Notes under the pieces: model-generated
Seen by the model: the letters and a program-made list of their open reading frames with translations, nothing else
What the model was told of the DNA's origin: nothing
Databases searched by the model: none
In this document: one piece after another, positions 1 through 11,887 of the stretch
How the letters are laid out: each line of letters opens with the position of its first letter
Numbering within the stretch: the stretch's first letter is position 1
Program-made: the position numbers and the translations under genes
IMG/VR virus record: IMGVR_UViG_2541047953_000003
Coordinates: 1 to 11,887 of that record
From: a virus
Lineage: Duplodnaviria > Heunggongvirae > Uroviricota > Caudoviricetes
Direction: 5' to 3' (one strand)
Length of the DNA: 11,887 nt

Positions 1-336
1 ATGGCAGAATCATTTGCAACAGGTTCCGATCATCAGGTTATAAACGAGCTCAACGGGGAAAGACTGAGAGAACCTAACGATGTTTTTAAACGTTTAGGTC
101 GAGCAATAAGATATAATTTTCAAGTGGACGATGCAAAATTTAGACGCGATAATGTAAAAGAAATAATTTCTAATTTATTCGCTAACAAAGTTGACGTTGA
201 CCATCCTGAAAATAAATACAAAGACTTTAAGGATCTCGAAGATAACGTTGAAAAAAGACTTCAAAATCGCCAGGCGAAATATCAAAATGAAATTAATCAA
301 CTATCTGCGCCAGGTGTTAATTTTGATGATATTTAA
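1..336 (+). CDS. 3' portion of a conserved hypothetical protein, probably truncated at the window edge (111 codons to the stop at 334..336)
   Basis: Open frame runs from position 1 to the stop and is convergent with mlaA, sharing a hairpin terminator. In E. coli K-12 the gene upstream of mlaA is yfdF, so this may be its C-terminus, but I do not recognise the sequence itself. Confidence 0.45.
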   Translation: MAESFATGSDHQVINELNGERLREPNDVFKRLGRAIRYNFQVDDAKFRRDNVKEIISNLFANKVDVDHPENKYKDFKDLEDNVEKRLQNRQAKYQNEINQLSAPGVNFDDI

Positions 337-480
337 AATTATTTTTCCAGTTTTTTGATTTTTCAACGCCTGAATATCGGAAATAGTCAGTGACGAACAT
401 CAGTATTTTTACATCATTACGTCCGGGTCATTGTCGGTTTATCTCCTTTTACTTGTGGTAATTGAGGGATAACAACAAAA

Positions 481-508
481 AAGGTGAGTTTTGCGACTCA
501 CCTTTTTT
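481..508. terminator. Bidirectional intrinsic terminator between the convergent upstream ORF and mlaA
   Basis: 9-bp stem AAGGTGAGT (481..489) / ACTCACCTT (496..504) with loop TTTGCG. It is flanked by an A-run upstream and a T-run downstream, so each strand sees hairpin plus U-tract. Confidence 0.7.
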
Positions 509-517
509 ATTTGTTTC

Positions 518-1273
518 TTATTCAGAATCAATATCTTTTAAATCATCCTGAATCGCTTGTGCGTTCGGATTTTCCTGCGGTTTGAGTTCGCCGCCATTAG
601 CGATGAAATCATGACGCTGGAAGTACGCTTCGCGCACCATAATATAAGGATCGGACGACTGACGCAGCAGACCATCGGAATCCAACAACTGCGCACGAGT
701 TTCTATCCCTTCAAGCGTCCATTTACCCACAGACATCGGCCAGGTCAGCCAGGAAAGAACCGGGTAAAGACCATCCGCCATATCACCACCGTCATCACGC
801 AGCGTGAAGCTACCGTAGAACGGTAACTGGACGTAAGGCCCATAACCCACGCCATAATGACCAAGCGTACTACCGAAGCGGTGAGGTTCAGTCCGTTGCA
901 GTTTCGGGTTCGCCATCCCTGCAACATCAATAAAACCGCCCATCCCCAAAATGGTGTTCAGGAAAAAGCGGGTAAAGTGGACCATCCCCTGATAAGGGTC
1001 GCCCTGCAAGAAGTAGTTAACCATCACCGCAGGTTCTTCAAGGTTGCCAGTAAAGTTGCTCAAACCGTTACGCGCCGGTTGCGGAACATAATCACGCCAG
1101 GCGACAGCGACCGGTCGAACAATATACGGGTCTAATACATTGAAGTTGAAGTTGTACATGGTGCGGTTGAACCCTTCTAACGGGTCAGAACGCCCTTGCT
1201 GATCTGTACCGGAACTCGCACACCCCACCAGAAGCGTAGTTCCCAGAGCAAGCGCCGACAGGCGAAGCTTCAT
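518..1273 (-). CDS. mlaA: MlaA (VacJ) outer-membrane lipoprotein, phospholipid asymmetry maintenance
   Basis: 251-aa ORF with N-terminal signal peptide and lipobox (LLVGC ASS). The full-length sequence matches MlaA/VacJ as I remember it, and the mlaA-yfdC-argW synteny is that of E. coli. Confidence 0.9.
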   Translation of the reverse strand: MKLRLSALALGTTLLVGCASSGTDQQGRSDPLEGFNRTMYNFNFNVLDPYIVRPVAVAWRDYVPQPARNGLSNFTGNLEEPAVMVNYFLQGDPYQGMVHFTRFFLNTILGMGGFIDVAGMANPKLQRTEPHRFGSTLGHYGVGYGPYVQLPFYGSFTLRDDGGDMADGLYPVLSWLTWPMSVGKWTLEGIETRAQLLDSDGLLRQSSDPYIMVREAYFQRHDFIANGGELKPQENPNAQAIQDDLKDIDSE

Positions 1274-1566
1274 AAATGTCTCCCTGTTTTTTTATGGCTT
1301 ATGCAGTTTGCCATCCATGACGGAACGATACCGTATCCGCCTGTTTAGGTGTGGGCGATTGTAACAGCACGTCAACTGATGTCCAGACGCCCTGATTTGC
1401 TGATTTGATCATAGCCTGGTAATCGCCGCCCTGTAGGCTACTTGATTCTATAGAAACAGAAAAAGGCAAACGCAGCCTTTTCTACATTTTCAGAGTAACT
1501 CCCGTCAGTTGCGAGCAAAAAAGCCGCTACGCTTTAGCTATACGTGCTAATTCAAGAGAAGAGACC

Positions 1567-2499
1567 ATGGACAACGACAAAATTGATCAACACAGCGACG
1601 AAATTGAAGTTGAGAGCGAAGAAAAAGAGCGCGGCAAAAAAATAGAAATAGATGAAGACCGACTCCCCTCCCGGGCGATGGCAATTCATGAGCATATCCG
1701 CCAGGATGGTGAAAAAGAGCTGGAACGCGACGCAATGGCGCTACTGTGGTCAGCCATTGCGGCGGGTCTGTCGATGGGCGCTTCGTTACTGGCAAAAGGG
1801 ATATTTCATGTCGAACTGGAAGGTGTGCCGGGCAGCTTCTTGCTGGAGAATCTCGGTTATACCTTTGGTTTTATTATCGTCATTATGGCCCGCCAGCAAT
1901 TATTTACCGAAAATACCGTGACTGCGGTACTACCCGTCATGCAAAAACCGACAATGAGCAACGTCGGCTTACTTATACGGTTATGGGGCGTCGTGCTGCT
2001 GGGTAATATTCTCGGGACAGGTATTGCGGCGTGGGCATTTGAATATATGCCTATCTTCAATGAAGAAACTCGCGATGCATTTGTCAAAATCGGCATGGAT
2101 GTGATGAAGAACACCCCCAGCGAGATGTTTGCCAACGCGATCATTTCCGGCTGGCTGATCGCCACTATGGTTTGGATGTTTCCTGCAGCGGGTGCGGCAA
2201 AGATTGTGGTGATTATATTGATGACCTGGCTTATTGCCCTGGGTGACACCACCCATATCGTGGTCGGTTCTGTTGAAATCCTCTATCTGGTGTTTAACGG
2301 TACGCTGCACTGGAGCGATTTCATCTGGCCCTTCGCACTACCTACTTTAGCGGGGAACATCTGCGGCGGCACCTTTATCTTCGCGTTAATGAGTCATGCA
2401 CAGATTCGTAACGACATGAGCAATAAGCGTAAAGCAGAAGCACGCCAAAAAGCAGAACGTGCGGAAAACATTAAGAAAAATTATAAAAACCCGGCATAA
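1567..2499 (+). CDS. yfdC: Formate/nitrite transporter (FNT) family inner-membrane protein YfdC
   Basis: 310-aa ORF with multiple hydrophobic helices after an acidic N-terminus, preceded by a purine-rich RBS (GAGAAGAGA). Size and position between mlaA and argW match yfdC. Confidence 0.85.
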   Translation: MDNDKIDQHSDEIEVESEEKERGKKIEIDEDRLPSRAMAIHEHIRQDGEKELERDAMALLWSAIAAGLSMGASLLAKGIFHVELEGVPGSFLLENLGYTFGFIIVIMARQQLFTENTVTAVLPVMQKPTMSNVGLLIRLWGVVLLGNILGTGIAAWAFEYMPIFNEETRDAFVKIGMDVMKNTPSEMFANAIISGWLIATMVWMFPAAGAAKIVVIILMTWLIALGDTTHIVVGSVEILYLVFNGTLHWSDFIWPFALPTLAGNICGGTFIFALMSHAQIRNDMSNKRKAEARQKAERAENIKKNYKNPA

Positions 2500-2557
2500 A
2501 TGGCGAGGGTTTAAGCAATCGAGCGGCAGCGTACTTACCCCGCACTCCATTAGCGGG

Positions 2558-2563
2558 TATACT
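2558..2563 (+). promoter_or_regulatory. Candidate -10 element (TATACT) of the argW tRNA promoter
   Basis: TATACT sits 11 nt upstream of the mature tRNA 5' end and is followed by a GC-rich discriminator-like stretch (GCCGC). The -35 is weak, so the call is tentative. Confidence 0.3.
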
Positions 2564-2574
2564 CATGCCGCATT

Positions 2575-2649
2575 GTCCTCTTAGTTAAATGGATATAACG
2601 AGCCCCTCCTAAGGGCTAATTGCAGGTTCGATTCCTGCAGGGGACACCA
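2575..2649 (+). tRNA. argW: tRNA-Arg, anticodon CCU
   Basis: 75-nt sequence folding as a cloverleaf: acceptor stem GTCCTCT/AGGGGAC, anticodon loop CTCCTAA (anticodon CCT), T-loop GGTTCGATTCC, encoded 3' CCA. Followed directly by an integrase gene, the classic argW island arrangement. Confidence 0.93.
2620..2635 (+). repeat. 16-bp segment of argW (TTGCAGGTTCGATTCC) that recurs exactly at 11652..11667; candidate att core, attL copy
   Basis: Exact 16/16 direct repeat found by eye. Its position inside the tRNA T-arm next to a P4-type integrase is typical of a tRNA-targeting att core. Confidence 0.6.
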
Positions 2650-2739
2650 TTTATCAGTTCGCTCCCATCCGTACCAGTCCGCAAAATCCCCTGAACATCA
2701 AGCCTTCCGTATATTCACAGTTCGTAATGGTTCGCGTCA

Positions 2740-2810
2740 GATCGTTGACAGCCACACTCCATGACGGGTAAAAAGTGGATAAAATAATTTTACCCACCGG
2801 ATTTTTACCC
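2740..2810 (+). promoter_or_regulatory. Candidate intS promoter and recombinase/RDF binding region (attL arm)
   Basis: TTGACA at 2745..2750; TAAAAT at 2780..2785; inverted repeat GGGTAAAA (2765..2772) / TTTTACCC (2789..2796), with TTTTACCC repeated again at 2803..2810 abutting the ATG. GTTCG motifs recur at 2626, 2657, 2719 and 2730. Confidence 0.35.
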
Positions 2811-3968
2811 ATGCTCACCGTTAAGCAGATTGAAGCAGCAAAGCCGAAAGAAAAACCATACCGCCTACTCGATGGTAATGGTCTGTACCTTTATGTCCCT
2901 GTATCCGGAAAAAAGGTCTGGCAGCTTCGCTACAAGATTGACGGTAAGGAGAAAATCCTGACCGTAGGAAAATATCCGCTAATGACTTTGCAGGAGGCAA
3001 GGGATAAGGCATGGACTGCGAGGAAAGACATCTCGGTTGGCATCGATCCGGTAAAGGCGAAAAAGGCTTCGTCTAACAACAATTCATTTAGTGCGATTTA
3101 CAAGGAATGGTACGAGCACAAGAAGCAAGTCTGGTCAGTAGGCTATGCAACTGAACTTGCCAAAATGTTTGATGACGACATTTTACCCATCATCGGCGGT
3201 CTTGAGATTCAGGATATTGAGCCGATGCAACTGCTGGAAGTAATCCGCAGATTTGAAGATCGCGGTGCAATGGAGCGAGCCAACAAAGCCCGCAGAAGAT
3301 GCGGCGAGGTTTTCCGTTACGCTATTGTCACCGGAAGGGCTAAATATAACCCAGCACCTGACCTTGCTGACGCCATGAAGGGATACCGCAAGAAGAACTT
3401 CCCGTTTCTTCCTGCAGACCAGATCCCGGCATTCAATAAAGCACTAGCAACATTTTCAGGAAGTATCGTATCGCTCATTGCCACCAAGGTTTTACGCTAT
3501 ACAGCCCTAAGAACGAAAGAGCTTCGTTCCATGCAATGGAAGAACGTCGATTTTGAAAACAGGATTATCACCATCGACGCCAATGTGATGAAGGGACGCA
3601 AAATTCATGTGGTTCCTATGTCAGACCAGGTGGTTGAACTTCTCACTACGCTAAGCTCAATCACTAAACCAGTGTCAGAGTTTGTTTTTGCCGGACGCAA
3701 CGATAAGAAGAAGCCAATCTGCGAGAACGCGGTGCTACTTGTGATCAAACAAATCGGCTATGAGGGTCTGGAAAGCGGTCACGGATTCAGGCATGAATTC
3801 AGTACGATTATGAACGAGCACGAATGGCCTGCTGACGCTATTGAGGTGCAACTGGCACATGCCAACGGCGGATCTGTGCGTGGGATTTACAACCATGCTC
3901 AGTATCTCGATAAGCGCAGAGAAATGATGCTGTGGTGGGCGGACTGGCTGGACGAAAAGACACAGTAA
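2811..3968 (+). CDS. intS: Tyrosine recombinase, P4-type prophage integrase (IntS-like, 385 aa)
   Basis: ORF immediately downstream of argW. The C-terminal region has the tyrosine recombinase signature (HGFRHEF ... VQLAHANGG ... RGIYNHAQY). Start chosen at MLTVKQ (2811); an in-frame ATG at 2775 would add 12 residues. Confidence 0.85.
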   Translation: MLTVKQIEAAKPKEKPYRLLDGNGLYLYVPVSGKKVWQLRYKIDGKEKILTVGKYPLMTLQEARDKAWTARKDISVGIDPVKAKKASSNNNSFSAIYKEWYEHKKQVWSVGYATELAKMFDDDILPIIGGLEIQDIEPMQLLEVIRRFEDRGAMERANKARRRCGEVFRYAIVTGRAKYNPAPDLADAMKGYRKKNFPFLPADQIPAFNKALATFSGSIVSLIATKVLRYTALRTKELRSMQWKNVDFENRIITIDANVMKGRKIHVVPMSDQVVELLTTLSSITKPVSEFVFAGRNDKKKPICENAVLLVIKQIGYEGLESGHGFRHEFSTIMNEHEWPADAIEVQLAHANGGSVRGIYNHAQYLDKRREMMLWWADWLDEKTQ

Positions 3969-3976
3969 TCAAAAGC

Positions 3977-4000
3977 GGCAGGCCACATAAAAAGCCTGCC
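3977..4000. terminator. Hairpin between convergent intS and the UmuD'-like gene
   Basis: Stem GGCAGGC (3977..3983) / GCCTGCC (3994..4000) with a 10-nt A-rich loop. The U-tract is weak on both strands. Confidence 0.4.
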
Positions 4001-4318
4001 TTATACCGCTACGCTGTCACTTCTCACATCGATGATGGTGTGTGTCACCACGCCGGCGACAGTGATATCATCCAGGGCCTCGCCTTCAATCGCTTCGCCG
4101 TCTTCGGTTATCAGCGACCGCCCTCTCAACGTGGCAAGTTCCGTCCCGCCGCCGTGCTGGATCAGAACCTGACTACCCTGCCTTGGTTTCAGGGAGATAT
4201 CCAACACAACGTAACCGCCAGACCGCTCGAAAACTAGCGTGTTTGGGCCTACATTGCAGATCGCGTTAACAGACAGACGCTGCTCAACGTAGTCAGACGC
4301 CGGAGACGGGAACGCCAT
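4001..4318 (-). CDS. UmuD'-like protein (S24 LexA/UmuD fold), genetically pre-truncated and lacking the GDSM serine motif
   Basis: N-terminus MAFPSPASDYVEQR matches the UmuD segment GFPSPAADYVEQR that immediately follows the RecA-mediated cleavage site. The C-terminal half aligns loosely with the UmuD beta-core, but no GDSM-type serine motif is present (RSGGY instead). Start codon overlaps the stop of the upstream small gene (TGATG). An in-frame ATG at 4351 is the alternative start. Confidence 0.7.
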   Translation of the reverse strand: MAFPSPASDYVEQRLSVNAICNVGPNTLVFERSGGYVVLDISLKPRQGSQVLIQHGGGTELATLRGRSLITEDGEAIEGEALDDITVAGVVTHTIIDVRSDSVAV

Positions 4319-4557
4319 CAGATGACCCTCCCCATGTTGGCCATCATCCACAGCCTGTTTTCGCTATGCTCTGCCGTTTTGTCGACAAAGTACGTCTGCT
4401 CTCTTGATATCCAGTTGTTAGCCTCCTCTTCTGAAAAATGGATACCCCTCCGCTGTAGTTCGGAGATGAAAGAATCAGTGTAAAGGTATTGATAACCTTT
4501 AGGATTTATAGAAATGGAGGCTCTGAAAGCCTCCGCGATGGCGTTACGTCTGATCAT
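4318..4557 (-). CDS. Small hypothetical protein (79 aa from ATG; 83 aa if the TTG at 4569 is used), first gene of the SOS-box operon
   Basis: ORF directly downstream of the LexA box and translationally coupled to the UmuD'-like gene. I recognise no family. The arrangement recalls the small impC gene preceding impA in plasmid impCAB operons; this is an analogy by position only. Confidence 0.5.
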   Translation of the reverse strand: MIRRNAIAEAFRASISINPKGYQYLYTDSFISELQRRGIHFSEEEANNWISREQTYFVDKTAEHSENRLWMMANMGRVI

Positions 4558-4575
4558 GTCTCTTACCAAACAAAA

Positions 4576-4591
4576 CTGTATTTATATACAG
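4576..4591 (-). promoter_or_regulatory. LexA (SOS) box CTGTATTTATATACAG overlapping a candidate promoter
   Basis: Matches the E. coli consensus CTGT-N8-ACAG with an AT-rich centre. It lies 19 bp upstream of the small-gene ATG. On the transcribed strand a -35 TTGACT (complement of 4612..4617) sits about 17-18 bp upstream of a -10 that overlaps the box. Confidence 0.7.
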
Positions 4592-4622
4592 TATTGTTTG
4601 CGTTAATCAACAGTCAATCATT

Positions 4623-6722
4623 TTATTGAATAAAAGTGTAAGGAGAAGCGATGGTATATTGTGCATTAGCCCCTATGGGAGTATCGAAAATCCACACCTC
4701 ACTCAAACCATCTTTTGTAATTGACGCGTTAGGTCCCCCATGGCTGCATCCATAAAGATATAACTTTGCTTTACCAGTTAAGTCGGATCCTTGCCCAGCA
4801 GTAAAGCAGGCGCCACCGATAAAGTCTGCCCTTGAACTATCATGCGAGTAACACCCAAAGTTAGCTGTAACCGTGCCATCATGAACATCGTGAACTACAC
4901 GGCCAAACGTTCCGTAGTATTCACCGTTCAAACGTATCCCTACAGTTCCGTCATGAGCGGTAGAGCCGTTATTATTTGGTAAATTATCAAAACCACTCCA
5001 ACGGCCAGTACAACCAATTTCGATAAACCACGGCTTTATCCCAAGACCATTCTGATCGGCATGATAGTTAAATGCGTCCTGCATCCCGTATTGAGCAGTG
5101 CAATTCTGCATAATACAGTTTACACCTAAAGAGTTAAAGGCATTCCTTGTCACAGATAAATCAAATATACAATTTTTTGCATATAAGTATCCTTTTTTAC
5201 CCGCCGTTTGAACCTCAGCCTGAAACCCCCTAAAGCTGTCCTTAAAGTGAATATTTTCAATATAAACTTTGCTATTATCCTGAATTCTTCCATTAGTCAA
5301 TTGAAGAACAAGCCGTGAATTAGAATCAGGAGCTCGCCCGTCAAAAAGATGAATATACAGCGTATTCCCTGTTTTATAGGATGAGCCAGGTGTTGAAACG
5401 CAGTCGGCAAGGCTGGCTACGGGAGTTAGAACCTGAGCATGTCCATAACTATCAAGATTGGCATAGTCAACAACGTTTAGAACAAGATTACCTGTGTACT
5501 GGTATACGCCAGCGCTTCCCTGTGCCGCCCACGTTGCAGCCGGTTCAACAGTGCTCAGAATTGGTGTTCCATCGTATCCGATGAAATCGAGCTCGCGGTC
5601 AACTACGCTAACATTCCATGTAAAATCACGGGTATATTCCATCCCGCCTTTTATCATGATTGTCCTTGCTGCCGGGGTTTTCTCAATGGCATATTTTATA
5701 CGCTGGAATGGTTTAGCCTGCGTGCCGTCTCCAGTCGTATCACTACCGTTAGTGCAGTCCACATAATATGTTGTCCCGCTGGATGCCTTCTTCACAGCCA
5801 CATCATAATCAGTCCAATATCTAAGCGTGCCATCAGAACGAAGTGCGCAGTAAATTGGAATCTGCTCTTCTATTCTTCTCAGCTCACCTGGAAACCATGG
5901 TATTGATGATGGGCATCCGGCAATTCCAAAAGCACTTTTATTTGCATTGCCAATTAATTCTATAAGAGTCCCTGATTTAATATGAGCAATAAGTAGCGAG
6001 CCGTCAAATGGATATCTGTCACGCGCTTCATATGTTCCGTCTGATTTAACAACAATACATATTGTGCTTGATGTTGTTGTGACATTCTGATTTTGACCAA
6101 TAACACTAACGCCATTAAAAGAATAAAGACCGCCAGAAAAGCTTATAGTTGATGATCCTGCAACTGGTTTCCATTGAGGAGATATAATCACGCCTCCTAA
6201 CGATCTGTATAATCTATCAAGAGCTGTATAAACGGTGCTGTCCCTATAGCCAACCAAGGTGGCTCCATTTGACTCTCCAAGCGCTGAGAAATCTACGCTT
6301 ATTGAGCTTATTGCATCGTATACATTGGTGTCTTTAAATCCTACTAATTTCGCGCCATCTGGCTGTGAAAGATCATATCTTAGCTGATCTGGTGAATATC
6401 TTAAGACATTGGAGAAGTAAAATTGCTGTGCTCCATATGCATCATACACAGCCATGCTATGGCTTTGAACTGTCACGAATTTGGCAATCTGTCCGTTATA
6501 TACAGGATAACCAGCGGCGTTAATGATGATTGGCTGCGAAACAGGAACGTGAGAACCATCCTCATTCTCCACATAAACCTGAATCTGGTTTTCAGGATTT
6601 ACCGGGTCAGTGTCAATTTTACCGATATAAATTTTACCATTGGCAACCGCTTTAAAAGAACGCGCCATAGTGAAGAGTTGCGAAGGCATGCTTACTACAA
6701 CATTGGCTGTAATGTCTGTCAT
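4623..6722 (-). CDS. Phage tailspike protein (P22 gp9-type head-binding domain plus divergent receptor-binding region)
   Basis: 699-aa ORF. The first ~110 residues ([11 protein letters not shown]...[23 protein letters not shown]...) match the conserved N-terminal domain of P22-like tailspikes as remembered. The rest differs from P22 gp9 and contains a beta-helix-type start motif ([15 protein letters not shown]...TIMIKGG). RBS GGAG upstream. Confidence 0.85.
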
Positions 6723-6779
6723 TTAATTTGCTCCAGATAGAAGGAAACGCCGCAGCGTGGCTACGGCAATGCGTCATTG

Positions 6780-6794
6780 AGACCACAGTGGTCT
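6780..6794. promoter_or_regulatory. Candidate Mnt operator: perfect 7-1-7 palindrome AGACCACAGTGGTCT
   Basis: Perfect palindrome between divergent mnt and tailspike, immediately upstream of a candidate mnt promoter (-35 TTGTGG 6797..6802, -10 TATGAT 6820..6825). Resembles the P22 mnt operator half-site as I recall it. A second small palindrome CAATGCGTCATTG lies at 6766..6778. Confidence 0.5.
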
Positions 6795-6857
6795 TATTGT
6801 GGATATAACCAGTAGATCATATGATGCCGATCCACTTACAAAAGTGAGGCATCAAGA

Positions 6858-7109
6858 ATGGGAAGAGATGACCCGCAATTTAATCTGCGGCTACCTTACG
6901 AATTAAAGGAAAAACTAAAACAGCGAGCCAAATCCAATGGCCGCTCTCTTAATTCAGAATTAGTTCAGATAGTGACTGATGCTGTATCAAAGCCATCCAA
7001 AATTTCAGGCTATCGAGACGATGCGGAACGCATCGCTGATGAGCAGTCTGAACTTGTTAAGAAGATGGTGTTTGATACGCTGAAGGATTTGTACAAAAAA
7101 CCCACCTGA
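6858..7109 (+). CDS. mnt: Mnt-type repressor (Arc/MetJ ribbon-helix-helix family)
   Basis: 83-aa ORF with strong similarity throughout to P22 Mnt as remembered (RDDP.FN.R.P...EKLK.RA..NGRS.NSEL.QIV.DA.SKPS...GYR.DAER.ADEQSELVKKMVFDTLKDLYKK). RBS GTGAGG 8 nt upstream. Confidence 0.85.
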   Translation: MGRDDPQFNLRLPYELKEKLKQRAKSNGRSLNSELVQIVTDAVSKPSKISGYRDDAERIADEQSELVKKMVFDTLKDLYKKPT

Positions 7110-7122
7110 TGGTGGGTTCCAT
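7101..7122. terminator. Intrinsic terminator between convergent mnt and the lipoprotein gene
   Basis: Stem CCCACC (7101..7106) / GGTGGG (7111..7116) with loop TGAT containing the mnt stop codon. On the - strand the hairpin is followed by TTTTTTG, making it strong for the lipoprotein gene; the + strand U-tract is weaker. Confidence 0.7.
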
Positions 7123-7125
7123 TTA

Positions 7126-7545
7126 TTAGTCTTGCTTTGTGGACGGTATAAGGGATGCATTTGCCTCTTTAGGCTTCAAGGTATACATCCCACCATTAAA
7201 TGGATCTACAGCAAGCCAACCAATTAACCCACCAAACACAAGGTTTCCACCAATATACCAACCATTAGCATTGGCTTTTATTGGCATGGTAACTGGTTCG
7301 TACCCATCCTTCTCCATAGTGATCTGGTAGCTCTTTTTGCCAAAATAACTACCATCTGACTTGGCAAGAGTTACTCCTTGCGGGGTCTTACCTTGCGCAA
7401 CAATCACGCCTGATTCGTCTTTTACCTTAAAGCTCGCACCGGAAGGATTGCTGTTCACTTGCACAAGCTGTGTTTCGTCACCAACAATAGTTGCGCACCC
7501 AGATAACATGATAACGCCAGCAACGACGCCGATAATCCTCTTCAT
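7126..7545 (-). CDS. Putative prophage lipoprotein (139 aa) with a PEGA-like beta region and a glycine-rich hydrophobic C-terminus
   Basis: Signal peptide with lipobox (VIMLSGC). The middle region has a PEGA-like pattern (VQVNSNPSGASFKV...GKTPQGVTL...GYEPV), and the C-terminus has a Gly-zipper-like hydrophobic segment (YIGGNLVFGGLIGWLAV). Has its own terminator. The domain call is from pattern only. Confidence 0.6.
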   Translation of the reverse strand: MKRIIGVVAGVIMLSGCATIVGDETQLVQVNSNPSGASFKVKDESGVIVAQGKTPQGVTLAKSDGSYFGKKSYQITMEKDGYEPVTMPIKANANGWYIGGNLVFGGLIGWLAVDPFNGGMYTLKPKEANASLIPSTKQD

Positions 7546-7616
7546 ATTACTTTCCGTTTTGTTAGAATCAGAAAGATCTTAATAATAAAAAGTATTTTCG
7601 TGAAGATATTGTCGAT

Positions 7617-7631
7617 TGAGTTAATAACTCA
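7617..7631. promoter_or_regulatory. Perfect 7-1-7 palindrome TGAGTTAATAACTCA in the divergent lipoprotein intergenic region
   Basis: Perfect palindrome about 50 bp upstream of the + strand lipoprotein start, inside an AT-rich divergent promoter region (7546..7679). Operator-like; the binding protein is unknown. Confidence 0.35.
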
Positions 7632-7679
7632 TTTACACCCAACAGTGCCATGATGGCAAAGATAAGGAGAGTTAATCAT

Positions 7680-8165
7680 ATGAAAAAATCACTGTTAATT
7701 ATCCCGCTTCTGCTGGCAGGGTGTGCAAAGATTAGCGACTATCAGGCAAGTTGCGAACAACGCTATCCAAAGCTTAGCGATATGGCTAATTGCCTTGATG
7801 CTAGCGTGAAGAGCGACTCACGCATGGCATCAGCACCAACACCTAAGTTATATGTCCTTGCTGCGAAGATGCTCGGGCAAGGTGTCGATGATGGCAAGAT
7901 AAGTGACGCGCAGGCAAGACTTGAGCTTCAGAATCTTTATGTTCAATTACAAAGCCAAGAACAAGCCCAACAAATAGCGCAAAGCCAAGCATTCCAGCAG
8001 GCTTTATTGAATTATCAGGCTGTAAACACTATGCAAGCGATCGAGCAAAAAGCGAGACAGCCTGTTATAACTCAACCATATCCAACACGAGTTGACACTT
8101 ACACAAACTGCAATTCAGGGTTTGGAAATACAGTCACATGCAACAGTAGCAGTAACATCAGATAA
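7680..8165 (+). CDS. Putative prophage lipoprotein (161 aa) with a Gln-rich, probably coiled-coil region
   Basis: Start taken at MKKSLLIIPLLLAGC (lipobox LAGC) with RBS AAGGAGA 9 nt upstream. The in-frame ATG at 7650 is less likely. The mature part contains a Q-rich heptad-like stretch (LELQNLYVQLQSQEQAQQIAQSQAFQQALLNYQ). I recognise no family. Confidence 0.6.
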   Translation: MKKSLLIIPLLLAGCAKISDYQASCEQRYPKLSDMANCLDASVKSDSRMASAPTPKLYVLAAKMLGQGVDDGKISDAQARLELQNLYVQLQSQEQAQQIAQSQAFQQALLNYQAVNTMQAIEQKARQPVITQPYPTRVDTYTNCNSGFGNTVTCNSSSNIR

Positions 8166-8255
8166 CAATCAGCAAAGGTATCGCCTATGCAGAGGGATAC
8201 GATAAACCTCGCGTTCTACATATTTGGTTTTTGCACGTTCATGGTGTTTGAAAAG

Positions 8256-10649
8256 CTATTCTGACAACGCATCAGACTTAGCCCCCTGCATCATAGCGTT
8301 AATTGCCTTTTGTGCCTGCTGCATGGCTTTCTCAAACGCTGTTGAACCGCGTGGGGTGTTTGCCATTCGGAGCATTGCATTTCTGAATGGCTCGCTCTCA
8401 TAGGCGCGAGTAAGAAGTCCGTAGCTTACTGCTGCGCCAGTTGTCGCCGGGTTCATTGCCGTCCCATACCCAATTATGAACGGGATAGTTTGCTGCCCTG
8501 TGGGTGTTGTTACTGCCGCTTTTGCAGCCTGCTGCGTGGATTGCAGGTAGTTTTTTAATCCTTTCAGATAAGCAGCGTCCTGCCCCTTAAATGTGATGCC
8601 AGTCTGTTTTTGCAGGATGTTAAGCTGCCGAAGGAACTGGTCAGGGGATCCGCCAGATTTCTCCATCGCCTTTCCAATGATGCCATTGCGCATTTGCGCC
8701 CTGCCAACACGACCAACTGAGTTATACAGCGTCTTAATTTCCGATTTGTTCTTGCTGAATAGCATGTTGTTGACAACTTCCGGTGTCAGGTCGCCTTTCA
8801 TGAGAACATTCTTCAGCCTGGTATTCTTTAGTTTCGCCGCTTCGTCAGCGTAGACGGCATTGGCCTGCTGATATTTACGGAGAGTATCGTTGCCAAGATT
8901 CTGACCAATGGCACCATTGATATCGTCTGTCATCGCCTTGTAAACGCGCTGAATGGCAGCATCGGAACGGTTTGGCAACACTGGTCGTTCCCCCTTCACG
9001 TCCATTCTGAACTGGCTGCGCAGATCGCTTAATTGCTTCAAATCCAGATTTACCGGACCATCAGGACCAGCATTGCGAACAAGCTCATCACGATAGGACT
9101 GAAGTTTTGAAATAGTCTCGTTATCGGCGACCTTACCAAGCTTCTGCAGATTAGATATTTCTGTATCAATCTGCTGAATTGCTCGCGCAGGATGAATGTT
9201 TACTCCAGCCATAGCATTCTGAACCTGCTCCAGTCGATTACCGGCGGCACGACGAATTCCTGATGTTTTCGCTTTAAGGCTGTCAATAACAACCGCTGGA
9301 TCATACTCACCGAATTTATCGGCAAATCTCTGCACCAACTGGCTTCTCGCTTCCTGTTGCGTTGCTCTCATTCCGCTTGTGCCAGCCAGGGGGATATTTT
9401 CTGCTGTAGTCTGCGCCATTTTCCCGACGCGGGAAGTAGGCTGTAACAGGTCTGTGGTGTGCAGAGGAACTCCTTCACGCTCTGCAAACCTGATAGCCTG
9501 TTGAGCTTCTGGTGCTATCGAACCACGAACACCACGATAAGCAGCACCTAATCCACGTCCGGCAGCGTTAATAGCACCGCCAGCCAGCACACCAACGCCT
9601 AAATCGGTGGCGAGTGCTTCCGCATCATCTTTCGCACTGTTTGCAGCAAGTGATCCAACTGCGTTTTCTGCTAGAAGACGAGTTGCACCCTGAGCAATTC
9701 GACCAGCAAGTGTTGGTGCCTGTGTTGCCGCTCTCTCAACGCCAGCAGGAGTGAGGTAAGGCAATGCTTCAGCAAATACCCTTCCCTCTGTCGTTTGTGG
9801 AGTCAGCGCGCCTTGCTGAAGGCCAAAGTCCTGCTCTAATCCCTGCGTTGTTACTCGTGGTGCTGGTTGATATGTACCATCGCCAATGCCGAGTTTACCT
9901 CCAGCCCAAGCCGCCGCGCTTGTTACAGCATCAGTGAGTTCAGCAGGTATGTTCGCTACGTTGATTCCTGCCTGTAGTAAGCCGCGCCCGGTTTCAGCAA
10001 GTCCATTACCAAGGTCAGACATTATTCCGCCTTGCTGCTGAACAGGTTTCGGTGCGACAGAACTTACGGGTTGAGGTGGCTGCTGACTGGCTGCCTGCTG
10101 CTCAATCTGAGCAAATGGATTATTTGGGTCTGACTGCACGCCTGATGCCGATACTTGTTCGGATGACTGTGCTTCCAGTTGTGCAAACGGGTTGTTAGGG
10201 TCTTGCTGAGGATGTACCTTTGCAGAGGTGGCGCGCTGTTCGACTGTTGAGTCTGTCACCGGGTCACCCGCCCATTGAGCAAAGCGATCATCAACGTAAC
10301 CGCGGCCTTCAGGTCCTGGCGTATATTCACCACGCTTTGCCTTCATAACGTTGCCGGGACCGTCGTGATAAGCCTGAAGAGCGTCACGCCAGTTACCAAA
10401 CTGCTGGTACATCTTTGCCAGATAGCGCGCGCCAGCGTCAGCCTGATATTCGGGGTTTTGCATTTGCTCATCGGTATAACCCATATCACGCCATGTCCCA
10501 GGCATGACCTGAGTCAATCCTACAGCCCCGGCGGAGCTTACTGCGGCAGGGTTGTAAGAAGACTCCTTGGCACCCAGTGCAGTCATCAACCCTTCTGGCA
10601 CACCGTAACGTGCGCCAGCCTGCTCTAACAAATCACGGTAATTAGCCAT
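8256..10649 (-). CDS. Phage ejection (internal virion) protein with an N-terminal lytic transglycosylase (SLT) domain
   Basis: 797-aa ORF. The N-terminus carries family-1 lytic transglycosylase motifs (ALGAKESSYNP with catalytic Glu; AVGLTQVMPGTW; AGARYL). It is followed by a tandem peptide repeat (DPNNPFAQLE / DPNNPFAQIE) and a long Ala/Gly/Gln-rich body. Its position upstream of the immI-like region and tailspike corresponds to the last ejection gene of P22-like phages. Confidence 0.75.
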   Translation of the reverse strand: MANYRDLLEQAGARYGVPEGLMTALGAKESSYNPAAVSSAGAVGLTQVMPGTWRDMGYTDEQMQNPEYQADAGARYLAKMYQQFGNWRDALQAYHDGPGNVMKAKRGEYTPGPEGRGYVDDRFAQWAGDPVTDSTVEQRATSAKVHPQQDPNNPFAQLEAQSSEQVSASGVQSDPNNPFAQIEQQAASQQPPQPVSSVAPKPVQQQGGIMSDLGNGLAETGRGLLQAGINVANIPAELTDAVTSAAAWAGGKLGIGDGTYQPAPRVTTQGLEQDFGLQQGALTPQTTEGRVFAEALPYLTPAGVERAATQAPTLAGRIAQGATRLLAENAVGSLAANSAKDDAEALATDLGVGVLAGGAINAAGRGLGAAYRGVRGSIAPEAQQAIRFAEREGVPLHTTDLLQPTSRVGKMAQTTAENIPLAGTSGMRATQQEARSQLVQRFADKFGEYDPAVVIDSLKAKTSGIRRAAGNRLEQVQNAMAGVNIHPARAIQQIDTEISNLQKLGKVADNETISKLQSYRDELVRNAGPDGPVNLDLKQLSDLRSQFRMDVKGERPVLPNRSDAAIQRVYKAMTDDINGAIGQNLGNDTLRKYQQANAVYADEAAKLKNTRLKNVLMKGDLTPEVVNNMLFSKNKSEIKTLYNSVGRVGRAQMRNGIIGKAMEKSGGSPDQFLRQLNILQKQTGITFKGQDAAYLKGLKNYLQSTQQAAKAAVTTPTGQQTIPFIIGYGTAMNPATTGAAVSYGLLTRAYESEPFRNAMLRMANTPRGSTAFEKAMQQAQKAINAMMQGAKSDALSE

Positions 10650-10811
10650 TTACTGCCCCAAAGATGGAAGATATCCGTAGCGATTAATGAAGTCGATTGA
10701 CAGCTCGGGGTGCTGCTTCAGGTAATGGTCATGTATGAAGACGGTGAGATGTGGTCTGCAATGTGGAATGGCAATCGCTGGGATGATGGCACCGAATATC
10801 CGGATCCGCAC
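10650..10811 (-). pseudogene. Possible 3' remnant of the upstream ejection-protein gene (no start codon); marks the deletion junction
   Basis: The - strand frame ending at TAA (complement of 10650..10652), directly abutting the ATG of the 797-aa gene (TAAATG), is open for only 53 codons and contains no Met. It overlaps a + strand small ORF (10725..10868), so one of the two is not real. Confidence 0.3.
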
Positions 10812-10864
10812 TCAGTTACGCACTGGCGTGAAATGCCAGCAGCGCCGAAACAGGAGGTGAAGTC

Positions 10865-11077
10865 GTGAGCAAGCACATCATCAAATATGACTATCGAGAG
10901 GGAGTTAAACTTGCAAAGCATGAAATAGAAACGTGGTGCGGACATGCGCCACAATTTTCAGACTGGTTGTTTCAGGATGCTCAGCACGCGCTGTTGAGCA
11001 TTGAGCAGGGAACGCTGCTTGTTCCTTGCAAGAATTGTCTGGCAGCAATCATCAAAACGGCGCAGGAGGTGAAGTGA
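10865..11077 (+). CDS. Small hypothetical protein (70 aa, GTG start), possible Cys/His metal-binding motif
   Basis: Strong SD (CAGGAGGTGAAGT) 8 nt upstream of the GTG. Contains CGH ... CKNC. Its stop overlaps the start of the next gene (TGATG). Confidence 0.5.
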   Translation: MSKHIIKYDYREGVKLAKHEIETWCGHAPQFSDWLFQDAQHALLSIEQGTLLVPCKNCLAAIIKTAQEVK

Positions 11078-11361
11078 TGGACTCCTTCGCGAAATATACG
11101 ATCATTGACTGGATAGCATTCCTTCAGGTTTTGCTCATCTGGTTTTATATGGCTTACAGGAGTGGACAGTGGATTGTCAGTGTAGCCTGTAGCAAGGGAT
11201 GGCGTTGGTGGAACAGAAAGAATAAAAAAGCACTGGCATTGGATTCGTTTTACGAAGCATTCAATCTTAACAGCCTTCAGCCTGGTTCTGTCATTGTAGT
11301 CACCACTCAAAGCGGCATGACGATACAAATTCACAAGCCAAAGGAGGAAGGTCGTGGCTAA
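11077..11361 (+). CDS. Small hypothetical membrane protein (94 aa)
   Basis: Start at MDSFAKY, preceded by the same 13-nt CAGGAGGTGAAGT element. One N-terminal hydrophobic helix (IIDWIAFLQVLLIWFYMAY). The longer ORF from 11026 is less likely. Confidence 0.5.
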   Translation: MDSFAKYTIIDWIAFLQVLLIWFYMAYRSGQWIVSVACSKGWRWWNRKNKKALALDSFYEAFNLNSLQPGSVIVVTTQSGMTIQIHKPKEEGRG

Positions 11362-11423
11362 CCTGCAACTTGCCGTCAAAGGTGAATAACAATCCTCGCA
11401 TTCACTGGGATTTCTTTTATCTG

Positions 11424-11450
11424 AACTCGCTACGGCGAGTTTTGTTTTAT
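11424..11450 (+). terminator. Candidate hairpin terminator after the membrane-protein gene
   Basis: Stem AACTCGC / GCGAGTT with loop TACG, followed by TTTTGTTTTAT. Confidence 0.4.
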
Positions 11451-11461
11451 GGAGATGATAA

Positions 11462-11629
11462 ATGCACTTCCGAGTCACAGGTGAATGGAATGGAGAGCCA
11501 TTCGACAGGGTTATCGAAGCCGAGAACATCAGCGACTGCTATGACCACTGGATGCTGTGGGCGCAGATAGCACATGCAGACGTAACCAATATTCGAATTG
11601 AAGAACTGAAAGAACACCAAGCCGCCTGA
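11462..11629 (+). CDS. Small hypothetical protein (55 aa), prophage right-arm gene
   Basis: ATG preceded by GGAG with 7-nt spacing; ORF MHFRVTGEWNGEPFDRVIEAENISDCYDHWMLWAQIAHADVTNIRIEELKEHQAA, followed directly by a strong terminator. It is below the ORF-track size cutoff. It may correspond to the small ypdJ-type ORF next to torI in K-12, but I do not recognise the sequence. Confidence 0.45.
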   Translation: MHFRVTGEWNGEPFDRVIEAENISDCYDHWMLWAQIAHADVTNIRIEELKEHQAA

Positions 11630-11641
11630 TGGCGGTTTTTT
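11621..11641 (+). terminator. Rho-independent terminator
   Basis: Stem CCGCC (11622..11626) / GGCGG (11631..11635) with loop TGAT containing the stop codon, followed by TTTTTTATT. Confidence 0.75.
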
Positions 11642-11651
11642 ATTGCCTGAT

Positions 11652-11667
11652 TTGCAGGTTCGATTCC
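11652..11667 (+). repeat. Second exact copy of the 16-bp argW segment TTGCAGGTTCGATTCC; candidate att core (attR or internal junction)
   Basis: 16/16 identity with 2620..2635. It lies between a terminator and the RBS of the excisionase gene. The sequence downstream of the repeat is not tRNA-like. Confidence 0.55.
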
Positions 11668-11686
11668 CTATTCGGAGATAGCACTC

Positions 11687-11887
11687 ATGCAACACGAACT
11701 ACAGCCTGATTCACTGGTTGATTTGAAATTCATCATGGCCGATACTGGCTTCGGTAAAACCTTCATCTACGACCGGATTAAGTCCGGCGACCTGCCAAAA
11801 GCCAAAGTTATCCACGGGCGAGCAAGATGGTTATATCGTGACCATTGTGAATTCAAAAATAAGCTCTTAAGCCGCGCCAATGGGTAA
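11687..11887 (+). CDS. torI: Excisionase / recombination directionality factor (Xis/AlpA winged-helix family), TorI-like
   Basis: 66-aa ORF with the AlpA/Xis-type pattern (FIMADTGFGKTFIYDRIKSGDLPKAKVIHGRARWLYRD); RBS GGAG 9 nt upstream. Size and position at the far end of an argW prophage from intS match KplE1 TorI as I recall it. Confidence 0.65.
   Translation: MQHELQPDSLVDLKFIMADTGFGKTFIYDRIKSGDLPKAKVIHGRARWLYRDHCEFKNKLLSRANG

Follow-up and report, generated by a model that had tools for sequence, protein, structure and literature searches.

Judged by its sequence, the argW island in the 11,887-nt stretch of DNA analyzed here (the window) is a cryptic 9.3-kb remnant of a P22-like prophage of the Sf6 type. 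We established the identity and order of all of its retained parts and the position of its breakpoint, and we put at roughly 85% the probability that it arose when an Sf6/HK620-type prophage, integrated through IntS and att, underwent one internal deletion of about 30 kb. Core to core, the island measures 9,342 bp; the window ends on its right at the torI stop codon, so that attR and dsdC lie beyond it. It is an ordinary case, since both this kind of prophage decay and this integration hot spot are well known.

The boundaries and recombination functions of the island map as follows.

2575 to 2649, plus strand: argW, tRNA-Arg(CCT), the integration target (ARAGORN)
2635 to 2650: attL core, CTGCAGGGGACACCAT, 16 nt, where the island begins on its left (identical to the KplE1 core)
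2651 to 2810: attL arm with the intS promoter region (comparison with K-12 and Sf6)
2811 to 3968, plus strand: intS, tyrosine integrase of the KplE1/Sf6 type (Pfam Arm-DNA-bind_3, Phage_int_M and Phage_integrase)
11687 to 11887, plus strand: torI, recombination directionality factor (RDF), ending at the window end (sequence identity)

The att core sits in the 3′ end of argW, matches the KplE1 core as quoted in PMC2951348, and marks the exact position (2635) at which homology to Sf6 and IME10 starts. The initial annotation had given the island a span of 2620 to 11887; its account of the cargo stands, but the left edge moves to 2635. Core and arm together (2635 to 2810) differ at 7 of 176 positions from K-12 and at 6 of 176 from the matching side of Sf6 attP, and the function of this arm in KplE1 has been described (PMC2951348); the arm and core of attR, 89 nt in all, have two differences. 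IntS is identical to K-12 IntS at 381 of 385 residues and 98.4% identical to Sf6 Int, while TorI is identical throughout (66/66 residues) to K-12 TorI and also to Sf6 gp18; neither protein gave a BLASTP match to P22 Int or Xis. With intS, torI, and both att arms conserved, the island can probably be excised by IntS and TorI, like K-12 KplE1, which is excisable and shares its conserved module with Sf6, HK620, and CUS-3 (PMC2951348).

Matches to K-12 CPS-53 in blastn were confined to 1 to 3959 and 11637 to 11887, so that 3960 to 11636 is non-K-12 cargo; this supports the view that the island shares with CPS-53 only the IntS/TorI/att recombination module. The best phage matches were all to members of Lederbergvirus (IME10, Gally, Sf6, and Dewey), of whose P22-like genome the interior is, on these alignments, a contiguous slice, and all long open reading frames (ORFs) of the island are intact. 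The initial annotation had described a differently decayed P22-like prophage in which intS and a torI-like RDF bracket an ejection protein, mnt, and tailspike module. All of these features were located, and the K-12-free interior, the Lederbergvirus matches, and the P22-like gene order bear the description out. We also checked whether the island might be identical to CPS-53 throughout, or its tail module might match a phage family that is not P22-like; the interior proved not to be K-12-like and the tail genes to be P22-like.

The left part of the cargo carries the following features, from the tailspike to the ejection protein.

4623 to 6722, minus strand: intact tailspike gene, 699 aa (PF09008 Head_binding, residues 1 to 113, E = 4e-65)
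6748 to 6768, minus strand: terminator-like hairpin in the immI control region, 6748 to 6794 (terminator scan)
6780 to 6794: Mnt-operator-like palindrome AGACCACAGTGGTCT in the same control region (comparison with the P22 operator)
6858 to 7109, plus strand: mnt repressor gene, 83 aa (Pfam PF03869 Arc and PF11423 Repressor_Mnt)
7126 to 7545, minus strand: predicted lipoprotein gene in the sieA slot, 139 aa, lipobox MLSGC (phrog_6823, E = 4e-86)
7680 to 8165, plus strand: predicted lipoprotein gene, 161 aa, lipobox LLAGC (phrog_6067, E = 2e-109)
8256 to 10649, minus strand: intact ejection (DNA transfer) protein gene, 797 aa (PF01464 SLT, and PF26808 Phage_P22_gp16 as precomputed for an identical protein)

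The N terminus of the tailspike shares 88% identity with Sf6 gp14 and 74% with P22 gp9, its C-terminal 559 residues are 53% identical to a tail protein of Klebsiella phage Henu1, and the identical 699-aa protein is present in full prophages. Mnt is 76% identical to its P22 namesake, and the palindrome AGACCACAGTGGTCT is related to the annotated P22 mnt operator AGGTCCACGGTGGACCT, the flank TATTGTG being common to both; arc and ant are absent beside mnt. The 139-aa lipoprotein, with a weak PEGA match, is encoded also by phages Gally and 720R6, while the 161-aa lipoprotein ORF has an alternative start at 7650, with related prophages annotating 161 aa. In the ejection protein, an N-terminal SLT lytic transglycosylase domain is fused to an Sf6-type gp16 body that is 96.8% identical to Sf6 gp13 over residues 208 to 797 (590 aa); identity to P22 gp16 is 35%.

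Between intS and the tailspike gene lies a moron cassette.

3977 to 4000, minus strand: terminator-like hairpin and T-run closing the moron operon (terminator scan and sequence)
4001 to 4318, minus strand: UmuD′-like protein gene, 105 aa (phrog_3469, E = 1e-43)
4318 to 4557, minus strand: partner gene, 79 aa (phrog_3893, E = 1e-37)
4574 to 4617, minus strand: promoter-like site, TTGACT-16 nt-AATACT
4574 to 4593, minus strand: LexA box TACTGTATATAAATACAGTT, overlapping the promoter-like site

The two genes overlap by 1 nt and are kept as a pair in Klebsiella prophages, where the LexA box is conserved 5′ of the cassette in otherwise unrelated flanks. In the family alignment, the UmuD′-like protein begins where mature UmuD′ has its N terminus and does not have the Ser/Lys catalytic dyad; it has a PDB match to UmuD′ across the N-terminal arm, and its AF2 model matches the UmuD′ and LexA C-domain folds. 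The AF2 model of the 79-aa partner (pLDDT 72) suggests a winged-helix-like topology and gave no significant fold match. This putatively LexA-controlled, UmuD′-like cassette is the one uncharacterized item in the island, and it may be expressed upon DNA damage.

To the right of the ejection protein gene lie the breakpoint and a short run of early-left genes.

10650 to 10726, minus strand: 3′ remnant of a gp20-type ejection gene, 77 nt (the last 25 codons and the stop codon)
10721 to 10726: deletion junction GGTAAT, a hexamer common to both parental sequences (three-way alignment)
10727 to 10868, plus strand: 3′ remnant of a DUF551/EaA-type early-left gene, the last ~150 nt (PF04448 DUF551)
10865 to 11077, plus strand: early-left gene, 70 aa (phrog_4090)
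11077 to 11361, plus strand: early-left gene, 94 aa, DUF4752 (PF15944, E = 3e-36)
11462 to 11629, plus strand: early-left gene, 55 aa (phrog_676)
11619 to 11638: terminator-like hairpin after the 55-aa gene (terminator scan)

A truncated gene and a deletion junction had been suspected around 10650 to 10864; the junction is real, and separate matches to the two parental sequences, whose homology ranges overlap at 10717 to 10726, together with a three-way alignment now place it at GGTAAT. The gp20 stub matches the end of IME10 gene 20 at 97% identity and an E2863 "phage DNA ejection protein" at 100%. The DUF551 remnant, which covers only profile positions 26 to 68 of PF04448, matches the end of Gally EaA at 96.6% identity and the FORC_041 DUF551 gene at 99.5%. 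The junction was found in none of 5,426 complete Escherichia coli genomes, and the variant is therefore rare.

An undeleted counterpart at argW (L023), compared along its left side from argW as far as gp10, is colinear with 1 to 10726 at 99.2% identity and without gaps, and past 10726 it runs into a full 443-aa gp20, followed by gp7, gp14, needle, and gp10. A full prophage (L025) is 99.88% identical over 3885 to 10726, with 8 mismatches in 6,842 nt. Across these alignments, the retained DNA is shown to have diverged very little from intact prophages. A public contig (L028; Logan ERR4556436), reported in five samples and at one similar place, matches 3256 to 11887 at 100% identity (8,632 nt, junction included) and continues into the attR core, 74 nt downstream of torI, and then dsdC-dsdX-dsdA.

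We propose that a Lederbergvirus of the Sf6/HK620 type, roughly 39 to 40 kb long, would have integrated at the 3′ end of argW through a KplE1-type IntS/att system and that one recent internal deletion would then have removed about 30 kb, a size deduced from related phages, whose genomes measure 38.7 to 40.4 kb. The deletion would have fused the 3′ ends of the gp20-type and DUF551/EaA-type genes at a 6-bp microhomology. Lost with it would be gp7, gp14, the genes for the needle, head, portal, and terminase, those for lysis, late control, and replication, the immunity region, and the greater part of the early-left operon. Still present are attL, intS, the SOS-box moron, the tailspike, mnt and its operator, both lipoprotein genes, and the SLT-gp16 gene on the left, together with the gp20 and DUF551 stubs, three early-left genes, torI, and attR. 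Such an element should no longer be able to make virions or lyse the cell, and self-contained units (intS, mnt, and the lipoprotein genes) may still be expressed. The near-identity to full prophages means that the intact ORFs need no selection, and the intact tailspike and ejection ORFs would thus reflect the youth of the deletion.

Other histories are conceivable. Two steps may have taken the place of one deletion. The remnant could also stem from recombination between two prophages or phages, for example, an incoming Sf6-type phage and an older remnant at argW from which the torI-proximal genes came. Mosaicism is pronounced in lambdoid phages, the left side best matches L023, L025, and IME10 and the right side the early-left genes of FORC_041 and Gally, and identity to IME10 falls from 97% left of the junction to 92% over 10849 to 11349. 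A mosaic early-left region is nothing unusual in a single phage, however; the segments flanking the junction are oriented and ordered as a single Sf6-type prophage would have them, and a join at 6 bp of microhomology within two coding sequences is what illegitimate deletion, not homologous exchange, typically leaves, so we regard this origin as unlikely. That the junction is an assembly artifact wrongly joining the two ends of a complete prophage is very improbable: short repeats can mislead assemblers and the junction is missing from the 5,426 complete E. coli genomes, but a repeat would have to be far longer than 6 bp to collapse an assembly, and the L028 contig was assembled independently, crosses the junction without a mismatch, and continues to dsdCXA.

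It also seems doubtful that the island is a domesticated module selected for its retained functions, for which TorI regulation, Mnt, lipoprotein exclusion, the SOS cassette, and a tailspike/ejection reservoir for incoming phages would be candidates. TorI has a known host role (annotation; PMC3509656), the cassette has its own predicted promoter, LexA box, and terminator, and all long ORFs are intact, which the eight mismatches explain without selection. The same two ends are kept in at least four other argW remnants, a sample biased toward closely spaced pieces by a search that joins only such pieces, and the absence of the junction from complete genomes gives no sign of spread.

A single deletion from an Sf6-type prophage also fits the company that the island keeps. 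Independent remnants of P22-like prophages with different junctions occur at argW in other E. coli strains (SCZE5/XH993, 5735, and GPEC87-32-644). Like the island, they have the intS and torI bracket and keep the tailspike/ejection-gene end and the torI-proximal early genes, the center being lost. Their breakpoints link SLT-gp16′ with a "regulator" fragment, gp14/DUF2824′ with ead/Ea22′, and SLT-gp16′ with an early gene; their morons and tailspikes differ from those of the island, and two of them carry IS insertions. That a single att site can hold different cargo modules is already in the literature, as are the variability of the argW-dsd island and the conserved recombination module at argW (PMC2951348; PMC8787464; and, by its title, Moritz and Welch 2006, as cited in those papers).

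K-12 KplE1/CPS-53 has the attL core and arm, IntS, TorI, and the chromosomal position between yfdC-argW and dsdC in common with the island, each being a remnant of ~10 kb that lacks immunity, lysis, and head genes. They share no interior DNA: that of K-12 consists of yfdGHI (gtr-like), tail-fiber fragments, and yfdK-yfdT (an interior of this type was found in 362 of the 5,426 complete genomes at a coverage of ≥80%), whereas that of the island consists of a P22-type tailspike, immI, and ejection genes.

Sf6, IME10, Gally, Dewey, and HK620 (Lederbergvirus) resemble the island in att core, integrase, RDF, gp16 body, and head-binding domain type of the tailspike, in having attP between int and xis, and in the order gp20, gp16, tailspike, conversion/moron slot, int. 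Relative to this group, the island is without about 30 kb, its gp16 has the extra N-terminal SLT domain, and its tailspike receptor-binding domain differs; mnt and the two lipoprotein genes occur also in Gally, 720R6, and IME10 but not in Sf6, where oac takes the place of the LexA-controlled UmuD′-like cassette.

With P22, the island shares Mnt, a related operator, the tailspike N terminus, and, more distantly, gp16, and its order gp20′-gp16-(sieA slot)-mnt-tailspike-moron-int is that of the P22 vegetative map, 20-16-sieA-mnt-arc-ant-9-gtr-attP-int. Where P22 has sieA, the island has the lipoprotein genes; arc and ant have no counterpart, the SOS cassette stands in for gtrABC, and the integrase and excisionase are unrelated. 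The "P22 order" of the initial annotation is thus right for the vegetative map but not relative to att: P22 attP lies between gtr and int, outside the pair formed by int and the neighboring xis, whereas the island att lies between int and xis, which bracket the prophage from opposite ends, as in Sf6, HK620, and KplE1.

The island at argW is what one microhomology-mediated deletion left of a P22-like prophage, which it reduced to its two ends. Homology on the gp20 side stops at 10726 (97% identity to IME10 gene 20 and 100% to E. coli E2863), and homology on the other side starts at 10717, at the end of an early-left gene of the DUF551/EaA type (99.5% identity to FORC_041 and 96.6% to Gally EaA). 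In a three-way alignment, the parental sequences shared only GGTAAT (10721-10726) at the crossover. The initial annotation had taken a gene truncated around 10650-10864 to mark a deletion junction; the junction stands, but the homology ends and the three-way alignment resolve the single truncated gene into two converging 3' stubs. The 52-codon ORF that spans the junction matches DUF551 only over profile positions 26-68. On the virion side gp7 is lost and gp20 is kept only as a stub, while the genes downstream of the junction (a 70-aa gene, a DUF4752 gene, a 55-aa gene and torI) form the same series as beside torI in FORC_041. Because related phage genomes measure 38.7-40.4 kb and ~9.3 kb is kept here, the loss would amount to ~30 kb.

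Features of the remnant and its left border
2575-2649, argW, tRNA-Arg (CCT)
2811-3968, plus strand, intS, encoding arm-binding, central and catalytic integrase domains
3977-4617, minus strand, SOS-box moron, a 79-aa gene and a 105-aa UmuD'-like gene
4574-4593, minus strand, LexA box TACTGTATATAAATACAGTT, overlapping a promoter-like site (TTGACT, 16 nt, AATACT)
4623-6722, minus strand, tailspike, 699 aa, with PF09008 at residues 1-113 (E=4e-65)
6780-6794, Mnt-type operator palindrome AGACCACAGTGGTCT (P22 operator for comparison, GGTCCACGGTGGACC)
6858-7109, plus strand, mnt, with Pfam Arc and Repressor_Mnt, 76% identical to P22 Mnt
7126-7545, minus strand, predicted lipoprotein gene, lipobox MLSGC, phrog_6823
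7680-8165, plus strand, predicted lipoprotein gene, lipobox LLAGC, phrog_6067
8256-10649, minus strand, gp16-type ejection protein, 797 aa, with an N-terminal SLT domain and an Sf6-type body
10650-10726, minus strand, stub of a gp20-type gene, 77 nt
11687-11887, plus strand, torI, its product identical at 66 of 66 residues to K-12 TorI and Sf6 gp18

Three further ORFs, at 3932-4237 (plus strand), 10650-10811 (minus strand) and 10981-11529 (minus strand), were treated as spurious: each lies over a better-supported gene or spans the junction, and none matched a family.

The same prophage is present undeleted at argW in GCA_036609135.1 (locus L023, contig JAZIXY010000010.1), which is colinear with 1-10726 at 99.2% identity and without gaps, and which runs on into complete copies of gp20, gp7, gp14, the needle gene and gp10. 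At bioA-ybhB, a full P22-like prophage (L025) shows 8 mismatches in 6,842 nt over 3885-10726. A search for proteins identical to the ejection protein also brought up a contig (L028; Logan ERR4556436, reported in five samples) that is 100% identical to 3256-11887, junction included. The presence of the junction in independent data means that the deletion is real, and it is recent. Parent-like and deleted forms both exist in public data, and the absence of the exact junction from all 5,426 complete E. coli genomes implies that the variant is rare. With divergence this low, selection is not needed to explain why the tailspike and ejection ORFs are intact; both genes could pass by recombination to superinfecting relatives.

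The first 2.6 kb of the window is typical E. coli chromosome (the 3' end of yfdF, mlaA, yfdC and argW) and was matched in 5,426 of 5,426 complete E. coli genomes, none of which carries at least 80% of the window in one place. The 16-nt KplE1 core given by Panis et al. (PMC2951348), CTGCAGGGGACACCAT, occurs in the window as a single exact copy that overlaps the 3' end of argW (2635-2650), and homology to the Sf6 and IME10 phages starts precisely at 2635. An island at argW had been proposed at 2620-11887; its location is right, but the core and the phage homology move its start from 2620 to 2635. Across its 176 positions, the attL site (core plus arm, 2635-2810) has 7 differences from that of K-12 and 6 from that of Sf6. 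The last codon of the window is the torI stop codon, which leaves attR outside it; in the contig that shares the junction, a second core copy (attR) follows 74 nt past torI and is succeeded by dsdC-dsdX-dsdA, so that the island measures 9,342 bp from core to core. The attR segment of that contig (arm plus core) differs at 2 of 89 positions from K-12 and Sf6.

IntS is identical to K-12 IntS at 381 of 385 residues and 98.4% identical to Sf6 Int, and these values, with the complete identity of TorI, substantiate the resemblance of the integrase and excisionase to those of K-12 KplE1/CPS-53 that had been noted initially. The IntS protein of KplE1 binds both core and arm sites and represses the intS promoter within attL, and excision is directed by TorI; despite being defective, that prophage excises in vivo (PMC2951348). 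By analogy, the remnant, whose recombination proteins are the same and whose sites differ little, is probably excisable. We infer that it is non-lytic and non-infectious, and its self-contained units may still be expressed.

Between the recombination genes, the remnant does not carry the K-12 cargo. When the window was compared by blastn with the K-12 argW-dsdC locus, only 1-3959 and 11637-11887 matched, which rules out identity with K-12 CPS-53 and agrees with the initial description of the interior as non-K-12 cargo. No match to the K-12 cargo genes yfdGHI (gtr-like), the tfaS/yfdK tail-fiber fragments or yfdL to yfdT was found in 3960-11636. The K-12-type interior itself is present at a coverage of at least 80% in 362 of the 5,426 complete genomes.

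The interior instead reads, from the junction toward intS, as the gp20 stub, the ejection gene, two lipoprotein genes, mnt, its operator, the tailspike gene and the moron, in keeping with the claim of a contiguous late slice in the P22 order (annotated as 20-16-sieA-orf59a-mnt-arc-ant-9-gtrCBA-attP-int). All the top phage matches belong to Lederbergvirus (IME10, Gally, Sf6, Dewey and vB_EcoP-720R6), and the PDB matches of the tailspike N terminus are the N-terminal domains of Sf6 gp14 and P22 gp9. Together with the PF09008 head-binding domain, these matches rule out a tail module from a non-P22-like family. Terminase, portal, scaffold, coat and gp4/10/26 genes are absent from the island; the missing virion genes are found beyond 10726 in the two prophages described above and in a further counterpart (L026). 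With its virion gene set incomplete, the island is a fragment of a P22-like family member and not a functional member.

The individual parts are closest to different relatives. The body of the ejection protein (residues 208-797) shares 96.8% identity with Sf6 gp13 and 35% with P22 gp16, and PF26808 is recorded for an identical protein. Its N-terminal ~200 aa, which carry the SLT lytic transglycosylase domain, are unlike Sf6 gp13. Many E. coli and phage matches to the gene stop at 9932-10037, which points to a recombination (mosaic) boundary inside it, near 10037. The Sf6-type ejection gene occurs in 336 complete E. coli genomes, 260 of them with at least 80% coverage. The two lipoprotein genes, whose phrog families are both of unknown function, fill the slot between gene 16 and mnt that holds sieA in P22. 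Both genes also occur in Gally and 720R6, and their products are candidate superinfection-exclusion proteins. As in the P22 immI region, mnt and its operator lie between gene 16 and the tailspike gene (gene 9 in P22); arc and ant are absent, so that mnt diverges directly from the tailspike gene. The operator differs from that of P22 in its half-site and the Mnt proteins share 76% identity, which suggests a specificity pair distinct from that of P22. The operator and the tailspike start are separated by a terminator-like hairpin (within 6748-6794). The receptor-binding part of the tailspike (4623-6302) is without a close phage relative; its best matches are the tail protein of Klebsiella phage Henu1 (53%) and two jumbo coliphages (49%).

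Other complete genomes carry independent P22-like deletion remnants at argW, with breakpoints in the ejection-gene region that are all different and each fused to a different early-left gene.

Deletion remnants at argW in other genomes
SCZE5/XH993 (L001 is SCZE5), truncated SLT-gp16 joined to a "regulator" fragment
Strain 5735 (L010), truncated gp14/DUF2824 joined to a truncated ead/Ea22 gene
GPEC87-32-644 (L011), truncated SLT-gp16 joined to an early gene

Two of these three remnants contain IS1 or IS3 insertions. The locus search joins nearby pieces and favors compact loci, and because the sample is biased in this way, we make no claim that deletion endpoints cluster in the ejection genes. 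The identical tailspike and moron recur in P22-like prophages at three chromosomal sites (argW, bioA-ybhB and a third in L021; loci L018 to L025), and the mnt-lipoprotein block is paired with another tailspike in strain D7. This recurrence of the window's modules in different combinations is lambdoid mosaicism of the usual kind. Relatives also carry mobile insertions, one of them an HNH_3 gene between mnt and the tailspike gene of an E. coli prophage (L026, 9061-9426). Variability of the argW-dsdCXA island was reportedly the subject of Moritz & Welch 2006, as cited in PMC8787464.

Discovery potential is confined to the LexA-controlled UmuD'-like cassette. It is a complete unit, with a promoter-like site, a LexA box, two genes overlapping by a single nucleotide, and a hairpin with a T-run. 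The box is the sole exact CTGT-N8-ACAG in the window and, by our count, matches 18 of 20 positions of the LexA-box consensus. The 105-aa protein starts exactly at the mature UmuD' start (MAFPSPASDYVEQR...) and has a UmuD'-type FPSPAxDYVEQR arm. A Tyr (GGYV) takes the place of UmuD Ser60 (GDSM), and in a manual alignment no Lys was found at the equivalent of Lys97; the protein lacks the Ser-Lys dyad, and also the cleavable N-terminal extension, of UmuD and the S24 peptidases. Its NCBIfam HumD score of 42 bits is far under the 120-bit cutoff. The structural model has a beta fold like that of UmuD' and the LexA C domain, with a disordered arm, and a fold search returned UmuD', LexA and lambda cI C domains with a probability of ~1 and TM scores of 0.5 to 0.6 but weak E values (at least 0.018). 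From its sequence, the 105-aa protein is a candidate catalytically dead UmuD' mimic.

The 79-aa protein gave no family, PDB or significant fold match (best E=0.18). Its model has a helix-strand-helix-helix-strand-strand topology, on which basis it may be winged-helix-like, and its C-terminal tail is invariant and unmodeled. Some sources name members of the family "putative invertase." One homologue (P0185) has a C-terminal fusion to a resolvase-type HTH_7 segment (124 aa), probably a local rearrangement beside a tail-fiber invertase. PADLOC defense models gave no matches for the small ORFs, and a literature search found nothing on the UmuD'-like cassette.

The same gene pair, with the same 1-nt overlap, is found in Klebsiella, where a LexA box (TACTGTATATAAAAACAGTA) precedes it although the upstream sequence is otherwise unrelated. 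These copies lie at the end of unrelated, lambdoid-tailed prophages (L012 and L014 to L016). In one Klebsiella genome (L013), an RVT_1 reverse transcriptase gene has inserted just ahead of the cassette (4200-5684), and no LexA box was found within 400 nt of it. The sequence features of the moron support a predicted SOS-induced function linked to the RecA/UmuD system. A bolder proposal, to which we would give only about one chance in five, is that the moron is an undescribed SOS-inducible cassette moving between unrelated prophages (P22-like in E. coli and lambdoid-tailed in Klebsiella), in which a catalytically dead, pretruncated UmuD' mimic and a winged-helix-like partner would modulate host RecA, UmuD or Pol V, or the LexA-like repressor of another prophage, during DNA damage, and that its retention would be one reason why such remnants persist.

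Taken together, the att/IntS/TorI module, the non-K-12, P22-like interior and the junction confirm the initial observation and support its interpretation. The island is a clean, fully resolved example of a tRNA-linked att site with interchangeable cargo, which carries little weight beyond annotation. The KplE1 recombination module is conserved among Sf6, HK620, CUS-3 and E. coli prophages (PMC2951348), and another P22-like phage, Kapi1, also uses argW as its integration site (PMC8787464). The IntS-type integrase reads away from attL and the TorI-type recombination directionality factor lies at the opposite prophage end, an arrangement described in both of these papers. The likeness to P22 initially drawn therefore holds for gene order but not for the att arrangement. 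The attP site of P22 falls beyond its int-xis pair, and neither Int nor Xis of that phage is related to IntS or TorI (no BLASTP match), whereas in Sf6, HK620, Kapi1 and KplE1, as in the island, attP lies between int and xis, which consequently end up at opposite ends of the prophage and bracket it.

Follow-up and report, generated by a model that had tools for sequence, protein, structure and literature searches.

Phage genes for UmuD'-like proteins that stand without a polymerase gene have been known since P1 HumD, and the reason for their carriage is largely unexplained. P1 HumD is a long form and, in the work of McLenigan et al. 1999, reportedly promotes mutagenesis. Its GenBank entry notes that it functionally complements UmuD' and annotates a LexA site of its own. 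Other long forms are N15 gp26, HK140 gp28, the HK639 protein and, according to an annotation note in HK140, phiKO2 gp23. Long HumD forms are 129 aa in length and contain the Ser60 loop; P1 HumD keeps both the serine and the lysine of the catalytic dyad, while N15 and HK140 have threonine and lysine. A LexA box lies just 5' of the long HumD genes, which in N15, HK140 and mEp390 stand where the block of tail genes ends, beside int/attP or par genes.

Related arrangements are found on chromosomes and plasmids. The E. coli umuDC operon has a TTGATC-17-TACTGT promoter and a LexA box overlapping it. ImpC, a plasmid-encoded small protein, is DinI-like; its gene stands ahead of umuD and umuC homologues in operons of the impCAB type (Lodwick et al. 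1990). PMC11332147 and the references given there describe small partners of S24 proteins in two further cases: DdrR of Acinetobacter, which acts with UmuDAb, and GIL01 gp7, which acts with LexA.

Here, a prophage cassette is described in which a small gene (gene A) directly precedes a gene for a UmuD'-like protein (gene B). It was found in a stretch of 11,887 nt of a Caudoviricetes record, the whole of which is referred to as the window.

Organisation of the cassette and its genomic setting

The cassette occupies about 640 bp on the minus strand (window 3977-4617) and consists of a promoter with a LexA box, gene A, gene B and a terminator. Its features are the following:

4590..4617, minus strand: sigma-70-type promoter, with -35 TTGACT at 4617-4612, a 16-nt spacer and -10 AATACT at 4595-4590
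4574..4593, no strand assigned: predicted LexA (SOS) box, with the core CTGT-N8-ACAG at 4576-4591
4557..4318, minus strand: gene A, 79 aa (PHROG 3893), with an ATG start and a TGA stop at 4320-4318
4318..4001, minus strand: gene B, 105 aa (PHROG 3469), its product beginning MAFPSPASDYVEQ, with an ATG start and a TAA stop at 4003-4001
3967..4000, minus strand: intrinsic-terminator-like hairpin (GGCAGGC-loop-GCCTGCC, 4000-3977) and T-rich tail GCTTTTGATT

The host element is a CPS-53/KplE1-type cryptic prophage at argW. A P22-type tailspike gene flanks the cassette on one side and intS on the other; the terminator-like hairpin closes it shortly ahead of the point where intS (2775-3968) ends convergently. 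As an earlier reading of the sequence alone had stated, intS directly follows the cassette. That reading had also placed the cassette in a slot for conversion genes. This agrees with the content of the same position elsewhere: at the same argW locus, E. coli K-12 carries yfdGHI (gtrABS) beside intS, and BTP1 has gtrAC between the tailspike gene and int. The same post-tail slots also hold cor, gtr and O-acetyltransferase genes.

Gene B is a shortened, pre-cleaved UmuD' relative

Gene B falls within the phage HumD/UmuD' lineage, as a shortened form. The PHROG 3469 profile, named 'UmuD-like protein', matches residues 1-102 at 7.1e-44 (profile positions 1-102 of 106), and the NCBIfam HumD equivalog (NF051876) matches residues 1-101 at an E-value of 4.5e-11 (positions 1-121 of 129), with a score of 42.8 bits that lies below the curated cut-off of 120. 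Comparison with UmuD' (1i4v) by phmmer gave 6e-5. A Pfam scan of gene B returned no family at E <= 0.1, the gathering score of Peptidase_S24 not being reached. An AF2 model has a core pLDDT of 75-91, and its best Foldseek matches in the PDB are UmuD' (1i4v, 1ay9, 1umu), the UmuD-RecA structure 8gmt, and the C-domains of LexA and cI (probability 1.0). The top 22 PDB matches all belong to the S24 family (probability 0.96-1.0, TM 0.41-0.62), although the best E-value is modest (1.5e-3). On the basis of this model, gene B has the beta-rich C-domain fold of S24 proteins. The UmuD'-like product proposed from the sequence alone was recovered in the HumD and PHROG profiles and in the fold, but not as a Pfam Peptidase_S24 match; a missing S24/UmuD-fold hit, which would have refuted that reading, is not what was found. 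Identity to the long HumD forms is 31-35%, and to P1 HumD 33-35%; the citation of P1 HumD as a precedent in the sequence-only reading is thus well founded, given an identity of 35% and the LexA site annotated on the P1 gene.

Like P1 HumD, N15 gp26, HK140 gp28 and the HK639 protein, which start with M-G-FPSPA, gene B is phage-encoded and comes without umuC. Its product starts at the equivalent of UmuD Gly25 (M-A-FPSPA, against G25-FPSPA in UmuD), and no cleavable Ala/Cys-Gly site with a preceding N-terminal segment is present in its alignment to UmuD. Because the first residues equal UmuD from Gly25 onward, gene B would be made already 'cleaved', and the proposal that its N-terminus is that of UmuD' holds.

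A difference from the long forms lies in the catalytic region. A 12-residue deletion (S57-D68 of UmuD) removes the Ser60 loop, confirming the absence of a serine motif noticed earlier, and the column of Lys97 is occupied by leucine. Both losses are common to all six aligned short-form members. A second deletion, of 5 residues, brings the loss from the core to 17 residues in total. Owing to the loss of the Ser60 loop and Lys97, gene B cannot act as a protease, and RecA-mediated processing is unneeded. The loss of catalytic residues is expected once UmuD' is made in a pre-cleaved form, and is not surprising in itself.

[quoted passage not shown] Nine columns are invariant across UmuD, the long HumD proteins and the short forms, and seven of these fall within the first 12 residues, in the arm. 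Conservation within gene B is highest in the UmuD-specific arm motif FPSPAxDYxE, and UmuD and gene B share the arm GFPSPAxDYVEQR as well as the S24 fold. For UmuD, an influence of arm residues 25-35 on RecA-related functions and a cross-link between position 34 and RecA are described (PMC5342242). The length of gene B is steady across loci, at 105-108 aa, and the protein is acidic (pI 4.1-4.7).

Promoter and LexA box

Both control elements named in the sequence-only reading, a near-consensus LexA box and a TTGACT -35, are present. The window contains a single CTGT-N8-ACAG, the box CTGTATTTATATACAG at 4576-4591, and the -10 element (AATACT, 4595-4590) overlaps this box. On the gene strand the 20-mer TACTGTATATAAATACAGTT (4574-4593) has two mismatches to the consensus TACTGTATATATATACAGTA. 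The expected number of CTGT-N8-ACAG sequences in the window is 0.19, and at least one occurs in 35 of 200 shuffles, which is weak evidence taken alone. The assignment of the LexA box is therefore made mainly because its position is conserved across loci. Exactly one CTGT-N8-ACAG is found 20-40 bp 5' of the module's first gene in all 12 diverged phage and prophage loci compared, and in 76 of 85 loci a predicted LexA box lies 13-23 nt 5' of the gene A ATG; the box is absent from the other 9 of the 85.

Elsewhere, the commonest allele of the box matches the umuDC operator of K-12 in every base, and homologous loci have the same TTGATC-17 nt-TACTGT promoter architecture as E. coli umuDC. Overlap of the LexA box with the promoter and its conservation in orthologous loci, which together serve as the sequence criterion for the SOS regulon, are both found here. 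The cassette is thus probably LexA-repressed and DNA-damage-inducible in vivo. A literature search on the A-B pair by name, accession and context found nothing, including reports of expression or LexA binding.

The same operator precedes longer relatives, and the cassette is therefore best regarded as an uncharacterised variant of the SOS-regulated phage HumD genes, with the difference that gene A here intervenes between the LexA box and gene B. Compared with E. coli umuDC, the cassette lacks UmuC, the N-terminal 24 residues, the cleavage site and the Ser-Lys dyad, and has gene A as an extra upstream gene.

Pairing, distribution and selection

In the window, the gene B ATG overlaps the gene A stop codon in TGATG, and a 1-nt stop/start overlap (TGATG or TAATG) is found in 75 of 83 intact pairs. 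The Shine-Dalgarno sequence of gene B, GGAGG (4331-4327), sits in the last codons of gene A (M-G-R); the same motif lies 8 nt 5' of the gene B ATG in 72 of 78 cases. These arrangements support the two-gene operon postulated earlier, and the two genes are translationally coupled. Of 80 viral loci, 78 have a gene A homologue directly 5' of gene B by tblastn, and 67 pass a strict intact-ORF test. Gene A also accompanies the long-form HumD in HK140, but is missing from P1 and N15.

The order of the genes, the overlap and the LexA box are the same in HK140 (gp27-gp28), mEp390 (gp26), phiES15 (gp51-gp52), Erwinia phage 59 (gp23-gp24) and RothC. In these phages the pair lies 3' of the tail-fibre or tailspike genes, beside int/attP, and the same position is found in hundreds of Klebsiella prophages. 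The census gave the following minimum counts for the pair: 542 viral contigs of IMG/VR, 47 phage records of GenBank and, among 5,426 complete genomes of E. coli, 146 carriers; a profile search of genome contigs with the closer alignment gave 7 loci. Carriers span P22-like, HK97-like, lambda-like and other phage types, and the pair is commonest in Klebsiella hosts. The gene B counterpart is already annotated as 'UmuD-like protein' in several phage records. The impression that pairing and location were unfamiliar does not survive this census. Rather, the cassette is a self-contained cargo of many temperate enterobacterial phages. The gene A counterpart of Erwinia phage 59 is mislabelled 'DNA polymerase V' in its record.

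Among the neighbours of the pair, dinI is divergently oriented from it in HK140, mEp390 and HK225. In ST846-OXA48phi9.2 the same slot is filled by a complete umuDC. Fusions of A and B were considered as evidence of interaction and discarded: one (P0316) is of a frameshift type, and two others (P0284 and P0378) are repeat artefacts.

One explanation for a umuD-like gene behind a umuDC-type operator and promoter would be that a umuDC-type operon has decayed and left the cassette as a functionless remnant. Decay does occur in this lineage, as the long-form HumD of BTP1 is clearly pseudogenised. In agreement with the absence of UmuC stated earlier, tblastn with K-12 UmuC found no homologue in the window or in the remaining phage and prophage loci with the module, and 79 of 80 IMG/VR viral loci have no umuC within their 6-kb flanks. 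In the sole exception (L069), umuDC lies 1.5 kb downstream of the pair, which would favour a remnant; however, that umuDC is complete and separate from the pair, has a umuD and a LexA box to itself, and belongs to a cassette that is also present on plasmids. An adjacent umuC-like gene in related genomes, which the sequence-only reading had named as the sign of such decay, is thus not what was found. The median dN/dS is 0.11 for gene B and 0.13 for gene A (more than 2,000 pairwise comparisons), and selection on both genes is strongly purifying. Together with constant lengths, the conserved overlap and Shine-Dalgarno sequence, and occurrence at hundreds of independent loci in several phage types, values of about 0.1 for both genes make a decayed remnant hardly credible, and it is taken as ruled out by dN/dS and the locus census.

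Gene A, the putative small partner

The family of gene A is small, restricted to phages and without a recognisable fold or domain. Its full length (residues 1-79) matches PHROG 3893, a family of unknown function, at 9.6e-38 (positions 1-79 of 79). No match was found in Pfam, NCBIfam or PADLOC, a Pfam scan of 30 diverged members was also empty, and neither phmmer nor a profile search found a match among PDB sequences. The AF2 model has a pLDDT of 73 and no significant fold match in Foldseek; the best PDB match, EF-hand-like with an E-value of 0.16, is ascribed to chance. The protein is mostly basic, with a median pI of 8.7, but the range is wide (4.7 to 12). Its conserved residues are A10, F11, T27, F30, L34, N47, W49, I50, F57 and D59.

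Several candidate identities were rejected, at the level of sequence or profile. A DinI- or ImpC-like protein is not supported, as the A-family profile aligned to HK140 DinI with an hhalign probability of 0.17% and had no Pfam or NCBIfam match. That A and B might be a LexA- or UmuDAb-type repressor split at its cleavage site is contradicted by an hhalign probability of 0.06% for gene A against the LexA N-domain; no LexA or winged-helix entry occurs among the Foldseek PDB matches listed for gene A. The lxr gene of P1, considered as a homologue of gene A, is divergently oriented, encodes 190 aa and is unrelated. The cassette thus resembles impCAB in being an SOS operon with a small-protein gene directly before a UmuD homologue, but differs from it in that gene A has no similarity to DinI and no polymerase gene follows.

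The likeness to DdrR and gp7 is one of context, a small protein beside a member of the LexA/UmuD family in the DNA-damage response, and an interaction between A and B is presumed. The partners of DdrR and gp7 are DNA-binding, self-cleaving S24 repressors, unlike gene B, and gene A shows no similarity to gp7 (hhalign probability 0.7%). Since S24-binding partners are mutually non-homologous, this dissimilarity says little about function.

These precedents raise the question of whether A, B or both might bind the S24 C-domain of LexA or of CI-type repressors, and tune prophage induction as an antirepressor or a modulator of cleavage. SOS-dependent antirepressors include 186 Tum, the Gifsy antirepressors and N15 AntC, and the predicted LexA control of the cassette resembles theirs. 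The modelled fold of gene B is also that of the C-domains through which LexA and lambda cI dimerise, and the reference list of PMC11332147 includes the GIL01 gp7-LexA and DdrR-UmuDAb cases. Nevertheless, the best conserved part of gene B is the FPSPAxDYxE arm, which points to partners of the UmuD type. Gene A has no similarity to gp7, LexA or DinI; the pair is carried by many phage types with no sign of tracking any immunity type; and the cassette is intact in a short cryptic remnant in which no immunity region is visible within the window. Modulation of a repressor is therefore decidedly unlikely.

The charges of the two proteins invite another explanation, namely that an acidic B (pI 4.1-4.7) and a mostly basic A (median 8.7) form a defence, exclusion or toxin-antitoxin-like cargo that protects the lysogen or kills damaged cells, the UmuD ancestry being structural only. 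Tight gene coupling and a post-tail slot next to att, which is typical for accessory and exclusion genes, would fit such a role. On the other hand, the charge complementarity is not constant, as gene A varies so widely in pI, and no PADLOC-DB 2.0 family matches A or B at E <= 1. LexA control and the dinI and umuDC neighbours point to DNA-damage physiology instead, which makes defence cargo very unlikely.

Proposed role

The reading favoured here, which can be held only tentatively, is that gene B is a cleavage-independent UmuD' surrogate that acts on host UmuC and RecA*, with gene A as its partner. DNA damage would activate RecA, LexA would be cleaved, and the cassette promoter would open. A and B would be co-produced and may form a complex. 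Gene B would then engage host UmuC and the RecA filament through its UmuD'-type surfaces, as published for P1 HumD, and provide an instant capacity for translesion synthesis without the slow UmuD-to-UmuD' step, while gene A might modulate or retarget gene B. It is proposed that this immediate capacity would assist the replication of an induced phage genome that carries damage. The host partner and the sign of the effect, activation or inhibition, are inferred. The proposal leans by analogy on P1 HumD, the sole tested relative, which is a long form and 33-35% identical. The 12- and 5-residue deletions in gene B could remove UmuC- or RecA-binding surfaces; a search of PDB sequences found no structure of a UmuD'-UmuC complex. 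That partner A is obligatory here and missing in P1 and N15 is a hint that the function differs from that of plain HumD.

The same deletions allow for the opposite effect. With the arm and the dimer strand kept and 17 core residues lost, gene B may bind without functioning, and B with A might act as a decoy or inhibitor that engages UmuC, UmuD/UmuD' or the RecA filament in unproductive complexes, damping Pol V mutagenesis or the co-protease and recombination activities of RecA*. [quoted passage not shown] Gene B also lacks the ClpX-tag region of UmuD, which is within residues 1-24, and would therefore be stable. However, P1 HumD, the one relative tested, promotes mutagenesis, the sequences carry no sign of inhibition, and a decoy requires the same unproven steps as a UmuD' surrogate. 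An inhibitory role is considered unlikely.

A more novel reading, which is considered unlikely, is that A and B are an SOS-induced heteromeric regulator of a new kind, in which a catalytically dead, loop-deleted UmuD' scaffold and its dedicated partner have targets other than the assembly of Pol V. Capping or remodelling of the RecA filament, or binding to the C-domains of LexA or CI, are examples of such targets. If this were so, the prophage would determine when, or at what threshold, its host mounts the SOS response and it is itself induced, and gene A would represent a new family of S24-domain-binding proteins.

Significance

As the cassette is only about 640 bp in length and standard assays are available, the question of its role is directly testable. 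The short-form subfamily goes further than the polymerase-less HumD genes described before, in that the protease loop is deleted and a coupled partner added, while the umuDC-type operator is kept. Selection on the pair spans hundreds of Klebsiella and E. coli prophages, clinical lineages included. If the pair grants instant, cleavage-independent error-prone synthesis, or blocks it, then common prophages would alter the mutation supply and the survival of their hosts under DNA-damaging antibiotics such as the fluoroquinolones.

Layout and predicted control of the cassette

The whole cassette lies on the minus strand of the window, in the order promoter, LexA box, gene A (a 79-aa protein), gene B (a UmuD'-like protein) and hairpin.

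Features of the cassette
4617-4612, minus: -35 element (TTGACT) of a sigma-70-type promoter read from the sequence, with a 16-nt spacer and the -10 element AATACT at 4595-4590
4576-4591: predicted LexA box, core CTGT-N8-ACAG, overlapping the -10; sole such site in the window
4557..4318, minus: gene A, 79 aa
4318..4001, minus: gene B, 105 aa
4000-3967, minus: hairpin with T-rich tail, 3' of B

The TGA stop of A and the ATG of B have one base in common (TGATG), and the Shine-Dalgarno sequence of B, GGAGG (4331-4327, 8 nt 5' of its ATG), is embedded in the codons of the conserved C-terminal M-G-R of A. Longer reading frames (83 aa from TTG; 116 aa from GTG) lack support, since every homologue begins at the adopted starts. 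A strong hairpin, GGAGGCTTTCAGAGCCTCC (-13.5 kcal/mol), occupies codons 8-14 in the 5' part of gene A (4516-4534). The commonest Klebsiella allele has another hairpin at these codons, CGCGGCTTTCCGCG (-8.5 to -13.4), and the remaining alleles fold weakly; the hairpin may be an mRNA element or a mere by-product of the A-x-A-F-R-x-S codons.

A LexA box placed over a -10 element imposes repression until RecA* triggers LexA cleavage. One CTGT-N8-ACAG per 12 kb is not significant alone, and the putative box is credible because it is conserved across loci, not from the statistics of the window. Each of the 12 diverged loci that were looked at first has exactly one such site, 20-40 bp upstream of the module's leading gene (of humD in P1 and of gp26 in N15); the box before P1 humD is a LexA site in its GenBank annotation. 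The aligned operators have an invariant TACTGTAT...ACAGT, and TTGAT(C) is conserved some 17 nt ahead of it. Among the 85 loci where tblastn reached the start of gene A, the core is perfect in 66 and has the CCAG half-site variant in 10; the other 9 have no box. The 76 boxes lie 13-23 nt from the ATG of A, so the LexA box proposed in the sequence-only reading is upheld. The allele seen most often, TACTGTATATAAAAACAGTA, matches the umuDC operator of K-12 exactly, and the K-12 promoter has the same layout (TTGATC-17-TACTGT). The control region of the cassette is thus of umuDC type, with A lying between the operator and the UmuD'-like gene. The umu operon is among those most tightly controlled by LexA (PMC5342242). 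A further perfect CTGT-N8-ACAG recurs 430-580 bp 3' of B (6898 in comparison locus L028; many Klebsiella IMG/VR loci have an equivalent at 6743-6898) and is probably part of the host DNA past the prophage end.

Gene B, a UmuD'-like pseudo-protease

A Pfam scan of B gave no match, placing it below the S24 membership threshold. The NCBIfam HumD model spans its full length (4.5e-11; 42.8 bits, under the 120-bit cut-off), the UmuD model is matched by residues 3-43, and PHROG 3469 ('UmuD-like protein') is matched at 7e-44. Against PDB sequences, phmmer pairs residues 2-43 with UmuD' residues 1-42 (UmuD 25-66). In the AlphaFold2 model the arm is disordered, and the beta core (residues 25-97) is predicted confidently, at pLDDT 75-91. 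Its best Foldseek matches in the PDB (probability 1.0, TM 0.55-0.62, modest E-values) include UmuD' (1i4v, 1ay9, 1umu), UmuD on a RecA filament (8gmt), LexA C-domains and the lambda cI C-domain. Profiles and model alike therefore bear out a UmuD-like fold. With LexA and cI among the matches, the pair might instead modulate LexA or CI-type repressors through S24-domain contacts, a role that we consider quite unlikely.

Ten sequences were aligned (window B, UmuD, P1 HumD, N15 gp26, HK140 gp28 and five other short forms), and two sub-families emerge.

Long and short forms in the alignment
Length: long form, 129 aa; short form, 105-108 aa
Members: long form, P1, N15, HK140; short form, window, RothC, mEp390, LAU1, Erwinia 59, phiES15
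Ser60 loop: long form, retained; short form, UmuD 57-68 deleted
Ser60 column: long form, Ser in P1, Thr in N15 and HK140; short form, absent
Lys97 column: long form, Lys; short form, not Lys (Leu in the window)
Further loss: short form, about five residues near UmuD 103-107

All HumD-type members start with M-G/A-FPSPA, at the residue right after the UmuD cleavage site, and seven of the nine columns invariant in all ten sequences fall within the first 12 residues, the UmuD' arm. Two early observations thus hold: B begins at the UmuD cleavage point, and it has no serine motif, the cause being a clean deletion of UmuD 57-68. Alignment and fold matches together make B a pseudo-protease on an S24 scaffold. 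Ser60 and Lys97 serve self-cleavage only, so in an already pre-cleaved protein the loss of this dyad would be an expected relaxation and no surprise. Their cleavage role is stated in PMC5342242.

Gene A, an orphan protein

Gene A is an orphan. Its sole match among family profiles is PHROG 3893, of unknown function, and its own profile retrieved 112 clusters from 1.84 billion representative proteins, nearly all stand-alone and about 79 aa long. Two long multi-stretch matches were repeat artefacts, and the only fusion of A to B seems to result from a frameshift. Thirty diverged members have in common A10, F11, T27, F30, L34, N47, W49, I50, F57 and D59. The AlphaFold2 model (pLDDT 73) consists of a helix, a beta-hairpin, two helices and a low-confidence C-terminal helix; it has no significant match among PDB structures, and only a member of its own family in BFVD. 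Profile comparisons with DinI, LexA and GIL01 gp7 were all negative.

The RefSeq label 'DNA polymerase V' on the A homologue in Erwinia phage vB_EhrS_59 (L009 2501-2743) appears to be transferred from the UmuD-like neighbour, with no real similarity. Some members are named 'putative invertase' because recombinase or invertase genes adjoin A: in HK225 (L012 2501-3408), which lacks gene B here, the A homologue, annotated as a 99-aa ORF, is followed by a DNA invertase gene, and in phage vB_EcoS-733R5 (ON470608.1, about 2423-4237) a site-specific recombinase gene separates the A and B homologues.

Distribution, coupling and selection

DNA similarity locates the pair in 146 of 5,426 complete E. coli genomes; it also occurs in 29 phage records by this measure, most of them Klebsiella. 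With tblastn, gene A was found in 47 phage records and relatives of gene B in 114. With the short-form B profile, as many as 2,494 clusters of proteins (90% identity) scored a match; the weakest may be long HumD or UmuD. In IMG/VR, a relative is encoded on at least 542 contigs. The pair sits after tail-fibre or tailspike genes, adjoining int/attP or the prophage end, in HK140, mEp390, RothC, phiES15, LAU1, Erwinia phage 59, ST13-OXA48phi12.5 and a second E. coli prophage at the bio locus. The initial description proved accurate. Both the pairing and its location, then unrecognised, are nevertheless common (HK140, mEp390, RothC and phiES15 are examples).

In a census of 100 fetched loci, 80 of them from IMG/VR, tblastn placed A directly 5' of B in 78 of the 80; 67 pass a strict intact-ORF test. 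The proposed two-gene operon is supported by the 1-nt stop/start overlap (75 of 83 intact pairs) and by GGAGG 8 nt before B (72 of 78 pairs). Alleles of A reassort with B: the A of the window is 90-92% identical to two loci and 62-73% to most others, B identity across the same comparisons is 82-94%, and A and B distances correlate at r = 0.43. Over about 2,000 comparisons per gene, the median NG86 dN/dS of A is 0.128 and that of B 0.106. Both genes are therefore under strong purifying selection, and the module is not a decaying operon; that the pair is a decayed remnant has a negligible probability.

Genomic setting

Features around the cassette in the window
mlaA, yfdC: flank of the cassette
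2575-2649: tRNA-Arg(CCU)
2775-3968: intS
4623-6722: P22-type tailspike gene (Head_binding domain, 3.8e-65)
6858-7109: mnt (Arc and Repressor_Mnt domains)
7126-7545, minus: lipoprotein-like small ORF (weak PEGA domain)
7650-8165, plus: lipoprotein-like small ORF
8256-10649: gene for an injection or transglycosylase-type protein
11687-11887: putative torI, judged by position and sequence

E. coli K-12 has the identical frame, mlaA-yfdC-argW-intS ... torI, in the cryptic prophage CPS-53/KplE1. The argW element (2575-11887) looks like a short remnant of this type, about 9 kb from intS to the putative torI; it has P22-type late genes (tailspike, injection protein), and no immunity or replication region was seen within the window. 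In the stretch 6858-8165, the Mnt repressor gene has no visible arc or ant. The two lipoprotein-like ORFs next to it, which gave no family or PADLOC match, occupy the place of the sieA-type exclusion genes of P22.

K-12 has yfdG-yfdH-yfdI (gtrABS) immediately after intS, and Salmonella phage BTP1 has gtrC and gtrA between the tailspike gene and int. The cassette therefore occupies a frequent O-antigen conversion slot, as had been suggested. No terminator is predicted in the stretch from the tailspike stop (4623) to gene A, so that in an intact phage transcription of the late operon could run on into A-B.

Other SOS-related cargo

The reported lack of a UmuC partner was confirmed, as tblastn with K-12 UmuC found no match in the window or in other module-bearing phage and prophage loci. 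Likewise, no umuC was detected within the 6-kb flanks of 79 of the 80 IMG/VR loci; in the exception, L069, an intact A-B pair is followed after 1.5 kb by a complete and separate umuD-umuC that has a LexA box of its own. This umuDC segment (a Hin-recombinase remnant, a hypothetical gene, full-length umuD and umuC; L103 3528-8261, L069 1300-4430) is mobile, and is present on many Klebsiella plasmids too. Klebsiella phage ST846-OXA48phi9.2 (L103) has it in the same post-tail-fibre slot without A-B; genes for ImmA/IrrE, an XRE regulator and a YedK/SRAP-like peptidase lie 3' of it.

A divergent dinI adjoins the pair in HK140 (L001 3490-3756) and mEp390 (L008 2148-2414), and the A homologue in HK225 (L012 2162-2449); since each dinI/A intergenic region has a single LexA box, this may serve both directions. 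These neighbours, with the umuDC of ST846-OXA48phi9.2, show that the slot gathers alternative SOS-related cargo: A-B, humD alone, dinI or full umuDC. That A-B is defence or toxin-antitoxin-like cargo seems very improbable.

In BTP1 (LT714109.2; locus L007, about 2964-3400), a long-form HumD-like pseudogene lies between gtrA and int. The LexA box in front of it (TACTGTATTAATATACAGTA) is intact; its coding sequence is broken by a stop codon in frame following 'RPAAT' and by a frameshift further on. The annotated BTP1_017 ORF overlies it on the opposite strand.

Possible function and place among known systems

UmuC is activated as Pol V by UmuD' dimers, and UmuD cleavage is a slow, late step of the SOS response. 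P1 HumD substitutes for UmuD' according to its GenBank note, as McLenigan et al. (1999) reportedly found. Arm residues of UmuD' and its position 34 have been tied to RecA contacts (PMC5342242). Upon DNA damage, A and B would be produced together at similar levels and work as a complex. The conserved arm and core of B would engage host UmuC and/or RecA* with no need for processing, and A would tune or retarget B. The induced, probably damaged phage genome could then be copied inside the short lytic window. We favour this reading tentatively. The same contacts might instead be unproductive, with A-B serving as a decoy for Pol V or RecA*, which we regard as unlikely.

The cassette is related to phage HumD genes and would work alike. 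B misses the curated thresholds (NCBIfam HumD, Pfam S24) and has no catalytic dyad. Within the HumD/UmuD' lineage it is therefore classed as a short sub-family in its own right (PHROG 3469), joined by the orphan partner A (PHROG 3893). Phage annotators already use the label 'UmuD-like protein', and literature searches found no paper on the A-B pair, the deletion in B or partner A. What sets the cassette apart is its obligatory partner A and the clean excision of the active-site loop of B under strong selection, each of which is directly testable.

Follow-up and report, generated by a model that had tools for sequence, protein, structure and literature searches.

The gene on the minus strand at 4623..6722 of the window (the whole 11,887-nt stretch of DNA analyzed here) codes for a complete tailspike, modular in build, of a temperate P22-like phage (Lederbergvirus type). 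Tailspikes of this modular kind are known already, and the present one adds another member that carries an uncharacterised receptor module. The receptor part has no characterised relative above 53% identity, and the swapping of modules shown by sequence comparison is ordinary phage mosaicism. The gene lies in an E. coli argW prophage from which the central ~30 kb were deleted recently; it is carried along as this prophage decays and has not been domesticated by the host. The finding leaves our understanding of tailspikes and of prophage decay unchanged.

Organization of the tailspike and its virion anchor

The 699-aa ORF starts with an ATG, has a GGAG ribosome-binding site 9 nt 5' of it, and runs uninterrupted to a stop codon at 4623-4625, in keeping with the intact frame reported in the first-pass annotation and seen here on the minus strand. 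The same amino-acid sequence is found in E. coli STEC346 (WP_021575271.1), whose gene differs at 3 nucleotides, all synonymous. The head-binding (virion anchor) domain occupies aa 1-113 (6384..6722, minus strand) and matches the complete Pfam Head_binding model (PF09008; E = 3.8e-65, residues 1-113 against model positions 1-113 of 113). In PDB sequence searches, residues 1-120 aligned to Sf6 gp14 (7sg7; E = 8.5e-64) and residues 2-118 to P22 gp9 (E = 5e-48), the entries matching this domain being 7sg7, 8tvr, 2xc1, and 1lkt. The P22-like start claimed earlier for the first ~110 residues is thus confirmed, with the refinement that Sf6 gp14 (~93% identity over aa 1-118) is nearer than P22 gp9 (~70% over the same residues). 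Gene position is also P22-like, at the late operon's end, behind the ejection genes and the immI region: the tailspike gene follows an SLT/gp16-like gene and mnt in the window, and in intact copies it comes after coat, gp4, gp10, needle, gp7, gp20, and gp16. Residues 1-113 would attach the trimer to a tail hub of the P22/Sf6 type. Beyond approximately residue 128, no significant PDB match was obtained in sequence searches (phmmer and profile searches).

The AlphaFold2 model, made for a monomer, is confident for aa 175-699 and of low confidence in the head-binding and neck parts. The head-binding domain is followed by a neck (aa 116-175; 6198..6377, minus strand), predicted with low confidence to be helical and consisting of two tandem copies of a ~30-aa motif. 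Next come a beta-sandwich domain (aa 176-262; 5937..6197, minus strand; block-mean pLDDT 86-94 for residues 181-260), which weakly resembles phage RBP/TssK "shoulder" domains, and a linker or small subdomain (aa 263-316; 5775..5936, minus strand; block-mean pLDDT 70-93 for residues 261-310), which is poorly modelled if folded alone. The remainder adopts a right-handed parallel beta-helix in the model (aa 317-699; 4626..5774, minus strand) and is a putative depolymerase. The ~200 residues noted earlier between anchor and helix are therefore real and structured, the separate folded domain proposed ahead of the helix corresponds to the beta-sandwich, and the motif chosen as the start of the helix is its modelled start.

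This plan of anchor, neck, and right-handed beta-helix is common to the Lederbergvirus endorhamnosidases Sf6 gp14 and P22 gp9, but similarity to them is undetectable past ~aa 120 and the candidate catalytic residues are different. Unlike these two proteins, the tailspike has an extra duplicated neck motif and a beta-sandwich ahead of the helix, and its modelled helix reaches the C-terminus without a separate C-terminal domain. No sequence similarity to the catalytic domains of P22 gp9, Sf6 gp14, or HK620 was detected by phmmer, profile, or PDB searches, which bears out the earlier view that the receptor part is foreign to these phages. Foldseek matches to 2xc1 and 7ukj (TM 0.15-0.2) were due to the N-terminal domain and the generic fold.

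A mobile receptor module and its beta-helix

Sequence comparisons show that aa ~148-699, that is, neck repeat 2, the beta-sandwich, and the beta-helix, form one horizontally mobile module. No fewer than five further kinds of anchor carry it (Uetakevirus-type, T7-fibre-type, Ackermannviridae-type, Przondovirus RBP2, and jumbo phages), and the Pfam anchors of its carriers differ accordingly (PF03906, PF18668, and PF09008). By blastp, aa 148-699 were 88-92% identical to K. pneumoniae prophage proteins of 719 and 727 aa, the former with a T7 tail-fibre N-terminus (PF03906), the latter with a Uetakevirus-type anchor (match in CP8-3_Sichuan; Table S1 in Pas et al. 2023). A 727-aa homologue also occurs in E. 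coli. Identity to the module was 61-68% for proteins with an Ackermannviridae TSP N-terminus (PF18668), 52-53% over aa 150-698 for Przondovirus RBP2-type proteins including Henu1 gp43 at 53% (blastp), and 49% for Asteriusvirus jumbo phages, while a P22-type tailspike of Serratia fonticola was 72% identical over the full length. Protein homology of the module begins at aa 148, and DNA homology to the 727-aa Uetakevirus-type gene begins at nt 469 (aa 157), within neck repeat 2. The "two-part" region therefore did not arise by insertion, and the extra inserted domain of the first-pass annotation is not supported, as the beta-sandwich is co-inherited with neck repeat 2 and the beta-helix in many unrelated phages. 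Near-identity to a characterised tailspike was rejected: matches in isolated phages reached at most 53% identity (tblastn, 50,697 phage records), and the PDB contains no sequence relative of aa 120-699.

Two of the closest known systems have links to Klebsiella phages. Henu1 gp43, from a Klebsiella phage (Przondovirus RBP2, KP32gp38-type second depolymerase), is homologous across the beta-sandwich and the whole beta-helix but has, instead of a head-binding domain, a short N-terminal peptide docking on RBP1; given the 47% divergence, its specificity probably differs. The second is phiHS3, a P22-like temperate phage of E. coli HS, whose tailspike has been exchanged with Klebsiella Przondovirus and Ackermannviridae phages and which requires a Klebsiella-like K47 group 1 capsule (bioRxiv 10.64898/2026.05.19.726188). 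The hosts are in both cases O8/O9 E. coli with a Klebsiella-derived group 1 capsule, but the receptor modules differ, as the module described here has no nucleotide match in E. coli HS. It provides a second independent example, beside phiHS3, of the passage of receptor modules between coliphages of the P22 type and phages of Klebsiella.

Residues of the helix conserved across the family are D419, D549, Y553, E568, H590, R597, and D612. In a set of 150 sequences (the query and 149 very diverse representatives, from phages of Gram-negative and Gram-positive hosts), D419, D549, E568, H590, R597, and D612 were each kept in 142-149 sequences. The polar or charged positions D549, E568, H590, R597, and D612 are spaced by 19-22 residues, or one rung, and D549, E568, H590, and D612 on successive rungs may form the active site together with R597 and D419. 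The active sites of GH28 and PL1 enzymes likewise have acidic residues, His, and Arg on successive rungs. Binding and cleavage of a surface polysaccharide is the most likely role of the beta-helix, although we infer both the activity and the catalytic residues.

The best structural matches of the helix are enzymes, including hydrolases and lyases with similar scores: BT_1002 (5mqp), Pel9A (1ru4, PL9), alginate lyase 6kfn, and GH28 polygalacturonases resemble it at 8-12% sequence identity. Assignment to a CAZy family or mechanism by fold search was rejected because hydrolases, lyases, and epimerases score alike. The tailspike helix shares a DUF1565-type N-terminal cap motif with right-handed beta-helix CAZymes but, unlike them, lacks any Pfam, NCBIfam, or PDB sequence match. 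Indeed, Head_binding is the only Pfam match of the tailspike at E ≤ 1, diverse family members match nothing in Pfam or NCBIfam except a sub-threshold DUF1565 cap, and no significant profile match was found to curated CAZy-like families (GH28, PL1/3/6/9, DUF1565/Pel9A-like). This large beta-helix family (~1,800 clusters at 50% identity) lacks both a Pfam/NCBIfam model and a solved structure, although its putative active site is clearly conserved. The failure to match any curated enzyme family would also suit a non-catalytic adhesin, in which the beta-helix of the C-terminal module binds protein or glycan without cleavage. We consider this improbable, because the row of residues retained in nearly all sequences resembles an active site and not a variable binding surface, and because the closest folds are those of enzymes; moreover, most studied beta-helix tailspikes are depolymerases.

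Capsule and O-antigen as candidate substrates

The module was detected by nucleotide match in only 3 of 5426 complete E. coli genomes, and STEC346 carries it twice, on two different prophages. All three complete genomes are O8, and in all three a group 1 cps locus (wzi-wza-wzb-wzc-wbaP) replaces wca. Their O8 clusters are 99.6-99.8% identical, with identical Wzm, Wzt, and WbdD accessions, whereas their cps loci are of two different kinds, with ~84% identity in the wzi-wza region and differences in glycosyltransferase sets and sugar-nucleotide genes. The host cps gene content (WbaP, two GTs, gmd-fcl-gmm, ugd, UDP-GlcA epimerase, and acyltransferase) would presumably fit a Gal/GalA/Fuc repeat, such as that of E. 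coli K42 or Klebsiella K63. The three host genomes may be non-independent lineages.

We lean, with some caution, toward a capsule depolymerase whose substrate would be the Klebsiella-type group 1 K polysaccharide of O8 E. coli, cleavage of which would let the phage tunnel through the capsule. Taken at face value, however, the sharing of O8 and the differing cps loci point to O8 over the capsule. The same tailspike would then have the O8 polymannose O-antigen as receptor and substrate and be an endo-mannosidase of the Omega-8 kind; this is the chief alternative, possible but somewhat doubtful. It would account for three of three hosts being O8 when only 277-308 of the 5426 genomes are, as well as for the 88-92% identical modules of K. 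pneumoniae prophages, since the O5 antigen of Klebsiella and the O8 antigen of E. coli are structurally the same; the O-antigen is also the classical target of P22-like tailspikes. On the other hand, group 1 capsule tightly co-occurs with O8/O9, so that enrichment in O8 is expected under the capsule model too, and the cps switch in NRZ94505 could post-date lysogeny because recombination is concentrated in this region. In isolated phages, the proteins related to the module are of the Przondovirus RBP2 type or come from jumbo phages, and such proteins are usually capsule depolymerases; an Arg that hardly ever varies, beside the acidic cluster, would fit acidic sugars better than a neutral mannan; and the O-antigen is masked by capsule in capsulated strains. 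Finally, membership of the RBP subtype predicted to recognize O8 (G7C_RBP1, MK-13_RBP1, and fGh-Ecl02_RBP1; Pas et al. 2023) was rejected, as the module did not match this subtype in tblastn searches against phages.

Colanic acid was also rejected as the receptor, because the only PHROG match annotated with colanic acid lies on the anchor (aa 1-136) and because wca is missing between yegH and galF in the host strains. As for the Omega-8 enzyme, it resembles the present protein in being of the podovirus tailspike type with E. coli O8 hosts but is known by biochemistry only, reportedly from work on this coliphage by Reske, Wallenfels and Jann in 1973 and by Prehm and Jann in 1976. To our knowledge, its gene has never been identified; a search of the accessible literature on Omega-8 or an O8 endomannosidase found nothing useful. 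Among P22-like phages, CUS-3 (argW) is K1-specific. If the predicted activity is confirmed, the tailspike would provide a ready-made depolymerase for a surface glycan common to O8 E. coli with Klebsiella-like capsules and K. pneumoniae, and could serve typing or anti-capsule applications.

The tailspike gene in a defective argW prophage

The left prophage end is formed by tRNA-Arg(CCU) argW (2575-2649) and an IntS-type integrase gene (together 2575..3968, plus strand), the right end by a TorI-type excisionase gene cut by the window end (11687..11887, plus strand) and homologous to annotated torI in SCZE5 and GPEC1292. With these flanks and no head, lysis, or replication genes, the element has the makeup of a defective argW (KplE1/CPS-53 site) prophage. 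Positions 1-10726 are collinear with an intact argW prophage, L018, at 99.2% identity with 0 gaps (blastn), and the match stops 77 nt before the stop of its 443-aa Inj_translocase gene. The window retains these last 77 nt of the gp20-like ejection gene (10650..10727), which end at the deletion junction 10726/10727; the defective state recognized in the first-pass annotation can thus be traced to this junction. The deletion removed the head, lysis, replication, and immunity genes, and the last late gene retained encodes a 797-aa ejection protein with an N-terminal SLT domain and a P22 gp16-like region (8256..10649, minus strand). No tail hub, needle, portal, terminase, capsid, or pac region was found between 2650 and 11887. 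Since remnant and intact prophage are 99.2% identical without a single gap, the deletion is recent.

An earlier suggestion was that the intact tailspike may have been retained to serve the host or as part of a tailocin-like or satellite-like system; examples would be its supply in trans to helper P22-like phages or the trimming of the host's own polysaccharide. Several features would agree with such retention: the ORF is intact, with only the synonymous differences from the STEC346 copy; many E. coli strains harbor argW remnants that have kept int, the tailspike, mnt, and the SLT ejection gene, and the end points of their deletions vary; int, the TorI-type xis, and the att-proximal ends are kept; and the head-binding domain could in principle assemble onto a co-resident P22-like phage. 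We nevertheless regard retention as very improbable. An intact ORF needs no selection when the deletion is recent, and a host, tailocin, or satellite role is unsupported given the near-identical intact argW prophage and the presence of the identical 699-aa protein, which was met in at least 68 index blocks, in many intact P22-like prophages at no fewer than four integration (att) sites. Other tailspikes occur in sister argW remnants, and one of these is truncated by IS1. The tail hub, needle, portal, and packaging genes are gone, and podoviruses give no tailocin scaffold. Furthermore, a consensus scan found no sigma-70-like promoter in the 135-nt spacer upstream of the tailspike, and the late promoter and antiterminator are deleted, so that the gene is probably silent here.

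We also think it unlikely that the module is the long-sought gene family of the polymannose-specific O8/O5 endo-mannosidase of Omega-8-type phages, or that argW remnants are tailspike reservoirs for incoming P22-like phages. Were the former true, the module would cross genera, from E. coli O8 to Klebsiella O5 strains, on six or more kinds of anchor, and would found a beta-helix enzyme family that is not yet curated; were the latter true, argW remnants would donate tailspikes in trans or by recombination.

The Mnt-like repressor, transcribed divergently (83 aa; 6858..7109, plus strand; Pfam Arc E = 2.8e-22, Repressor_Mnt E = 2.2e-18), had been called an "orphan". Its origin by decay is not supported, since in the intact prophages, too, mnt and the tailspike are arranged in this way and arc/ant are absent. 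A near-perfect palindrome separates mnt from the tailspike (6775..6799; CATTGAGACCAC-A-GTGGTCTTATTG), which we take, from the P22 immI layout, to be a candidate Mnt operator. A conserved leader (6723..6768, minus strand), comprising a GC-rich hairpin (6748-6768) and then the GGAG ribosome-binding site, is the only upstream stretch in common with the STEC346 copy. Downstream, two small ORFs of ~79-83 and ~105-116 aa ("UmuD-like", PHROG; 4001..4569, minus strand) form a mobile cassette together with the tailspike. The STEC346 copy, located at another att site, is 99.4% identical. The two ORFs adjoin the tailspike in 10 of 10 loci, the first ORF being uncalled in two of them (L015 and L020).

Head-binding anchor and predicted anatomy of the tailspike

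The tailspike ORF (4623..6722, minus strand) runs uninterrupted for 699 codons from an ATG, with a GGAG sequence 9 nt 5' of this start and a GC-rich hairpin before it. This bears out the coordinates and the intact ORF of the first-pass annotation, and its proposal of a P22-type N-terminus of about 110 residues was equally sound: the Pfam domain PF09008 (Head_binding) spans residues 1–113 end to end (E = 3.8e-65), and a PDB sequence search aligned Sf6 gp14 to residues 1–120 (E = 8.5e-64, ~93% identical) and P22 gp9 to residues 2–118 (E ~5e-48), with no credible match past residue ~128. Anchor and gene position place the protein among the P22-type tailspikes; the catalytic families of P22, Sf6, and HK620 do not include it.

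AlphaFold2, given 27 homologues, produced a model that was confident over residues ~175–699; the N-terminal third was poorly modelled only because few aligned homologues carry that domain. The head-binding domain (residues 1–113) would be followed by a predicted helical neck (116–175) in which a ~30-residue motif occurs twice in tandem, a predicted beta-sandwich (176–262), a predicted linker (263–316), and a predicted right-handed beta-helix (317–699). The first rung of the modelled helix corresponds to a cap motif, YYVD...GSD..GDGT..KPF...IMIKGG, which had been quoted previously as a beta-helix start and does occur at residues 316–360 (window 5643-5777). In a PDB profile search, the pattern YYVD..GSD..GDGT..KPF..I..A also matched the tail fibres of Agrobacterium phage 7-7-1 and Milano and, oddly, human cytoplasmic asparaginyl-tRNA synthetase within its N-terminal domain (4zya, E = 7.6e-5).

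A mobile receptor module and its beta-helix family

Comparison of homologues shows that residues ~148–699, from the second neck repeat to the C-terminus, are inherited as one block. This module was found on a Uetakevirus-type anchor in 727-aa K. pneumoniae prophage proteins (92% identical to it), on a T7 tail-fibre N-terminal domain (PF03906) in 719-aa K. pneumoniae prophage proteins (87–89%), on an Ackermannviridae TSP N-terminal domain (PF18668) in metagenomic proteins (61–68%), and on the short RBP2 N-terminus of gp43 of the Klebsiella Przondovirus Henu1 (53%); it also occurs in E. coli Asteriusvirus jumbo phages (49%) and in Serratia and Klebsiella jumbo phages (~30%). The extra domain that the first-pass annotation saw as inserted is therefore part of a single module travelling on differing anchors. 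In Serratia fonticola, a protein with 72% identity along its entire length shares the head-binding anchor and likewise has the duplicated neck, so the anchor–module fusion is not recent.

Even at blastn sensitivity, just three of the 5426 complete E. coli genomes proved to carry the module. Two of them, 19AR0656 and NRZ94505, encode a 727-aa version; STEC346 has the module on two prophages, in a P22-type 699-aa protein by ybhB and in a Uetakevirus-type 727-aa protein by yfgI (NZ_CP091044.1 1400033-1402216), the two copies showing 97% nucleotide identity. The first ~370 nt of the E. coli 727-aa gene match the RBP of the CP8-3_Sichuan prophage, listed as Uetakevirus (Pas et al. 2023), which by sequence makes its anchor one of Uetakevirus type. 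At the DNA level, the 699-aa and 727-aa genes are homologous from nt 469 onwards, a point within neck repeat 2, and this suggests that the conserved neck motif is the exchange point. Such anchor/RBD shuffling is already well documented (Pas et al. 2023; bioRxiv 10.64898/2026.05.19.726188). Within the module, sequence divergence is faster in the beta-sandwich than in the helix (71–76% versus 91–92% in the Klebsiella 719-aa proteins), and what the sandwich adapts to may be the anchor or virion rather than the receptor; in one further homologue, P0013, the corresponding values are 37% and 81%.

When all 1.84 billion cluster representatives were scanned, 1,846 relatives reached E ≤ 1e-3, of which 174 reached E ≤ 1e-30; most match the helix core alone and about 10 also carry the beta-sandwich. 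We found no model of the helix in Pfam or NCBIfam and no sequence relative among solved structures. The module falls within a beta-helix family that is uncurated, and its nearest studied relative is a Przondovirus RBP2 at 53% identity; the near-identity to a characterised tailspike that would have refuted the first-pass proposal was not found. Among 150 sequences (the query and 149 diverse representatives), D419, D549, Y553, E568, H590, R597, and D612 are conserved in 141–149. The 19–22 residue spacing of D549, E568, H590, and D612 places them on successive rungs, and we infer that the conserved polar residues form a putative active-site groove. Acidic residues clustered with a histidine and an invariant arginine recall GH28 hydrolases and metal-dependent pectate lyases alike, so the chemistry may be that of a hydrolase or a lyase, but an acidic rather than neutral substrate seems more likely. 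Useful leads are this uncharacterised putative enzyme family, whose candidate active site is clear, and a receptor module that crosses the E. coli/Klebsiella genus boundary.

Capsule and O8 antigen as candidate receptors

All three module-bearing genomes carry an O8 ABC-transporter O-antigen cluster (base rate ~5%), and in all three a Klebsiella-like group 1 capsule locus (wzi-wza-wzb-wzc-wbaP...) replaces the colanic-acid genes. In their galF-his regions, IS elements flank the capsule loci and wca is absent. The capsule locus is of a fucose/uronic-acid type in STEC346 and 19AR0656 and of a rhamnose type with five glycosyltransferases in NRZ94505, whereas the O8 clusters are 99.6–99.8% identical. 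At face value, this would favour a putative mannanase acting on O8, which is structurally the same as Klebsiella O5. However, recombination-driven capsule switching is common in the galF-his region, and two cps types beside almost identical O8 clusters indicate just this; moreover, the three strains may have common ancestry, and O8/O9 is itself tightly linked with group 1 capsule. On balance, we regard the mannanase as the main but rather doubtful alternative and somewhat favour a putative capsule depolymerase; that the module only binds its receptor appears improbable. A direct precedent, described in a 2026 preprint, is phiHS3, a P22-like phage of E. coli HS with a tailspike exchanged between it and Przondovirus and Ackermannviridae phages of Klebsiella; it depends on a K47 capsule of Klebsiella-like type and can even form plaques on K. 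pneumoniae K47 (bioRxiv 10.64898/2026.05.19.726188). The module is unrelated to the RBP subtype (G7C_RBP1, MK-13_RBP1) that Pas et al. (2023) predict to target O8.

Prophage decay and the genes around the tailspike

The window reads mlaA, yfdC, tRNA-Arg(CCU), intS, two small ORFs, the tailspike, a divergent Mnt-like repressor, two lipoprotein genes, a 797-aa SLT/gp16-like ejection gene, a few early-left ORFs, and a TorI-type excisionase. Positions 1-10726 are collinear, at 99.2% and with no gaps, with L018, an intact argW prophage with an identical tailspike. The match ends 77 nt short of the gp20-like gene end. Everything between that point and the early-left end has been deleted, and the final 77 nt of this ejection gene are joined to early-left sequence (10650-10727). 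The prophage is therefore defective, as had been proposed, but only recently so. At the same locus in other strains, matches end at 10037, 9974, and 9932; these differing junctions imply that decay, although independent in each case, has repeatedly spared int, the tailspike, and the SLT ejection gene. Other argW remnants have other tailspikes (one cut by IS1) and other deletion end points.

It had also been suggested that the tailspike is retained for a host function or for tailocin- or satellite-like use. The exact 699-aa protein occurs in at least 68 index blocks of public assemblies, and among ten listed occurrences most lie in intact P22-like prophages, which occupy four or more sites (ybhB/bio, argW, dacD, lambda-int type). 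Given the recent deletion and these intact-prophage copies, no host function is required; we found no tailocin or satellite genes in the window and no promoter-like site upstream of the tailspike, and retention for such a role is most improbable.

The Mnt-like repressor (6858-7109, divergent from the tailspike) has Arc and Repressor_Mnt domains, and a near-perfect 12+12 palindrome (6775-6799) separates the two genes. The same mnt–tailspike layout lacking arc/ant is found in four intact prophages (L016, L018, L019, L021), so the "orphan" repressor is no product of decay. Mnt may here control something other than an antirepressor, possibly the tailspike leader.

The STEC346 P22-type gene differs from that of the window by three synonymous substitutions; its downstream two-ORF cassette is 99.4% identical, and upstream only the last ~45 nt are in common. 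These ORFs (4001-4569, minus strand), of ~79 aa (PHROG 3893) and ~105 aa (PHROG "UmuD-like", no Pfam hit), occupy the usual position of O-antigen conversion genes in P22-like phages and travel with the tailspike, at 99.4% identity, across prophages with differing integrases. The two predicted lipoprotein genes (7126-7545, minus strand; 7650-8165, plus strand), one with a weak PEGA-domain match, lie at the sieA position between the ejection gene and mnt and are candidate superinfection-exclusion or moron genes. The ejection protein (8256-10649, minus strand) fuses an N-terminal SLT lytic transglycosylase domain (aa 7–110) to a P22 gp16-like region; gp16 versions of 612–722 aa without SLT occur in other prophages with the same tailspike.

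Follow-up and report, generated by a model that had tools for sequence, protein, structure and literature searches.

The closest described systems to the locus analysed here are the immI region of phage P22 and its reduced form, the mnt-only 'ant moron', which is already described and is not new. ST64T, ST104 and a Paratyphi prophage carry only mnt and one unknown gene at this place (PMC2629481), the mnt-only arrangement is discussed in PMC2629481 and PMC8022706, and the possibility that the mnt gene of phage L is a non-functional leftover was raised in the latter. The first-pass annotation of the present sequence had treated an orphan mnt placed directly against the tailspike gene as unusual. 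This view has to be abandoned, as the arrangement is standard in phages L, ST64T, ST104, ST160 and SE1 and in many E. coli prophages (PMC2629481; PMC8022706). A BLAST search with the region against 50,697 phage records brought mnt and the tailspike gene together under one short match in L, ST64T, ST104, ST160, SE1, SPN9CC, Gally, vB_EcoP-720R6 and many others, and 106 of 5426 complete E. coli genomes contain at least 80% of the 486-bp mnt–operator–tailspike segment. We also collected 80 Mnt-encoding loci from IMG/VR, to which the window and the named phages were added. Sixty-six sequences (window included) encode a Mnt at least 90% identical to that of the window; the tailspike gene is adjacent in all 66 and ant in none, and the distance to the tailspike gene is 135–148 bp in most and about 425 bp in the others. 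As both the gene with its annotation and the mnt-only arrangement already figure in published genomes and papers, their discovery value is small. The contribution of this work lies in a putative second specificity class of Mnt, in signs of selection on both the protein and its site, in the apparent loss of the old target promoter, and in natural ant-carrying phages that have the same operator; the question is thereby sharpened to why so many P22-like phages retain a repressor whose controlled gene they have lost.

The window (the whole stretch of DNA analysed, 11,887 nucleotides) has an E. coli-type chromosomal flank, with mlaA, yfdC and a tRNA-Arg(CCT) gene at 2575–2649, followed by a prophage. 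The latter carries an IntS-type integrase gene (2775–3968, + strand), a UmuD-like gene (4001–4351, − strand) and a gene whose function is unknown (4318–4569, − strand), these last two occupying the position of gtrABC in P22, then the tailspike gene (4623–6722, − strand; 699 amino acids with a P22-type Head_binding domain, 3.8e-65), from which mnt diverges. Beyond mnt lie the moron genes orf139 (7126–7545, − strand, convergent with mnt) and orf171 (7650–8165, + strand), a gene for a 797-amino-acid ejection protein with a lytic transglycosylase domain (8256–10649, − strand) and, at the window end, a TorI-like excisionase gene that starts at 11687. A second perfect 7-n-7 palindrome, TGAGTTAATAACTCA, is found at 7617–7631 between the divergent orf139 and orf171 and is unrelated to the Mnt operator. 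In an alignment with phage Gally, window positions 6381–10037 correspond to Gally 15638–11971 and positions 10717–11645 to Gally 21193–20428. About 29 kb are missing compared with Gally (the remaining ejection genes, head, lysis, replication, immunity region and late promoter), and at the deletion junction (10650–10717) the ejection-protein gene abuts early-left genes. The window prophage (2775–11887) is a defective deletion remnant of roughly 9 kb at argW, an arrangement that resembles the cryptic KplE1/CPS-53 element at argW. Its exact deletion junction occurs in no complete E. coli genome of the collection, and the deletion looks recent, since its Mnt has kept 100% identity with the Mnt of intact phages (Gally and vB_EcoP-720R6). 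The mnt cassette in this window is most likely a still-intact passenger and, because the prophage is defective, any phage-level function is moot here.

The mnt gene, its operator and its promoters

The mnt gene (6858–7109, + strand) is an intact open reading frame encoding an 83-amino-acid ribbon–helix–helix repressor with a C-terminal tetramerization domain. The product matches the Pfam families Arc (PF03869, 2.8e-22) and Repressor_Mnt (PF11423, 2.2e-18) and the solved Mnt structures 1mnt_A (residues 3–77, 2.8e-34) and 1qey_A (residues 53–83, 3.1e-12). Both domains of the Mnt family are thus present, the N-terminal ribbon–helix–helix DNA-binding domain recognized by PF03869 and 1mnt_A, and the C-terminal coiled-coil tetramerization domain recognized by PF11423 and 1qey_A. 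Amino acid identity to P22 Mnt is 69% in the N-terminal domain and 91% in the C-terminal domain. The gene is a domain mosaic with a boundary near codon 50 (about 7010), nucleotide identity to P22 and epsilon34 being 64–65% in the DNA-binding half and 92–94% in the tetramerization half; in phage L, mnt has the DNA-binding half of the window gene and a different C-terminal half. The label 'partition protein ATPase', which Mnt bears in RefSeq phage records (including that of P22, NC_002371) and in PHROG 795, was rejected, as the protein is only 83 amino acids long and has Arc and Mnt domains, an ATPase domain being absent; the label is an evident, propagated annotation error.

The beta-strand residues with which Mnt contacts its operator were reportedly identified by Knight and Sauer as Arg2, His6, Asn8 and Arg10. 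Arg2, Asn8 and Arg10 are present in the window protein and residue 6 is Gln, which puts its mature N-terminus, GRDDPQFNLRLP, in a Gln6 class. Residue 6 of Mnt aligns with the base-contacting Gln9 of Arc, and the PQFNLR motif of the window Mnt is identical to that of Arc. Judging from these residues, Gln6 indicates a probable difference in operator specificity, and the membership of the protein in the Mnt family stands.

The spacer between the tailspike gene and mnt (6723–6857) is 135 bp long. It contains the candidate Mnt operator at 6780–6794, a perfect 7-n-7 palindrome (AGACCACAGTGGTCT, or AGACCAC-A-GTGGTCT) with the conserved operator core GACCACnGTGGTC at 6781–6793. Such palindromes are expected in shuffled sequences 0.76 times per whole window and only 0.008 times per 135-bp spacer. 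As is typical of the Mnt family, the palindrome lies beside the −35 hexamer of mnt itself (TTGTGG), with a gap of 2 nt in the window and of 1 nt in P22, and relative to Pmnt it is the positional homologue of the annotated P22 mnt operator. The first-pass annotation had proposed an intact mnt, a perfect palindrome near its −35 that would be the mnt operator, and a 135-bp spacer to the tailspike gene. Open reading frame, Pfam and palindrome analyses confirmed the gene, the palindrome and the spacer, and the homology with P22 agrees with the position assigned to the operator. Neither the window nor the whole Gally genome nor a 47-kb stretch around the prophage of strain D7 contains a second copy of the operator at up to two mismatches.

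Promoters were called by homology and with a simple sigma-70 weight matrix. The Pmnt homologue (6797–6825, + strand; −35 TTGTGG at 6797–6802, 17-bp spacer, −10 TATGAT at 6820–6825) was called solely by its positional homology to the annotated P22 Pmnt (TTGAGA-17-TATCAT); it scores 9.3 bits in the matrix, compared with 13.1 for P22 Pmnt, and its position is kept in all orphan classes. A start inferred near 6832 would place the operator centre near −45. A consensus promoter scan called no promoter on either strand of the sequence, the Pmnt and Pant homologues included. A Shine–Dalgarno motif, GAGG, can be read at 6846–6849 (+ strand), 8 nt before the ATG, and a hairpin terminator at 7099–7118 is common to the convergent mnt (+) and orf139 (−) genes. 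This terminator-like hairpin overlaps the last mnt codons and the stop, has a stronger T-run on the − strand, and is homologous to a site annotated as a rho-independent terminator in epsilon34.

The two divergent promoters that had also been proposed did not hold up. The homologue of the P22 antirepressor promoter, Pant, is found at 6802–6830 on the − strand (−35 TCGGCA at 6830–6825, 17-bp spacer, −10 TATATC at 6807–6802). Its matrix score is 2.9 bits, P22 Pant (TTGACA-17-TATATT) reaching 15.5 and the Pant of L140, a viral contig that is described below, 11.3. Consensus bases are lost in both hexamers of the window homologue (TCGGCA for TTGACA; TATATC without the final T), and the former −10 varies across the orphan classes (TATATC, TGCATC, TGTAAC, TTTATA, TATAAC). 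The antirepressor promoter therefore appears to have decayed, leaving one promoter, and the active Pant that overlaps the operator in a complete immI is predicted to be missing here. One may nevertheless imagine a weak leftward promoter that is alive and still repressed by Mnt, the tailspike gene having replaced arc–ant as the repressed operon, as the position of the operator relative to the old Pant is that of P22 and L140, and as the deletion puts the tailspike leader 13 nt past the operator. With a Pant homologue at background level, both of its hexamers degraded, a silent scan and a −10 that differs in every orphan class, we consider such a promoter improbable.

Read from mnt to the tailspike gene, the spacer consists of the Pmnt homologue, the operator, 13 nt of unassignable junction and the tailspike leader, with a hairpin and a ribosome-binding site. 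Compared with P22, the spacer lacks the whole stretch that begins at the arc ribosome-binding site and ends just short of the leader hairpin; lost with it are arc, sar and ant, as well as a repeat and the ant terminator. The 135-bp spacer holds neither arc nor ant, and a tblastn search of the window with P22 Arc and Ant matched only the ribbon–helix–helix domain of mnt itself. Remnants of arc or ant were the find that, according to the first-pass annotation, would have pointed to a recent, non-functional deletion scar; none was detected by tblastn or by comparison with P22, which indicates that the deletion of these genes is old. The arc–ant junction, which encodes sar in P22, is also absent, and a search of the window with Rfam at the gathering threshold matched tRNA-Arg only, with no match to sar (the presence of a sar model in Rfam is unconfirmed).

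Evidence for maintenance of mnt and its site

Comparison of the E. coli-type and Salmonella-type mnt genes, which both belong to orphan lineages, gives a pS of about 0.37 and a pN of about 0.04, hence a pN/pS of about 0.1. Across 38 distinct orphan upstream sequences, conservation reaches 98.7% over the twelve half-site positions of the operator, all four bases occur at its centre (the commonest in 32%) and the flank on the tailspike side is conserved to only 69%; conservation breaks off at the operator's outer edge in each of the divergent classes. These figures point to purifying selection on mnt, and both the gene and the operator look selectively maintained, in line with the original suggestion that the repressor was retained after the loss of its target.

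The opposite explanation is that the locus is a non-functional deletion scar, in which mnt and its operator are leftovers of the loss of arc and ant that have not yet decayed. This possibility was raised for phage L (PMC8022706), and the prophage of the window is itself a remnant. Some copies do show decay: mnt has a stop at codon 53 in two loci (L063 and L068), in the first of which the operator is also mutated (GTGATC), and single operator mutations are found in five other orphan loci (L013, L026, L034, L042 and L054). However, a pN/pS as low as that found across the E. coli and Salmonella orphan lineages, and half-sites so conserved beside a free central base and a diverged flank, speak for selection on the binding of Mnt to this site rather than for a scar in decay. 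In addition, the cassette is present in many viable phages that have very different tailspikes, and the absence of arc and ant remnants dates the deletion as old, so that we regard a mere scar as having little chance of being the right explanation.

Possible outputs of the cassette

The reading that we favour, and to which we give a probability of about 45%, is that the operator, Pmnt, mnt and the terminator constitute a self-contained cassette, an mnt-only immI, which would control its own expression and whose output would probably be repression in trans. The cassette has the moron and ejection-protein genes of a P22-like prophage on one side and its tailspike gene on the other. According to this model, it would produce a Mnt tetramer that binds the operator, centred near −45 of Pmnt and with its proximal half-site near −41; the conservation of the half-sites is indirect support for such binding. 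This binding would set the expression of mnt itself, since no promoter is left in cis to repress. The selected output would be that Mnt silences in trans the Pant promoter of incoming phages that carry the same immI operator, which would protect the resident repressors from anti-repression; this is the role that P22 Mnt plays against superinfecting P22.

The existence of phages with the same operator had been put forward in the first-pass annotation, and such phages were indeed found. We scanned IMG/VR for AGACCACNGTGGTCT and examined the first 120 stretches listed, in 48 of which a Mnt-like gene adjoins the site. Three of these 48 (L087, L140 and L151) contain complete immI modules, and the GACCAC operator accompanied by ant occurs in 3 to 4 viral contigs compared with about 45 orphan loci, among the first 120 matches listed. 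In the three modules, a Gln6 Mnt-like repressor with an unrelated C-terminal domain is followed, past the operator, by arc and ant; the operator is identical to that of the window and lies just downstream of the inferred −10 of a plausible Pant (TTGACA-17-CATCAT, 11.3 bits). A more distant analogue (L142) has a ribbon–helix–helix gene and an antirepressor-like gene. These contigs come from uncultured siphophages that share about 82% identity with the Salmonella phages S107, SPN3UB and Oslo (ES18-like). Other immI specificities are found in siphophages related to them, and the metagenome set that yielded L151 also yielded many of the orphan loci.

That an identical operator exists ahead of arc–ant supports a role of the orphan Mnt in trans. 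Against this role, the matching phages that carry ant are rare in the data, and none was found among cultured phages or complete E. coli genomes. A scan of metagenome contigs for the operator together with the arc ribosome-binding site gave two matches in 241 million records, of the types of L087 and L140. A DNA search of complete E. coli genomes and cultured phages with the L140 immI module and a protein search of cultured phages with the L140 Mnt returned partial ant or arc matches only and no complete Gln6 immI, and a scan of genome contigs with the L140-type Mnt protein found no relatives. The eight matches obtained when genome contigs were scanned with CAATAAGACCACNGTGGTC fell in unrelated taxa and were taken as chance. 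There is a further difficulty, as a function in trans does not by itself require an operator in cis. Moreover, P22 Mnt bound at this position is said, from the work of Vershon et al. in 1987, to leave Pmnt unrepressed and to stimulate it only indirectly. The conservation of the operator in cis is therefore not confidently explained by repression in trans.

The main rival to trans repression accounts more directly for the conservation of an operator in cis in spite of a dead Pant. It proposes that operator-bound Mnt and the hairpin act together to block or adjust transcription arriving at the tailspike gene from the right, by read-through from orf139 or as late-operon transcripts. The tailspike gene (and, here, the UmuD-like gene) would then be silent in the lysogen, or the dosage of tailspike in the lytic cycle would be set in this way; the epsilon34 paper hints at such a role in P22. 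In every case the operator separates mnt from the tailspike leader, sequence conservation stops at the operator's outer edge, and a structurally conserved hairpin is found past it. However, there is no conserved promoter directed towards the tailspike gene in the spacer, a bound repressor does not as a rule halt antiterminated late transcription, which would pass it, and the P22-like phages Sf6 and HK620 lack mnt and express their tailspike normally. On balance we consider a gate of this kind rather unlikely, though it has better prospects than the scar or the live leftward promoter.

The leader hairpin (6748–6768, − strand) precedes the tailspike ribosome-binding site by about 20 nt, with a weak T-tract after the hairpin. 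Both elements, hairpin and ribosome-binding site, have their homologous counterpart in the P22 sequence that directly precedes gene 9, and compensatory changes affect 4 of the 7 hairpin pairs across 14 diverse loci. The hairpin is kept in P22-like phages with or without arc and ant, and may act in attenuation, in processing or in stabilization of the mRNA. In a subclass of orphan loci (L023, L033, L050–L054, L059, L063 and L068), an AT-rich insertion of ~280 bp lies between the tailspike leader and the gene, the spacer being about 420–430 bp. The tailspike ribosome-binding site and first codons (ATGACAGAT) stay on the operator side of this insertion, which places a mosaic joint right at the beginning of the tailspike gene.

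Returning to the reading that we favour and to its main rival, both would make of the orphan Gln6 Mnt cassettes a selected stand-alone module, carried by many P22-like phages and with a purpose beyond the control of their own antirepressor, whether trans immunity or a tailspike gate. This generalization is offered with considerable doubt, and some carriers of Gln6 cassettes are cryptic remnants. It is pure speculation that the exchangeable tetramerization domain might allow mixed tetramers with the Mnt of co-resident P22-type phages.

The Gln6 class among known immI systems

In the orphan loci the N-terminus is MGRDDPQFNLRLPYEL and the operator core is GACCACnGTGGTC, whereas every P22-type arc–ant locus has the N-terminus MARDDPHFNFRMPMEV and the operator AGGTCCACsGTGGACCT. 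Gln6 and GACCAC occur together in the orphan loci, in L087, L140 and L151 and in L142, and His6 and GGTCCAC occur together in all P22-type loci; the two operator types differ at two symmetric positions per half-site. N-terminal Mnt identity is 57–59% over the first 45–52 residues for the three complete modules and 38% for L142. What this analysis adds is that, as far as covariation of protein and site can tell, Gln6 Mnt with GACCACnGTGGTC is a second specificity class, distinct from His6 Mnt with GGTCCACsGTGGACC. We infer that the P22 and window types of Mnt would be heteroimmune.

The immI-like modules of Oslo, S107, Midgardsormr38, ES2 and CUS-3 were considered and fall outside the Gln6 class, with other N-termini and other palindromes. 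Regions of the CUS-3 type (L069–L072 and L219) carry two tandem Mnt-like genes and ant, with no arc, and thus form a third variant with a different wiring. The CUS-3 locus (L219) gave no match to a palindrome of the P22 or GACCAC type, and neither type was seen in L069–L072 within the 110 nt that precede the His6 mnt.

Compared with P22 immI, the window has a homologous mnt with a nearly identical tetramerization domain, an operator that abuts the −35 of Pmnt, the same place between gene 16 and gene 9, and the same sequence just upstream of gene 9. It differs in that P22 has arc, sar, ant, the ant terminator and a live Pant, whereas the window lacks these genes and its Pant appears decayed, and in that residue 6 of P22 Mnt is His with the operator half GTGGACCT, whereas the window combines Gln with GTGGTCT. 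With P22 Arc, the window protein shares the ribbon–helix–helix fold and the beta-strand motif PQFNLR; unlike Arc, it has a Mnt-like N-terminal arm (RDD) and the Mnt tetramerization domain, and its operator is Mnt-like and not an arc operator. The three complete modules (L087, L140 and L151) have in common with the window the operator AGACCACsGTGGTCT, its placement by Pmnt, and a Mnt-like set of residues, Arg2, Gln6, Asn8 and Arg10. In contrast with the window, they have a plausible Pant, have kept arc and ant, encode C-terminal domains that are unrelated and longer, and lie in the tail-gene region of ES18-like siphophages, where the tailspike gene is not adjacent.

The mnt-only phages (L, ST64T, ST104, ST160, SE1, Gally and vB_EcoP-720R6) are complete phages, whereas the window cassette lies in a deleted prophage remnant at argW, and the Mnt proteins of L and ST64T differ from that of the window by a diverged C-terminal domain (53% identical). 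By side-by-side comparison and alignment of the window with phage L, ST160-like and E. coli loci, the resemblance is close: in these phages, as in the window, mnt diverges from the tailspike gene across a spacer of 135–147 bp, the N-terminal domain is of the Gln6 type, the operator core is GACCACnGTGGTC, the Pmnt homologue and the leader hairpin are present, and arc, ant and sar are all absent. With its divergent tailspike gene, Gln6, this operator core and neither arc nor ant, the window locus has every character of the mnt-only ant moron of the L/ST64T type.

What the first reader, a model, noticed from the sequence alone, without database searches (positions are those of the whole stretch)
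7126..8165. Divergent pair of prophage lipoproteins in the sieA/immI-equivalent position, with an operator-like palindrome between them
Two unrelated lipoproteins are transcribed divergently from an AT-rich 134-bp region containing a perfect palindrome (TGAGTTAATAACTCA, 7617..7631). One has a PEGA-like beta region and a Gly-zipper C-terminus; the other has a Gln-rich coiled-coil. In P22 this position holds superinfection-exclusion functions, and prophage lipoproteins of this size often block receptors or DNA entry. I recognise neither protein, so they are candidate exclusion or envelope-modifying factors.
Basis: partly seen in the sequence, partly recalled or inferred. Interest (0 to 1): 0.55.

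Follow-up and report, generated by a model that had tools for sequence, protein, structure and literature searches.

The report
Two prophage lipoprotein morons, function unknown
Two small, unrelated lipoprotein genes sit back to back in the known fast-changing accessory region of a P22-like prophage remnant; they are real, conserved and switched on in lysogens, but they are separate cassettes rather than a pair, their function has not been tested, and the palindrome between them is probably not an operator.

Summary
LipoA (7126-7545, minus strand) and LipoB (7680-8165, plus strand; the upstream ATG at 7650 is not the start) are divergent lipoprotein genes. They flank a 134-bp spacer of 31% GC that contains the 7+1+7 palindrome at 7617-7631.

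The locus is the known 'ant moron' of P22-like phages, between genes 16 and 9. Here it lies in a ~9-kb prophage remnant at tRNA-Arg.

The two genes are independent cassettes. Only about 20% of viral loci carrying one also carry the other. LipoB occurs only in P22-like prophages, always next to gene 16, in the place and orientation of P22 sieA, but it shows no sequence similarity to SieA. LipoA is a phage-borne branch of a very large bacterial lipoprotein family with no qualifying Pfam model. It appears as a moron in at least five prophage positions, including the HK97 gp15 slot.

Published LF82/Gally RNA-seq (98% identical locus) shows both genes expressed in the lysogen. Levels are low in stationary LB and high in DMEM and macrophages. 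Both genes are under purifying selection (dN/dS about 0.05-0.1).

The palindrome is confined to one junction haplotype, and chance produces one in 8% of shuffles.

An exclusion or envelope-modifying role is plausible but untested. This is a moderately interesting, new member of a known kind.

The parts
6780..6794 (.). Mnt-operator-like palindrome AGACCACAGTGGTCT. It lies between the tailspike start (6722, minus strand) and mnt. No arc or ant gene is present.
   Evidence: Found by the palindrome scan. It shares the CCAC-N-GTGG core with the annotated P22 mnt operator GGTCCACGGTGGACC. Binding is inferred, not tested.
6858..7109 (+). mnt (Arc/Mnt-family repressor, 83 aa); left neighbour of LipoA, convergent with it.
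   Evidence: Pfam Arc E=2.8e-22 and Repressor_Mnt E=2.2e-18.
7099..7118 (.). Hairpin AACCCACC-TGAT-GGTGGGTT shared by the convergent mnt and LipoA genes; likely a bidirectional intrinsic terminator.
   Evidence: Terminator scan. RNA folding gives -16.8 kcal/mol (z -3.2) on the plus strand and -15.4 kcal/mol (z -2.7) on the minus strand, where a U6 run follows the stem. An equivalent terminator is annotated in epsilon34.
7126..7545 (-). LipoA, a 139-aa lipoprotein precursor. Signal peptide 1-16, lipidated Cys17, Ala at +2. Beta-sandwich at residues 25-93, Gly-rich hydrophobic helix at 95-112, conserved VDPFNGGMYTLxP beta-hairpin at 113-131.
7546..7679 (.). 134-bp divergent intergenic spacer, 30.6% GC. 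It must hold the promoters, which are not resolved here. Candidate rightward promoters are TTCATA-16-TAGAAT (7541-7568) and TTGTTA-16-AATAAT (7559-7586). A weak leftward candidate, TTCACG-17-TAAGAT (7604 to 7576), comes from my own reading and scores 8 of 12.
   Evidence: Composition. The promoter scan finds 4 sites against 3.8 expected, so it is not above chance. The spacer sequence is identical in Gally, where both genes are transcribed.
7617..7631 (.). Palindrome TGAGTTA-A-TAACTCA. Present, but probably not a conserved operator.
   Evidence: It occurs in 31 of 33 LipoA+LipoB loci of one haplotype and in one deletion variant (L103). It is absent from the alternative LipoA+LipoB haplotype L075/L125 and from the other 145 single-gene loci. 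The only near-copy in phage Gally lies inside a late-operon terminator hairpin.
7680..8165 (+). LipoB, a 161-aa lipoprotein precursor. Signal peptide 1-14, lipidated Cys15, Ala at +2. Helical domain at about 18-100 with conserved Cys25 and Cys38, Gln-rich helix to about 125, and a C-terminal Cys-x9-Cys beta-hairpin.
   Evidence: ORF. phrog_6067 over the full length, E=1.7e-109. 88 homologues, all from Enterobacterales. Invariant cysteines in A3. AlphaFold2 mean pLDDT 62, with 74-81 for residues 20-100. dN/dS 0.04-0.18.
8256..10649 (-). Gene 16-type DNA ejection protein with an N-terminal SLT lytic transglycosylase domain. Right neighbour of LipoB, convergent with it.
   Evidence: Pfam SLT E=2.7e-25 and phrog_770 'DNA transfer protein' E=3e-239. 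No convincing terminator lies between it and LipoB.

Best explanation
[quoted passage not shown] They sit in the two variable slots of the known 'ant moron', the interval between gene 16 and the tailspike gene in P22-like phages. Here the prophage is a defective remnant at tRNA-Arg.

Each cassette encodes a small lipoprotein. It is exported by Sec, lipidated at a conserved Cys and, because Ala follows that Cys, probably sorted by Lol to the inner leaflet of the outer membrane.

LipoB fills the slot that holds sieA in P22 and is found only in P22-like prophages. It most likely acts in the periplasm, through its helical domain and long Gln-rich helix, to interfere with infection by incoming P22-like phages. 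That would make it a positional and functional analogue of SieA, but not a relative.

LipoA is a phage-captured member of a very large bacterial family: a beta-sandwich lipoprotein with a glycine-rich membrane-seeking helix. It has been spread among unrelated phage types, so it most likely changes an envelope property that does not depend on the carrier phage's receptor.

Shown: gene structure, lipoboxes, conservation, mosaic distribution and transcription in lysogens. Inferred: localisation and both functions. The palindrome is most likely a chance feature of one recombinant junction.
For: Anatomy:
- Lipoboxes and invariant cysteines.
- A confident beta-sandwich model for LipoA and a helical model for LipoB.

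Moron status:
- The locus is described as the fast-changing 'ant moron', and epsilon34 gene 15 (which is LipoA) is described as matching bacterial genes of unknown function (PMC2629481).
- Presence of each gene varies independently.
- LipoA has a terminator.
- GC is 38-46% against 47-52% in gene 16.

Expression in LF82(Gally), a 98% identical locus, as log2(fpkm+5):
- LipoA: 9.8-10.5 in B1/B6, 11.0 in macrophages at 1 h, 4.8-6.2 in stationary LB.
- LipoB: 7.9-8.2, 10.3 and 6.0-6.3 in the same conditions.
- The adjacent gene 16 stays at 3.6-4.1, and the C2 repressor is at 8.9-12.0.

Selection: dN/dS is about 0.04-0.12 for most comparisons.

LipoB position: always convergent with and next to gene 16 in E. 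coli, Salmonella, Serratia and Yersinia P22-like prophages. This is the place and orientation of P22 sieA. SieA is known to block DNA delivery by P22-like phages (PMC10883804).

LipoA positions: between the tail chaperone and tape measure genes in HK97-like prophages, which is the slot of the HK97 gp15 exclusion moron (PMC3594210); upstream of the tape measure gene in Proteus prophages; between gpI and gpJ; and beside N in an Arsenophonus prophage.

The slot next to gene 16 holds other small envelope proteins in other prophages.
Against: - No functional test exists for either protein.
- Neither matches any defence or exclusion family: PADLOC finds none, and the Cor and Llp matches cover only the signal peptide.
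- Position in a moron slot is weak evidence of function. Such slots also hold non-defence genes such as bor, lom and porins (one search shows a porin moron nearby).
- Strong purifying selection and high conservation across genera are not what an arms-race protein usually shows.
- LipoA's relatives outside Enterobacterales lie in ordinary chromosomal contexts. This points to a housekeeping-type envelope role rather than a phage-specific one.
- Outer-membrane sorting is inferred only from the +2 rule. LipoA's hydrophobic helix could instead hold it in the inner membrane.
- The LipoB model has low confidence (pLDDT 62).
Confidence: 0.5

Rival explanations
1. The genes are host-fitness or lysogenic-conversion factors rather than phage-exclusion factors. 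They would act like lambda Bor or Lom, changing serum resistance, stress tolerance or host-cell interaction. Expression would be tuned to host-like conditions.
For: - Both genes rise 6-fold and 14-fold in macrophages compared with stationary LB (log2FC 2.55 and 3.84, q<1e-26). They are already high in the B1/B6 samples, which are presumably DMEM.
- LipoA travels with phages that use different receptors and entry routes, and it has chromosomal relatives in non-enteric bacteria.
- Purifying selection fits a conserved host target.
Against: - Deleting the whole Gally prophage did not change LF82 survival in macrophages at 6 or 24 h (PMC9928086).
- The expression contrast may only reflect growth phase, since the LB sample was stationary.
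- LipoB's restriction to P22-like prophages and to the sieA slot is hard to explain by a general host benefit.
Confidence: 0.3
2. The two genes form one co-regulated divergent unit controlled by a regulator that binds the palindrome, and they work together.
For: - The palindrome lies in the shared AT-rich spacer.
- Both genes change expression in the same direction in LF82.
- The junction haplotype that carries the palindrome is the commonest among loci with both genes, 31 of 33.
Against: - About 80% of loci carry only one of the genes.
- Another LipoA+LipoB junction (L075/L125) lacks the palindrome, and single-gene loci use other upstream sequences.
- All copies of the palindrome belong to one nearly identical haplotype, so nothing shows independent conservation.
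- Chance expectation is 8%.
- There is no second copy in the window or in Gally apart from a terminator hairpin.
- mnt, the tailspike gene and GALLYPH_17 are induced in the same way from other promoters. The shared response is therefore regional or global, not specific to the palindrome.
Confidence: 0.1
3. The proteins serve the phage's own lytic cycle. They might protect progeny from inactivation on cell debris or assist release, as T5 Llp does in its second role. They would not serve the lysogen.
For: - Both genes lie inside the late-operon region of the genome.
- LipoA homologues in siphophage prophages lie in the same orientation as the tail genes, so late transcription would include them.
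Against: - In LF82 they are transcribed 30- to 100-fold above the flanking ejection genes while the structural genes are silent. Expression is therefore lysogenic and autonomous.
- In P22-like phages both genes are absent from most relatives, and LipoA is antisense to the late operon.
- The window's prophage is a remnant with no lytic cycle.
Confidence: 0.07
4. The ORFs are decaying passengers with no function.
For: They lie in a defective prophage remnant, and no function is known.
Against: - dN/dS is about 0.05-0.1.
- Both are full-length and conserved across genera.
- Both are strongly transcribed.
- Lipobox and disulfide cysteines are invariant.
Confidence: 0.03

Closest known systems
P22 SieA (superinfection exclusion protein of P22-like phages; Leavitt et al. 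2024, PMC10883804)
   Same: LipoB has the same genomic place and orientation: adjacent to and convergent with gene 16, inside the gene 16-gene 9 'ant moron'. Its size is similar (161 against 164 aa). Both are envelope proteins expressed from the prophage, and both are restricted to P22-like prophages.
   Different: There is no sequence similarity (BLASTP finds no alignment at E<=100). SieA is a polytopic inner-membrane protein (and the paper), whereas LipoB is a lipoprotein with a soluble helical domain. Exclusion by LipoB has not been tested.
HK97 gp15 moron (inner-membrane superinfection exclusion protein; Cumby et al. 2012, summarised in PMC3594210)
   Same: A LipoA homologue (68% identity) occupies the same slot in HK97-like E. 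coli prophages, between the tail assembly chaperone and tape measure genes. Like gp15, which derives from YebO, LipoA appears to be a bacterial envelope protein captured by phages.
   Different: The sequences and architectures are unrelated. gp15 is a small inner-membrane protein. LipoA is a lipoprotein with a beta-sandwich. No exclusion phenotype is known for LipoA.
Exclusion lipoproteins Cor (phi80/N15/HK022) and Llp (T5), which inactivate the FhuA receptor
   Same: All are small prophage- or phage-encoded outer-membrane lipoproteins.
   Different: The matches cover only the signal peptide and lipobox: phrog_1119 Cor at residues 1-20, NF047972 at residues 1-30 with E 0.16, and PDB 8a60_B (Llp) at residues 1-30 with E 1.4. 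The mature parts are unrelated. Cor travels with FhuA-dependent phages, whereas LipoA travels with phages of many types.
Lambda Bor / Iss (prophage outer-membrane lipoprotein conferring serum resistance)
   Same: A lysogen-expressed moron lipoprotein with chromosomal or plasmid relatives that benefits the host rather than the phage. The LF82 paper notes Bor induction in DMEM for prophage Perceval, which resembles the pattern seen here.
   Different: No sequence or family match. No serum or virulence phenotype has been tested. The delta-Gally strain shows no macrophage survival defect.
PEGA / transthyretin-like (carboxypeptidase regulatory-like) beta-sandwich domains, and SlyB-type Gly-zipper lipoproteins

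Membership tests
Bacterial lipoproteins (Lgt/LspA substrates) | N-terminal signal peptide with a positive n-region and hydrophobic h-region, ending in a lipobox [LVI][ASTVI][GAS]C | tested here: met
   LipoA: MKRIIGVVAGVIM-LSGC. LipoB: MKKSLLIIPLL-LAGC. The highest hydropathy windows lie at the N-termini. Two LipoA relatives hit Pfam LPAM_1.
Bacterial lipoproteins (Lgt/LspA substrates) | The lipobox Cys is conserved in homologues | tested here: met
   C17 is invariant in 32 LipoA sequences. C15 is invariant in 32 LipoB sequences.
Bacterial lipoproteins (Lgt/LspA substrates) | Actual lipidation, signal peptidase II cleavage and membrane localisation | not testable with these tools
   This needs globomycin sensitivity, palmitate labelling and fractionation. 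Outer-membrane sorting is inferred only from Ala at +2.
Moron (independently expressed accessory cassette in a phage operon) | Present in some and absent from other closely related phages at the same map position | tested here: met
   PMC2629481 describes ten variants of this region in sixteen genomes.
Moron (independently expressed accessory cassette in a phage operon) | Transcribed from the repressed prophage while the flanking lytic genes are silent | tested here: met
   Published LF82/Gally RNA-seq tables. LipoA reaches log2 11.0 and LipoB 10.3, against 3.6-4.1 for gene 16. The data come from a 98% identical locus, not from this strain.
Moron (independently expressed accessory cassette in a phage operon) | Own promoter and terminator | tested here: inconclusive
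   A terminator for LipoA is found. None is found for LipoB. Promoter-like sites are not above chance.
P22 SieA family | Sequence homology to SieA types A-C | tested here: not met
   BLASTP of LipoB against P22 SieA gives no alignment. tblastn with P22 SieA finds nothing in 160 loci. Types B and C were not available to test.
P22 SieA family | Polytopic inner-membrane protein | tested here: not met
   The only hydrophobic stretch in LipoB is its signal peptide. The SieA sequence has several long hydrophobic stretches.
P22 SieA family | Blocks DNA delivery by P22-like phages | not testable with these tools
   This needs plating, lysogenisation and K+ efflux assays.
Pfam PEGA domain (PF08308) | Score at or above the gathering threshold of 20.8 bits | tested here: not met
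   19.8 bits, E 7.4e-4. Only 4 of 32 relatives hit at E<=0.01. The fold is nevertheless a transthyretin-like sandwich.
Glycine-zipper outer-membrane lipoproteins (Pfam Gly-zipper_Omp/OmpA/YMGG, Rick_17kDa_Anti; SlyB) | Match to a Gly-zipper profile | tested here: not met
   No such family matches at E<=0.1 for LipoA or at E<=0.01 for 32 relatives. There are only two GxxxG motifs in residues 95-109.
Cor / Llp receptor-blocking exclusion lipoproteins | Homology of the mature protein | tested here: not met
   Matches are limited to residues 1-30, the signal peptide.
Repressor operator | Dyad symmetry that overlaps a promoter, is conserved wherever the regulated gene occurs, and is usually repeated | tested here: not met
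   The dyad is present. It is absent from other contexts of both genes and is not repeated. It is within chance at 8%. Protein binding cannot be tested here.

The most novel reading that the evidence does not exclude
LipoB founds a new family of periplasmic, outer-membrane-anchored superinfection-exclusion proteins specific to P22-like phages. It would replace the inner-membrane protein SieA at the same locus and block the trans-periplasmic ejection-protein conduit from the outer-membrane side. LipoA is the first handle on a very large lipoprotein family with no qualifying Pfam model (more than 5,500 clusters at 50% identity). Its beta-sandwich plus glycine-rich helix would remodel the outer membrane, which is why phages of many types have captured it.
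Probability: 0.2. Interest if true: 0.6.

Novelty: new member of a known kind. Interest (0 to 1): 0.36.

Why it matters
Two thirds of sequenced P22-like phages lack sieA (PMC10883804). What fills the sieA slot in those phages is unknown. LipoB is the commonest candidate seen here and could be tested directly with the existing panels of P22, HK620, CUS-3 and Sf6 hybrid phages.

LipoA belongs to a very large, unstudied family of bacterial lipoproteins. Its repeated capture by unrelated prophages suggests a selectable envelope function.

Both genes are among the most highly transcribed genes of prophage Gally in the Crohn's-associated strain LF82 in DMEM and inside macrophages. That prophage was nevertheless reported as 'devoid of morons', because only stationary LB was used for the call. 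The point is useful but incremental.

Tried and rejected
- **Family searches.** Pfam, NCBIfam, PADLOC and PDB sequence searches, with single sequences and with profiles, gave no informative family for either protein.
- **Homology of LipoB to its slot-mates.** None to P22 SieA and none to the hkcB-like protein (hhalign probability 0.1%).
- **Palindrome as a repeated operator.** The best second copy in Gally (2 mismatches, 35239-35253) is the loop and stem of a terminator after the late promoter, so it is a coincidence.
- **Palindrome or LipoB leader as a structured RNA.** The fold gives z -0.18.
- **Promoter prediction.** It is not above chance in this region. The leftward TTCACG-17-TAAGAT site is only my own reading.
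- **Spanin idea** (lipoprotein plus coiled coil). Rejected because Gally has its own Rz lysis gene and these genes are expressed in lysogeny.
- **Literature.** No paper in the library gives a function for either protein.
Full report
**Where the window comes from**

The window is Escherichia-type chromosome: mlaA 518-1273, yfdC 1567-2499, and tRNA-Arg(CCT) 2575-2649. A P22-like (Lederbergvirus) prophage follows it. In order it carries:
- an integrase, 2775-3968;
- a UmuD-like gene;
- a tailspike with a P22 head-binding domain, 4623-6722 (-);
- mnt, 6858-7109 (+);
- the two genes of the finding;
- a gene 16-type ejection protein, 8256-10649 (-).

Homology to intact P22-like prophages stops near 10726, about 77 nt into gene 20. 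The rest of the window is the DUF551/DUF4752/torI (excisionase) end. The prophage is therefore a remnant of about 9 kb. It has no immunity, head or lysis genes.

**Checking the observation**

LipoA runs 7126-7545 (-). LipoB runs 7680-8165 (+). Both begin with textbook lipoprotein signal peptides: MKRIIGVVAGVIM-LSGC and MKKSLLIIPLL-LAGC.

The longer LipoB ORF from ATG 7650 is not the real gene, for three reasons:
- AAGGAG precedes ATG 7680.
- All homologues begin at the MKK/MKR methionine.
- Other upstream haplotypes do not keep the 7650 frame.

The spacer is 134 bp and 30.6% GC. It contains TGAGTTA-A-TAACTCA at 7617-7631.

The palindrome is real but not remarkable. 8.1% of shuffles of the spacer contain a palindrome with arms of at least 7 nt. 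The window as a whole has seven, against 3.3 +/- 2.1 in shuffles.

**What the proteins are: LipoA**

LipoA matches phrog_6823 end to end, a family of unknown function. Pfam PEGA scores just under its threshold (19.8 against 20.8 bits). Nothing is found in PADLOC, and nothing is found in PDB by sequence.

An AlphaFold2 model built on 32 homologues has mean pLDDT 78. It shows:
- a confident beta-sandwich, residues 25-93, pLDDT about 95;
- a poorly defined glycine-rich hydrophobic helix, residues 95-112;
- a confident beta-hairpin, residues 121-131.

A profile search of 1.84 billion cluster representatives finds 5,584 clusters at E<=1e-3, mostly full-length proteins of 135-185 aa. The named ones are 'hypothetical', 'lipoprotein' or 'PEGA domain-containing'. 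Their organisms include Zoogloea, Acinetobacter and Enterobacter. Only 4 of 32 aligned relatives touch PEGA at E<=0.01, so no Pfam model effectively covers the family.

**What the proteins are: LipoB**

LipoB matches phrog_6067, also of unknown function. It has no Pfam hit in any of 32 relatives. Only 88 homologues were found, all in Enterobacterales.

It has two invariant cysteines beyond the lipid-attachment Cys15: Cys25 and Cys38. A further Cys-x9-Cys pair in the C-terminal hairpin is conserved. Two periplasmic disulfides are therefore likely.

The model is helical: a bundle over about residues 18-100 with pLDDT 74-81, then a long Gln-rich helix (33% Q over 84-129), then a low-confidence C-terminal hairpin. 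Fold matches are generic helix bundles.

**Selection**

Both genes are under strong purifying selection. dN/dS is about 0.04-0.12 for most comparisons.

**The genes are not a pair**

The same arrangement, 98% identical, occurs in Escherichia phages Gally (GALLYPH_14 and GALLYPH_13) and vB_EcoP-720R6.

Elsewhere the genes occur apart:
- Salmonella phage epsilon34 has LipoA (gp15) next to an hkcB-like gene.
- Salmonella phage VSe13 has LipoB without LipoA.
- Among IMG/VR loci, 16 of 80 LipoA loci also hold LipoB, and 15 of 80 LipoB loci also hold LipoA.
- Among 5,426 complete E. coli genomes, 123 carry this LipoA allele, 182 carry LipoB, and 24 carry the adjacent pair.

The interval between mnt and gene 16 thus has two slots. 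The mnt-proximal, leftward slot is filled by LipoA or left empty. The gene 16-proximal, rightward slot is filled by one of:
- LipoB;
- a 129-aa secreted protein;
- a 107-aa hkcB-like protein with a transmembrane segment and coiled coil;
- a 109-aa protein with a transmembrane segment and coiled coil;
- in P22 itself, sieA.

This is the region that Villafane et al. named the 'ant moron' and described as being in rapid flux. [quoted passage not shown]

**Genomic context of relatives**

LipoB relatives in Serratia and Yersinia all lie in P22-like prophages, immediately next to and convergent with gene 16. In some they sit directly downstream of mnt on the same strand. P22 sieA has the same place and orientation. 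LipoB nevertheless has no detectable similarity to SieA, which is a polytopic membrane protein.

LipoA relatives in Enterobacterales were prophage-borne in every case examined, but in quite different phages and positions:
- between the tail chaperone and tape measure genes of HK97-like E. coli prophages. This is the slot of the archetypal HK97 gp15 moron, a superinfection-exclusion protein (PMC3594210);
- upstream of the tape measure gene in Proteus prophages;
- between gpI and gpJ in a lambda-like tail operon;
- beside N in an Arsenophonus prophage.

More distant family members, in Zoogloea and in a marine metagenome bacterium, lie among ordinary chromosomal genes. LipoA therefore looks like a bacterial envelope lipoprotein that enterobacterial phages captured and spread.

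**Expression**

Misson et al. (PMC9928086) re-analysed LF82 RNA-seq. LF82_139 is LipoA and LF82_138 is LipoB (coordinates matched).

In stationary LB, normalised counts are 51 and 70, against a prophage median of 15.6. That is just under the paper's 5-fold cut-off of 78, so the paper states that Gally has no morons.

The table below gives log2(fpkm+5). B1/B6 are presumably DMEM at 1 and 6 h. The paper names LB, DMEM and macrophage as the conditions, but the table legend was not readable.

| Gene | B1/B6 | Macrophage 1 h | Macrophage 6 h | Stationary LB |
|---|---|---|---|---|
| LipoA | 9.8-10.5 | 11.0 | 9.4-9.5 | 4.8-6.2 |
| LipoB | 7.9-8.2 | 10.3 | 8.5-8.7 | 6.0-6.3 |
| gene 16 | 3.6-3.7 | 4.0 | 4.1 | 3.6-3.9 |
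| C2 repressor | 10.5-11.0 | 12.0 | 11.2-11.3 | 8.9-9.9 |

Macrophage (6 h) against LB gives log2FC 3.84 for LipoA and 2.55 for LipoB, with q<1e-26.

Both genes are therefore autonomously transcribed in the lysogen, in a condition-dependent way. mnt, the tailspike gene and GALLYPH_17 respond in the same direction. The response is thus not specific to the shared spacer.

Deleting the whole Gally prophage did not change survival in macrophages.

**The palindrome**

The exact palindrome occurs in 31 of 33 loci that hold both genes. These all share one nearly identical junction haplotype. It also occurs in L103, a variant that keeps the right part of the spacer but has no detectable LipoA or mnt.

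It is absent elsewhere:
- A second LipoA+LipoB junction (L075/L125) joins the epsilon34-type LipoA upstream sequence to the common LipoB upstream sequence (...CATGATATCCTGTGAAAAACTAAGGAG...) and has no palindrome.
- So do the other 145 single-gene loci.

There is no second copy in the window. The closest copy in Gally lies inside a terminator hairpin downstream of the late promoter. It does not form a notable RNA structure.

There is thus no independent evidence of conservation, and the chance expectation is 8%. I rate a regulatory role at about 0.1-0.15.

Promoters could not be placed. Promoter-like matches are at chance level.

A strong hairpin at 7099-7118 between mnt and LipoA probably terminates both genes.

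**Most likely mechanism**

Shown:
- two independent cassettes encoding lipoproteins;
- both conserved under purifying selection;
- both expressed from the prophage.

Inferred from the E. coli +2 sorting rule: with Ala after the lipidated Cys, both proteins are sorted to the inner leaflet of the outer membrane.

Inferred from position and distribution:
- LipoB is confined to P22-like prophages and to the sieA slot. It most likely interferes with infection by P22-like phages from the periplasmic side, for example with the ejection-protein conduit that SieA is thought to target (PMC10883804). I put this at about 0.35-0.4.
- LipoA is carried by phages with different receptors and entry machinery, and it has chromosomal relatives. 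It more likely changes a general envelope property through its membrane-seeking glycine-rich helix. A specific exclusion role is less likely, about 0.25.

The main rival is a Bor-like host-fitness role, at about 0.3. The expression pattern supports it. The lack of a delta-Gally macrophage phenotype weakens it.

**Comparison with known systems, and novelty**

In kind, these are prophage morons encoding envelope lipoproteins, as Bor, Cor and Llp are. In position they parallel SieA and HK97 gp15. They are not members of any of those families: the mature parts do not match, and the only similarities lie in the signal peptides.

The locus and its variability are already described. The genes are annotated only as hypothetical proteins. 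I therefore class the finding as a new member of a known kind, with moderate interest. It gives concrete, cheap experiments and corrects the record on Gally morons, but nothing here would strongly surprise a specialist.

Noticed in passing
window 2575-11887: The prophage is a remnant of about 9 kb at tRNA-Arg(CCT). Similarity to intact P22-like prophages ends near 10726, about 77 nt into gene 20. After that come the DUF551, DUF4752 and torI (excisionase) genes of the opposite prophage end. The tailspike gene, mnt, both lipoprotein genes and gene 16 are still intact.
   Followed up: partly
window 6780-6794: The palindrome AGACCACAGTGGTCT resembles the P22 mnt operator core GGTCCACGGTGGACC. It lies between the tailspike start and mnt, in a locus with no arc or ant gene. 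Mnt may therefore control transcription into the tailspike gene directly here.
   Followed up: partly
window 4001-4569 (-): Two overlapping ORFs lie between the integrase and tailspike genes. One is UmuD/HumD-like (phrog_3469; NCBIfam HumD 42 bits, below its cut-off). The other belongs to phrog_3893, of unknown function. Other P22-like phages carry O-antigen modification genes at this position.
   Followed up: no
window 8256-10649 (-): The gene 16-type ejection protein carries an N-terminal SLT lytic transglycosylase domain (Pfam SLT, residues 7-110). The same fusion is seen in Serratia prophages, but not in the 665-aa Gally protein.
   Followed up: no
loci L004-L083 (region between LipoA and gene 16): In prophages that have LipoA but not LipoB, the slot next to gene 16 holds other small envelope proteins. 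These are a 129-aa secreted protein (MKQFLTAMFLFISFGATAECW...), a 107-aa hkcB-like protein and a 109-aa protein, the last two each with an N-terminal transmembrane segment and a coiled coil.
   Followed up: partly
PMC9928086 tables S1/S4 (LF82_138, LF82_139): The paper states that prophage Gally has no morons. Its own tables show these two genes at 3.3-fold and 4.5-fold above background in stationary LB, and at levels close to the C2 repressor in the B1/B6 and macrophage samples.
   Followed up: yes
proteins P0209-P0358 (profile search of alignment A2): The LipoA family has 5,584 cluster representatives at E<=1e-3, and no Pfam model passes its threshold on the members tested. Some non-enteric members carry a conserved C-terminal extension (...DGSIAIVLLEDVPPxLR...).
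   Followed up: partly
loci L166, L168, L169 (about 10260-11420): The HK97-like E. coli prophages that carry the LipoA homologue also carry a porin gene (Porin_1/Porin_4) inserted between the tail genes M and L. This is a second moron in the same tail operon.
   Followed up: no
locus L190 (E. coli D7, NZ_CP195949): The closest match to the mnt-LipoA-LipoB segment (99.8% identity) sits in a different and apparently complete P22-like prophage, next to ybhB and the bio operon rather than at tRNA-Arg. The cassette block has therefore moved between prophage backbones recently.
   Followed up: partly

Follow-up and report, generated by a model that had tools for sequence, protein, structure and literature searches.

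The ejection (E) proteins of phages P22 and Sf6 are packaged in the virion and released ahead of the DNA, and gp16 requires its cognate gp20, since P22 virions are non-infectious when gp16 alone comes from Sf6 (PMC10461980). In the Salmonella phage P22 the gene order is 7-20-16 followed by the tailspike region, as in the phage type studied here, and the neck protein gp4 is credited with the muralytic activity of the virion (Moak & Molineux 2004; tabulated in PMC5380687). The largest ejection protein of T7, gp16 (internal virion protein D, 1318 aa), also has an N-terminal SLT domain, with E37 named as the catalytic residue, and cleaves peptidoglycan locally during genome entry (PMC8954989). Mutants of T7 gp16 at E37 show a conditional defect.

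Here, we analyze an 11,887-nt stretch of tailed-phage DNA (the window) and describe within it an intact gene for a gp16-type ejection protein that carries such a domain. The explanation that we consider very probably correct as a whole is that this SLT-bearing E protein gene has been stranded in a young prophage remnant at argW, where it most probably stays silent and serves the host no function.

An ejection protein with an N-terminal SLT domain

The 797-aa reading frame that a preliminary description had placed at this locus, leaving its strand unstated, is real: it opens with ATG at 10649 and extends for 797 codons to 8256, on the minus strand. The same sequence is found exactly in intact prophages, where it has precomputed PF01464 and PF26808 hits, so chance is not an issue for the reality of the frame, and an identical sequence is already listed at NCBI as "lytic transglycosylase domain-containing protein". 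Residues 108–797 match phrog_770, 'DNA transfer protein' (E=3e-239); together with homology to Sf6 gp13 and P22 gp16, this agrees with the earlier reading of an internal virion or ejection protein with an N-terminal family-1 lytic transglycosylase. Judged by its sequence, it comes from a temperate P22-like phage (Lederbergvirus) and is the gp16-type E protein in an SLT-bearing mosaic form, hereafter SLT-gp16.

The N-terminal domain scores 88.6 bits against the Pfam SLT profile (PF01464; gathering score 21.3; E=2.7e-25), covering profile positions 2–110 of 117. The catalytic Glu had been proposed to lie in AKESSY, an assignment said to fail if the motif were missing on alignment; it is present, as E29 within GAKESSY (codon 10563–10565). 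E29-S30 of GAKESSYNP align to E478-S479 of E. coli Slt70, of which E478 is catalytic, and E29 aligns to E37 of T7 gp16. GLTQV and AYHDGPG stand opposite GLMQI and AYNAGPG of Slt70 with one substitution each, the family-1 motifs in the Blackburn & Clarke classification reportedly including G-L-M-Q and A-Y-N-x-G. By profile, catalytic Glu and motifs, residues 7–110 are a predicted family-1 lytic transglycosylase (GH23) domain. No enzymatic test of such an SLT domain in any P22-like phage was found in the literature searched.

What follows this domain had been described as a long low-complexity body, which holds for residues 131–380 but not for residues 381–797, whose composition is ordinary. The biased part is Gln/Pro/Ser-rich at residues 131–210 and Ala/Gly-rich at residues 211–380. 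The linker (20% Q, 12.5% P, 12.5% S) holds DPNNPFAQ(L/I)E twice, although TRF found no tandem repeat in its DNA, and it closes an N-terminal module shared with Sf101 gp13. An AF2 model built on a 20-sequence alignment is poor, at a mean pLDDT of 47.5 and a pTM of 0.28, and offers no more than an all-helical prediction, with residues 126–458 of low confidence. A PDB sequence search matched the SLT domain alone and returned no solved relative of the gp16 body, while an NCBIfam search returned SLT matches only, all sub-threshold. Neither a signal peptide nor a hydrophobic segment was found in the 797-aa protein, its KD hydropathy never exceeding 1.36 in a 19-residue window, and PADLOC was negative for gp16, both lipoproteins, Mnt and a 105-aa ORF.

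The 90% cluster of the protein has 1295 members, the SLT+gp16 architecture also occurs in E. coli, Cronobacter, Klebsiella aerogenes and Kosakonia, and the N-terminal allele alone is present in 70 of 5426 complete E. coli genomes. Among P22-like phages and prophages the SLT-gp16 fusion is common, routinely annotated and already known.

For a working phage, a mechanism can be extrapolated from homologues, the role of the body resting on homology to the P22 and Sf6 proteins, whose structures are unsolved. SLT-gp16 would be packaged in the phage head and, after adsorption, expelled via the tail ahead of the DNA. The SLT domain would then cut glycan strands locally, a job presumably shared with T7 gp16, and so let the gp20 periplasmic conduit cross the peptidoglycan; the helical body, at the inner membrane and with cognate gp20 and gp7, would complete the DNA channel.

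Table 1. Features of the window, with coordinates, strand and supporting evidence.
Feature	Position	Strand	Evidence
tRNA-Arg(CCU) argW with attL core CTGCAGGGGACACCAT at 2635-2650; left remnant end	2575..2650	+	ARAGORN, Rfam
Integrase IntS, KplE1/CPS-53 type	2775..3968	+	Pfam Phage_integrase, Phage_int_M, Arm-DNA-bind_3; PGAP 'prophage integrase IntS' in homologous loci
Tailspike, P22-type head-binding domain; downstream of gp16 in late operon	4623..6722	-	Pfam Head_binding E=3.8e-65; tailspike PHROGs
Intact gene for predicted gp16-type ejection (DNA transfer) protein with N-terminal SLT domain, 797 aa	8256..10649	-	ORF list and translation; phrog_770; IME10; intact prophages
gp16 body, residues 208-797, Sf6 gp13 type, all-alpha in model	8259..10028	-	Sf6 gp13 97%, P22 gp16 35% identity
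Gln/Pro/Ser-rich linker, residues 131-207	10029..10259	-	Composition; Sf101 gp13 identity; AF2 pLDDT <50
Predicted SLT (family-1 lytic transglycosylase) domain, residues 7-110	10320..10631	-	Pfam SLT; Slt70 and T7 gp16 alignments
Gene 20 remnant (gp20 / Inj_translocase homologue), last 24 codons and stop	10650..10726	-	IME10 and intact-prophage identity
Deletion junction, GGTAAT microhomology	10721..10726	.	Three-way alignment: window, IME10, FORC_041 DUF551 gene
DUF551 gene 3' fragment, early-left operon, 5' end deleted	10727..10868	+	Pfam DUF551; FORC_041
Surviving early-left operon end	10865..11887	+	Gene calls in L008; PGAP names in FORC_041 and SCZE5 loci
70-aa ORF	10865-11077	+	
DUF4752	11077-11361	+	
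55-aa ORF	11462-11629	+	
Excisionase TorI, 66 aa	11687-11887	+	PGAP torI position in FORC_041, SCZE5; phage matches annotated excisionase

The argW remnant and its deletion junction

The prophage had been called defective, and it is: a deletion of ~33 kb has left a 9.3-kb remnant at argW, the KplE1/CPS-53 site, with the host genes yfdC/argW and dsdC at its two sides. The remnant reads attL, intS, tailspike, mnt, two lipoprotein genes, gp16, the junction, a few early-left genes, torI and attR; IntS is transcribed away from argW, and the TorI excisionase lies at the opposite end. The 16-nt attachment core, CTGCAGGGGACACCAT, is placed at the 3' end of argW, which is the only Rfam hit on the window, and equals the published KplE1 core (PMC2951348). 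It is repeated 74 nt past the window end in contig L008, which matches the window at 100% identity along 9632 bp, has been seen in 5 samples and extends through attR to dsdC-dsdX-dsdA. Two further reading frames were set aside. A 171-aa ORF at the sieA position was dropped as a SieA type, having no similarity to P22 SieA, and is a predicted lipoprotein; a 182-aa minus-strand ORF (10981–11529) was judged spurious, with no family hit and an overlap with the plus-strand early genes.

Immediately upstream of the SLT-gp16 gene, the stop codon of gene 20 abuts its ATG (TAAATG). A start-less remnant of ~50 codons of the preceding gene had been reported here, and part of it stands: 10650–10726 is truncated gene 20, and its peptide YLKQHPELSIDFINRYGYLPSLGQ* is the C-terminus of the 443-aa PF16928 protein of an intact prophage (L007). 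The open frame itself spans 53–54 codons (10650–10811), and beyond gene 20 it is the antisense of the plus-strand DUF551 fragment; the interval 10727–10864, included in the range given earlier, is not part of gene 20. The DUF551 fragment covers Pfam profile positions 26–68 of 68 (E=3e-10) and shares 99.5% nucleotide identity with the DUF551 gene of E. coli FORC_041.

Comparison with P22-like phages had been suggested as a way to define the breakpoint, and it does so: identity to IME10 and to the intact prophages L006–L014, nine contigs with intact late operons, ends exactly at 10726, where the GGTAAT shared by both sides (10721–10726) also ends. Over 10717–10726 the two parental sequences match at 9 of 10 positions, and the two halves of the junction query overlap at query positions 158–167. 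The intact prophages that encode the identical protein have gp7 (PF25688), gp20 (PF16928) and SLT-gp16, then the tailspike. In phage Dewey the two sides of the junction map to 12253 and 19733 of 40352 bp, which indicates that ~32.9 kb is missing from the remnant. These alignments argue for one microhomology-mediated internal deletion of ~33 kb that fused the end of gene 20 to the 3' end of the DUF551 gene. The lost segment reached from gene 20 back across the regions for late functions, lysis, replication and immunity and on into the early-left operon.

Only the exact-protein look-up that led to contig L008 recovered the junction. An exact search of species-representative genomes with a junction 38-mer did not find it, and in a megablast search of 5426 complete E. 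coli genomes each half was present but the two were never joined, which points to one young lineage.

Age of the deletion and alternative readings

The SLT-gp16 gene differs from the intact-prophage copies by 0–1 nt in 2394 nt, and positions 3885–10726 as a whole are 99.88–99.98% identical to intact prophages. At this divergence there has been no time for decay, and the intactness of the gene reflects recency, not selection. A crude consensus scan of the minus strand over 10650–11887 found no sigma-70-like promoter. dsdC is encoded on the strand of the SLT-gp16 gene and directed into attR; read-through from it, or a weak promoter, might conceivably be a source of transcription. The late and early regions are deleted wholesale, leaving the remnant without gp20, gp7 or capsid for delivery. 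The gene would thus be a stranded passenger of a recent deletion, its ORF intact by default and most probably silent and functionless for the host.

The preliminary description took another view, in which the gene is specially retained while its partner is lost and offers the host a lytic or envelope-remodelling activity. Such domestication, for lytic, autolytic or remodelling purposes, could appeal to the intact ORF with its conserved catalytic motif and to the occurrence of the remnant in at least 5 sequenced samples. However, with 0–1 nt of divergence intactness is expected without selection, and in the independent argW remnants of SCZE5 and YJR_complete the gp16 gene is truncated, so that no special retention is evident; a junction absent from all 5426 complete genomes likewise speaks for a single young lineage. 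Lacking an upstream promoter-like site, partner proteins, and any signal peptide or membrane anchor with which to reach the periplasm, the gene lends no support to a host activity, and we regard domestication as very unlikely. An action on other phages is quite unlikely too: low-level gp16 from the remnant might be packaged into, or interfere with, co-resident or superinfecting P22-like phages, or the gene might serve chiefly as a donor from which incoming phages obtain E-protein and tailspike modules by recombination. gp16 enters virions independently of gp20, and non-cognate gp16 produces non-infectious particles (PMC10461980); the gene is visibly mosaic, and flanks 99.9% identical in intact phages would allow recombination. 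Against this, nothing points to expression of the remnant gp16, and recombinational rescue is generic to any prophage remnant and not a function of this gene. In its narrower form, in which dsdC read-through across attR or a weak promoter drives transcription and the product acts in trans on P22-like phages, the idea is highly improbable. If true, co-packaged SLT-gp16 could poison non-cognate ejectosomes, a new kind of remnant-encoded interference, or alternatively could complement phages without virion muralytic activity.

Two doubts of a different sort concern the join and the type of protein. A chimeric assembly of gene 20 and DUF551 in a prophage that is really complete would explain why the junction is missing from the complete E. 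coli and species-representative genomes, but a contig that was assembled independently and seen in 5 samples crosses it at 100% identity and, within 9.3 kb, runs into native host genes at either end (yfdC/argW and dsdC), and a microhomology of 6–10 bp is too short to mislead an assembler while being typical of illegitimate recombination; an artefact is scarcely credible. The protein could also be an external tail-associated lysin, since its first 207 aa match phrog_21143, 'lytic tail fiber protein', the name that RefSeq also gives to Sf101 gp13. That name was carried over as an annotation of the SLT module. The body shares 97% identity with Sf6 gp13 and is a homologue of P22 gp16, both established ejection proteins, and the gene sits in the gene-16 slot after gp7 and gp20, which makes a tail lysin extremely improbable. 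For the host genome the stranded ejection protein gene is of little consequence: the argW hotspot has one more P22-like prophage that is young and in decay. The case illustrates that, as long as a deletion is undated, finding a whole ORF in what is left of a prophage is no evidence of domestication.

Comparison with related phages and prophages

In the Shigella phage Sf6, gp13 is a gene-16 homologue annotated 'DNA transfer protein' (665 aa), and its residues 76–665 are 97% identical to residues 208–797 here; the gene lies at the matching late-operon position, and the recombination module (intS, torI, argW) is also alike. Its N-terminus is a 75-aa segment without SLT, where the protein described here has instead the 207-aa SLT-plus-linker module. 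Residues 1–206 of that module are 100% identical to the N-terminal module of Sf101 gp13 (911 aa), whose body is of another gp16 sequence type: the BLASTP alignment is limited to residues 1–377, at 62% identity with 15% gaps, and past residue 377 only weak, chance-level matches occur (E 0.17 or higher). Exchange points in the mosaic gene lie near residues 206–225. Casjens & Thuman-Commike 2011 and Casjens & Grose 2016 probably deal with gp16 sequence types and reportedly mention E proteins that bear a murein hydrolase.

The isolated phage IME10 has an unannotated 797-aa ORF that is identical at 790 of 797 positions (99%) throughout its length, and like Sf6 it has the IntS/TorI pair. Related forms are found in the phages Dewey, Huey, APC_JM3.2 and phiKp_30. 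Unlike the window copy, which lies in a deleted remnant, the genes of IME10 and Sf101 belong to complete phages that have been isolated. Isogenic phages with Sf6-type and IME10-type gp16 would be a clean system for the contribution of a virion transglycosylase.

More distantly, P22 gp16 (609 aa) aligns over its residues 138–602 with residues 314–787 here at 35% identity (E=6e-78). A profile search finds no SLT domain in it, and the earlier remark that its architecture is different was correct. The likeness drawn earlier to the architecture of T7 gp16 extends to the SLT tip: BLASTP similarity covers residues 2–119 only, at 28% identity, and the ~1150-aa remainder of T7 gp16 (molecular tape, membrane, cytoplasmic hub) yields no BLASTP alignment past residue 119 with E <1, the body here belonging to the P22 gp16/Sf6 gp13 family. 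A phrog_342 match is confined to residues 3–189 of the 797-aa protein. T7 gp16 is best classed as an analogue by domain shuffling, a functional likeness and not a family member.

As a remnant, the locus most resembles KplE1/CPS-53, the defective prophage of E. coli K-12, with which it shares the insertion site (yfdC-argW / dsdC), the 16-nt core, IntS and TorI. Excision competence has been shown for KplE1 and, by analogy, may extend to the remnant here. The two are similar in size (10.2 kb for KplE1 and 9.3 kb here), but KplE1 arose by an independent deletion and kept other cargo, while here a P22-like tailspike, mnt, two lipoprotein genes and gp16 survive.

The N-terminal module and the body of the 797-residue protein

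The gp16 gene is a 797-codon ORF that runs from an ATG at 10649 to 8256 on the minus strand (ORF list and translation). Residues 7–110 of its product match the SLT lytic transglycosylase domain (Pfam; E = 2.7e-25, score 88.6 bits, cut-off 21.3 bits), and phmmer aligned E29, the Glu of GAKESSY, with the catalytic E478 of E. coli Slt70, and GLTQV and AYHDGPG with the GLMQI and AYNAGPG of Slt70. In BLASTP, E29 also aligned with T7 gp16 E37, a residue given as catalytic (PMC8954989). The preliminary description named an SLT domain and a catalytic Glu in AKESSY; both are present, and a check for loss of the catalytic motif found all three motifs aligned with Slt70. On these alignments, the predicted protein qualifies as an SLT family member. 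The low-complexity body described earlier holds for a Gln/Pro/Ser-rich stretch in which DPNNPFAQ(L/I)E occurs twice (residues 131–210) and an Ala/Gly-rich stretch (211–380), but residues 381–797 are of ordinary composition. An AF2 model is all-helical at low confidence (mean pLDDT 47.5, below 50 over residues 126–458).

Comparison with other ejection proteins separates the tip from the body. In PHROGs, residues 108–797 matched phrog_770 ('DNA transfer protein', E = 3e-239), and residues 1–207 matched a family that bears SLT and is named 'lytic tail fiber'. Residues 208–797 share 97% identity with Sf6 gp13 residues 76–665, and residues 314–787 share 35% with P22 gp16 residues 138–602. Sf101 gp13 (911 aa) has an N-terminus 100% identical to residues 1–206 and a different body. 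The isolated phage IME10 carries an unannotated ORF of the same length directly 3' of its gene 20, identical at 790 of 797 residues. Pfam detected an N-terminal SLT domain in Sf101 gp13 and T7 gp16 and none in P22 gp16 or Sf6 gp13. Because of these comparisons, we infer that the protein belongs to the family of P22 gp16 and Sf6 gp13, as a gp16 ejection protein whose short N-terminus was swapped for an SLT-plus-linker module. The proposed ejection-protein identity and the architecture unlike that of P22 gp16 are therefore upheld. The T7 gp16-type architecture stands only for the SLT tip, which occupies the same position in both proteins; BLASTP similarity is confined to residues 2–119 and the remaining sequences are unrelated, so that membership in the T7 gp16 family failed at the body.

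Other relatives of the gp16 body, P0114, P0117, P0120 (782 aa) and P0118 (776 aa), carry a 97%-identical body behind different N-terminal modules. As PF25688 (P22_gp7-like) or PF05766 replaces SLT before PF26808 in these proteins (precomputed Pfam), the comparison suggests that the gp16 N-terminus is a general module-swapping site.

The remnant at argW and its deletion junction

A contig (L008; Logan ERR4556436, five samples) is 100% identical to window positions 2256–11887 and runs on past the window end into dsdC-dsdX-dsdA. The 16-mer CTGCAGGGGACACCAT lies at the 3' end of argW (2635–2650) and recurs in this contig 74 nt beyond the window end; it is exactly the att core published for the K-12 defective prophage KplE1/CPS-53 (PMC2951348). 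The contig identity and the repeated core thus define the element as a 9.3-kb KplE1-type remnant at the KplE1 site, and Sf6, HK620 and CUS-3 have a recombination module in common with it.

Features flanking the gp16 gene in the window
Feature	Position	Strand	Remark
mlaA, yfdC, tRNA-Arg(CCU) argW	left part of window		host DNA
IntS	2775–3968	+	
P22-type tailspike	4623–6722	-	
Mnt-type repressor	6858–7109	+	Pfam Arc and Repressor_Mnt
Small predicted lipoprotein gene	7126–7545	-	
Small predicted lipoprotein gene	7650–8165	+	
182-aa ATG ORF	10981–11529	-	antisense to DUF4752 and adjoining early genes
DUF551 fragment, 70-aa ORF, DUF4752, 55-aa ORF, torI	right of gp16 gene	+	

The match to IME10 stops at 10726, as do those to nine contigs in which the late operon is complete. 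Starting at 10717, the window follows the 3' part of a DUF551 early gene at 99.5% identity (E. coli FORC_041 is one genome with this gene), and Pfam bears out the assignment (profile positions 26–68 of 68). GGTAAT (10721–10726) is common to both parental sequences, with 9 of 10 bases matching over 10717–10726, a signature of illegitimate, microhomology-mediated deletion; the comparison with P22-like phages proposed earlier thereby places the breakpoint. Gene 20 survives as 74 coding nucleotides and a stop; the encoded peptide, YLKQHPELSIDFINRYGYLPSLGQ, has no difference from the C-terminal end of the PF16928 protein (443 aa) of intact relatives. The start-less upstream frame, previously taken as a ~50-codon remnant of this gene, exists (53–54 codons), but only its last 24 codons are gene 20 and the rest is antisense DUF551 sequence. 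As the junction sides map to 12253 and 19733 of 40352 bp in phage Dewey, with attP inside the retained arc, an estimated 32.9 kb or so is missing; this stretch took in the genes for head, tail, lysis, late control, replication and immunity and the greater part of the early-left operon. None of the 5426 complete E. coli genomes contains the junction.

The mnt gene has no arc or ant partners and faces the tailspike gene start over a 135-bp intergenic region. An HNH_3 endonuclease gene interrupts the stretch from mnt to tailspike in the intact prophage L006, otherwise 99.9% identical (L006 10061–10426); the window and the other relatives lack this insertion. The two lipoprotein genes occupy the sieA/immI place of P22, between gp16 and tailspike, with promoter-like sites at 7508–7586 (+). 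Their lipoboxes are LLAGC and MLSGC, and they match phrog_6067 and phrog_6823 (function unknown); the gene at 7650–8165 showed no similarity to P22 SieA, and PADLOC matched neither. Both are candidate morons expressed from the prophage, with possible roles in exclusion or in modifying the surface, and would remain functional in the remnant. The 182-aa ORF had no Pfam or PHROG match and is probably not a gene.

Survival of the gene and prospects for activity in the host

Compared with the copies that five intact prophages carry, the gp16 gene shows either no nucleotide change or a single synonymous one, and block 3885–10726 is 99.88–99.98% identical between the window and these prophages. Because there has been no time for decay, the intactness of the gene is uninformative about selection, and its survival loses the special meaning given to it. 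Relative to IME10, 59 codons differ synonymously and 7 non-synonymously, which reflects selection in phage life.

None of the intact prophages encoding identical gp16 sits at argW. On the tailspike side they adjoin a PEBP-family gene and an aminotransferase gene, which we take to be ybhB-bioA in the lambda att region. Homology of the window to these prophages stops at 3885, within the last 84 nt of intS (window 3885–3968; prophage L007 12682–12765), a mosaic joint of two integration modules. Other argW remnants are differently cut. E. coli SCZE5 (L004 10255–12258) has an SLT-gp16 gene without its N-terminus and an IS1 adjoining the tailspike. In E. coli YJR_complete (L017 4900–6326) the gene has lost both ends and is joined to an antiterminator N fragment, followed by cscA sucrose genes. 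Each arose separately, by decay of a P22-like prophage at argW.

A source of lytic or envelope-remodelling activity for the host had also been proposed. P22-type late genes form one long operon under a late promoter dependent on the phage antiterminator, and the deletion removed both promoter and antiterminator. A consensus scan found no sigma-70-like site on the minus strand at 10650–11887, and the TAAATG at the gp16 start couples it to gene 20, now without a start; dsdC lies on the gp16 strand and points into attR, and read-through from it is conceivable. The protein lacks both a signal peptide at its N-terminus and any hydrophobic stretch (maximum 19-residue Kyte-Doolittle hydropathy 1.36), and a cytoplasmic product would not reach peptidoglycan. 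Normal delivery needs the capsid and normal function the cognate gp20, both gone here; Sf6 gp16 alone in P22 is packaged, and the particles are non-infectious (PMC10461980). With no promoter-like site, signal peptide, capsid or gp20, the proposed host activity is unsupported. The preliminary description was right on the protein and on the defective prophage, and wrong on the significance of survival and in its expectation of host lytic activity.

Occurrence and proposed role in P22-like phages

The protein and the element are all in databases already under routine names. NCBI lists the exact sequence under the name 'lytic transglycosylase domain-containing protein [Escherichia coli]' (EKG5116115.1 is one entry), and clustering at 90% identity places it in a set of 1295 members. 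Among 5426 complete E. coli genomes, 70 carry the N-terminal module at 95% nucleotide identity or above, and PGAP gives that same protein name in every case. The PF01464+PF26808 (Phage_P22_gp16) architecture, at 786–815 aa, also occurs in Cronobacter species, Klebsiella aerogenes and Kosakonia; the identical SLT module is in ten phage records, and distant SLT versions are in many podovirus internal and tape-measure proteins. The IME10 RefSeq record (NC_019501) has only 27 features, leaving its 797-aa gp16 gene (6001–8394), tailspike and others uncalled. We found no experimental study of this domain from any P22-like phage in the literature searched. The generalisation on the P22-like group in the conclusions of PMC8954989 is true for P22, Sf6, HK620 and CUS-3 but not for the whole group, being contradicted by Sf101, IME10, Dewey, Huey, APC_JM3.2 and many prophages.

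In working phages of the IME10/Sf101 type, the protein would be expelled after adsorption and its SLT tip would cut glycan strands locally, as demonstrated for T7 gp16 (Moak & Molineux 2000, as cited in PMC8954989). At the inner membrane, the helical body, along with the flexible Q/P-rich and A/G-rich segment, would then connect with the gp20 conduit; P22 gp16 is described as associating with membranes and promoting DNA transport into liposomes (Perez et al., as cited in PMC10461980). PMC5380687 attributes the muralytic activity of the P22 virion to gp4, so an SLT-bearing gp16 would be a second way of meeting this need among P22-like phages.

What the first reader, a model, noticed from the sequence alone, without database searches (positions are those of the whole stretch)
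10701..11361. Reiterated 13-nt junction element CAGGAGGTGAAGT that couples consecutive small genes
The same 13-mer occurs at 10851..10863 and 11063..11075. Each time it encodes the C-terminal residues (QEVK) of one ORF while serving as the Shine-Dalgarno for the next, whose start codon overlaps the upstream stop (GTGA and TGATG). A possible third ORF (10725..10868, 47 aa, ending QEVKS) would make it a chain of three. This looks like a recombination-prone modular junction or a tight stoichiometric coupling device for small proteins of unknown function, one of them membrane-anchored.
Basis: seen in the sequence. Interest (0 to 1): 0.4.

Follow-up and report, generated by a model that had tools for sequence, protein, structure and literature searches.

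The report
Shared gene-junction linker in prophage remnant
The repeated 13-base element is real: it is a short junction sequence (end of one small gene, ribosome-binding site and start of the next) that many E. coli and Salmonella temperate phages reuse between unrelated accessory genes, apparently letting those genes be swapped in and out like cassettes, which is a clear example of a known idea, not a new mechanism.

Summary
Observation confirmed. CAGGAGGTGAAGT occurs exactly twice (10851, 11063), each time as the last codons (QEVK) of one ORF, a 9-nt perfect Shine-Dalgarno and a stop/start overlap (GTGA, TGATG). A repeated 13-mer alone is not significant in 11.9 kb. The shared position and register, and the comparative data, make it real.

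The window is a decayed P22-like prophage at argW (like K-12 CPS-53/KplE1). The element lies in the exo-xis ("ea") accessory region upstream of torI. The proposed third ORF is the 3' stump of a DUF551 gene cut by an internal prophage deletion. The 70-aa and DUF4752 genes are intact and under purifying selection.

Across viral contigs the same junction joins about 34 upstream and 61 downstream gene families. Chains of three junctions exist. Cassettes are present or absent with end-points inside the 13-mer, and two cassettes occur in both orders.

Best reading: a portable expression adaptor that also serves as a short-homology crossover point, that is, a "boundary/linker" sequence of lambdoid phages. 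A specific stoichiometric pairing of the two proteins is not supported, because partners vary. Recombination at the motif is inferred, not shown. Interest is modest.

The parts
10851..10863 (+). Junction linker copy 1 (CAGGAGGTGAAGT). It encodes QEVK(S) of the DUF551 remnant, contains the SD AGGAGGTGA, and is followed by cGTGa, where the stop and the GTG start overlap.
   Evidence: The same junction subtype (..AAGTCGTGAGCAAG) precedes the 70-aa gene in 20 unique contexts.
11063..11075 (+). Junction linker copy 2 (CAGGAGGTGAAGT). It encodes QEVK of the 70-aa gene, contains the SD, and is followed by the TGATG overlap with the DUF4752 start.
   Evidence: CAGGAGGTGAAGTGATG is the commonest junction form (110 of 206 unique junctions).
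10721..10868 (+). 3' remnant (about 47 codons) of a DUF551-domain gene.
   Evidence: Pfam DUF551 E=3e-10, matching profile positions 26-68 only. The intact 165-aa gene is in GF4. Homology to it starts at the GGTAAT joint.
10650..10726 (-). 3' end remnant of the phage DNA-ejection protein gene. Its end at 10721-10726 is the internal deletion joint that removed most of the prophage, including pL and the proximal early-left operon.
10865..11077 (+). Intact 70-aa gene of unknown function (phrog_4090, WP_021575275). Together with one linker copy it forms a 212-bp cassette.
   Evidence: dN/dS 0.105. Absent with exact 13-mer end-points in L147.
11077..11361 (+). Intact 94-aa DUF4752 gene (phrog_667), with an N-terminal hydrophobic helix at residues 8-26.
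   Evidence: Pfam E=2.7e-36. dN/dS 0.157. Hydropathy.
11341..11361 (+). Diverged fourth junction AAGGAGGAAGGTCGTGGCTAA: AGGAGG, then GTG 11354 overlapping the DUF4752 stop.
   Evidence: In HF4s and about 60 of 80 loci this GTG starts an ASCH-domain gene.
11354..11389 (+). Stump of the ASCH-domain gene (11 codons plus stop). The rest of the gene is absent here.
   Evidence: Alignment with HF4s. The same deleted allele is in L137.
11423..11450 (+). Terminator-like hairpin plus T-run that closes this gene run (context only).

Best explanation
The 13-mer is the core of a conserved junction ('linker') used between accessory-gene cassettes at the distal end of the exo-xis (ea) region of the early-left operon of lambdoid and P22-like enterobacterial phages.

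One short sequence does three jobs. It supplies the last four codons of whatever ORF lies upstream (..QEVK). It is a 9-nt perfect Shine-Dalgarno. It places the upstream stop on top of, or within a few bases of, the downstream start (TGATG, GTGA). Any promoterless small gene placed behind it is therefore translated, by reinitiation and/or direct initiation.

Because the same nucleotides sit at many junctions, within one phage and between phages, they also provide a patch of identity. That patch is 13-17 nt, and up to about 30-45 nt when the upstream gene ends in a DUF551 domain. Phage annealing recombinases (Red-beta, Erf, RecT) or replication slippage can cross over there. This inserts, deletes or re-pairs cassettes without breaking reading frames or expression.

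In this window the element is a relic. The prophage has lost pL and most of the operon, the first gene of the chain is a stump, and no promoter-like site precedes the genes.

Shown: the anatomy, the distribution, and cassette polymorphisms with end-points in the motif. Inferred: translational coupling and actual crossover at the motif.
For: Context. The window runs argW - intS - tailspike - SLT ejection protein - [deletion] - DUF551 stump - 70 aa - DUF4752 - torI. The homologous stretch in GF4, HF4s and mEp213 lies between the recombination genes (erf/abc2) and xis.

Anatomy. The stop/start overlaps and the 7-nt SD spacing are read directly from the sequence. In E. coli, removing the intragenic SD reduced reinitiation in 4 of 5 overlapping pairs tested (PMC6728339).

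Sharing across unrelated flanks.
- There are 206 unique junctions. Upstream gene bodies fall into 34 families: DUF551 fusions, the 70-aa gene, a 61-aa gene, Lar-like, HNH and others. Downstream genes fall into 61 families: DUF4752, the 70-aa gene, Rv2179c-like exoribonuclease, NinX-like, ASCH and others. Together they make 71 family pairings.
- Loci found through the proteins, and so not selected on the motif, carry it too. All 51 distinct contexts upstream of DUF4752 have it or a close variant, as do both ends of close 70-aa homologues.
- The motif follows both partners. DUF551 genes end with it whatever gene follows, and DUF4752 and the 70-aa gene start behind it whatever gene precedes.

Cassette behaviour.
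- The same DUF551 allele as in the window is followed by the 70-aa gene, by DUF4752 directly, or by a third gene.
- L147 lacks exactly the 212-bp unit between the two 13-mers, and L005 has an extra 185-bp 61-aa unit bounded by a third copy.
- Homology of L141, L216 and HF4s to the window begins 2 nt before linker 1.
- 14 loci carry three consecutive copies.
- The 38-aa and 70-aa cassettes occur in both orders.

Specificity. In the whole mEp213 genome the motif occurs only at three consecutive junctions. Other early-left junctions use different SDs, so this is more than generic SD convergence.

Nucleotide versus peptide. The Pfam DUF551 model ends just before QEVK. Non-synonymous variants exist (QEMK, QEVN, QEAK, QVVK, QELK) while CAGGAG stays invariant. 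A 38-aa cassette reads the same nucleotides in another frame, TGC AGG AGG TGA = CRR*.

Precedent.
- Short conserved boundary sequences were proposed as recombination foci in lambdoid phages (Clark 2001 and Susskind & Botstein 1978, as cited in PMC3029335).
- Rad52-like phage recombinases act on short or diverged homology (PMC3945230).
- PeSL motifs mediate analogous shuffling in T4-type phages (PMC2839356).
Against: - 13-17 nt is below the minimal efficient pairing segment quoted for Red-beta (23-27 bp) and RecA (31-34 bp) (PMC3945230). Crossovers in the core alone would be rare.
- No recombination was observed. Illegitimate joints filtered by selection, followed by inheritance of the junction with either neighbour, could mimic much of the pattern.
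- Allelic differences between close relatives do not switch at the linkers. The 70-aa alleles differ by an internal 82-nt patch (10912-10993) with identical flanks.
- No tandem cassette duplications, the reciprocal product of unequal crossover, were found.
- Among close relatives the motif is no better conserved than neighbouring coding sequence: majority-base frequency is 80-100% in the motif, against 95-99% in the DUF4752 CDS.
- Partner diversity at the non-canonical DUF4752 3' junction is not clearly lower than at the linker.
- No significant RNA structure enforces coupling, so with a 9-nt SD direct initiation may dominate.
- In this window there is no promoter-like site upstream, so the element may be silent here.
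Confidence: 0.6

Rival explanations
1. Expression signal only. The motif is a very strong SD plus stop/start overlap that is inherited with its neighbouring genes. Cassette reshuffling happens by illegitimate or other recombination and selection keeps joints at gene boundaries. The motif has no special role as a crossover site.
For: - The core is shorter than the recombinase pairing minima (PMC3945230).
- Most mosaic boundaries in phages lack conserved sequences (PMC3029335).
- Distant 70-aa homologues keep the style of junction (purine-rich SD + ..AAGTGATG) with diverged sequence, as expected for a functional signal drifting by descent.
- Gene-conversion tracts end inside genes, not at linkers.
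- No reciprocal duplications were found.
Against: - Random joints would not be expected to place the identical 13-17-mer between 71 different family pairings, nor make it follow both the upstream and the downstream partner.
- Other junctions of the same operon use different SDs.
- Indel end-points fall exactly in the repeat.
- Cassette order is permuted.
Confidence: 0.28
2. Peptide tail. The conserved feature is the C-terminal peptide ..(A/P)PQQEVK, for example a shared interaction, stability or degradation tag on exo-xis proteins, and the nucleotide identity is a by-product.
For: - The tail is found on many unrelated proteins, often with a longer shared ..AAPQQEVK.
- In K-12, YfdT ends QQEVK* although the nucleotides have changed synonymously to CAAGAGGTGAAATAA.
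- Synonymous variants (GTA, GTT, AAA) are common.
Against: - Non-synonymous variants and extensions are tolerated: QEMK, QEVN, QEAK, QVVK, QELK, QGVR, and QEVKS/P/LV.
- The Pfam DUF551 model stops before the tail.
- The 38-aa cassette carries the same nucleotides in a different frame (CRR*).
- The invariant part is CAGGAG, the SD core.
Confidence: 0.08
3. Coincidence. Two strong ribosome-binding sites happen to share 13 bases.
For: - A repeated 13-mer occurs in 66% of simulated windows.
- 9 of the 13 bases are dictated by perfect anti-SD complementarity.
- Some hits in unrelated environmental contigs are clearly chance. A 17-mer with two degenerate positions is expected by chance in a collection of that size.
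Against: - The copies sit in the same register at adjacent junctions.
- The remaining 4 bases are also identical.
- The junction recurs with extended flanking conservation in hundreds of related loci and 153 phage records.
Confidence: 0.02
4. Stoichiometric coupling of a specific protein pair: the 70-aa and DUF4752 proteins form a complex and are coupled to be made 1:1.
For: - A tight overlap with a strong SD is seen at the junction.
- Overlapping pairs often encode subunits of complexes (title of PMC10666635).
Against: - DUF4752 follows a DUF551 gene in 66 of 78 loci and the 70-aa gene in only 6.
- The 70-aa gene is followed by at least 5 other families.
Confidence: 0.05

Closest known systems
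'Boundary sequences' / linker homologies of lambdoid phages (Susskind & Botstein 1978 modular theory; Clark, Inwood, Cloutier & Dhillon 2001, HK620 genome)
   Same: A short sequence conserved among lambdoid and P22-like phages whose flanks are unrelated. It lies at borders of exchangeable units and is proposed to be a focus for homologous recombination that assorts the units (as summarised in PMC3029335).
   Different: From my recollection of the abstract, Clark et al. described seven sequences that roughly delimit functional modules. Here the unit is a single small gene, the linker is reiterated up to three or four times in a row, and it is at once coding tail, SD and stop/start overlap. I could not read the paper to see whether this motif is among the seven. 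No open-access paper contains the 13-mer.
Translationally coupled overlapping gene pairs (ATGA/TGATG, termination-reinitiation; Huber et al. 2019, PMC6728339)
   Same: A -1 or -4 nt stop/start overlap with an SD inside the 3' end of the upstream ORF.
   Different: Ordinary coupled pairs each have their own sequence and usually a fixed partner. Here one identical sequence serves many interchangeable partners.
PeSL regulatory cassettes of T4-type phages (Arbiol et al. 2010, PMC2839356; PMC4122927)
   Same: Works alike: a small conserved expression signal is reiterated between non-essential ORFs in a hyperplastic region, and recombination between copies inserts, deletes or replaces genes.
   Different: PeSLs are promoter plus terminator stem-loops acting on transcription. 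This element is a translational signal of 13-17 nt with no promoter or hairpin. Mini-circles were not looked for.
Integron gene cassettes (attC)
   Same: An array of promoterless cassettes, each carrying one copy of a boundary element at its 3' end.
   Different: There is no attC-like imperfect inverted repeat and no integron integrase or attI. Exchange would depend on general or phage homologous recombination.
E. coli K-12 cryptic prophage CPS-53/KplE1 (yfdQRST-torI)
   Same: Same chromosomal site (argW..dsdC), the same torI, and a DUF551 gene (yfdS) upstream. YfdT ends ..QQEVK* (PMC4776307).
   Different: K-12 carries different cassettes and a decayed motif (CAAGAGGTGAAATAA). The window has the 70-aa and DUF4752 cassettes and a different internal deletion.

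Membership tests
Translationally coupled overlapping gene pair | Co-directional ORFs whose stop and start codons overlap by 1 or 4 nt | tested here: met
   GTGA at 10865-10868 and TGATG at 11075-11079
Translationally coupled overlapping gene pair | Shine-Dalgarno motif inside the 3' end of the upstream ORF at functional spacing | tested here: met
   AGGAGGTGA at both junctions, with GGAGG ending 7 nt before the start
Translationally coupled overlapping gene pair | Downstream translation depends on translation of the upstream ORF | not testable with these tools
   Needs reporter fusions with premature stops. There is no significant local RNA structure that would enforce dependence (z = -0.76, +0.33).
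Lambdoid boundary/linker sequence | Short sequence conserved between phages whose flanking sequences on both sides are non-homologous | tested here: met
   34 upstream x 61 downstream families, 71 pairings. Found in siphovirus mEp213 and podovirus HF4s and in 153 phage records.
Lambdoid boundary/linker sequence | Located at end-points of insertion, deletion or replacement differences between genomes | tested here: met
   212-bp and 185-bp cassettes present or absent with end-points in the 13-mer. Homology to the window starts at 10849. Cassette order is permuted.
Lambdoid boundary/linker sequence | Elevated recombination at the sequence | not testable with these tools
   Needs genetic crosses. 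Indirect tests were mixed: allelic conversion tracts end inside genes and no duplications were found.
Lambdoid boundary/linker sequence | Identity with one of the boundary sequences listed by Clark et al. 2001 | not tested
   The paper is not held.
Integron attC cassette | Imperfect inverted repeats able to fold as a hairpin recombination site | tested here: not met
   The 13-mer is not palindromic, and folds of 100-nt stretches around both copies are not more stable than shuffles.
Integron attC cassette | Associated IntI integrase and attI/Pc platform | tested here: not met
   The only integrase is the argW-specific prophage integrase intS at 2775-3968, at the far end of the prophage. Cassettes lie in the pL operon in intact relatives.
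PeSL-type regulatory cassette | Sigma-70 promoter plus terminator stem-loop between ORFs | tested here: not met
   No promoter-like site in 10500-11887. Terminator-like sites occur only downstream, at 11423 and 11619.
Pfam DUF551 / DUF4752 proteins (flanking genes) | Score above the Pfam gathering threshold | tested here: met
   DUF551 41.2 bits (cutoff 22), partial: profile positions 26-68 only. DUF4752 123.9 bits (cutoff 27), full length.

The most novel reading that the evidence does not exclude
The exo-xis region of lambdoid and P22-like phages is organised as a linker-bounded cassette array. At least two reiterated junction classes are present: QEVK*-type CAGGAGGTGAAGTGATG and IKGE*-type AAAGGAGAGTGAtATG. 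Each carries stop, SD and start. They would act as portable expression adaptors and as preferred crossover points for phage annealing recombinases. This would be an integrase-free, translation-level analogue of integron cassettes or T4 PeSLs, and would explain why this region is the most gene-fluid part of these genomes.
Probability: 0.35. Interest if true: 0.55.

Novelty: new member of a known kind. Interest (0 to 1): 0.35.

Why it matters
The modular theory of phage evolution predicted short linker homologies at module borders. Such sequences are generally said to be absent from most mosaic joints (PMC3029335).

This junction is a clean, abundant and easily testable example at single-gene resolution. 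One 13-17-nt sequence guarantees translation of whatever follows it and marks the end-points of cassette gain, loss and re-pairing in the exo-xis region. That region influences the lysis-lysogeny decision in lambda and Stx phages (PMC10834534).

It gives a concrete substrate for asking how short a homology Red-, Erf- or RecT-type recombinases use in nature. It also gives a practical hint for annotation, since tiny ORFs after the motif are probably real, and for engineering insertion sites in temperate phages.

For this particular window it matters little. The copy sits in a decaying prophage without its operon promoter.

Tried and rejected
1. RNA structure at the junctions. There is no fold more stable than shuffles. 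A small hairpin pairs the AGGAG of linker 2 with the CUCCU of DUF4752 codons 3-4, but it is not significant and several natural variants break it. Not pursued.

2. Allelic breakpoints. I tested whether identity between close relatives switches at the linkers. The apparent switch (70-aa gene 88% versus neighbours 96-99%) comes from an internal 82-nt divergent patch, not from breakpoints at the linkers. This does not support the crossover idea.

3. Tandem duplications of cassettes, the reciprocal products of unequal crossover. None found.

4. Partner diversity at the linker versus the non-canonical DUF4752 3' junction. Inconclusive.

5. Conservation of the motif versus synonymous sites among close relatives. 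Uninformative, because everything is more than 80% conserved.

6. Species-representative genomes scanned for the 23-nt extended junction. Only one hit, Citrobacter werkmanii, so the breadth estimate relies on the phage and viral-contig collections.

7. Literature. No open-access paper contains the 13-mer, the 16-mer extension or the QQEVK/PQEVK tail in a phage context. Clark et al. 2001 is not held.

8. The 16-mer repeat at 2620/11652 considered as attL/attR. Rejected as the functional pair, because in K-12 the argW-derived core lies downstream of torI.

9. Frameshift fusion of the ORFs. No slippery site is present, and the ORFs are separately conserved. Rejected.

10. Function of the 70-aa, DUF4752, 55-aa and 61-aa proteins. 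Only families of unknown function matched in Pfam and PHROGs. Structure prediction was not run, since it would not bear on the junction.
Full report
OBSERVATION

The 13-mer CAGGAGGTGAAGT is present exactly twice, at 10851-10863 and 11063-11075 on the + strand, with no further copy within two mismatches on either strand.

- At copy 1 the frame reads CAG GAG GTG AAG TCG TGA. The next ORF starts at GTG 10865, inside GTGA.
- At copy 2 the frame reads CAG GAG GTG AAG TGA. The next ORF starts at ATG 11077, inside TGATG.
- In both, AGGAGGTGA is a 9-nt perfect complement of the 16S rRNA 3' end (established knowledge), and GGAGG ends 7 nt before the start.
- These are the only AGGAGGT sites in the window.

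A repeated 13-mer by itself is not significant in 11.9 kb. Markov simulations average 1.5 identical 13-mer pairs, and 66% have at least one. The identical register at two adjacent gene junctions, plus the comparative data below, shows the repeat is real.

WHERE IT IS

The window is E. coli chromosome around argW. In order it holds:
- mlaA and yfdC
- tRNA-Arg(CCT) at 2575-2649
- intS
- a tailspike gene (- strand)
- a 797-aa SLT-domain ejection protein (- strand)
- the small + strand genes of the finding
- torI (xis)

It is a P22-like (Lederbergvirus-type) prophage remnant at the site of K-12's CPS-53/KplE1.

An internal deletion joins the last ~25 codons of the DNA-ejection-protein gene (- strand) to the last ~47 codons of a DUF551 gene (+ strand), at the microhomology GGTAAT at 10721-10726. 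The deletion removed pL, N, the recombination genes and most of the exo-xis ('ea') region. The gene is 165 aa and intact in strain GF4, whose prophage is 99.9% identical over this stretch.

The next two genes are intact:
- A 70-aa protein (phrog_4090, no Pfam family).
- A 94-aa DUF4752 protein with an N-terminal hydrophobic helix.

Both are annotated as separate CDSs in RefSeq genomes and phages and evolve under purifying selection (median dN/dS 0.105 and 0.157). They are therefore not frameshifted pieces of one gene.

A fourth, diverged junction follows at 11341-11361 (AAGGAGGAAGGTCGTGGCTAA). Its GTG at 11354 is the start of an ASCH-domain gene in HF4s and most relatives. Here only 11 codons remain.

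No promoter-like site precedes the genes. Terminator-like hairpins follow at 11423 and 11619.

WHAT THE ELEMENT IS

Motif-based scan. Most share further upstream conservation that was not part of the pattern, such as ..CACTGGATGCCGCTACCGGAACCGCCG or ..GCCAGCAGCACCGCAG, encoding ..HWMPLPEPP/AAPQ before QEVK. A minority from unrelated environmental contigs are plain chance hits.

Protein-based loci. Loci retrieved through the proteins, and so not selected on the motif, give the same picture.
- All 51 distinct contexts upstream of DUF4752 carry the motif or a close variant.
- Close homologues of the 70-aa gene carry it at both ends.
- Distant homologues keep only the style (purine-rich SD + ..AAGTGATG), and the most distant lack it.

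Family counts. Pooling all junctions within 2 mismatches gave 206 unique junctions.
- 110 are exactly CAGGAGGTGAAGTGATG and 20 are CAGGAGGTGAAGTCGTG.
- After removing the last 12 residues, upstream proteins fall into 34 families. The dominant one is DUF551 C-terminal-domain proteins of 41-391 aa with varied N-termini. Others are the 70-aa protein, a 61-aa protein, a Lar-like protein, an HNH endonuclease and several unassigned families whose tails end in ..AAAPQEVK.
- Downstream proteins fall into 61 families, including DUF4752, the 70-aa and 61-aa proteins, an Rv2179c-like exoribonuclease, a NinX-like protein, ASCH and several tiny hydrophobic ORFs.
- Together these make 71 family pairings.

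Specificity and spread.
- In the complete genome of the siphovirus mEp213 the motif occurs only at three consecutive junctions (gp32 to gp31 to gp30 to gp29). Other junctions of the same operon use different SDs.
- A 34-nt extended junction matches 153 phage records, including Escherichia, Salmonella, Stx-converting, Klebsiella and Enterobacter phages.

CASSETTE BEHAVIOUR

- The very DUF551 allele of the window is followed in other loci by the 70-aa gene, by DUF4752 directly, or by a third gene.
- L147 lacks precisely the 212 bp between the two 13-mers. L005 and 13 other loci have three copies in a row (DUF551, then a 61- or 38-aa gene, then the 70-aa gene, then DUF4752), with the extra 185-bp unit bounded by the third copy.
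- Homology of L141, L216 and HF4s to the window starts 2 nt before linker 1.
- The window's junction 1 has a DUF551-type left flank and the ..TCGTGAGCAAG right flank that normally follows the 61-aa gene. This is as expected if the 61-aa unit was lost by exchange within the 13-mer.
- The 38-aa and 70-aa units occur in both orders (L148 versus L221).
- DUF4752 is preceded by a DUF551 gene in 66 of 78 loci and by the 70-aa gene in only 6. The 70-aa gene has at least six different downstream partners. The two proteins are therefore not an obligate pair.

NUCLEOTIDE OR PEPTIDE

- The Pfam DUF551 model ends just before QEVK.
- Variants include non-synonymous QEMK, QEVN, QEAK, QVVK, QELK and QGVR, and extensions S, P and LV, while CAGGAG stays invariant or nearly so (98-100%; rare exceptions, e.g. 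CAGGTG in mEp213).
- A 38-aa cassette reads the same nucleotides in another frame (TGC AGG AGG TGA = CRR*).
- This favours a nucleotide-level signal.
- K-12 YfdT keeps QQEVK* through two synonymous changes that weaken the SD, so a minor peptide constraint cannot be excluded.

MECHANISM

Shown: the anatomy of an SD plus stop/start overlap, reuse of one sequence between unrelated genes, and cassette polymorphisms bounded by it.

Inferred, step 1. The element drives translation of the downstream ORF by reinitiation and/or direct initiation. In E. coli, removal of the intragenic SD lowered reinitiation in 4 of 5 overlapping pairs (PMC6728339). No local structure enforces strict coupling here.

Inferred, step 2. 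The identity serves as a crossover point for phage annealing recombinases or for slippage. The intact relatives encode Erf and Abc2 close by, and Rad52-like phage recombinases favour short or diverged homology (PMC3945230).

Evidence against step 2:
- The 13-17-nt core is below the quoted pairing minima: 23-27 bp for Red-beta and 31-34 bp for RecA.
- Allelic conversion tracts end inside the 70-aa gene and not at the linkers.
- No tandem duplications were seen.
- Partner diversity at a non-linker junction is not clearly lower.

I put 0.6 on the combined explanation: roughly 0.85 on the translational role and roughly 0.5-0.55 on a real crossover role.

COMPARISON WITH WHAT IS KNOWN

- It fits the 'boundary/linker sequence' concept of lambdoid phage evolution (Susskind & Botstein 1978; Clark et al. 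2001, cited in PMC3029335). It also has the ordinary anatomy of translationally coupled overlapping genes.
- Functionally it resembles the PeSL cassettes of T4-type phages (PMC2839356), but at the level of translation.
- It is not attC-like: there are no inverted repeats and no integron integrase.
- I could not read Clark et al., and no open paper holds the motif. Whether this exact sequence has been described is therefore unresolved.

An unbiased search for 12-mers shared between different flanks in the protein-derived loci turned up two further elements. One is a second junction class..ATTCGCATCAAAGGAGAGTGAtATG (IKGE*), in 40 contexts. The other is a third shared element..GCCGCGCCGCCATGCTTCAGG.., which appears to be a conserved coding segment (my reading; no family was assigned to it). 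This suggests that reiterated junctions are a general feature of this region.

VERDICT

The 'modular junction' interpretation is supported by comparative evidence, and the 'stoichiometric device' interpretation is not. This is a good, abundant example of a known kind of feature, sitting here in a decaying prophage. Interest 0.35. Novelty: new member of a known kind.

Noticed in passing
window 2620-2635 and 11652-11667: The 16-mer TTGCAGGTTCGATTCC (T-arm of argW) recurs 19 nt upstream of the torI start codon. It does the same in K-12 CPS-53 and in the free phage HF4s. The true argW-derived core (CTGCAGGGGACACCAT) lies downstream of torI. The phage therefore carries the two contiguous parts of the argW 3' end split around its xis gene. 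The CUS-3 GenBank record labels the 16-mer 'attR core'.
   Followed up: partly
window 10650-10730: Internal prophage deletion joint at the 6-nt microhomology GGTAAT (10721-10726). It fuses the 3' end of the DNA-ejection-protein gene (- strand) to the 3' third of a DUF551 gene (+ strand), and it removed pL and the whole early and late regions in between.
   Followed up: yes
window 11354-11389: Only 11 codons of an ASCH-domain gene remain. HF4s and about 60 of 80 related loci have the full ~285-nt gene overlapping the DUF4752 stop. The same deleted allele occurs in viral contig L137.
   Followed up: yes
L001 ~3630-3657 and 39 other contexts in L123-L251: A second reiterated junction class is found in the same exo-xis regions (not in the window)..GGCATTCGCATC AAAGGAGAGTGA tATG, encoding ..IRIKGE*. 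It is shared between many different flanks, for example immediately upstream of the intact DUF551 gene in GF4.
   Followed up: partly
L148 2668-2784 (also L214, L215); L221 2987-3330: A 38-aa hydrophobic ORF ends TGC AGG AGG TGA. It reads the junction motif in a different frame (CRR*). This cassette and the 70-aa cassette occur in both relative orders in different phages.
   Followed up: yes
window 10912-10993: Alleles of the 70-aa gene differ by a dense internal patch (23 mismatches in 82 nt) with identical sequence on both sides. It looks like a gene-conversion tract inside the gene.
   Followed up: partly
L254 (K-12 NC_000913.3 2475873-2476178, yfdT): K-12 YfdT ends ..MSQQEVK* with a decayed motif, CAAGAGGTGAAATAA. 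Both differences from the canonical motif are synonymous, and no gene follows directly.
   Followed up: no
L233 (upstream ORF of the junction): A NUMOD4/HNH_3 homing-endonuclease-like ORF ends with the DUF551-type tail ..SHLPLPAAPQQEVKP. This suggests insertion of a homing endonuclease gene into the 3' part of a DUF551 gene. Such an enzyme could drive co-conversion near the linker.
   Followed up: no
window 11462-11629: A 55-aa ORF (phrog_676, annotated elsewhere as similar to lambda p35) is bracketed by two terminator-like hairpins (11423-11450 and 11619-11646) between the cassette run and torI.
   Followed up: no
window 11060-11095: Local hairpin in which GCGCAGGAG of linker 2 pairs with CUCCUUCGC of DUF4752 codons 3-5, leaving the start codon in the loop. 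It is not more stable than shuffles, and some natural variants break it.
   Followed up: partly

Follow-up and report, generated by a model that had tools for sequence, protein, structure and literature searches.

The closest described relatives of the system considered here are KplE1 (CPS-53), HK620, Sf6, CUS-3 and Kapi1, which encode IntS together with TorI/HkaC, a module studied by Panis, Ansaldi and co-workers. They share their target, argW, and their 16-nucleotide core with the DNA studied here. In KplE1 this core has been published as CTGCAGGGGACACCAT (PMC2951348), and its duplication has been verified at both junctions of Kapi1 (PMC8787464). TorI sites are 8-nucleotide units built on GTTCG, GATCG or GTCCG, and attL contains five of them; the arm-type sites of IntS carry TAAA, and the intS promoter, P-intS, has been mapped in the P′ arm, where it is repressed both by IntS and by TorI, the latter via sites I4 and I5 (PMC2951348). 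The location of torI at the prophage end opposite intS is a hallmark of the module, and the promoter of torI itself, P-torI, is called uncharacterised in the KplE1 literature (PMC2951348).

We analysed a stretch of 11,887 nucleotides, referred to below as the window, whose features are listed in Table 1. Its recombination system is the KplE1/CPS-53–HK620–Sf6 module at argW, which was already known, including its att sites. The likeness extends to a TorI identical to that of K-12, to the position of torI at the attR end, and to the attL layout, with five TorI sites, TAAA arm-type sites and P-intS. The pentamers and the spacings of the TorI sites (12 nucleotides, then 2 and 2) agree with the published description (PMC2951348), each site being an 8-nucleotide unit around GTTCG, GTCCG or GATCG; the block adjoins the −35 element of P-intS (TTGACA, 2745–2750). 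The order of the module is box, torI, P arm, core, P′ arm, intS, where the box is the conserved element described below. The stretch from torI to attR, including the repeat that is the subject of this work, is 97–99% identical to the phage copies. In contrast, the body of the prophage is unlike K-12 KplE1: it is what deletion has left of a P22-like phage, approximately 9.3 kb that include genes for a tailspike and for injection proteins.

Table 1. Positions of the argW repeat and of the recombination module in the window.
Feature	Position	Strand	Basis or remark
argW, tRNA-Arg(CCT)	2575–2649	+	ARAGORN; annotated tRNA-Arg in the K-12-type locus L002
16-mer, copy 1: 5′ half of T-stem, T-loop and 2 nt of 3′ half of T-stem of argW	2620–2635	+	
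True attL core CTGCAGGGGACACCAT, overlapping copy 1 by 1 base	2635–2650	+	Published core (PMC2951348); Kapi1 junctions (PMC8787464)
Five TorI sites: I1 2655–2662, I2 2675–2682, I3 2718–2725, I4 2728–2735, I5 2738–2745	2655–2745	+	
IntS arm-type (P′) repeats with TAAA: GGGTAAAA, GGATAAAA, TTTTACCC (twice)	2766–2810	+	
intS, integrase (Arm-DNA-bind_3, Phage_int_M, Phage_integrase)	2811–3968	+	Pfam scan; ATG position
Intrinsic terminator, end of phage early-left genes; copy 2 follows after about 6 nt	11619–11645	+	
16-mer, copy 2 TTGCAGGTTCGATTCC, internal phage DNA, left edge of torI–attP–intS module	11652–11667	+	
T-loop-like box GTTCGATTCCC, conserved part of copy 2, contains GTTCG	11658–11668	+	
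torI Shine–Dalgarno (SD) GGAG, 5 nt after the 11-nt box (6 nt after TTCC)	11674–11677	+	
torI, excisionase/RDF, 66 aa, 100% identical to K-12 TorI, ATG at 11687	11687–11887	+	

The argW repeat and its two copies

The original prediction, made from the window alone, was that an exact 16-bp segment of the argW T-arm recurs immediately upstream of the excisionase gene and that such a match is not expected by chance. Both statements are borne out. The 16-mer TTGCAGGTTCGATTCC has exactly two perfect copies in the window, both on the + strand, and no third match was found there at up to 2 mismatches. Two matches occurred in 0 of 200 dinucleotide-preserving shuffles, and the chance expectation was 0.01 matches. 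A rough estimate, not computed by a tool, is that any exact 16-mer repeat would turn up in 11.9 kb with a probability of a few percent, and the conservation across lineages of the inner part of the repeat, described below, is the stronger argument against chance.

ARAGORN identifies argW as the only tRNA gene in the window, and from its placement of the gene it follows that copy 1 comprises the T-loop together with the 5′ T-stem strand before it and two bases of the 3′ strand behind it. The 3′ end of this argW is supplied by the prophage, as attL. Copy 2 is identical in HK620, Sf6, CUS-3 and phiv205-1. It lies 20 nucleotides ahead of torI, between the intrinsic terminator (stem 11619–11638, T-run to approximately 11645) and the torI SD; equivalent terminators are present in Citrobacter (L018 and L016) and Dryocola (L019). 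The window ends with the torI stop codon. The tRNA homology of copy 2 stops after TTCC, where the SD and torI follow, and does not run on to a CCA end or to a host flank. The bases 3′ of it are CTATTCGG..., which is not a tRNA 3′ end, exactly as the original prediction had remarked.

We note that the repeat is already annotated, inconsistently, in GenBank; the string TTGCAGGTTCGATTCC was not found in the literature searched. The CUS-3 record (CP000711) labels the 16-mer ‘attL core’ at 1–16 and ‘attR core’ at 40192–40207, and stops there. At the stretch of copy 2, the HK620 record (AF335538) has a promoter labelled ‘phage integration’ together with a ‘cII protein’ binding site (TTGCCTGATTTGC), and the Sf6 record (AF547987) has ‘pI’ at the same stretch, inside a ‘boundary sequence’ named bsq2.

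Attachment sites and the right end of the prophage

The lead interpretation in the original prediction was that copy 2 is the core of attR, so that excision between the two 16-mers would leave torI behind, outside the segment bounded by the repeat. The CUS-3 record makes the same inference, and an exact 16-bp direct repeat that brackets most of the prophage does invite it. We are nevertheless highly confident that copy 2 is not the core of an attachment site and that the prophage recombines at CTGCAGGGGACACCAT, with attL as given in Table 1 and attR beyond torI; we give the interpretation of copy 2 as attR, or as an alternative core, next to no credence.

One line of evidence comes from genomes in which the sequence continues past the window. 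Over its final 588 bases the window agrees with E. coli GF4 at 100% identity, and the match to the K-12 lineage begins at approximately 11637. In GF4 and in a K-12 derivative, 73 nucleotides separate the torI stop from CTGCAGGGGACACCAT, beyond which the dsdC flank begins. The attR copy of the core thus lies outside the window, 74 bases past its end, at the equivalent of 11961–11976 (L001 13662–13677, and 12326–12341 of the L002 read-out), and the displaced tRNA 3′ fragment, consisting of CTGCAGGGGACACCAT and the dsdC flank, sits downstream of torI. The original prediction had allowed that the real attR might lie just past the window end, and had suggested a search downstream of 11887 for a further core followed by a tRNA 3′ fragment as a finding that would speak against its own lead interpretation; this is what is present there, and the remark on the real attR was correct. 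The position of torI, which had seemed unusual, is no anomaly, as torI at the end opposite intS is the published hallmark of the module (PMC2951348).

A comparison with empty argW sites in related strains, which had also been suggested, leads to the same core. As query we used a synthetic junction, yfdC–argW...CACCAT/CCTTGTG...dsdC, and accepted matches covering at least 80% of its length in one contiguous place. An empty site was found in 912 of 5,426 complete E. coli genomes, with argW joined to dsdC exactly at CTGCAGGGGACACCAT/CCTTGTG, and the junction is 100% identical in, for example, ATCC 8739. The scar expected from recombination between the two 16-mers (5′ part of argW, 16-mer, CTATTCGG, torI) was found in 0 of the 5,426. 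Such recombination would also truncate argW. Furthermore, a 135-bp attR is enough for excision in vitro, its left primer being placed within the final 20 nucleotides of torI (PMC3509656), so that the substrate used in those experiments, although competent, does not contain copy 2.

In the deposited HK620 and Sf6 sequences, copy 2, torI and the core form a contiguous internal stretch; the DNA on the outer side of copy 2 is torI, that is, phage DNA, and copy 2 does not lie at a junction of phage and host. The 16-mer is found at both prophage ends and in attB, and in attP it is 293 bp from the crossover core; directly to the left of that core attP has GTAGATGTC, not a T-loop. The suggestion that copy 2 results from tandem or sequential integrations at the same core is likewise unsupported, since a 16-mer that is internal to the deposited HK620 and Sf6 genomes cannot be an artefact of a tandem-integration junction. 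Nested and tandem orderings were also worked through by hand: each of them places intS, not torI, beside a T-arm copy unless there is an extra deletion, and they were dropped as unparsimonious for this reason.

Elements that integrate into tRNA genes carry tRNA-derived att identity blocks (Reiter 1989; Williams 2002). Copy 2 resembles these in being identical to part of the target tRNA gene, where this sequence is contiguous with the real identity block. It differs in its distance of 293 bp, a stretch holding torI, from the real core, in lacking the tRNA 3′ end, in its position away from any phage/host junction, and in having no use in crossover.

The main value of these results is corrective: a tRNA repeat present at both prophage ends mimics an att core. 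It has already misled a deposited phage genome. In a host genome with a 100%-identical CUS-3 right end, the ‘attR core’ is followed by torI and dsdC, from which we conclude that CP000711, cut at the 16-mer, lacks both the xis of the phage itself and the true attR. Repeat-based boundary calling at argW may err in the same way, leaving the excisionase outside the element. The sequence feature is therefore real, the lead interpretation of it as attR is wrong, and the interest that remains is modest, consisting of this documented mis-bounded phage genome and of a sharply conserved T-loop-like box.

A conserved T-loop-like box upstream of the excisionase gene

Modules of this type were collected from phage records, from one genome per species, and from viral contigs, which were scanned for the motif alone with no assumption about the gene. 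A protein-guided scan of viral contigs gave only copies identical to that of E. coli and added no diversity. In an alignment of 18 leaders, conservation is confined to the columns GTTCGATT(C/T)C(C) and to the SD; further upstream, the sequences are unrelated between lineages. The conserved box is thus the inner 10–11 nucleotides of copy 2, GTTCGATTCC(C), and it is sharply bounded. Among 13 diverged Enterobacterales lineages the mean pairwise identity of the 10-mer box is 0.98, compared with 0.40 for the 11 nucleotides upstream and 0.46 for the third codon positions of xis. On the evidence of these alignments, the box is shown to be under strong purifying selection. The distance from the box to the SD of xis is 4–7 nucleotides, and 13 in Serratia, and this variation implies that the box is selected in its own right and is not hitch-hiking.

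The box precedes xis in E. coli, Citrobacter, Serratia, two Pantoea and Edwardsiella, and in several Salmonella g341c-type phage lineages, in which the identity of Xis to TorI is only 47%. The Erwinia phage Midgardsormr38 has two tandem copies of the box before xis, with a period of 16 nucleotides. It is absent from Dryocola, whose TorI homologue is 85% identical, and from Tatumella, Rouxiella, Klebsiella RCIP0114 and Erwinia EhrS49; in these relatives either unrelated sequence or a terminator runs straight into the SD. As close relatives do without it, the box is evidently dispensable for recombination. No box was found upstream of the distant TorI homologues (L035–L038).

The box reproduces the T-loop of argW (G53–C62) and carries TTCGAT, a string found again on the left-hand side of the core, both in attB and in the majority of attP sites. 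The T-stem-like bases 5′ of it vary (CAGG, CAAG, TCAG, CCTG or CCGG). The 16/16 match to argW consequently resolves into a T-arm-like motif of 13 nucleotides shared with nearer relatives, 10 of which are kept in all lineages sampled, and 3 further nucleotides (TTG) that match argW only in the E. coli lineage.

It is the conservation of the box that is new here; the system, its att sites and the annotation of the repeat were already known. The box upstream of torI is not among the att sites described in the KplE1 literature examined. TorI synthesis triggers excision, and the 11-nucleotide box is kept across genera at the ribosome-binding region of torI.

In addition, with covariation between the box and the target tRNA in view, viral contigs were scanned for the second common T-loop variant ahead of an SD, GTTCGAATCC-N3–8-GGAGAT. 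All 120 matches were tRNA genes or unrelated sequences, and none lay before xis. Every box-bearing module with a readable core region has an argW-type core, and none with a different T-loop variant was found. The argW-like T-arm fragments seen in four viral contigs (L140, L163, L208 and L230) are ordinary tRNA-Arg(CCT) genes of other bacteria.

Possible functions of the box

Our best overall explanation, to which we give about an even chance, is that copy 2 is an internal, non-core sequence and that the box is a candidate site for the module's own proteins. When a cis element accompanies a module from one unrelated phage background to another, the simplest assumption is that the proteins of that module read it. 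The original prediction had offered, as a fallback, a core-like binding site for the recombinase or the RDF near the torI promoter, and a site of this kind is the reading that we consider most likely. More specifically, we tentatively propose, at somewhat less than even probability, that the box is a DNA site read by proteins of the module, with TorI the likeliest reader and IntS the alternative, and that it controls the expression of torI. The occurrence of GTTCG, the mimicry of the T-loop and the uncharacterised state of P-torI together lead us to favour a TorI operator, or a site bound by IntS. TorI would bind the box before its own gene, as it does at P-intS via I4 and I5; alternatively IntS would bind it through its core-binding domain. 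Either protein at the box would damp or time the expression of torI from early-left transcripts that read through the terminator.

For TorI, the 8-nucleotide unit AGGTTCGA at 11656–11663 contains GTTCG and in this respect has the form of the described I-sites (PMC2951348). GTTCG repeats with a period of 10 bp also follow the distant cyanobacterial homologues of TorI, which makes the recognition of GTTCG look like an old trait of the family. However, A invariably follows GTTCG in the box, where the five K-12 I-sites and the sites read in the P′ arms of other lineages have C or T; and since the flanks of I-sites are variable, the conserved ATTCC(C) of the box is not explained by a TorI-site consensus. 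The box is single in most lineages, and the next pentamer-like string (ATTCG, GTTCG or GTCCG) is 12 nucleotides away, the nearest look-alike in the window being ATTCG at +12. Neither this gap nor the 16-nucleotide period in Midgardsormr38 fits the 10/20-bp phasing of attL, and the box does not form direct repeats of the attL kind. In the 39-kb Sf6 genome there is one exact copy of the box, no extra copies were found at regulatory regions in the style of Apl or Cox, and clusters of TorI pentamers are confined to the P′ arm.

P2 Cox is an RDF that binds both att and promoter DNA. For 186 Apl, binding to direct repeats is described both at att and in the interval from pR to pL (PMC7498355). With the sites of such dual-role RDFs, among them TorI at P-intS, the box shares an RDF-type pentamer beside a gene of the recombination module; unlike them it is single, is out of helical phase with its nearest look-alike, and has A where TorI sites have C or T.

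An alternative in which IntS is the reader would make the box a site for the core-binding/catalytic domain, mimicking the left half-site of attB without its crossover region, such that low-level IntS in lysogens holds torI down. The box fits the tRNA side of attB (TTCGATTCC) better than it fits any TorI site, and attB contains the string TTCGAT-N3-TGCAGG, which attP also has in Serratia, Citrobacter, one Pantoea and Midgardsormr38; several further lineages show near matches, and exact or near forms together occur in the attP of most lineages. The Serratia and Pantoea boxes extend the tRNA match by two nucleotides (TTCCTG), and IntS is already a repressor of P-intS (PMC2951348). On the other side, no arm-type (GGGTAAAA) TAAA site occurs in 11600–11887, compared with four at 2766–2810, and core-type contacts are not mapped to the T-loop in the literature examined. 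In the absence of arm contacts, the binding of integrase to core-type half-sites is usually weak, as with lambda Int. We regard this alternative as distinctly unlikely. An improbable candidate, in our view, is action in the mRNA leader, where the box would tune the translation or processing of torI either as an anti-SD, by pairing of UUCC with GGAG, or as a T-arm-like hairpin. The near-constant distance between box and SD suits this idea, as do the UUCC/GGAG pairing found in all sequences by RNAalifold, the T-arm-like hairpin ACAGG...CCTGT of Edwardsiella and P. stewartii, and a z-score of −1.9 for the Citrobacter leader. Yet the consensus helix from RNAalifold is only 4 bp long, at approximately −1 kcal/mol and with 0 compensatory changes; single-sequence folds are inconsistent across lineages and not significant (z-scores −1.9 to +0.25), and the E. 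coli copy is unable to form the T-stem.

The annotations in the HK620 and Sf6 records correspond to a further proposal, namely that copy 2 is part of a pI-type promoter, activated by CII/C1 at TTGCCTGATTTGC, for int mRNA during lysogenisation. As in lambda, the location would be at the start of xis upstream of int, and a transcript starting near the SD would yield int without Xis. The resemblance does not go further: the spacing is TTGC-N5-TTGC, and not N6 as in the annotated Sf6 P_RE site, and strings with either spacing are not distinctive, as there are 14 in Sf6. The upstream TTGC, unlike the box, is not kept in other box-bearing lineages, no sigma-70-like promoter, with its −10 and −35 elements, was detected in 11300–11887, and a separate promoter for intS has been mapped in the P′ arm (PMC2951348). 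We judge this proposal to be quite improbable. It is very improbable, in our estimation, that the box is a functionless relic derived from the tRNA, left by a longer ancestral attP homology or an old nested or tandem integration and either hitch-hiking or acting as a mosaic ‘boundary sequence’. The box does lie within 2 nucleotides of the end of lambda-like homology, inside bsq2 of Sf6; the side on which the tRNA match is extended differs between lineages (E. coli has TTG-, Serratia and Pantoea have -TG), as would fit decay from a fuller T-arm; and in argW the 16-mer runs directly into the true core. But a neutral relic should decay like its surroundings, and the box is 98% identical where its flanks are 40% and the third positions of xis 46%; and the spacer within the module varies. 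What these same observations (the extensions on different sides, the contiguity with the core in argW and the nearby end of lambda-type homology) do make plausible is a tRNA origin of the box followed by exaptation, which is compatible with our best explanation of the box as a candidate site for the module's own proteins.

A more particular form of that explanation, which we consider unlikely but worth stating, is that the box is an operator that mimics the target site, being a perfect copy of the T-loop kept before the RDF gene. The proteins of the module may have evolved to read the T-loop DNA of attB, GTTCG being the part for the RDF and TTCGAT-N3-TGCAGG the part for the integrase, and the recognition by which they locate the chromosomal site would in that case also determine how much excisionase is made, or when. 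If this is true, the box would be a conserved and previously undescribed control point for excision across the Enterobacterales, possibly made from exapted tRNA-derived DNA.

The CUS-3 record and the prophage body of the window

The record deposited as the complete genome of phage CUS-3 (CP000711) begins and ends with the 16-mer, the argW T-arm segment that recurs 20 nt before torI, and the two copies are annotated there as the attL/attR core. Because the record is bounded by the 16-mer, neither torI/xis nor the true attR is included in it. Where genomes carry a right end identical to that of CUS-3, torI follows directly and is itself followed by the host flank dsdC (L360 1390-1590).

The prophage body of the window (2650-11650) differs from that of KplE1, the K-12 prophage at argW. 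It is a deletion remnant, approximately 9.3 kb long, of a P22-like phage, and its genes are listed in the table. No complete E. coli genome was found to contain at least 80% of this body in one place. Towards its right end, the 3' end of the 55-aa ORF, the terminator and TTATTGCCTG are common to lambda-like phages, as far as the mosaic junction that adjoins the 16-mer.

Features in the window and in the compared loci
Feature	Position	Strand	Remark
intS	window prophage body
Tailspike with Head_binding domain	window 4623-6722	-
SLT-domain injection protein	window 8256-10649	-
Short early-left fragment, then torI	window, after the injection-protein gene
Second intrinsic terminator	window 11423-11442		upstream of the 55-aa ORF
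55-aa ORF	window 11462-11629		phiv205-1 phage record: similar to lambda hypothetical protein
16-mer labelled as attL/attR core	L003 1554-1569; L007 1-16		CP000711, phage CUS-3
Putative 46-aa ORF, gene 17 / hkaB	L004 2782-2922; L005 2282-2422

Sequences on either side of xis

The box, the conserved T-loop-like motif just upstream of the xis Shine-Dalgarno sequence, varies in copy number. Erwinia phage Midgardsormr38 has two copies in tandem, CAGGTTCGATTCCCGT and CAGGTTCGATTCCCAC, with a period of 16 nt, just 5' of xis (L008 ~2486-2517); the repeat may be either an additional site with a function or the product of slippage. In Dryocola sp. (L019 ~2460-2500), the same terminator as that before the 16-mer in the window and TTATTGCCTG are joined directly to the xis Shine-Dalgarno sequence. 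Judged from the sequences, it looks as if a box-carrying segment of ~24 nt was either precisely deleted in Dryocola sp. or inserted in the other lineages.

Most modules from outside E. coli carry a second T-loop-like block, TTCGAT, to the left of the attP/attR core (L017, L018, L020, L008, L022), and xis therefore lies between two such blocks. The distance from TTCGAT to TGCAGG in these modules, for example TTCGATGTATGCAGG, equals that in the tRNA (TTCGATTCCTGCAGG), and the block is probably the left core-type half-site of the integrase. The putative ORF gene 17 / hkaB overlaps the torI stop, crosses the P arm and then the core of attP, and is split by integration.

TorI homologues in other assigned taxa

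In two Synechococcus loci (L036 and L038), CGTTCG direct repeats with a 10-bp period (CGTTCGTAGGCGTTCG, CGTTCGTAGCCGTTCG) lie within the first ~130 nt 3' of AlpA/TorI-like ORFs. Since these ORFs are distant homologues of TorI, GTTCG recognition seems to be conserved far outside Enterobacterales.

Typical enterobacterial torI modules also occur on short MAG contigs assigned to an 'Actinomycetes bacterium' (L016) and a 'Parachlamydiaceae bacterium' (L033). Their homologues are 85% and 92% identical to TorI, respectively, and the leader of the latter matches that of Citrobacter; both contigs are likely to reflect contamination or mis-binning.
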